This document shows positions 1 to 29,670 of a stretch of 29,670 nucleotides of DNA, piece after piece. Positions within the stretch are counted from its first letter, which is position 1. The number at the start of each line of letters is the position of its first letter. The notes under the pieces are model-generated. The model saw only the letters and a program-made list of their open reading frames with translations, made no database searches and had not been told where the DNA came from. Origin of the DNA: a virus (taxonomy: Duplodnaviria; Caudoviricetes); the IMG/VR virus record IMGVR_UViG_3300023256_000674, positions 1 to 29,670 of that record; one strand, 5' to 3'. The position numbers and the translations under genes are program-made.

Positions 1-295
1 CTGGTGGGATAATATCATCATTAGTTGTTATAAAATATTCTGACTTAACAAATTGAAATGCATAATCGAAAGCTCCAGCTATACTTCTTGTCTTTCCATC
101 GGTAATAGCTACAAATAATTTATCAATTCCATAATTAGTATTTACTAATTTATCCAAATATTCCTGAGTTCCATCAGTAGAATTATTATCAATAATTATC
201 ATTCTAAATGGAGTTTTTGTTCGTTCAATAAAAGCATTTACTGTTTTTTTCAATAAATCTATTCTATTCCAAGTTGGTGTAATTATATCTATCAT
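1..295 (-). CDS. Glycosyltransferase family 2 (GT-A), partial, runs off the window start
   Basis: Not in the ORF track. ATG at 295 overlaps the TGA of the upstream gene (ATGA). Reads MIDIITPTWNRIDLLKKTV..IIIDNNSTDGT..SEYFITTNDDIIPP, a typical GT2 N-terminus with an xDD motif; paralogue of 800..2092. Confidence 0.88.
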   Translation of the reverse strand, partial: MIDIITPTWNRIDLLKKTVNAFIERTKTPFRMIIIDNNSTDGTQEYLDKLVNTNYGIDKLFVAITDGKTRSIAGAFDYAFQFVKSEYFITTNDDIIPP

Positions 296-798
296 TTTTT
301 TCTTGCTACTGCATAAGTATCAAATAATTCCACACCATTAATTCTAGTACATTCTATAATTTCTAATCCTGCATTATTTAATAAAAATTTCATACCATCT
401 GGAAATATTCTCCAACAATCAATTGGGTCTTCGTGAAATCTACGATAATTTGGAACTATTATACAAATTAAATCTTTTGTAATCCTTTTTATTTCATTTA
501 CTATCTTTTGTAAATCTTCTACGTGTTCAAATGTATTACCAGAAATAATTATATCAAAACTATTATCTTTAAATGGATAATGATATAATTCTTTAGAAAC
601 TACATCAACATTGTTACCATCAATAATATCAAGTCCTATAAATTCCCAATTAGGATTATCAAAATATCTTCTAAATATTAAATTCTTTTCGGGTGGTGAT
701 ACATCTAAACTTCCTACTTCAAGAATTTTTAATTTCTTATTTGGGTCAAGATATTTTTTAACAAATCTTTTCATTGTATATAAACATTCATAATGCAT
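292..798 (-). CDS. Class I SAM-dependent methyltransferase (Methyltransf_11-like)
   Basis: ILEVGSLD motif I, IGLDI, YPFKDNSFDIIISGNTFEHVED. Confidence 0.85.
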   Translation of the reverse strand: MHYECLYTMKRFVKKYLDPNKKLKILEVGSLDVSPPEKNLIFRRYFDNPNWEFIGLDIIDGNNVDVVSKELYHYPFKDNSFDIIISGNTFEHVEDLQKIVNEIKRITKDLICIIVPNYRRFHEDPIDCWRIFPDGMKFLLNNAGLEIIECTRINGVELFDTYAVARKK

Positions 799-799
799 A

Positions 800-2092
800 T
801 CATTCTCTTTTTATTCCTACATAAATTAAAACTTTTTTACGCTTATCATTAACATCTCTTAATAATTCACATCTTATAGCCTTGAAATGTGGTTTAAATA
901 AATAATATAATATATCTTTTGTAAATGCGTATTTATGTCCATTTTTTACTCTAATATTTTGTGGTCTTGTTTCACCATCTGGAACTATAATAGCTATATG
1001 TCCACCTATCTTTATTACTCTAGCCCATTCATCAACTGTAGCTGGTGCATTAGGAAAATGCTCTAAACAATGACAACCAACTATATAATCTAATTGATTA
1101 TCATCAAACATCCATAAATCTGAACCATCGTGTACTATATCAACGTGTTCACCATAAGGATAAATATCTACTCCCAATGCAGTTGGATGACATTTTCTAT
1201 GTTGACCACAACCAATATCTAATCCAAAACCTTTACAATATTTTCCTAAAACATTTTGCTGGTCTAAAGTACTTTCATTATCATCTCTACCATTACTAAC
1301 TACCCATTCTTCCATTCTATTTAATTCGTGCCTATCATATGGATGATTTATTTTAATTGGATAATTACTTCGTCTATCAATGTCTGCATAGGGTTTATCA
1401 ATATGCTGTTGCATTTTAACTTCTCCACTATAAGTAAAGAAATCTTTTTTACCTTTTTCAAATCCTTTATTATCTACCATATATCCAGTATGGTCAGCAT
1501 ATAATTTTGTAACCATTGCTGTTTTCTTTTTTAAAACATTTCTAGCAATATCAATAAAACTTTGACTTTCCCAATGTTTACGTGTTCCAAAATCAACACC
1601 TTTTCTAAAGTCATCTCTTTTTTGTATTCTAAATACAGCAGGTAAACTTTTTGGAGAATTGACTAATTCCTTATCTTCATCAATAACTAATCTAGCATTT
1701 CTCTGTATTCTCATACAAAGTCCTGCATAATCATCCTCATATTTTTTGTAAATGTGCAATAATCTTTCTAGCCAACAAGGTCTTAAATCTGGTGGAATTA
1801 AATCATCTTGAGTAGTAATAAAATATTCACTCCTTACATATTTTAAACCTTCATTAAGAGCCATTGGCAATCCTAAATTTTCATCTAGTGCTAATCTCTT
1901 TTGAACATATCCTAATTTTTCCATTCTATTCAAATAATCGTGAGTTTCATTATTATCTTTTGAGCCATTATCAACTACAATTAAATTAAAAGGATACAAT
2001 GTTCTTTTATTTATTTCTTTAACTGTTCTTTTTAATAGATGTAATCTTTCAAATGTTACTAATATAATATCTATTGGTTCTTTTTTTTCCAT
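800..2092 (-). CDS. GT2 glycosyltransferase fused to a C-terminal class I SAM methyltransferase
   Basis: N-terminal IDIILVTFER..IVVDNGS..FITTQDD; C-terminal GLDIGCG..GVDI..LDYIVGCHCLEH..RVIKIGG. Confidence 0.88.
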   Translation of the reverse strand: MEKKEPIDIILVTFERLHLLKRTVKEINKRTLYPFNLIVVDNGSKDNNETHDYLNRMEKLGYVQKRLALDENLGLPMALNEGLKYVRSEYFITTQDDLIPPDLRPCWLERLLHIYKKYEDDYAGLCMRIQRNARLVIDEDKELVNSPKSLPAVFRIQKRDDFRKGVDFGTRKHWESQSFIDIARNVLKKKTAMVTKLYADHTGYMVDNKGFEKGKKDFFTYSGEVKMQQHIDKPYADIDRRSNYPIKINHPYDRHELNRMEEWVVSNGRDDNESTLDQQNVLGKYCKGFGLDIGCGQHRKCHPTALGVDIYPYGEHVDIVHDGSDLWMFDDNQLDYIVGCHCLEHFPNAPATVDEWARVIKIGGHIAIIVPDGETRPQNIRVKNGHKYAFTKDILYYLFKPHFKAIRCELLRDVNDKRKKVLIYVGIKRE

Positions 2093-2109
2093 ATCTTTAT
2101 TTTAGTTTG

Positions 2110-2781
2110 TTATAGTTCTAATTCTTTCCATTCAATATTGTCCATTATTTTATATAAATTATATACATCTACTCTTTTATTATAATTTTTATCTTCTATT
2201 TTTTTTGAAAAATAAGCTCTTTCTGTTTCTTTGTATCTTTTATCTTCGCTATATGTTAATACTTTATAAACTTCTAATCTAGTAAGATGAAATAAATCAA
2301 TCCAAACAAATGGTGGAAAACAAGAGAAATGAAACCAATCACTTTGCTTTATTGTTCCTTCAGCAATATAGTGTATTGATTTAGCTCCGACTTTCATTAC
2401 TCTATTCAATTCACAAAGTGCTATATATGGTGCAATACTATGTTCAAGGGTTTCTTTAGAATATACAAAATCAAATGTATTATCTTCAAATGGTAATTCG
2501 TGCATTTCTCCACGAACAATTTTATTATCTTCCATCTTTGCATCTTTAAATTCATTTTTATCGTAAGTAATACCAATAACATCAGTAAATCCTCTTTCCT
2601 TTAATACTTCTAATTCACAACCATCACCACAACCAAGCATTAAAATCTTTTTATATTTATATTCTTCTGGAATATTGTTTACTGCTTTTTCTATTTCATT
2701 ACTACGTCTTTCACTCTTTTTACCTCTATTAGTAGGATATATGGCAGAATCAACATATTTTAAAAACTTTTCTGTATTCAT
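2110..2781 (-). CDS. Class I SAM-dependent methyltransferase
   Basis: ILMLGCGDG motif I; GEMHELPFEDNTFDFVYSKETLEH; ELNRVMKVG. Confidence 0.88.
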   Translation of the reverse strand: MNTEKFLKYVDSAIYPTNRGKKSERRSNEIEKAVNNIPEEYKYKKILMLGCGDGCELEVLKERGFTDVIGITYDKNEFKDAKMEDNKIVRGEMHELPFEDNTFDFVYSKETLEHSIAPYIALCELNRVMKVGAKSIHYIAEGTIKQSDWFHFSCFPPFVWIDLFHLTRLEVYKVLTYSEDKRYKETERAYFSKKIEDKNYNKRVDVYNLYKIMDNIEWKELEL

Positions 2782-3137
2782 AATATTTTTTTTAAATCTT
2801 TATATTTTATTGTAAATATATAAGCACCTTTTTTATATAAATTGTCAACCTCTTTTAATTCAAATCCTAATGCCTTATAAAAATTTTGTGCTACTTCATT
2901 GTCTTTAGCAGTAAATCCAAATACAGAATATGGTTCTAAATTTTCACTTTTTAAATAAAGAATCATTTCTTTAATTAACTTTTTACCATAACCTTTTCTT
3001 TTTTCATAAGCCTCTATATCAAATAATTCAATATTATTAGCAGTTCCTAATCTAAAAATTATATGACCCATATCACCAAAATAAAGTGTATGTACTTTTT
3101 CAAATGGTTTCATTTTTTCTTTTAATTCATTCATCAT
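2778..3137 (-). CDS. GNAT family acetyltransferase
   Basis: Acetyl-CoA motif KRKGYGKKLI and NEVAQNFYKALGF. Confidence 0.85.
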   Translation of the reverse strand: MMNELKEKMKPFEKVHTLYFGDMGHIIFRLGTANNIELFDIEAYEKRKGYGKKLIKEMILYLKSENLEPYSVFGFTAKDNEVAQNFYKALGFELKEVDNLYKKGAYIFTIKYKDLKKIL

Positions 3138-3997
3138 AATATTTCTTCTAATCTTTTTTTAATAGCTAATGCCATCGCTTCAGGAGTGTATCTATCTATT
3201 GCTAATTTATAAGCACCTTTTACATCTGGTTTTAATACACCATAATACATTTTTTGTAATTTATCTTTTAAATCTTCTAAATTATCTGTCTTAAAATATA
3301 TAGCAGTATCTTCAAAACATTCCTTGCAAGCTTCTATATCTGATAATAATAATGGCTTTTTACAATAAGCAGCCTCTATAGCACTTAAAGTTGCATTACT
3401 TTCCTCATTAGCAGCCATAACTAATAATCTACATCCTTTTAATATTTTTATATATTCTTCTCTGCTATATTTTTTCGGATGACAAGATATATATGGTATT
3501 TTTAAATCTTCGCAAGCCTTCTCAAACAAATTAAATCTTTTATATCTTTTATCTCGTCTTGAAGCTTGAACTACATAATCACCAGTTATATTTTCTCCAT
3601 TTTTAAATTCATCAAATACAGAACAAGCATAAATAGTATAATGTTTAATTCCTAATTCTCTTTCACACAATTTTGCAGTATCATCAGAAGCAGTCCAAAC
3701 ATCAATACTCTTTTTCATAAATTCAATTAAATCTAACCAAACACCTTCTGTCTTATTAATAAATGAAAACCAATCCCAATTATAAGTAATTATTGGTATA
3801 TCTGGATATTTATTATGTAGCTTTTCAAAAAGTTTAATAACAGATTGTGTCATACAAATAATTACATCACAATCACTTGTACAGTCATTATCAATAACTT
3901 CAACTCCAACTTTTTTTAATTCATCACTAACCCACCATAACCAATTTCTATTAAATGTATATTGACCTTCAGTTGGAAATAAAAAACTTATTTTCAT
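3134..3997 (-). CDS. GT-B (GT4-like) glycosyltransferase
   Basis: EESNATLSAIEAAYCKKPLLLSDI is the E-x7-E-like motif of retaining GT4 enzymes. Confidence 0.82.
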   Translation of the reverse strand: MKISFLFPTEGQYTFNRNWLWWVSDELKKVGVEVIDNDCTSDCDVIICMTQSVIKLFEKLHNKYPDIPIITYNWDWFSFINKTEGVWLDLIEFMKKSIDVWTASDDTAKLCERELGIKHYTIYACSVFDEFKNGENITGDYVVQASRRDKRYKRFNLFEKACEDLKIPYISCHPKKYSREEYIKILKGCRLLVMAANEESNATLSAIEAAYCKKPLLLSDIEACKECFEDTAIYFKTDNLEDLKDKLQKMYYGVLKPDVKGAYKLAIDRYTPEAMALAIKKRLEEIL

Positions 3998-4893
3998 ATT
4001 TTTTGTAATAATTTCTTACATCTTTTTTTATATGTAAAATGTTTTCTACAATGAAAAAAACCATTTAATCTTATTTCTTCTCTTTCATAATTATGAGTTA
4101 AATAATAATTTATCTTTTCTTTTAATTCTTCTAAATTTCTATCTTTATAAAGAACTAAATGTTTACCATCAATAAATTCTTTTTCTAATCCTTTAACATA
4201 TTGAGTTATTAAAAATCCACCACGACCTAAAGTTTCATAAACTCTATTACTCCAATATCCATCAGTATCGAATGTATTATCACCTATTACTATTTTTGTA
4301 TTAGCAAATAAATCATTTAATTTATCTTGACGAATTATCGATTTTTTATTATGACCTACAAGTTTGAATCTATTACCATAAGTATTTTTCAAAAAATCAA
4401 TTAATTTTTTTCTTGTTTTTACATGATTATAATTTCCAACAAATAAAATATCTATTTTTTTTTCATAATAATTACTAATATATGCTTCATCTTGAAATAT
4501 TCCTTGTCTAATACATTTATGATTTATACCTAATTCTTTAAATTCTTTTTGATGTCCTCCGTCAGTAGTAAAAAGATAATCACATTTAGTTATCCAAGGT
4601 CTTTTTAACCAAGATTTTTCTCTTATCGTATTTATAAAATTGTCAAAGAACCAACAAACTGTAGGAATATTTATTTTCTTAAATAATTTTTCTATATCCC
4701 CATCTATTCTTAACTTTGCATATAACAAAAAATCATAATTATTTTCATTAATTTCTTTTAGTATTTCTCTATTTGTTAGTTCTCTTTCATTTAATCTCTT
4801 TACATAATGTCCTAATTGTTCAAATGATTTTGCTATATATTCTTCTGTGTTCCAAGATTTTAAAAAATTACCAATATATAAAATTTTCTTCAT
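3994..4893 (-). CDS. GT-B glycosyltransferase (CgeB/Glyco_trans_1_2-like)
   Basis: IDILFVG, YWSNRVYETLGRGGFLIT, KINYYL..EREEIRLNG..HFTYKKR. Confidence 0.82.
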   Translation of the reverse strand: MKKILYIGNFLKSWNTEEYIAKSFEQLGHYVKRLNERELTNREILKEINENNYDFLLYAKLRIDGDIEKLFKKINIPTVCWFFDNFINTIREKSWLKRPWITKCDYLFTTDGGHQKEFKELGINHKCIRQGIFQDEAYISNYYEKKIDILFVGNYNHVKTRKKLIDFLKNTYGNRFKLVGHNKKSIIRQDKLNDLFANTKIVIGDNTFDTDGYWSNRVYETLGRGGFLITQYVKGLEKEFIDGKHLVLYKDRNLEELKEKINYYLTHNYEREEIRLNGFFHCRKHFTYKKRCKKLLQKI

Positions 4894-5321
4894 ATTAAAT
4901 CACTGTCTAATTCACTAAATTTTGTTATCCTTACACCTCTCATACAGATACCTGCATATTCTGGATTTGCTTTTATTGTTTCTAATTCTCGTTCCAACCA
5001 ACAAGGCGTTGTTTTTGGTGCTATAACATCATCAGTACATACTACAAAATAATCACTTTCTACTCTTTTTAGTGCTCTTTGATAACTTTTCCCAAGACCT
5101 AAATTTTTTGATAAAAATATTACTTCATCAATTATTTCTTTCTCCATTGCATCTAATAACCATTCCTTAGTTCCATCATAAGAATTATTATCAACAACTA
5201 TTACCCTATGAGGATACTTTGTTCTTACATTTATTGCTTTAATAGTTTTTTTTAATAATCTTAATCTATTATATGTCACAACAATAATATCAATTTTCTT
5301 TTCTCCACCAATATCTTTCAT
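4890..5321 (-). CDS. GT2 glycosyltransferase, N-terminal half of a split and permuted gene
   Basis: Likely start is ATG at 5321 (MKDIGGEKKIDIIVVTYNR), within ORF 4890..5357. Has VVDNNSYDGT and VVCTDD; aligns by eye to about aa 5-143 of 800..2092 and then stops. Confidence 0.78.
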   Translation of the reverse strand: MKDIGGEKKIDIIVVTYNRLRLLKKTIKAINVRTKYPHRVIVVDNNSYDGTKEWLLDAMEKEIIDEVIFLSKNLGLGKSYQRALKRVESDYFVVCTDDVIAPKTTPCWLERELETIKANPEYAGICMRGVRITKFSELDSDLI

Positions 5322-5562
5322 AAGTTTTATAATTAGTAAATCCTTCTTTATATCCATTATTAGATAGCTTCCAATGAAGTACTACAAATTTATCTTCTTT
5401 TGAAAATACACCAACTTTATAACTAGCATTTTCTGCTCTTTTAACAAATTCTCTTGACTCCATTTGCTTATCACTAAAACCAATCTCTTTCATAATTTTA
5501 GTATTGTGTATTCTGAAATTACTAGGACAATTACCGTGTCGTGAACTTGTTATTCCTTGCAT
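5290..5562 (-). CDS. GT2 glycosyltransferase, C-terminal half, encoded upstream of the N-terminal half
   Basis: CPSNFRIH..ESREF..A.N..H..NNGYKEG..TY aligns to LPAVFRIQ..ESQSF..ARN..H..NKGFEKG..TY of 800..2092 (about aa 144-222). Confidence 0.7.
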   Translation of the reverse strand: MQGITSSRHGNCPSNFRIHNTKIMKEIGFSDKQMESREFVKRAENASYKVGVFSKEDKFVVLHWKLSNNGYKEGFTNYKTYERYWWRKEN

Positions 5563-6542
5563 AGATTTTCAAAAACTTTTAAATATTTGGGAAGCATATT
5601 CTTCCAACTTATACTTTCAGCATATTTATCCATTAAATTAGAATAATAATTTATTTGCTTTGGAGACCAATTAATTACTTCATTTATTTTATTGAATATA
5701 TCATCTTGATTAAAATAATATCTATCAATTTTTCTATATAACATTAATTTATCTTGTTTATATGGTTTTACAAGTAAGTCTTTAGGTAAAAATGTATTGT
5801 TAGGATATACATCACTTGAAATTACTGGCATTCCACAAGACATAGCCTCTTGAATAGGTAAACATAAACCATTAAATTTAGTTACCATAATAAAAATATC
5901 TCCTTCTTTATATAAATCTTGATAATTTACTATATCGCCCTCTAAGACTTTTATATTAGAATTACTATATTCTATAGGTACTTGACTATTTATGGTTAAT
6001 TTAACGTTTTCTTTTAACTTAGAAAGTGCATTAAGTGTCTCTTCAACATTATTTCTTTCATATCTACCACCATGACCAATATTAAACAAAATATTTTTAA
6101 TATTAGATATTTTTCTTTTTTTTAATTTTTCTCTATTTACTGGTATATTTAAAAACACCTTAGACCCATTAATAACATCATAATCCAATAAACTTGGACA
6201 AATATACAAATCAGGTTTAGGTGCTTTATCTTTTAGATACTCGTACATTGGAATCAATATACTTTTGACACCCATTTCCGTGGCAATGTCAAATGTATTC
6301 CAATTATAAGGAGTTTCAAAGGCAATAACTAAATCTAATCCATTTAAAAATTCTCTAACCTTTTCGTCACTAAACTCCTTTTTATCGAGGCACTCTCCTT
6401 CAGGATATCTGTCTGGATAATATTTATACTTTCTGTTAAATAGTAATATTGTTTTTTTTGGTTTTAAATGGTCATAAAATTCTTGAGTTAATATACCAAG
6501 ACCACAATTATCTGCTCTTCCTATTATTCCTATTTTTAACAT
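5550..6542 (-). CDS. GT4-like glycosyltransferase
   Basis: DIFIMVTKFNGLCLPIQEAMSCGMPVISSD. Confidence 0.87.
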   Translation of the reverse strand: MLKIGIIGRADNCGLGILTQEFYDHLKPKKTILLFNRKYKYYPDRYPEGECLDKKEFSDEKVREFLNGLDLVIAFETPYNWNTFDIATEMGVKSILIPMYEYLKDKAPKPDLYICPSLLDYDVINGSKVFLNIPVNREKLKKRKISNIKNILFNIGHGGRYERNNVEETLNALSKLKENVKLTINSQVPIEYSNSNIKVLEGDIVNYQDLYKEGDIFIMVTKFNGLCLPIQEAMSCGMPVISSDVYPNNTFLPKDLLVKPYKQDKLMLYRKIDRYYFNQDDIFNKINEVINWSPKQINYYSNLMDKYAESISWKNMLPKYLKVFENLCKE

Positions 6543-6543
6543 A

Positions 6544-7731
6544 TCAATAATCTTCGTTAAGTAAGACTTCTAACTGATTCGAATAAATTGAATCTAAATT
6601 AGTAATCCTCATTATTTTCTTTTGTTGTTGTAATGGCTTACTACTTAACAATTCTTGATGTATTGTTTTAGCAAGATAGCCATATTCACCGAGTTGTCTA
6701 TAACTAAAATCAGCTTTAATTACAGAACCAAACGGATATCCTAAACAAGTTTTACCTTCTTCACCAAAATCAAACAAAGCTGGAAATGATTTATTTAGAA
6801 CCAATAATTGTTTACACATACTTGCTTCTAAAAGAACATTCGAACATACTTCGCTTAAAGTAGGAAAAATAAATATATTTGAAATCAACATTAAATCCCT
6901 AACTACTTGTCTTGGTACTTGTCTTAAAGTTTCCTCAGACAAAGTTGAAGTAAAAAATATTTCATCTTCTGTCAAACCATGACGTTTTGCCAATTCTATT
7001 TTTTGTTTTATTTTATCACTTGCATTTTTAGCATTAGAATTACACACTATCAGCAACACTTTATTATTTAATTTTTTTAATGCACCAAATACTCTTATGA
7101 CGTGGTCTAATCCTTTACTATCCATTCTTGTAGAACATAAAGGATATGTTTGTATAATATCTCTATTAAATAAATCAATTTTCTCAGATATTTGTTTTGT
7201 AATATCGTGCCAGTCAAAGAATAATGATGGGTCTTTATCATTAAATACTACCCTTACATCATCGACATCTAAACCAATTGATTTAGCCCACCTAGATACA
7301 TCAGTATAATTCATATAGATATATTTAGCATGTGGCATTTTAATATTTAGATTATCCCTATTACCACTATGAGCCCAATGTATCCATTTAGTATCTATAT
7401 TGCTTTCCATAATTGCTGCTCTATGAGTAGCATATGATTGTAAGTACATTAAATCGTGAGTAATTACCACATCATATTGTGATAATTCATCCTTAATAAA
7501 TTTTATTAATATCTCCTTATACTTTTCATTGACCACATTCTTTTCAAGTTTGAAGTGAGGGACTAGAGTTTTCATTTCACACTCTATCCCTCTGCCTTCA
7601 CAACCTGTCTGAGCATAAAATACGACATTATGCCCATATTTTTTAAGAGTTTTAATTTGGTCAATTACATCATTTACCAGAGAATATGATTCTGGCATTT
7701 TACGAAAAGTAGTAAAAATTGCAATTTTCAT
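6544..7731 (-). CDS. GT4-like glycosyltransferase
   Basis: KGLDHVIRVF, NIFIFPTLSEVCSNVLLEASM (E-x7-E); N-terminal LKKYGHNVVFY. Confidence 0.85.
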   Translation of the reverse strand: MKIAIFTTFRKMPESYSLVNDVIDQIKTLKKYGHNVVFYAQTGCEGRGIECEMKTLVPHFKLEKNVVNEKYKEILIKFIKDELSQYDVVITHDLMYLQSYATHRAAIMESNIDTKWIHWAHSGNRDNLNIKMPHAKYIYMNYTDVSRWAKSIGLDVDDVRVVFNDKDPSLFFDWHDITKQISEKIDLFNRDIIQTYPLCSTRMDSKGLDHVIRVFGALKKLNNKVLLIVCNSNAKNASDKIKQKIELAKRHGLTEDEIFFTSTLSEETLRQVPRQVVRDLMLISNIFIFPTLSEVCSNVLLEASMCKQLLVLNKSFPALFDFGEEGKTCLGYPFGSVIKADFSYRQLGEYGYLAKTIHQELLSSKPLQQQKKIMRITNLDSIYSNQLEVLLNEDY

Positions 7732-7765
7732 TTTATTGTTTTGTTAATATTCTTTTTTTATATCA

Positions 7766-9145
7766 TTAAGCTACAGTAGTTGTACTACTTGTAGACGAAC
7801 TTGTTGAACTTGAACTTGAACTACTCGTTGAACTAGAAGTACTAGACGAAGTTGAGCTTGATGAGCTAGAACTTGTTGAACTAGAAGTACTTGAACTAGA
7901 TGAACTTGAAGTTGACGATGAAGTTGAGCTACTTGAGCTTGAACTTGTAGAACTAGACGAACTAGAACTTGTCGAACTTGAAGTTGATGAACTCGATGAG
8001 CTAGATGTTGACGAACTAGAGCTTGATGAAGTTGAACTTGAAGTACTTGAACTTGTCGAACTTGAAGTTGATGAGGTAGTTGAACTAGAAGTACTTGAAC
8101 TTGTTGAACTTGAACTTGATGAACTTGTCGAACTTGTAGTACTAGAACTTGTTGAACTACTCGTAGATGAACTAGATGAACTTGAAGTACTAGAACTTGA
8201 TGATGAACTTGTTGAACTAGATGAACTTGATGAAGTTGAACTTGTAGTAGATGTAGTATAAACAGGATAGCTACTTGGAGTAAATAAGAAACCCCTTACA
8301 GCAATTAAAGCTGAACCAGTAGCGGCATCAGCTCTTCCTCTAATTCTAATTCTACAATGTTCCTTTACAATTATTTCTTGACGTAAATGAAACGACTCAG
8401 CATTCATCTCATTGATATTACCAATAGGATAAAATCTCTCTATATAATAAGTCATTCCACCAATTGTTACTGGCTCTTGAATATACAAACCAGTAATAAC
8501 TTCATTGTCATTTGCAGTACCATCAGCTAAAGATTTTTCTATATCAGTAATTACAAAATATTTGTCATCTGGTACATAGTAATAACCATTCATTGATTCT
8601 GTGTATATCTTTAAAATTCTTAAATATAAAGTACCACCACCAGTTCCTTGCAAATCAATATTTCCAGAAGGAATTATAATAGTTGTAGATGTAAATTTAA
8701 CAATTTCTATTCTAATTGGTAACAATATATCTGTTGCTAAAACAGTATTAGGTGTAGTACCAGCTAAAAGTACATCTTGATAATCTTCTTCCCAACTAGT
8801 ATTAAGATAATGAACTCTTACTACTTCAGCACCGAATCCACCAAGTTGGTCTGCATTATCATCAGAAACAATTTCTAATGTAATAGCTGCCGCAGGTGCT
8901 ACATAATTATTATCTGCATTGTAACAACCTATATCTTCCCAAGTAGTGCCAATAGCACCATTTCTTCCAAGTATTTTTACACCTTTACCATCAAGATATA
9001 ATCTTCCACCTTCGGAAACACTTTGACTTACTCTGTTATGGTCAAATCCTTGTTCAACAAAACCATTTGCAACGTTTACAACTGTTCCATCCCTTTGAAA
9101 TCTTTTACCATTCTGAGGACTCATATTTTGATAATCATCTGACAT
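7766..9145 (-). CDS. Putative virion (head decoration or fibre) protein with a C-terminal 161-aa pure Ser/Thr mucin-like tract
   Basis: Second gene after the major capsid gene. Beta-rich, Gly/Thr/Ala-rich N-terminal ~296 aa, no obvious signal peptide or TM segment; aa 297-457 are only S or T. The virion role is inferred from position. Confidence 0.6.
   Translation of the reverse strand: MSDDYQNMSPQNGKRFQRDGTVVNVANGFVEQGFDHNRVSQSVSEGGRLYLDGKGVKILGRNGAIGTTWEDIGCYNADNNYVAPAAAITLEIVSDDNADQLGGFGAEVVRVHYLNTSWEEDYQDVLLAGTTPNTVLATDILLPIRIEIVKFTSTTIIIPSGNIDLQGTGGGTLYLRILKIYTESMNGYYYVPDDKYFVITDIEKSLADGTANDNEVITGLYIQEPVTIGGMTYYIERFYPIGNINEMNAESFHLRQEIIVKEHCRIRIRGRADAATGSALIAVRGFLFTPSSYPVYTTSTTSSTSSSSSSSTSSSSSSSTSSSSSSSTSSSTSSSTTSSTSSSSSSSTSSSTSSSTTSSTSSSTSSSTSSSTSSSSSSSTSSSSSSSTSSSTSSSSSSSTSSSSSSSTSSSTSSSSSSSTSSSTSSSSSSSTSSSTSSSTSSSSSSSTSSSTSSTTTVA
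7775..8257 (-). repeat. Low-complexity coding repeat (TSSS/TSSSSSSS)n
   Basis: 161 codons, all Ser or Thr. Thr recurs mostly every 4 or 8 residues; TCN and AGY codons are interleaved. Confidence 0.95.
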
Positions 9146-9165
9146 ATTGTTTTTGTTAAATTGAT

Positions 9166-9393
9166 TTAATTAATTAGAAAACGACCTCCTTTTATACTAG
9201 ATTTTACTTTAGTATCATTCGGCGATGAACCAAATGTTTTAGTCGTTCCCATTTTTGGTTTGACTAGAAAATCTATGTTTTCTACTTTCCTTGCTATTTC
9301 ATTTTTTATTAAATCGTTTGCGGTATTTTTAGATACGCTAATCATTTCTCCTTTATTGTTATTTTCGTATTGTTTTAATAAATATACTCTCAT
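9166..9393 (-). CDS. Small phage head-associated protein; N-terminus resembles the ribosomal bL9 N-domain fold
   Basis: MRVYLLKQY..KGEMISVSKNTANDLIKNEIA resembles the bL9-N pattern MKVILL..GxxGEVVEV..GYARNFLIP..LA; directly follows the capsid gene. Confidence 0.5.
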   Translation of the reverse strand: MRVYLLKQYENNNKGEMISVSKNTANDLIKNEIARKVENIDFLVKPKMGTTKTFGSSPNDTKVKSSIKGGRFLIN

Positions 9394-9465
9394 AATGTTT
9401 ATTTTATTGACTTTTACCTTATTCTGTAACGTTCTGTTACAAGACGTTACGAAGTGTTGTAAGAA

Positions 9466-9510
9466 GAGAAGTTAAGTTAAGAGAAGTTAAGTTAAGTTAA
9501 GTTAAGAGAA
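9466..9510. repeat. Pentamer tandem array GAGAA/GTTAA x9
   Basis: gagaa gttaa gttaa gagaa gttaa gttaa gttaa gttaa gagaa; intergenic. Confidence 0.9.
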
Positions 9511-9531
9511 TAAAGCATTTTTTTATTAAAA

Positions 9532-9589
9532 ATTCATTAAAGATTTCCATTAAGGGGGAATAAAAGAAATTACTCCCCCAATAATGAAT
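9532..9589 (-). terminator. Stem-loop after the capsid gene (weak terminator or mRNA stabiliser)
   Basis: Minus strand GGGGGAGUAA-uuucuu-UUAUUCCCCC (9554-9579, 10 bp with one G.U) inside an outer AUUCAUUA/UAAUGAAU stem; the U-tract is poor. Confidence 0.5.
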
Positions 9590-9604
9590 ATATCAATCTA
9601 TTTA

Positions 9605-9699
9605 CTAAGGTATAGTATTAAGACATTTGATTGCCCTAGCTTCTACTACAGTACCAGCGATTCTCATAACAACTCTAATTGCGGTTTGGTCTTTAGTGA
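9605..9699 (-). CDS. HK97-fold major capsid protein, exon 3
   Basis: Not in the ORF track. After the intron omega-G at 9700 it reads (T)TC ACT AAA GAC.., giving F-TKDQTAIRVVMRIAGTVVEARAIKCLNTIP*, a typical HK97-family capsid C-terminus (F..D...R...R..G....A). Confidence 0.92.
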
Positions 9700-9855
9700 C
9701 TTTTCTATGTTATCGTAAGAGTTCTTTATCTCTTACTTCACTAGTTTTATATATATCTAGTGGTCGGACTATATCATCAGTTCTAACAATAAAATACAAA
9801 AAAGTAATAAACAAAAAGTTTACTACTTTATACATAACTATTTTAAATTTTTATA

Positions 9856-10548
9856 CTAAATCATTTTTTGAATAAAATATTTTATCCAATCTTTTCTATT
9901 AAAATTAGTTTTACTATGACATTTACGGCAAAGACTTATAAGATTATTCTCTTGATTATTTTTTTTATTATAATCAATATGATGAATTGGTAACTTATAT
10001 CCTAAATCCTTTTGTAATTTATTACATTCTTGGCAGGTATAATTATATCTTTTCCTAATTTTTTCTTTTAATTGATTATTAAATTCTATACCATAAGGTT
10101 CATAACTTGAACCATTATTCCAATTAGGATTATTACTACCTTTCCACAAAGGATTTTCTTTACCTTTATTCCAAGGAATTTTTCCTAACATTCCTTTAGG
10201 ATTTTGTCTTCCTTGTTTATACTGCATTTTAACTCTTGTGCTAATTTTTCTTCTTTCTTCTGGATTTGAAAATCTTTTTATAGTTCCTTGTTTAATATTT
10301 TCTATAGCTTCTGGTTTAAAGCATTTTCCATATTTTCTTTTATTATTTGAATATCTAATACTTTTTGATTTATTATCCTTATTTATTTTTTCTTTAGAAG
10401 AATTACTGCATTTAGTAGTGCAATAAAGACAAGGGTCAGAATTAAATCGTTTACCCGTAACTTCAAATTCATTTCCACAATTATTACAAATTAAGATATA
10501 TCTATACCCATTTCCAGACTTCCATTGTTTTTTTATTTTAGGTTTCAT
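9856..10548 (-). CDS. Intron-encoded HNH homing endonuclease (zinc finger, NUMOD-like region, HNH)
   Basis: CQEC..LPIHHIDYNKKNNQENNLISLCRKCHSKT; N-terminal CNNC..YCTTKC; IPWNKG. Likely start is ATG at 10548, because the ORF-track start at 10653 lies in the ribozyme core. Confidence 0.88.
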   Translation of the reverse strand: MKPKIKKQWKSGNGYRYILICNNCGNEFEVTGKRFNSDPCLYCTTKCSNSSKEKINKDNKSKSIRYSNNKRKYGKCFKPEAIENIKQGTIKRFSNPEERRKISTRVKMQYKQGRQNPKGMLGKIPWNKGKENPLWKGSNNPNWNNGSSYEPYGIEFNNQLKEKIRKRYNYTCQECNKLQKDLGYKLPIHHIDYNKKNNQENNLISLCRKCHSKTNFNRKDWIKYFIQKMI

Positions 10549-10554
10549 ATAGGT

Positions 10555-10583
10555 ATTATAGCATAATTTCAATAAAAATGCAA
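10555..10583 (-). promoter_or_regulatory. Intron-internal sigma70-type promoter for the HNH gene (probably leaderless)
   Basis: TTGCAT-17 nt-TATAAT with TGn extension; the ATG starts 7 nt after the -10 box. Confidence 0.7.
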
Positions 10584-10800
10584 TAGTAAATGTATAAAGC
10601 GTTGTGTTTGTGTATTTTATTGTCAATGAACAGTAGGATGTTCGTGGATTCATTACTGTCCTATTAGGACTCGGAATCTAGTCTCTGAACCTTCTAAGCC
10701 ATTACTGGCAAAGCTAGGCTGCTGATTGTCTTTAAATCTGACCATAACGATTTAAAGATTTTCCAGCAATTTATCCTATTTATACTGCGCTCACTCTTTA

Positions 10801-11520
10801 ACGCAGTTTCAGTATCATTAGATACCTTAACAGCCATTTGCTGTCTATCACCTAACCAATAAGCGTATTTGAAATCACCGAAGTAAATTTCATCTTCACC
10901 TAAGTTATTATCTTCAATAACTGGATGTCCGTAAATAGTAGCGGGTTGACCAACTGATAGAGGTTCTTGCCAAATATATCTGCCATTAGTATCTTTAACT
11001 TTTCTCAATTCACGAATGTTATTTCTATGAACTGTAAAAGTAGCATTATTTTGATATTTACGAGGCAATAGATATATCAAGTTGATTATATCGTCGAAGT
11101 CTAAATTACCAGCACAGGCAACAGTTTGAATACCATGAGTACCCAATGCATAACCAGCAGGTTGAGTTGTACCATTACCAGCAGTTATAACTCTGTCCTC
11201 TTCTGTTCCAAGAGCTTCAGAGAATAAATCGATGATAAGTTTAACAATATCAAACTGACTAGAAGCATCTGCGATTAATTCGTCTGATGCATACATAATT
11301 GCAGCACATTTGAAAGTGGTTAGCGTAGCTTGTCCAAAATGAGCAGTAGTTGTAGATTTTTCAACATTTTCATCAGTCCAGGTGACTTGTGGTCCTTCTA
11401 CTAATGTAGGAATATTCATAATATCTCTAGTCATAGGGATAATACGAACTAAATTCCTCATATATGGCTTTTCTTCTAAATCTCTAATAAGTTCATTTTT
11501 AAACTCATCAGGAAATAAAT
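10801..11520 (-). CDS. HK97-fold major capsid protein, exon 2
   Basis: Joined to exon 1 it reads ADGG-Y-LFPDEFKNELI (GGYLxP motif); also WTDENVEK, SDELIAD, GNGTTQPAG, KDTNGRYIWQ, TIYGHPV, IYFGDF. Confidence 0.94.
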
Positions 11521-12533
11521 CAATTATATTATCGTAATTTTTTTAATTATTACTTCTATATGTTTCCATATAGTTTAGACTATATCATTATCTATTTACA
11601 TTATTTAATATTATTTTTTCACATTCAATTAAATTTTTTATAATTTGTGTACCAGTAAATCTTATAAATTTCCAACCTTCTTTTTCAATATTGCTTTGTC
11701 TAATCTTATCTTGTTTTTTTCTTTTATTATGCCAATATTCTCCATCGCATTCTATAATAAGATTTGAATTGTTTATAACAAAATCTACACAATATCTTAA
11801 TATTTTAAAATCATATTTATACTTAATATTATTTTTTATAAGTATATTTTCTATGATTTTTTCAATATTTGTTTTTTTACCTTTGAAATATATTAATGAA
11901 TTTTTAAGGACATCTGGATTTTCTATTAATAACTTTTTTCTAGCATTGCTCATATTTAATTTAGCTTTATCAGTTTTTGGTATTCCTTTCATAGCATCTA
12001 TTCTTCTTTTTCTGATAATTGGATTTTTCCAATTCTCTTTATTTGCAATACTAATTTTTATTCTATTTTCTTTATTTTTCATTGCATTATTTTTAATAAG
12101 CTTTTTTCTAACATCTTTACGTTTAGCAGGATTTTTATTTCCTGTTATACTTGGTCTTTTTTGACCTCTTTGCTTATTAACATATTTTGCAACTCTTTCA
12201 TCAGTTTCTACAGTTAATCCTTTATTCCAAGGTATTTGTTTTTTGAATGTCATATAATTAGTAGTGTTAATTATTTTAAGGGCTAATAAATAGACACTAC
12301 CTATTTATTACTTACGTCCTAATGGAACCCATAATATTAAATTGTCAATGTAACAGATATTCGGCGCTCGTGGGATTATTATATTCTCTATTTAGAGTTT
12401 CAAATCCTAGTCGTTGCACCTTCCAAAAACATTTAATTCTTGGCTTGGCTCAGGATTGTCCTTTTCAGGAGTTTCCCTGAATTCACCGAATTTACTATAT
12501 ATGTTTACACACATATGGGGCTATATTTCCTTA
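11521..12533 (-). mobile_element. Group I intron 1 in the capsid gene (1013 nt, IA-like) with a Vsr/DUF559-type endonuclease in P8
   Basis: 5' splice site GGUGGGU|UAAGG with P1 partner UAGCCC; P10 AGGAAAUA/UAUUUCCU; P3 AUUCGGUG/CGCCGAAU; P4 UUCAGG/CCUGAG; R GCAACGACUAG; S GAUAUAGUCU; an extra P7.1-type stem; omega-G at 11521. Confidence 0.93.
11588..12253 (-). CDS. Intron-encoded putative homing endonuclease (NUMOD-like DNA-binding region plus Vsr/DUF559-like nuclease)
   Basis: YCVDFV..LIIECDGEYWH..QDKIRQ..EGWKFIRF; basic N-terminus with IPWNKG and NPAK. The stop codon overlaps the P8/J8-7 region. Confidence 0.85.
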   Translation of the reverse strand: MTFKKQIPWNKGLTVETDERVAKYVNKQRGQKRPSITGNKNPAKRKDVRKKLIKNNAMKNKENRIKISIANKENWKNPIIRKRRIDAMKGIPKTDKAKLNMSNARKKLLIENPDVLKNSLIYFKGKKTNIEKIIENILIKNNIKYKYDFKILRYCVDFVINNSNLIIECDGEYWHNKRKKQDKIRQSNIEKEGWKFIRFTGTQIIKNLIECEKIILNNVNR

Positions 12534-12867
12534 ACCCACCATCAGCAGCAACACCTTCAGCTAAAGCCTTTAAAGAAGCTTTGTCATTTTTAATAGCTGC
12601 TTGGAAAAATCCTATGATTTTTTCATTGGCAGTCATTTCACTAACATCTTTCTTCATCAATTTTTCTAAATTTAGAATACCAGCTATCTTTTTTTCAACT
12701 TTCTTTACTTTAGGAGTCTCGAGACTAGCAAGTCTTGTTTCTATATCAGAAAAACCAAGCTTTTCAATTACTTTTGTAGCAGCTTTATCAATCTTAGTTT
12801 CAAAATCTTCAATCTTTTTAACTTCTTCAACCTTTTCAACCTTTTTTACTTTTTTCTTTTTTAACAT
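12534..12867 (-). CDS. HK97-fold major capsid protein, exon 1 (charged delta/scaffold-like domain)
   Basis: Lys/Glu-rich helical N-terminus ending KALAEGVAADGG. Exons of 334+720+95 nt total 1149 nt, or 382 aa plus stop. Confidence 0.92.
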
Positions 12868-12872
12868 TATAG

Positions 12873-15047
12873 TTACTTTCTATTTAGTTTATTAAGTGCA
12901 AAATTTGAATTTTTTGCAATTGTTTTCAAAGCACGTAGTACAATGTCATTAGCTTCAACTAATTTTTGTTTAACTACTTTCTTTGGTTCTCGACCTTTAA
13001 CTTCACCATTTTCTTTAGCTTTTACTGGAGTTGGAATAGTTTTATCACCTTCTGGTGTTTCACTTAAATCCAAAAGTTTCTCCAGAGCTATGGCTGCATT
13101 ATTCAAAGCCTCAACGGCTTTTGTAATTATTATTTTATTTTTCTTAGATATAACACGTCCTACTTTTTCTTCTATATCTATTATTACTGACTTTGTAACT
13201 TCACTTGAAATACTATTAACTAATTCTCTTTGTTTTTCTATTTTATCTAAACTCTTTAATAAAGCATCACCTATTTCTATTTCATCATCTTCAACTATCA
13301 TCTTAGCAAAATCCACTAATTCTTTAATATAAGCACCAGTATATCCTTTTGTTTTATCTAATATATTCTTTAATAATTTTTTATCAATTTTTCCAGCCCA
13401 TTTATTAATCATATCTTTTCTTATTTTTCTATTAGGAGCTTTAAAATCTAATACATCATGGAAACGTCCAGGTCTATCTAATAATGCTTTTGGTAATTGT
13501 TCTGGGAAATTAGTAGTTAATACTGTTAACATACCTTTATTTTCAGATATACCATCCATTTCAGTTTTTAACAAATCAACAGCAGAGCCTTTAAGCCAAG
13601 TATCTATATCTTCTATAAACAATATGCTTGGTGCTAAATCTCTAGCTAATTTAAATGATAATGCTAATGCTTCAACTACACCAATCTTATAAAAGTCTTT
13701 AGATGATACCCAAACAAAAGTTGAATCTGCTTTATCCATCATTACTTTTCCAGACATTGTTTTTCCAGTTCCTGGTTCTCCTAAGAACAACATTCCTCTA
13801 TTAGATGATTCACTCTTATTCTTATTAAGTTGACTAACTGATTTTTTTATAGAATTTTTTATATCATCATCTAAAATAACATCATCCCAATCTTTCTTAG
13901 TATTATCTATAAACTCACCTCTTAAAGAAAACTTTTCTCCCTTTAAATAATTATTTTCTTTTACCCAATTATGTACATCTTTTAATAATCCTTTATTATA
14001 ATCCTTATCCTTAAGAGTGGTTACAATGTTTACCTTTAGTCCGAACCAAGTTGGACTAACTTTAACAGCAATTCCATCACCATCTTTATTTTCATAAAAA
14101 TTAACTCCTTCGACTAAGAAATCATCTGACTTTTTAGAGTTTAATTTAATTACTTCATAAATTGGTGGCGATTCAGTTCCATTCCATTCGAAATTTCTAG
14201 TATCTTTTAATTTAAAATCACTAAATATATTTTTTAAACTAGCAAGATAACTACCTAATAATGGACTTGGTATTAAAAAACCATTTTTAAATATTTCTTT
14301 TACTTTGCAATCTAAGAACTTTGTGAATAAACTATATTCGAAAGTTGAAGGTGGCATTTCTACACTATCTACATCAAATGCTTTAGATAATGATTTATTC
14401 CATCTTATAAACTTTTTAACTATTTTTTCTTTTGGTTTCTTTTCTTTAGATAATTTTTTAGGTTTTTTAATAGTTTCTTTTGGTTCTTCTTCTTCTTCTT
14501 TTTTTGGTAGAGCATCTGTATTAGTTTTTGAATCACCACAACAACCTTTTTCTTCAATCCATTTATTAACTTTTTCTCCTAATTCTTTTTCTTCTACTTC
14601 ATCTAAATTTTCAGCACTTTTTTCTAAACTTTTTAATGAAGTTAAAGCACTAGCATTAGCAGGAACAGCAACAGCAGATACTTCTAACAATTCATTCTTT
14701 TGTCCATCTTCCCTAGCTGGTATAAAACCAACGCTCCAAGCCTTCAATATTTGTGGTTTTGATGTAAACATTGCTTCTATATTTCTTGCTAATTCTGTAA
14801 ATTTATGAAATATTGGTTCGAATATTAATTTTTTACCTTCAACTCTCATATTTTTAGCAATACCTATAGTAAATTGTGGACGATAATCATGACCAGCTTG
14901 TAATACTGGATTCTTTTTAAAGTTTTTTAAATCCCAATCATCAACTTTTAGACTATCACCAACTCTATCAATACTTTCATCTGAAGCAATAGCAACTAAT
15001 TTACCATCTACAATTTCGGTTAATGCTTCTATGTGTTTTGTTTTCAT
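12873..15047 (-). CDS. HK97-type prohead protease fused to an AAA+ ATPase
   Basis: N-terminal ASDESIDRVGD..NPVLQAGHD..WSVGF..LLEVSAVAVPAN; Walker A GEPGTGKT, Walker B ILFIEDID, SRH TTNFPEQLPKALLDRPGRF. Confidence 0.9.
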   Translation of the reverse strand: MKTKHIEALTEIVDGKLVAIASDESIDRVGDSLKVDDWDLKNFKKNPVLQAGHDYRPQFTIGIAKNMRVEGKKLIFEPIFHKFTELARNIEAMFTSKPQILKAWSVGFIPAREDGQKNELLEVSAVAVPANASALTSLKSLEKSAENLDEVEEKELGEKVNKWIEEKGCCGDSKTNTDALPKKEEEEEPKETIKKPKKLSKEKKPKEKIVKKFIRWNKSLSKAFDVDSVEMPPSTFEYSLFTKFLDCKVKEIFKNGFLIPSPLLGSYLASLKNIFSDFKLKDTRNFEWNGTESPPIYEVIKLNSKKSDDFLVEGVNFYENKDGDGIAVKVSPTWFGLKVNIVTTLKDKDYNKGLLKDVHNWVKENNYLKGEKFSLRGEFIDNTKKDWDDVILDDDIKNSIKKSVSQLNKNKSESSNRGMLFLGEPGTGKTMSGKVMMDKADSTFVWVSSKDFYKIGVVEALALSFKLARDLAPSILFIEDIDTWLKGSAVDLLKTEMDGISENKGMLTVLTTNFPEQLPKALLDRPGRFHDVLDFKAPNRKIRKDMINKWAGKIDKKLLKNILDKTKGYTGAYIKELVDFAKMIVEDDEIEIGDALLKSLDKIEKQRELVNSISSEVTKSVIIDIEEKVGRVISKKNKIIITKAVEALNNAAIALEKLLDLSETPEGDKTIPTPVKAKENGEVKGREPKKVVKQKLVEANDIVLRALKTIAKNSNFALNKLNRK

Positions 15048-15098
15048 ATTATTAAATTAATTATTACGTCGCCTTCAGGCTTATTCTTATATATAAAA

Positions 15099-18000
15099 TT
15101 ATTTATTGCTTTTAATAGACCTACCTTCAATAAATATAGGAGCTAACTGACATCTACAATTATGCACAACAAAACCTTTTGCAATATAACTTTCATCTTC
15201 TTTAACTGAAAAATTATAAAGCATCTTAGGTTTTTTTGGTTTCCATTGTTTTGCACTATCAACAACAACATTAATTGTTCTGTATTTATCATTATGATTA
15301 GCCATAACCAACTTAACCTCATCTGCAATTGATTGTAAATTAGAATTTATTTGTTCATCTAAAAATCTTAAAACAATAAATCCATTATCTTCAATTTCTT
15401 TCTGTCTTTCTTTATCTTTTTCTATATCTTTATGCCAAAAATTACCATCACATTCTATTAAAATATTAGTATCCTTAACTCTAAAATCTGCAAAATAATA
15501 TCTATCTCTTCCAAGAGAATCTACCTCTTTTTTCTTAATAGGATATTGTGGTTCTATTTCAATATTATTTTTAGTCAAAATCCATCCAGTTTTTTCTTCT
15601 AACCAAGTTTTACCATAATTTTTTGAACCTAATGACTTTGCTGCTTTTTTTCTAATTTCAGGATTATTTAATTTAAACTCTTTAATATTTTTTCTAGCTT
15701 CTTTTAATTGTTTATAATTCCAATCTCTATCACCATTTCTCCATTGATTTTTCATACTTTTACTAATTTTTTTTGACATTAATAAACGATGTTCTTCACT
15801 TGCCCATTGTTTTTTAGTTGTAGCCTTACTACTACAAGTATGATTACAATATTTTTGAAAATAAGGTATTAATTCATTACAATATTGACAATGATTTGCT
15901 AACATTTCTAATTTATCACCTTTTTTTATCTTATTAGCTTCAACCCATTTTCCATTACATAAAATTGGATGCTCAGATGTTAATGTTAAAGATTCCTGCA
16001 TTCTTGTAGTTTTTTTATTCTTTTTATTTATTCCAAAATTAAATTTAATTGTTGTTGTATCAGGAATCTGTTTTGGTGTTCTTATTAATTTTGTAACTTT
16101 TCTAAATCTCTTTTTATGTGTTAAAACTAAATCATCTACTTTAATTTTTCCTATTTGTTTCCATCCTTTAGAAGTAAATATTGGTATTTGTGGGTCTATA
16201 AAACAATTTGTATGGAGAGGTGGGTATTCTGTTGTGTCATAATCCAATGTCATTTTTCCACCATCTGAACCAGTAATTTCAACATCTTTATCAAAAAATG
16301 ATGAACCAAGTGGTACAATTGCACCAGTCATTGGAGCACAAAATTGACAAGCATCTGGTTCTACATTCCATTCTTTTGCTTCAACTACACCAGATTCTAC
16401 AAATGCTCGTTCTGTAGCAGCAGAATTATATCTAACAGTTTCAGTTCTTGCTATTGCTTCAGCTCTACTTTTATTAGCAACATCAAATATATTATTTATT
16501 CTTTTTCCAATTTGTGGTATAGACTCATTATTTTTTAATCCTTCAGCTACTTGATTTTTAATAGCAATATTAGTTGTCTTAGTTACGGAATTTGAAAACT
16601 TTCTTGTTTCAGCTTTAAGTAATGTTTGTACTTCTTCAGTTGAAGTATCCATAACCATATCAACACCTAAAAATGTAAATGTTTCATCAGCACTTTCTTT
16701 AAATAACTCTTCAAGTACTGGCATAACCACAGCTATTGTTATTGCCGCTTCTTCTACTTTATTCAATTGTAAACCTGATATATCTACACTAGCCTTAATT
16801 GCTTTTTTCTTGTTTAAATTTTTAAGAACTTTTTTTCTTTGTTGTTCAAATACTTTTTTTTGTTTATCACGTACTGGCTTTATAAATTGTCTTGATAAAG
16901 CATCTTTTACTTTCCAAAAATGTATTTTTTTATTATCAGACCATCTAATGATTTTCTTTTTCACATTATATATTTCTTTTTTAAGCATTTCCTTTACCTT
17001 TTCTTTCATTTCATTTTTAGATTTTTTAATCCTTTTTGCTTTCTCTTTATGTCCTGGATTTCTAGCATTTAATCTTTTTATTCTTATATTTGATATAATA
17101 TTTTTATCTTTTTTACCTTTAACTTTTAATTCTACAAATTTAACAGACTCATGTGCCATACCCATATCACTATCAATTGGTATAAGATTAAATGGTTTAT
17201 AAATTGAATCTCCTCCTTCGACTGGTGGCAATCCTTCTGCTAAACGAACTTCATTTGTAGTAAGCCATTTATCAATACCTTCTGTATAATTTTTTAATTT
17301 TACTTCTTCATCTTCTGGTATTGGATTAGTAAAATCTAAAAACATTTCTTCAGAACCAGTAAACATTGGAACATAAAACTCATTTAATTGTTCTATAATT
17401 CTTTCCATCTTTGGTTGAATAGTCCAACGTGCAAAAATATAATTAGCAGCTTTTGCCGAATTTCCACTCGCAGTTATTTTGCCATTACGTCTTGTAATAA
17501 AAATATGATTAGGAACTTCAAAACACCAAACCTTACCACTATAATTTATTTCTTCTTTACAATCTCTTAATTGATGTTCTTTTCTATTACTTATATTAAC
17601 AACATATAATATTTTTCTATTTTCACGAGTATCGTGATGAACCTTTATAGAAACTGAATAACCAAGTTTTAATGCAATTTCTTGTACATCATCAGCTAAT
17701 TGAATTGATGTTGTCGCATAACATCCACTATTTCTATCTTCTCTTTTATCCCAACTACCATCACCCAACATTAAAGCATCAAATAATATTCTTAATTGTC
17801 TTTTGTTTAATTTTTTAAATTGTAATGGAATTTTTTTTATATCACATCCATCTCCACAATTTTCTCTAAACCAACTATTAACTGCTTTCCCATAAACATT
17901 CCAATATGTAGCACCACTTTCAATTTTATATTCAGTATGAGAAAAACCAGTTTTCTTTAAACAATTTCTCATTTTAGAAATATTTTCTTCACTTTTTTTC

Positions 18001-19406
18001 TGACAAATAGTATGAACATATCTAAAATTTGGAGAAGTTTCTTTTAACAATCCACCTTCTGATAAAAAATATCCTAAATATTCTAAAAAAACATCACCAT
18101 TAATTTTAACTTCATCTGATAATGTCTTATTATTTGCAGTCAATCCTTTTTTTACTTTTGGAATTATAAAATCATTTAATTCTTCTATCTTATCATCATC
18201 ATAATTAAAATTAGCTTTAATATGTATTTCACTGTTATTAACTTTTCCAATTTCTTCTATTTTATATTCTTTTATTTTTTGTGTTCTATACCATATTTTA
18301 TGATTAGGTGTAATTAATACATCAACATTTTTTGTTTTCATATGTACCATTTTGCCATCATAATCATAAACAAATTTTTCTTTAGGTATATGATACTCTA
18401 TTTTATTTGTATCTTTATTAACAGTAGCTATCTTTTCATTCTTTTTTACTTCCCAATATTTTTTAAATCCATTTTCAGTTAAAACTTCAGTATCTTCTGA
18501 ATGACAAGCATAATTCACTCCTTCAGTTTGTGCTAATACTGCTTTTGGAACACGGAAAATACCAAATATCTTATCTCTTGTAAATCTTTGTTGTTCCAAG
18601 AAGTCCATATCTTTTTGAGTGGTAGCAAATTTTTCAAGTTTCATATCACCAAATAAAACCATTAATTGTTGTGATTTTTTTGTTCCTTTATATTGTTCTT
18701 CTATACTATGCTTTAAAACTTTTTTTTGTTCATCATCCATTTGAACCACATTGACATTCAAAATAGAATCTGGTCTTGCAGAATTTTCAAAAAATTTACT
18801 ATTCCATTCTTCAGCATTAATATCTACATCTACTGACCTTGCAGCAGCTTCTAATGTTCCTAATCCTCTAAATGGTCTTGCTGGGTCTGGAAATTTTATA
18901 AATATAATATTTTCTTTTGGTATAGTTATTTTTTTACCCATACCAACTTCATATCTATAACCACTAATAATAGTTTTTTTATCAGCTATTGGAGTTAACT
19001 TACTTGGGTCTAAAAAGAAAATACCAGTAACACCACTAGCATCTTTTTCTAAATACCAAGGAGATTCTCCAGTTAATTCTAAATAAGCAGAAGTTAACCA
19101 AAAATGGTCAAATTTTGTAGTAAAATCATTGACTTTATATAAAGTATCTAAAATTGGACTATCCGTAACTTCTTCAATTTTATCACCTTTTCTTTTATAT
19201 AATTTTATATCTATTTGAGCTATCTCATCAGCTATAGCAGATGTACATGCAAAAACCCATCCCCTCATTTCTCTCAATAATATTTTCTTTTTTGCATATC
19301 CTAATTCATATTGTCCAGCACCATACAATTCAATACCTGCTGGATTTTTTTTAGAAACTTCTTTTTTTCCAGTGAAAGCATTGAAAATATTTTTTAAATA
19401 TCCCAT
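15099..19406 (-). CDS. HK97-family portal fused to a MuF/SPP1 gp7-like head morphogenesis domain, with two inteins (spliced about 737 aa)
   Basis: Likely start ATG at 19406 (MGYLK). Portal motifs WVFACTSAIA, LELTGESPW, FRGLGTLEAA, FFENSARP, DMDFLE..IFRVP; MuF motifs RAEAIARTET, KEW, C..C, PPLHTN/CRC. Confidence 0.9.
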   Translation of the reverse strand: MGYLKNIFNAFTGKKEVSKKNPAGIELYGAGQYELGYAKKKILLREMRGWVFACTSAIADEIAQIDIKLYKRKGDKIEEVTDSPILDTLYKVNDFTTKFDHFWLTSAYLELTGESPWYLEKDASGVTGIFFLDPSKLTPIADKKTIISGYRYEVGMGKKITIPKENIIFIKFPDPARPFRGLGTLEAAARSVDVDINAEEWNSKFFENSARPDSILNVNVVQMDDEQKKVLKHSIEEQYKGTKKSQQLMVLFGDMKLEKFATTQKDMDFLEQQRFTRDKIFGIFRVPKAVLAQTEGVNYACHSEDTEVLTENGFKKYWEVKKNEKIATVNKDTNKIEYHIPKEKFVYDYDGKMVHMKTKNVDVLITPNHKIWYRTQKIKEYKIEEIGKVNNSEIHIKANFNYDDDKIEELNDFIIPKVKKGLTANNKTLSDEVKINGDVFLEYLGYFLSEGGLLKETSPNFRYVHTICQKKSEENISKMRNCLKKTGFSHTEYKIESGATYWNVYGKAVNSWFRENCGDGCDIKKIPLQFKKLNKRQLRILFDALMLGDGSWDKREDRNSGCYATTSIQLADDVQEIALKLGYSVSIKVHHDTRENRKILYVVNISNRKEHQLRDCKEEINYSGKVWCFEVPNHIFITRRNGKITASGNSAKAANYIFARWTIQPKMERIIEQLNEFYVPMFTGSEEMFLDFTNPIPEDEEVKLKNYTEGIDKWLTTNEVRLAEGLPPVEGGDSIYKPFNLIPIDSDMGMAHESVKFVELKVKGKKDKNIISNIRIKRLNARNPGHKEKAKRIKKSKNEMKEKVKEMLKKEIYNVKKKIIRWSDNKKIHFWKVKDALSRQFIKPVRDKQKKVFEQQRKKVLKNLNKKKAIKASVDISGLQLNKVEEAAITIAVVMPVLEELFKESADETFTFLGVDMVMDTSTEEVQTLLKAETRKFSNSVTKTTNIAIKNQVAEGLKNNESIPQIGKRINNIFDVANKSRAEAIARTETVRYNSAATERAFVESGVVEAKEWNVEPDACQFCAPMTGAIVPLGSSFFDKDVEITGSDGGKMTLDYDTTEYPPLHTNCFIDPQIPIFTSKGWKQIGKIKVDDLVLTHKKRFRKVTKLIRTPKQIPDTTTIKFNFGINKKNKKTTRMQESLTLTSEHPILCNGKWVEANKIKKGDKLEMLANHCQYCNELIPYFQKYCNHTCSSKATTKKQWASEEHRLLMSKKISKSMKNQWRNGDRDWNYKQLKEARKNIKEFKLNNPEIRKKAAKSLGSKNYGKTWLEEKTGWILTKNNIEIEPQYPIKKKEVDSLGRDRYYFADFRVKDTNILIECDGNFWHKDIEKDKERQKEIEDNGFIVLRFLDEQINSNLQSIADEVKLVMANHNDKYRTINVVVDSAKQWKPKKPKMLYNFSVKEDESYIAKGFVVHNCRCQLAPIFIEGRSIKSNK
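15159..16205 (-). mobile_element. Intein in the MuF domain (349 aa) carrying a Vsr/DUF559-like nuclease
   Basis: PPLHTN|CFIDPQIPIFTSKG..TSEHPIL..YNFSVKEDESYIAKGFVVHN|CRC; internal FADFRV..IECDGNFWH..DKERQ..GFIVLRF. Confidence 0.92.
17460..18506 (-). mobile_element. Intein in the portal (349 aa) with a LAGLIDADG endonuclease
   Basis: GVNYA|CHSEDTEVLTENG..TPNHKI..YLGYFLSEG..FDALMLGDG..VWCFEVPNHIFITRRNGKITASGN|SAKA. Confidence 0.92.
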
Positions 19407-19425
19407 ATTTTTAAAAGTAAATAAC

Positions 19426-19454
19426 AAAAAAACATCTTATCATACGATAAAATG
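19426..19454 (-). terminator. Intrinsic terminator just upstream of the portal gene
   Basis: CAUUUUAUC-guau-GAUAAGAUG followed by UUUUUUUGUU, ending about 20 nt before the portal ATG. The stem is AU-rich. Confidence 0.65.
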
Positions 19455-19880
19455 GTTCGTAAACCTAAGACGTTATCATTATCACAGCTTCGTAAAGCCG
19501 AGAACTTATAATTTCGTAAAACTATAAAGTTCGTCTATAAATTTTTTATAATTAACTTTCAGCTGAGGAGTAGTTTAAAGGATGATAGTCCTATACCTAC
19601 TCCCATTTATATACACGTTATTAGAGTAGTCTACGGTTTTGCTAGATATTTACTAAATATACTTCATAAATATCCACTTAAGTTTGACCGTGAGGTGTTC
19701 TAAAACACCACTACTCTATATCACTTGCCATCAGCTCTAATGCCGATAGGGTCTGACGACCCGCAAGGAATAAAATCAGTAAGAGCTAGTCGTTATATAT
19801 CTGTTGCGTGAAAATATAACTAACATCACTCTAAAGTTGCAACTGAAAATTAACTATTTTATATTTTGTATTTTATATAC
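19426..19880 (-). ncRNA. Large structured RNA or leader of unknown class
   Basis: An 18-bp closing helix (19840-19857 with 19548-19565) encloses a multi-stem domain, followed by three UUUACGAA hairpins. Several G.U pairs form only on the minus strand. Bounded by a promoter and a terminator. Confidence 0.72.
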
Positions 19881-19884
19881 CTCT

Positions 19885-19913
19885 ATTATACACCCAAAAC
19901 GATATAATGTCAA
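19885..19913 (-). promoter_or_regulatory. Perfect-consensus sigma70 promoter
   Basis: TTGACA-ttatatcgttttgggtg (17 nt)-TATAAT. Confidence 0.88.
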
Positions 19914-19919
19914 TACCTT

Positions 19920-20114
19920 TTACATTTTATTGAGTGTATTTCTTATATTATCTTTATTTAATATCATTAAAACATCCCCTCTGTATTTAACATTACAATT
20001 TTTACACATATATTCTTTCTTGCTATCAAGGTGTGGCTTGCTAGTTTTTGTAATTATATTATTACAACTTTTTCTTGGACAATACCAAATATATACTATT
20101 CTTTTATTACGCAT
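19920..20114 (-). CDS. Small zinc-ribbon protein
   Basis: Likely start ATG at 20114 (MRNKRIVYIWYCPRKSC..CKNC), overlapping the upstream stop; Cx4C..CxxC. Confidence 0.6.
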   Translation of the reverse strand: MRNKRIVYIWYCPRKSCNNIITKTSKPHLDSKKEYMCKNCNVKYRGDVLMILNKDNIRNTLNKM

Positions 20115-22053
20115 TTTTTTTCTTGATAATTTCAGCAATAAGTGTCTTAAGTTCATTAATTGATAATTTAACATTATATTTTTCATTTAATTCTTTTTTT
20201 CTTAATTCTATTTCTAATTGTCTATTTTGTGGATTTATAAATTTAACTAAGTCATCTAAGTCATAAGCAACTGGATAACCCATAGCCCAACCTATATAAC
20301 TTTTATTATCACTTTTATATTTCCATTTACCTTTTTTACTTTTTGGATTTAAAATAAAATCAACTTTATATTTTTTCAAATCATTAGCCAATATATCCCA
20401 ATTAAATTTGATTGTTTCAAATTCTATTTTTTTACAACCAGTTGGTAATCTATAATCAGCATTTGAAATAACAATAAGTTTTAATTTATGTTTTGCTAAA
20501 AAATTTATTACTGGGTCTAACATACAAAAATTATGTCCATAACCAAACCAAGCAACTACTTTTGCATCTTCATTATTTTGAATAATTTGATTAAATAATT
20601 TCAAATCTATTCTATCTGGAATATAAATAACTGGCTTATCTGTAAAATGTTTTATATCTTCTGCCAATTTTTTTGTTGCACAAGTAATAGCATCAACCTC
20701 TTCAATCATAGCTTTTGTTTGATAACCCCAATGCAAAAAATCGGGGTCACAATTATGAACTATAATACCATCAACAATATAACTGTTATCATCTTCTACT
20801 TCAAAATTATAAACAGTTTCAATTTTATTATTATCAGTAATTGATTTTACTGGATGTGTATAATAACCATTTGATTCTATAACTTCTACATTTTTAGAAA
20901 CCAAACTATTCCAATAATCAATTTTACATTTTTTATATTTTTTTATATTAGTTAAATTATAAAATTTAATAGATTCTATTGGATTAAGTTGTATTCTCCA
21001 TTGTGGCTTACCATAATATTCTCTACCATCTTTATGAATAAATTTATAACTATCACCTTCTCTTTTATGATAATTCATACTAACATTTATTCCACAATCT
21101 CTAAATAATTGCCAAACAGAATAAGCTAATTTCTTTGATATAGTCGATACACTTATACCATTAATATCATTACAATAACCATCACCAGCAATATACCCTT
21201 CTAAAAAATCTAATTTCTCTTCTTTAGTAGCATTAAATATTCTAGCATAAGGAACTTTTTTATCTTTAGATTTGAACTTATCTTTTAATAATTCAACCCA
21301 ATGTTTAGAACTAAAATATACCCTACCAGTATTATCTTTTTCATAATAAGAACTATTAAAACCAAAATTATGAATAATATTTATAATCTTTTTTCTATGT
21401 TCAATTTCATTTTTATGCATAGCAAAACTAACTTGATGGTCACTACAAGAACCTTCTGCACAATAATAACCAGTAAACCAAGCCTCATCTTTATATGCAG
21501 TAAGTTCTTTTTCATTTATATCTCTATTCTTATGAGTAATTAATGTACTACCATTATTTTTTCCTTTAGTAATAATCAAATTATCAACATTAACCCAATT
21601 AAAATTATCAAAAACTTTTCCTTTTTTATTATTATATTTATAATTAGCAGAATATACTGGGTGATTACCAGTTAATTTAATAGAACATAATCCACTAGCT
21701 TTAACATTTTTTGTTTTATCATTTCTAACAAAAATATTTTTAATTTTTTTAAATCTACCTTTATGAGTTAAAATATAATCATTTTCTATGATATCTTTAG
21801 CATATTTCCAACCATCTAAAGTAAAAATTAATGAATTGCCAGATACACATAAATCTAAAATTTTTACTCCTTTAAATAATTTAGCGTGTTTAGGATAATA
21901 AACTTTTTGATAAATTATAGCATCATATTTTTGTCCATACTTAAACTCTTCTGCTTCTTTCCAATAATTTAATAACCAATCACAACGAATAGTTGAACTG
22001 CCAGCCTCATCCATACCTTCAAATTTTTTAAATGAGAATATTCCTATCTTCAT
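20107..22053 (-). CDS. GT-B glycosyltransferase-like protein with a LAGLIDADG intein (spliced about 282 aa)
   Basis: Extein reads GSSTIR..YDAIIYQK..ILDL/CDPD..VDAITCATKKLAE..YIPDRID..VAWFGY..KSDNK..MGYPV. Confidence 0.72.
   Translation of the reverse strand: MKIGIFSFKKFEGMDEAGSSTIRCDWLLNYWKEAEEFKYGQKYDAIIYQKVYYPKHAKLFKGVKILDLCVSGNSLIFTLDGWKYAKDIIENDYILTHKGRFKKIKNIFVRNDKTKNVKASGLCSIKLTGNHPVYSANYKYNNKKGKVFDNFNWVNVDNLIITKGKNNGSTLITHKNRDINEKELTAYKDEAWFTGYYCAEGSCSDHQVSFAMHKNEIEHRKKIINIIHNFGFNSSYYEKDNTGRVYFSSKHWVELLKDKFKSKDKKVPYARIFNATKEEKLDFLEGYIAGDGYCNDINGISVSTISKKLAYSVWQLFRDCGINVSMNYHKREGDSYKFIHKDGREYYGKPQWRIQLNPIESIKFYNLTNIKKYKKCKIDYWNSLVSKNVEVIESNGYYTHPVKSITDNNKIETVYNFEVEDDNSYIVDGIIVHNCDPDFLHWGYQTKAMIEEVDAITCATKKLAEDIKHFTDKPVIYIPDRIDLKLFNQIIQNNEDAKVVAWFGYGHNFCMLDPVINFLAKHKLKLIVISNADYRLPTGCKKIEFETIKFNWDILANDLKKYKVDFILNPKSKKGKWKYKSDNKSYIGWAMGYPVAYDLDDLVKFINPQNRQLEIELRKKELNEKYNVKLSINELKTLIAEIIKKKNA
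20752..21849 (-). mobile_element. Intein (366 aa) with a LAGLIDADG endonuclease
   Basis: ILDL|CVSGNSLIFTLDG..TGNHPV..WFTGYYCAEG..FLEGYIAGDG..VYNFEVEDDNSYIVDGIIVHN|CDPD. Confidence 0.93.
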
Positions 22054-22241
22054 ATTTTTATTTTATTTGTTAATATTTTTCTTAATGTCTTCCAACTTTC
22101 GATAAAATTGTTATCCATCATATATTGATTTTCAAATATAAATTTATGTTTTTTCTTAATATTATTATTCTTTATATTTCTTAATTTTTCATAAGCAATT
22201 CTTCTTTCAGTTTTCTTTTTTTTAGTTTTCATATTATTCAT
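22050..22241 (-). CDS. Small basic hypothetical protein
   Basis: Overlaps both neighbours in operon fashion; no motif recognised. Confidence 0.5.
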   Translation of the reverse strand: MNNMKTKKKKTERRIAYEKLRNIKNNNIKKKHKFIFENQYMMDNNFIESWKTLRKILTNKIKI

Positions 22242-22821
22242 AATTATATTTTTTTAAATTTTTATTATATTTATCGACATCACGTTTATCATCAAAATCT
22301 TGAGTATAGTCTTTTATATATTCAAATTCTCTTTTAAGATAATCTTTTCTTTTACCACCTAAGTAAGCTTGTGCAAAATCCCATAAATTGGATTTAACAA
22401 CATCAACTTTAATAGCAATAATTAATTCTTTAATTACTTTTTCAAATACAGACTCTTTAAAAACTACAGCATATATCTCTTCCCAATTACCAAATATTCT
22501 AAATTCATCATTACATTTTAATATTTTATTTACTAAATTATCTGAATATAAAACATCACCTAATAAAACAATTACTTTATCTTTCCATAATTCTTTAGTA
22601 TTTAATAATGTTTCACAACCACATCTTCCTTTTTCTGGAATAAAATAATTACCAATTTTTAAATTATTGTCATCAGTCACGATAGTAATATCTTCGCCTT
22701 TTTCTTTAAACTGCCTAATAGTTCTTTTTAATAATGGTTCTCCTTTGATATCTATTAGTTGTTTAATACCAGATAAATCCCATCTATCTGTTTTTCCAGT
22801 ACATAAAGATAATATTAACAT
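22234..22821 (-). CDS. NTP-transferase (GT-A-fold nucleotidyl/cytidylyltransferase, LicC/MobA-like)
   Basis: ILSLCTGKTDRW..KQLIDIKGEPLLKRTI, VLLGDV, QDFDD. Confidence 0.72.
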   Translation of the reverse strand: MLILSLCTGKTDRWDLSGIKQLIDIKGEPLLKRTIRQFKEKGEDITIVTDDNNLKIGNYFIPEKGRCGCETLLNTKELWKDKVIVLLGDVLYSDNLVNKILKCNDEFRIFGNWEEIYAVVFKESVFEKVIKELIIAIKVDVVKSNLWDFAQAYLGGKRKDYLKREFEYIKDYTQDFDDKRDVDKYNKNLKKYNYE

Positions 22822-23228
22822 ATGTTTATAATCTTATTTTTTATTTTAGTAGAAGATTGAGGAATATAATATTTTGTTATAATTATTTTACCACCATAGC
22901 TCTTAACATATTCATTGGCTGGTTGTTCTGGATGATTATCACTTTCCATTAATATATGTGGTTTTATTCTTTTAATATTATTTAAAGGAGAATATTCTTT
23001 TTGGATAATTACTTTATTAACATACTTACAAGATTCAAGTATAACTTTTCTTTCTTTATAAGATATTATTGGCTTTGATTTTTTTTCCATACAAGCCCTA
23101 TTACTTAAACATCCAACAATTAAATAATCACAATATTTTTTAGCATTTTGTAAAGCTTTTAAATGACCTATATGAAATAAATCAGCAACTAAATAAGCAT
23201 AACCTATAATCATTTTAAATCCTTCCAA
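22815..23228 (-). CDS. HIGH-motif cytidylyltransferase (TagD/RfaE-II-like)
   Basis: ADLFHIGHLKAL..AKKYCDYLIVG..KPIISYKER..SSTKIK. Confidence 0.88.
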   Translation of the reverse strand: MEGFKMIIGYAYLVADLFHIGHLKALQNAKKYCDYLIVGCLSNRACMEKKSKPIISYKERKVILESCKYVNKVIIQKEYSPLNNIKRIKPHILMESDNHPEQPANEYVKSYGGKIIITKYYIPQSSTKIKNKIINIC

Positions 23229-23326
23229 TTACTATGGGATATTATATTATATACTAACCTTAAAGGAAAAGTTATTATAACTAAAATGATTCTTAATAAA
23301 TTTTTTAATTTCATATAATTAATTTA

Positions 23327-24295
23327 TTATTTAATATCATTCTCTACCATTATTTTGACAAGCTTTTTAAACTTAATTTTTGGACTCCAACCTAATTTCT
23401 TTTTAGCTTTACTTGCATTACCACAAAGTAAGTCAACTTCATTTGGTCTAATATGTCTTTTGTCAAATTTTACATAATCTTTATAATCTAATCCTACTAA
23501 CTTAAATGCTTCTTTACAAAATTCTCTTATAGTATGAGTTTCACCAGTTGCTAATACATAATCATCTGGCTTTTTTTGTTGTAGCATTTTCCACATACCT
23601 TCAACATATTCTGGTGCATAACCCCAATCTCTTTTAGCTTCAAGATTTCCTAAGTTCAATTCTTTTTGTTTTCCTTTTAAAATATTGCCAACAGCAACAG
23701 TTATTTTTCTAGTTACAAAATTTTTACCTCTTCTTTCTGACTCGTGATTAAATAATATTCCACAACTAATAAACATTTTATATGCTTCTCTATATACTTT
23801 ACATAATTGATGAGCATATAATTTTGCTACACCATAAGGACTAACTGGGTCAAAAACAGTATTTTCATCTTGAGGTACTGTATTTGGACTACCTTTAAAT
23901 AATTCAGATGTTGAAGCTTGATATATTTTACAATCTAATTCAAGTATTCTTACTGCTTCTAAAACATTTAATATTCCTAATCCAGTGGCTTGTGCTGTAT
24001 AATATGGTATTTCATAAGATACTGCTACGTGGCTTTGAGCTCCTAAATTATAAATTTCATCTGGCTTAATTTTTTTAATAAGATTTACTATTGAAATATA
24101 ATCTGCTAAATCTCCATAATGTAAAAACAATTTATCTTCGTGGCAAAAATCTCCATACAAATGTTCAATTCTTTCACGATTAAAAGTTGAACTTCTACGA
24201 ACAAGACCATGAACTACATATCCTTTCTTTAATAATAGTTCTGCTAGATATGAACCATCTTGTCCTGTGATGCCAGTAATTAATACTTTCTTCAT
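23327..24295 (-). CDS. gmd: GDP-mannose 4,6-dehydratase
   Basis: LITGITGQDGSYLAE, YNLGAQSHV, YQASTSELF, SPYGVAKLY, GILFNHES, FVTRKIT, GNLEAKRDWG. Confidence 0.96.
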   Translation of the reverse strand: MKKVLITGITGQDGSYLAELLLKKGYVVHGLVRRSSTFNRERIEHLYGDFCHEDKLFLHYGDLADYISIVNLIKKIKPDEIYNLGAQSHVAVSYEIPYYTAQATGLGILNVLEAVRILELDCKIYQASTSELFKGSPNTVPQDENTVFDPVSPYGVAKLYAHQLCKVYREAYKMFISCGILFNHESERRGKNFVTRKITVAVGNILKGKQKELNLGNLEAKRDWGYAPEYVEGMWKMLQQKKPDDYVLATGETHTIREFCKEAFKLVGLDYKDYVKFDKRHIRPNEVDLLCGNASKAKKKLGWSPKIKFKKLVKIMVENDIK

Positions 24296-24302
24296 ATATT
24301 TA

Positions 24303-24506
24303 TTATAAAATTCTTGGAATTTTTAAAATATAACCACACTTACATTTTAATTCATCAAACCCAAAATTAACACCAATTTCAGTTTTACCATTACCAAGTT
24401 CTTTTTTATAATTCTCGTGAATTTTTGAATGACGTATTGTATATACTAATTTACTACCACATTTTTTACACTTAAAATTCATTTTTTTCCCATTAAAAAT
24501 TTTCAT
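24303..24506 (-). CDS. Small zinc-ribbon hypothetical protein
   Basis: CKKC..CKCG. Confidence 0.55.
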   Translation of the reverse strand: MKIFNGKKMNFKCKKCGSKLVYTIRHSKIHENYKKELGNGKTEIGVNFGFDELKCKCGYILKIPRIL

Positions 24507-24531
24507 ATATTTATTTTATTAATAAATTTAT

Positions 24532-24675
24532 TTAGCTAGTAACATCTTTTATTAATATATGTCTTTGTTTAAATATTTTAATACCATAAATTTTCCACCA
24601 AAATAATTCTTCATTTGTCATTCGTCTTGTTTCACTATTAGATTCCATACTAAAATGTTTTTTGTTATATGGCAT
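24532..24675 (-). CDS. Small hypothetical protein (47 aa)
   Basis: MPYNKKHFSM..KDVTS*; fills the gap between co-oriented genes and is below the ORF-track cutoff. Confidence 0.4.
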   Translation of the reverse strand: MPYNKKHFSMESNSETRRMTNEELFWWKIYGIKIFKQRHILIKDVTS

Positions 24676-24695
24676 ACACTCTTATTATTTATTGA

Positions 24696-24887
24696 TTAAA
24701 TTATTTTATATTCTCTTTTACCTTTTTCCAATCTCCATCTTGTTTTATTTAAAGAATAACCATTTACTTGTAAAAAGTTTAAAAAATTACTTGGCAATTC
24801 TTCACTATGTATCTCTAATTTTAATGACTTTCTACACATTAAGTCATCAAAAAGATAATAAATGTAAATTTTTTCTTTTAAATTCAT
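24696..24887 (-). CDS. Hypothetical protein
   Basis: Co-oriented and tightly packed. Confidence 0.5.
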   Translation of the reverse strand: MNLKEKIYIYYLFDDLMCRKSLKLEIHSEELPSNFLNFLQVNGYSLNKTRWRLEKGKREYKII

Positions 24888-24888
24888 A

Positions 24889-25089
24889 TTATTTTTTCTT
24901 TAATCTTTCAAAATATTCTTTAGTTGTTTCGTCATGTTTTTCTTTTCTTGATTTTGTATATTTAGTATAACTATCTTTATCTTTACCTCTCCATTTACCA
25001 GCTTTTTCTGTAGTTCTATAAAATTGAGAATTATACTTACCACTTTTTGCATACTTTGAAGCTCTATGACCTTTTCCTACTCTTGACAT
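24889..25089 (-). CDS. Small basic hypothetical protein
   Basis: Lys/Arg-rich, co-oriented, tightly packed. Confidence 0.55.
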   Translation of the reverse strand: MSRVGKGHRASKYAKSGKYNSQFYRTTEKAGKWRGKDKDSYTKYTKSRKEKHDETTKEYFERLKKK

Positions 25090-25100
25090 ATTATTTTATA

Positions 25101-25337
25101 TTATTTAATTTTACAATTCCTTATATGAGTTATTAAACTTGTTGGAGTAAACTTAATATCTTTATCCCATTCAACAAATCTAGTATCAGCCATTCTAGTA
25201 AAACAATCTAAACAAATAAGATTTTCTCTTTGACTATGATGAGTAGCTAATTCCCAAATATTTCTAGGAACCCAAAAATCAACAGAATATTCTCTATTAC
25301 ATACTGAACATATTTGTCTATGAGGTTTTCTTTTCAT
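25101..25337 (-). CDS. Zinc-finger hypothetical protein
   Basis: CSVC..FWV..IW..ICLDCF. Confidence 0.6.
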   Translation of the reverse strand: MKRKPHRQICSVCNREYSVDFWVPRNIWELATHHSQRENLICLDCFTRMADTRFVEWDKDIKFTPTSLITHIRNCKIK

Positions 25338-25338
25338 A

Positions 25339-25836
25339 TTATTTTATTCCTTTAACACATAAATTATATTCTTCATTATGAGAACTATATTCTGGTTGTT
25401 TAATTCTTTCTATATCTCTAAATCCAGCTTTCTCAAGCCAATATTTTAACAAATCAAAATCAAATTGATATCTTAATCCTAAACCATCATCTTTATTATT
25501 TCCAAATAAACTATACATTACATTCTTTGCTGACTTCTTATCTTTAATATATTCTTCTACTTGTTTTTCAAAGTCTGTAGTTTCAATTATTAATATACCA
25601 TCTTCTTTTAATAATCCTTTCCATATCTTTAATGCTTTTAATAATTTCCTTTCTGGAATACACATTAAACTATGTGAAGAATATATCTTTTCAATCGAAT
25701 TAAGTCCAAAGATTTTAGTAACTTCAAACAACGTTGCTATGTCATCAGTAATTTCAGCCTTATAAGAATATAAATCTACATTTACATAACCATTAAGACA
25801 TTTTTTCCCAGAACCTAAATTTAACCTTATTTGCAT
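25339..25836 (-). CDS. Class I SAM-dependent methyltransferase (glycan-cluster type)
   Basis: RLNLGSG..GYVNVD..IYSSHSL..LLKEDGIL..LEKAGF. Confidence 0.82.
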   Translation of the reverse strand: MQIRLNLGSGKKCLNGYVNVDLYSYKAEITDDIATLFEVTKIFGLNSIEKIYSSHSLMCIPERKLLKALKIWKGLLKEDGILIIETTDFEKQVEEYIKDKKSAKNVMYSLFGNNKDDGLGLRYQFDFDLLKYWLEKAGFRDIERIKQPEYSSHNEEYNLCVKGIK

Positions 25837-25923
25837 ATTTTTTAATTAATAGTATATAATGGTATCTTTTAACTATAAATGCACGAGAGGTGGCATTTCT
25901 TTAACATAAAAACGTAAGATATA

Positions 25924-26991
25924 TTATTTAAACTTGAATCCTCTTGTAGTTTTATGCTCTTTATAATATTCAACCACTTCTTCTAATAATTTTCTCCAAT
26001 CAGATTCAAACCTGTCTTTACTAAATAATTTCTTAGCAGTTTTCTTTCCTGCTTGTCCAATTTTTATAGCTTCATCATACTTTTCCATTAATCCTTTAAT
26101 AACTTTTACAACATAATCTGGATTACGTCTTGTAGTAATACAATTTTCACCATTAACTAAATAAGTTTCTGAATCTTGATTAGCTGTGCTAATTACACAA
26201 CAACCCGAAAGCATAGCTTCTGTTCTAGCACGAGGCATAGGACTTTCTCTTGTATGATTAAAATATATTAAACTTCTACCTAAAAAATCTCTATACTCAT
26301 CAAATTTTTTAAACTTTACATCAACTGTAATGTGACAATGATATATACCTTCTTCAATTAATCTTTCTTTTACTGCTGATAAAAACATTCTGTCATAATA
26401 CTTATCTAAACCTGCTGGTCCAATCATAGTTACTACTCTTGGCTCTTTTGGTAAATCTAACCAATCATCTGGATTAAGTCCATGCCAAAATGGTATACCA
26501 AATCCCCATTGCTTTGCTGCCATTTTAGAATTAGTTACCATTATATTATCACCAATAATATCTTTACACATATCAATTAATTCACTAGACATTCCAATCT
26601 GATTTTTTGTATAACCTTTTTTTTCATAATTTACTTTAGTTATATCAGATTGAAACTTTTCTGGGTAATAAGGAGTTCCATGCATAATAACTATTTTTGG
26701 TATATCTTTTATTACTACATTCAAATCTTTATAAAGAGAACCTTTACCATAATTCCAAATCCCTTCTTCAAAGCATTGCTGGTCAATATGTAATAATGCT
26801 ACATCGTATTTATCTTCCTCATAATGTGGAACATAATCTATATTATAATCTTTAACAAAATCACCTCTTACTCCAGAAGAATATTGACGTCTATTCTGTT
26901 CTAAATAAGTCCATTTAGTATTTGGTATTTGAACTAAAGAAAATTGATGTGCGATATGCCAATTGTAGTTGAATATTTTTATTTCATTCAT
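25924..26991 (-). CDS. GT4-like glycosyltransferase
   Basis: IYFNHTRESPMPRARTEAMLSGCCVIS; IGQAGKKTAKKLFS. Confidence 0.82.
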   Translation of the reverse strand: MNEIKIFNYNWHIAHQFSLVQIPNTKWTYLEQNRRQYSSGVRGDFVKDYNIDYVPHYEEDKYDVALLHIDQQCFEEGIWNYGKGSLYKDLNVVIKDIPKIVIMHGTPYYPEKFQSDITKVNYEKKGYTKNQIGMSSELIDMCKDIIGDNIMVTNSKMAAKQWGFGIPFWHGLNPDDWLDLPKEPRVVTMIGPAGLDKYYDRMFLSAVKERLIEEGIYHCHITVDVKFKKFDEYRDFLGRSLIYFNHTRESPMPRARTEAMLSGCCVISTANQDSETYLVNGENCITTRRNPDYVVKVIKGLMEKYDEAIKIGQAGKKTAKKLFSKDRFESDWRKLLEEVVEYYKEHKTTRGFKFK

Positions 26992-27034
26992 AATTTTTAT
27001 TTAATACTTTTTTTAACATATACTTATATTTTAA

Positions 27035-27787
27035 TTATTTTTCTAAACGTTTTTTTCTAATAGCAGTTGAAGTATTATATAAACTCTCAATAGTTCCTGC
27101 ATCAGACCAAAATCCTTTTAGAATTTTATGTTTCATTTGTCCATTGTGAACATACCAATTATTAACATCAGTAATTTCTAATTCATTTCTATCAGATTTT
27201 TCTTGCATTTTTATAATATGCCATACACTAGCATTAAAAAAATATAAACCAGTAACAGCTAAATTAGTTTTAGGATTTTTTGGCTTTTCAACAATATTAC
27301 TAATATAATTTTTATTATCTTTATTTAATGTTGCTACACCAAATCTTTCTGGATATTTAACTTCTTTCAAAAAAATCATTGCACCATTAGAATCTTTTTC
27401 ATAATCTTTAACATATTGACTTATGTCATCTGTAAATATATTATCACCAAGAATAACTACCATTGGACTATCACCAATATAATCTTTACATAATAATAAT
27501 GCTTCAGCAATTCCACCAGCTCCTCGTTGTGGTCTATATGTTAAATGAACACCAAGTTCTTTTCCATCTCCAAGTAAGTCTATAAAATCACCAGCATTTT
27601 CACTACCAGTAATAATTATAATATCTTTAACACCAGCATTAGATAAAGTTTTAATAGGATAATAAATCATAGGCTTATCATATACTGGGAGTAAATGTTT
27701 GTTTGTAACATTAGTCATTGGTTTTAATCTAGTTCCAAAACCACCTGCTAAAATAATTCCTTTTACTTTTCTTTTTTTCTTAGACAT
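27035..27787 (-). CDS. rmlA: Glucose-1-phosphate thymidylyltransferase (RmlA/SpsI-like)
   Basis: KGIILAGGFGTRLKPMT..NKHLLPVYDKPMIYYP, ILGDNIF, IVEKP, AVTGLY, ELEITDVN, WSDAGT. Confidence 0.9.
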   Translation of the reverse strand: MSKKKRKVKGIILAGGFGTRLKPMTNVTNKHLLPVYDKPMIYYPIKTLSNAGVKDIIIITGSENAGDFIDLLGDGKELGVHLTYRPQRGAGGIAEALLLCKDYIGDSPMVVILGDNIFTDDISQYVKDYEKDSNGAMIFLKEVKYPERFGVATLNKDNKNYISNIVEKPKNPKTNLAVTGLYFFNASVWHIIKMQEKSDRNELEITDVNNWYVHNGQMKHKILKGFWSDAGTIESLYNTSTAIRKKRLEK

Positions 27788-27792
27788 ATTTT

Positions 27793-28188
27793 TTATTTAA
27801 TTATAATTTTAGTATCATCATTTAATTCTTTTAGTATTTGTTTATTATTCTTTTCATTATCTCCTCCCCAAGGAACTGCTATGCTATCATCTTTTCCATT
27901 TTTATAATATATATTTATCCAAGTAATATCTTTCCATTGTTTTAATCTTTGTAATAAAGATATATCTGCCATTTCTACCTTTTTGTTTTCTCCTTTTTTA
28001 TTTAAAACTAAATTAAACTTTTCACATTGTTTTTGTTTGATTATTTCTCCATTTTCATATTGAAAACAATTTATTAAATAATTATCTTTTATTCCTTGAA
28101 TATATAAACCATAAAATTCATCTGGTAATAAATCTACAGATTCACAATTTTCAAATACAAGTGCTATCTTCTTTATTTTCTTAGACAT
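27793..28188 (-). CDS. Hypothetical phage protein
   Basis: 131-aa co-oriented ORF; no motif recognised. Confidence 0.6.
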   Translation of the reverse strand: MSKKIKKIALVFENCESVDLLPDEFYGLYIQGIKDNYLINCFQYENGEIIKQKQCEKFNLVLNKKGENKKVEMADISLLQRLKQWKDITWINIYYKNGKDDSIAVPWGGDNEKNNKQILKELNDDTKIIIK

Positions 28189-28197
28189 AATTTTATT

Positions 28198-28299
28198 TTA
28201 ATTTGTTAAGATATATAAAATTATTATAAAAATAATAAATATTAAACCTACAATCATTCCGAATATTGGACTCTTATTATCAATATCACGATAACTCAT
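28198..28299 (-). CDS. Small single-TM peptide (33 aa)
   Basis: ATGA overlap with the upstream stop; MSYRDIDNKSPIFGMIVGLIFIIFIIILYILTN*. Confidence 0.45.
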   Translation of the reverse strand: MSYRDIDNKSPIFGMIVGLIFIIFIIILYILTN

Positions 28300-28580
28300 T
28301 GTTTTAATTTATATTTGGATGCTTTCCATCCAATATCTATTAATTTTTTACCACTAAAATAAGTTCCGTCTAATAATCTAATACCGAATTTTTTATCATC
28401 TTTATAATAATGTATTTCCGCTAAATCATCTCCTAAGTACTCAATCATTCTACCTATAGATAAATAACCATTAAATAATAAATTTTTATAAGTTCTATCT
28501 TTACATGAAAAACCTAAATAATTATTTTTCTCTTCTATAGATAATCCATCCCATTGTTTTTTAGAAATATTTAATTTCAT
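28296..28580 (-). CDS. Hypothetical phage protein
   Basis: Co-oriented ORF; no motif recognised. Confidence 0.55.
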   Translation of the reverse strand: MKLNISKKQWDGLSIEEKNNYLGFSCKDRTYKNLLFNGYLSIGRMIEYLGDDLAEIHYYKDDKKFGIRLLDGTYFSGKKLIDIGWKASKYKLKQ

Positions 28581-28594
28581 ATATTTAATATTAA

Positions 28595-29670
28595 TTATAC
28601 ACTTATATCTTTATACATTTTAAATAGCTTTAATTTCATTTTTACAATATCTGATTTCCTACCACTAGATGATTTAGCTTTTTGTATTTGTTTTGCTTTC
28701 GCATCTTTAACATAAAAAAATACACCCTCTTGTAAAAACCATCTTGTTCTAATCTCTTGAGACATTCCACCATACTTATCAATTCTTTCATTAAACATTC
28801 CAAAATTTATAACTTGATTTCTTTTAACAAAACTAAAATTTTCTATAAACGATTTACTATCATTTTTATTACCAGAAAACCATATATTCAAATACTTAGG
28901 GATATCTGTTGCTTTTAAAAATTCTTCTATAGCATTTTCTTCTGGACATAGCCTTGCATCATTAAATAAAATATATTCTCCGTGTGCTTCAATAATTCCC
29001 ATATTACGAGCCATTGCTAAATTATAACCTTCTTTATCTGTATATAAATTTAATACTGGAAAATGATAATTTCTAAAATTATTATAAGCATGATTATGTA
29101 TTTCATCTATATTATCTGGGTCTATACTAATAGATGCATTTCCATATTCATATTCATCCCAAATGATAATAGCTTCAATATTATCATATGTCTGTCTTTG
29201 TAAACTATCTAAAATAGGTTTAATATCATTCTCATAAGTTGCTGGAATTATTACACTAACTAAAGGTTTATTACTCCCTACCTTATAATATAAATCAGCA
29301 TATTGTCTTGCCATTTTTTCTTCAGACATACTTCTAATAGTATTCCAACCTTTTTTTCTTAATTTACCTCTTAACTCTTTATCGTCAAGAACTTTTTTAA
29401 TTGATTCTTTTAATTTTTCATAAGAGCCTTTTTCATCTCTAAATGGAACAATTAAAGCATTGTTATTATCAATAGCTAAATCTCTTGCCTCACCACTTAA
29501 AGTAGTAACAACTGGAACTCCACAAGCCATTGCTTCTAAATATGACAAAGTGCCTTCTTCATATCCATCAATAGAATTACCTACATATAAAGTCATATTA
29601 TTATATGCCTCTACTCTATCTTCATCTTCACAATTAAAAAAAGCCCAATCTGCTATATCTAAATATTCTT
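28595..29670 (-). CDS. GT4-GT2 double glycosyltransferase fusion, 5' end beyond the window
   Basis: The frame is open to the window end. EEGTLSYLEAMACGVPVV (GT4), then PLVSVIIP..AMARNMGIIEAHGEYILFNDAR (GT2). Confidence 0.85.
   Translation of the reverse strand, partial: EYLDIADWAFFNCEDEDRVEAYNNMTLYVGNSIDGYEEGTLSYLEAMACGVPVVTTLSGEARDLAIDNNNALIVPFRDEKGSYEKLKESIKKVLDDKELRGKLRKKGWNTIRSMSEEKMARQYADLYYKVGSNKPLVSVIIPATYENDIKPILDSLQRQTYDNIEAIIIWDEYEYGNASISIDPDNIDEIHNHAYNNFRNYHFPVLNLYTDKEGYNLAMARNMGIIEAHGEYILFNDARLCPEENAIEEFLKATDIPKYLNIWFSGNKNDSKSFIENFSFVKRNQVINFGMFNERIDKYGGMSQEIRTRWFLQEGVFFYVKDAKAKQIQKAKSSSGRKSDIVKMKLKLFKMYKDISV

Follow-up and report, generated by a model that had tools for sequence, protein, structure and literature searches.

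The locus studied here raises the question of what a large structured RNA does directly behind a strong promoter and ahead of the head genes of a phage. The window, that is the whole stretch of DNA analysed (29,670 nt; IMG/VR record IMGVR_UViG_3300023256_000674, Caudoviricetes), is a phage fragment which is present unchanged inside a 49.5-kb contig of about 60% completeness. On its minus strand, a sigma-70 promoter of the sequence TTGACA-17-TATAAT (19885..19913) matches the consensus at 12 of 12 positions, and its transcription start is expected near 19878. A first-pass annotation had proposed an RNA domain of about 310 nt at 19548..19857 (minus strand) that starts about 20 nt after the +1 position of a perfect promoter, and had suggested an antiterminator, a riboswitch, a ribozyme or a portal-associated RNA as its possible nature. 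The distance was found to be ~21 nt, in agreement with the proposal, and no ORF runs across the domain on either strand. If transcribed from this consensus promoter, the domain would probably be made in large amounts.

The first gene of the head operon, located 3′ of the domain, encodes an HK97-type portal fused to a Mu-F-like head domain and contains two inteins (15099..19406, minus strand; Pfam PF04860, PF04233, PF14890, PF14528, and PF04480). It is followed by a gene for a protease-AAA fusion and by an intron-split capsid gene. The fusion (12873-15047, minus strand) combines a head maturation protease domain and an AAA ATPase in a single ORF of 724 aa, which is an unusual architecture. The major capsid gene is interrupted by two group I introns (~11521-12533 and ~9706-10795, minus strand), whose P/Q/R/S words were recognised by eye and which carry a DUF559 endonuclease ORF and an HNH endonuclease ORF. 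On the 5′ side, the domain is preceded by a small zinc-ribbon ORF and numerous glycosyl- and nucleotide-sugar genes; the upstream gene (20107-22053) also contains an intein. In another phage, L225, the portal gene (1208-2500) has an intein at a different site, near residue 53. The host probably belongs to the Patescibacteria. This assignment is based on the portal matches, three of the best four among 24 genome loci being located in Patescibacteria genomes (50%, 44%, and 37% identity) and the remaining one in a Pacearchaeota bin (46%), and on ORF starts without Shine-Dalgarno sequences, none of which was seen by eye at the 24 starts inspected.

The predicted minimum free energy (MFE) of the domain on the minus strand was -98.4 kcal/mol compared to -65.8 ± 4.6 kcal/mol for 100 dinucleotide shuffles (z -7.08), none of which folded as well. 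In a rough scan of the minus strand with 8 shuffles per window, the best-folding of 394 windows of 150 nt (z -10.1) was located inside the domain. The opposite strand folded less well (-76.0 kcal/mol, z -4.2), indicating a bias toward the strand of the promoter, and 11 of the 106 MFE pairs were G.U pairs. As stated in the earlier annotation, the domain is richer in GC (34.8%) than its flanks (25.5% and 22.9%). Overall, an 18-bp closing helix, P1 (5′ strand 19840..19857, 3′ strand 19548..19565), encloses four arms, two of which are three-way junctions. P1 contains three G.U pairs, as previously described, and showed a pair probability of ~0.9 or more in the full transcript. Arm A (19782..19832; z -2.2 alone) was present in both the MFE and the centroid structure and consists of AGAGU/GCUCU, GUU/GAC, and GUUAUAU/AUAUAAC with a CACG-bearing loop. 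Arm B (19719..19772; pair probability ~0.9; z -4.5 alone) is a three-way junction closed by CUUGC/GCAAG with the hairpins GGGUC-GUCA-GACCC and UAUCGGC/GCUGAUG, and arm C (19622..19718; z -4.2 alone) is a three-way junction closed by UAGAGUAGU/ACUACUCUA, whose two hairpins are GGUGUU-UUAG-AACACC and a long, interrupted one. Arm D (19567..19604; z -3.0 alone) is formed by GGAGUAG/CUACUCC with an inner hairpin; its helix sequence also occurs in arm C, so that swapped pairings between arms C and D are possible.

The coordinates and helices annotated before were thus present in the sequence, with one correction. CUUGC/GCAAG, which had been regarded as a possible pseudoknot, appears in the ensemble as a nested helix (p ~0.9) at the base of a three-way junction. 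The annotated GCUCU/AGAGC represents a competing helix: GCUCU pairs with AGAGU (19832-19828; p ~0.8), and the position of AGAGC coincides in part with another hairpin. The candidates for long-range contacts are CACG/CGUG, comprising only 4 bp, and CUGAU/GUCAG (5 bp), which had not been noted earlier. Dimerisation driven by the unpaired palindrome ACUUAAGU was rejected as a candidate feature, as 19 of 100 shuffles contained such a palindrome, and a resemblance of P1 to one of the two host 16S processing stems looked at was set aside. As a prediction, the elaborate fold was confirmed; because no homolog was found (see below), it is known from a single sequence. The state of the helices bears on the idea that the domain is a functionless piece of a once-structured RNA that was captured by recombination and is still retained. 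Its occurrence in one lineage only and the absence of homologs in every search agree with such a relic, but P1 and all four arms are intact, and the mismatches on the transcribed strand are G.U rather than A.C, which points to recent selection on the RNA. We consider a relic highly improbable.

At gathering thresholds, Rfam gave no match to the domain in the window. With E values up to 10 over positions 19300-20000, four weak and unrelated matches were obtained, none of them to GOLLD/ROOL, manA, or RF00028. ARAGORN predicted no genes, and no tRNA, tmRNA, RNase P, SRP, or small ribozyme family was found at E values up to 10, which bears out the earlier statement that the domain cannot be matched to tRNA, tmRNA, RNase P, or SRP. 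Riboswitch, put, and EAR families likewise gave no Rfam match to the domain. Its description as a structured RNA outside the Rfam families and behind a strong promoter therefore held. This result is not proof of novelty, because the two group I introns of the capsid gene were missed by Rfam too, and the negative result for RF00028 at E values up to 10 comes from the same search that was blind to these two real introns. In the literature, in which subscription papers were thinly covered, no description of this RNA was found. The candidate RNAs in the accessible part of an IMG/VR survey (PMC10690425) have at most 151 nt and could thus include the portal leader described below, not the whole domain.

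Homologs were searched for in several collections. In four overlapping, portal-guided locus sets, blastn and nhmmer searches of the portal loci (among them sets of 54 loci, 102 loci, and 33 metagenome loci) matched only the copies of the same phage; the best non-self nhmmer match in the 102-locus set had an E value of 0.08. Six pattern scans of viral_contigs returned the domain itself and unrelated matches only, the latter accounting for 13 of 14, 5 of 6 (judged by fold only), 34 of 35, 10 of 11, and 4 of 5 matches in five scans and for 118 of the 119 matches listed (~140 in all) in another. The best model match in the scan with 10 of 11 unrelated matches (15.4 bits, E 0.004) was located away from the pattern and was taken as chance. 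GenBank phages and plasmids contained short chance pieces only, and BLAST found no match in 401 genomes from the phylum to which G003 belongs or in 301 genomes from that of G006. A covariance model built from the single sequence (R1, covering 161 of the 310 nt) gave no match in two sets of 150 genomes and only the self-match in 94 sources. The genomes searched are incomplete samples, and since such searches detect only identical words or closely similar sequences, they could have overlooked a diverged family. One of the scans picked up by chance a conserved structured stretch of ~100 nt that is common to three unrelated phages (L319, L320, and L321).

The phages with the most similar portals gave a clearer picture. 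The gap ahead of the portal gene comprises 513 nt in the window and 184-187 nt in L003 (portal 79% identical), L219 and L220 (76%), and L221 (69%). All four phages have kept the promoter and a hairpin leader of ~115 nt and lack the 310-nt domain, which is absent from the relatives with 60-79% identical portals. Since these relatives keep promoter and leader without it, the domain is, judged by the sequence comparison, a lineage-specific insert. In a quick tree, in which the row of L226 was mis-cut owing to an intein and the root was unusable, the window grouped with L338 (identical to L003; SH-aLRT 92) among insert-free lineages, which makes a gain of the domain the simplest reading. In a broader set of 69 distinct AT-rich slots, 56 had a promoter-like site (10 of 12 positions or better) in this gap. 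The median distance from the -35 region to the portal ATG was 153.5 nt, and a distance of at least 279 nt occurred in only 5 of the 56 slots.

By the same comparison, this head module can do without the domain, which is strong evidence that the latter is neither a packaging RNA nor an obligate regulator. Neither the suggestion of a portal-associated RNA nor that of an element needed for head-gene expression was sustained, as the relatives with 76-79% identical portals do without the domain while keeping promoter and leader. The former suggestion would correspond to a prohead RNA like the pRNA of phi29, binding the portal or capsid during packaging. The domain adjoins the portal gene and has three-way junctions and loops that might kiss; on the other hand, it is not conserved with the portal, the portal is of the HK97 type, and the Rfam search was blank. 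A pRNA-like role is thus scarcely credible. To our knowledge, pRNA is known only for phi29-like motors.

The gap between promoter and leader is occupied by different RNAs in other phages. The earlier annotation overlooked that this site holds other RNAs elsewhere. In L022, the slot contains two tandem manA-like copies (RF01745; E 2.8e-6 and 0.002, both below the gathering threshold). They are located at 2509-2674 and 2702-2893 and have closing helices of 23-24 bp; an identical sequence is present in L195, a Pacearchaeota bin, and the host groups from which manA is described in the accessible part of 10.64898/2026.07.01.735769 do not include that of this pair. The slot of L369 contains a tRNA with a CAT anticodon and an odd D-arm (908-978), which scored above gathering in Rfam (43 bits) and was missed by ARAGORN. 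L225 carries a different orphan RNA of 164 nt (919-1082; z -5.6) directly 5′ of the first leader hairpin; it is also present in L226, L345, and L346 and had no match in Rfam or among GenBank phages. In L278, an array of 21 tRNA genes (28-1996) ends just 5′ of the promoter, and a folded stretch of ~200 nt without Rfam match follows the promoter (~2060-2260). The helices at the ends of the non-tRNA cargo RNAs comprise 18, 23, and 24 bp and have few or no interruptions. The sequences of these closing helices were not significantly alike (p 0.05-0.64), and a sequence common to them was rejected as a candidate feature. The majority of the slots are empty, and no more than three further kinds of cargo were recognised. 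This distribution suggests that such RNAs are interchangeable and non-essential late cargo, like phage tRNAs.

The element that is conserved at this site is the portal leader (19428..19540, minus strand), which lies outside the coordinates of the first-pass annotation and was overlooked there. Its three hairpins comprise two with UACG caps and a long, interrupted one, after which there is a U7 tract (19432-19426). In an alignment of nine sequences, 93% of the cells were paired and both sides were changed in 19 of 35 pairs, a covariation that none of 500 shuffles reached; slid controls were 32-48% paired. The leader is conserved in the window and in ten other loci (L003, L219, L221, L222, L223, L225, L232, L341, L256, and L261) and belongs to no Rfam family. 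A covariance model of the leader (R2) detected two further portal leaders at E values below 1e-4 and two weak ones in 62 sources, no second copy in the phage, and none in 150 genomes of the host class. Similar tetraloops occur in host rRNA flanks, so that the leader loops may be generic caps. According to our own loose criterion, 55 of 72 AT-rich slots have a hairpin with U-tract before the portal ATG, compared to 1 of 25 other ORF starts. A strict scan of positions 17000-23000 returned no terminators, so that a terminator function of the leader is putative and a discrete RNA of 450 nt hypothetical; a promoter-to-U-tract unit of ~450 nt appears plausible. As a candidate control element of the head operon, the leader could act by attenuation or on translation.

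This arrangement invites a reading in which the domain is an accessory antiterminator or riboswitch that acts in cis and raises read-through of the leader hairpin into the head operon, in the manner of put, EAR, or conAn. Like put of HK022, EAR, and conAn2, it is a structured RNA that closely follows a promoter and precedes a long operon in which a terminator-like hairpin is present, and the frequent occurrence of hairpin and U-tract before the portal ATG fits as well. In the full transcript, the last helix of the leader still forms with the domain present, its probability dropping from ~0.98 to ~0.83. Duplexes of the domain with either strand of this helix were, however, no better than those of shuffles (p 0.36 and 0.97), which weakened the cis-acting idea of the first-pass annotation. 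According to the accessible part of PMC8191782, put and EAR are cis-acting and apparently need no partner, so that pairing with the terminator would not be required, and the domain may be a tertiary-type switch. Against a cis-acting element stand the relatives that have the same operon, leader, and U-tract without the domain, the unrelated RNAs that fill the slot elsewhere, and the lack of a match to any riboswitch, put, or EAR family. We consider such a function quite unlikely.

Stabilising 5′ structures of mRNAs are well established, and the domain could be a large folded cap that shields the head mRNA from host nucleases and raises capsid output. It would form the 5′ end of the transcript for the most needed proteins, and its closing helix is long. 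This explanation is very unlikely, as ~21 unpaired nucleotides precede P1 and a single hairpin would do, the leader already having three; in our judgement, five arms and two three-way junctions exceed the needs of such a role.

The apparent recent gain of the domain is also compatible with a selfish or decayed catalytic RNA, such as an intron remnant, a ribozyme, or a non-autonomous mobile element, that settled where it does no harm, downstream of a strong promoter. Selfish elements abound in the genome: inteins are present in the portal gene and the upstream gene, and the capsid gene contains two group I introns. The blank Rfam result carries little weight for a class of which the real members in the window were missed. 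Moreover, the words AACGACUAG and UGAUAUAG are common to the domain and the first capsid intron, where they belong to the R and S regions, and occur in the order R then S. Group I introns have a P3-P7 core, in which GACUA pairs with UAGUC at the guanosine site, together with a P4-P6 domain, as in the introns of the window itself. In the domain, UGAUAUAG is followed by AG and not by UC, so that no P7 helix and no guanosine site are formed, and between the would-be P3 strands there is a short hairpin only, into which no P4-P6 domain fits. GACUA is present, but its partner reads UAGAG, and a group I remnant was rejected. In addition, the domain is located outside any gene, and a scan with the word pair gave 10 non-self matches, of which three were ordinary group I introns, found via P9, and seven were chance. 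The end of a MITE or IS element was rejected as well, because the mismatches of P1 are all G.U on one strand and no flanking duplication is present. There is one full copy in the 49.5-kb contig, with no ORF and with neither a clear target-site duplication nor a terminal repeat at the DNA level. Altogether, a selfish origin appears unlikely.

The reading we prefer is that the domain is a trans-acting passenger RNA, optionally inserted between promoter and leader, to which we assign a rough probability of 0.55. It is based on the position of the domain, its predicted fold, its absence from the nearest relatives, and the presence of other RNAs in the same slot; an optional passenger is likely rather than a switch or packaging part needed by the head genes. 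Evidence against it is that the manA-like matches are below threshold, that most slots are empty, and that no homologs were found. In this mechanism, the sigma-70 polymerase of the host would transcribe the domain as the 5′ part of an RNA of ~450 nt, which would often end at the leader hairpin and U-tract, read-through giving the head mRNA. The 18-bp closing helix would allow the domain to fold independently of the leader, and host RNase III could clip it free. P1 might thus serve as a stalk for processing by RNase III; this enzyme was found in all five Patescibacteria genomes tested, so that the domain could be released by cleavage. Control of the head genes would rest with the conserved leader, possibly together with the zinc-ribbon protein encoded upstream.

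The function of such a passenger is suggested by analogy only. Although outside every family tested, the domain probably works like other ornate RNAs of phages. In the accessible parts of 10.1101/2024.12.08.627333 and PMC5737381, GOLLD and ROOL are described as phage-borne, tRNA-linked, abundant, and cage-forming RNAs, and ROOL as abundant yet non-essential in one strain. The domain resembles them as a phage-borne, multi-junction RNA without obvious protein partner. In this phage group, tRNAs are found within the slot (L369) or on its flank (L278). It differs in its size of 310 nt (513 nt for the whole gap) compared to about 580 nt for ROOL and over 800 nt for GOLLD, as given in the parts of these sources consulted, in matching neither covariance model, and in the absence of tRNA genes from the 49.5-kb contig (~60% complete). 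The RNA manA of phages forms closed oligomers in vitro, 8- to 60-mers according to the accessible part of 10.64898/2026.07.01.735769. Copies resembling it occupy the same slot in the related phage L022, whereas the domain had no match to RF01745 at E values up to 10 in a search that does find these copies, lacks the conserved CUGAAUAA core of manA and the word GUGRCUGAAUAA present in both L022 copies, and is ~120 nt longer.

By this analogy, the domain might form a compact, probably multimeric RNA-only particle that, during infection, would sequester or distract host proteins of RNA binding, translation, or RNA-targeting defence, a speculative role that we hold to be rather improbable. Somewhat less doubtful, and still tentative, is a wider proposal in which the domain would be the first member of an undescribed class of ornate RNAs in Patescibacteria phages, its long-range contacts (CACG/CGUG, CUGAU/GUCAG, and the swappable helices of arms C and D) would build an RNA-only particle or a catalyst, and the promoter-leader gap would be an exchangeable expression slot beside an undescribed control module of zinc ribbon and leader. 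GOLLD, ROOL, and manA have striking structures, and their function is not known. The slot offers natural pairs of phages with and without such cargo and a cheap route to further RNAs of this kind, and the 310-nt domain is a ready target for cryo-EM and probing.

The small zinc-ribbon ORF (19923..20111, minus strand) encodes a protein of about 60 aa with a CxxxxC...CxxC pattern and ends just 5′ of the promoter. In 43 of 69 distinct slots, one case being probably spurious, the 950 nt upstream of the portal ATG encoded a similar cysteine pattern. The gene is kept even where the upstream gene encodes a terminase. The zinc-ribbon proteins tested had no significant family and no match to Com; the best lead was PHROG 6417, annotated as 'translational regulator', with an E value of 0.13 for the protein of L021. 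Com of phage Mu, as described in the accessible part of the literature, is a small protein with a zinc finger and attaches to mom mRNA, the translation of which it activates. The likeness to the Com/mom system concerns the leader and not the domain, namely a small zinc-finger gene adjoining a structured initiation region; the difference is that the proteins found here do not match the Com family, and the lead of a Com identity was set aside. The zinc-ribbon protein may be a Com-like protein that binds the leader; the 310-nt domain is not considered its partner. From the covarying leader and the zinc-ribbon gene, a model that can be tested is obtained for how the head genes are controlled in phages of uncultured Patescibacteria.

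Two further features of the window are located downstream of the capsid gene. Short tandem repeats of the TTAAC type follow the terminator of this gene (9460-9500, minus strand). An ORF of 459 aa (7766-9145, minus strand), situated among many glycosyltransferase genes and without match in Pfam or PHROG, has a tail of ~160 residues composed only of Ser and Thr, and likely encodes a heavily glycosylated virion protein.
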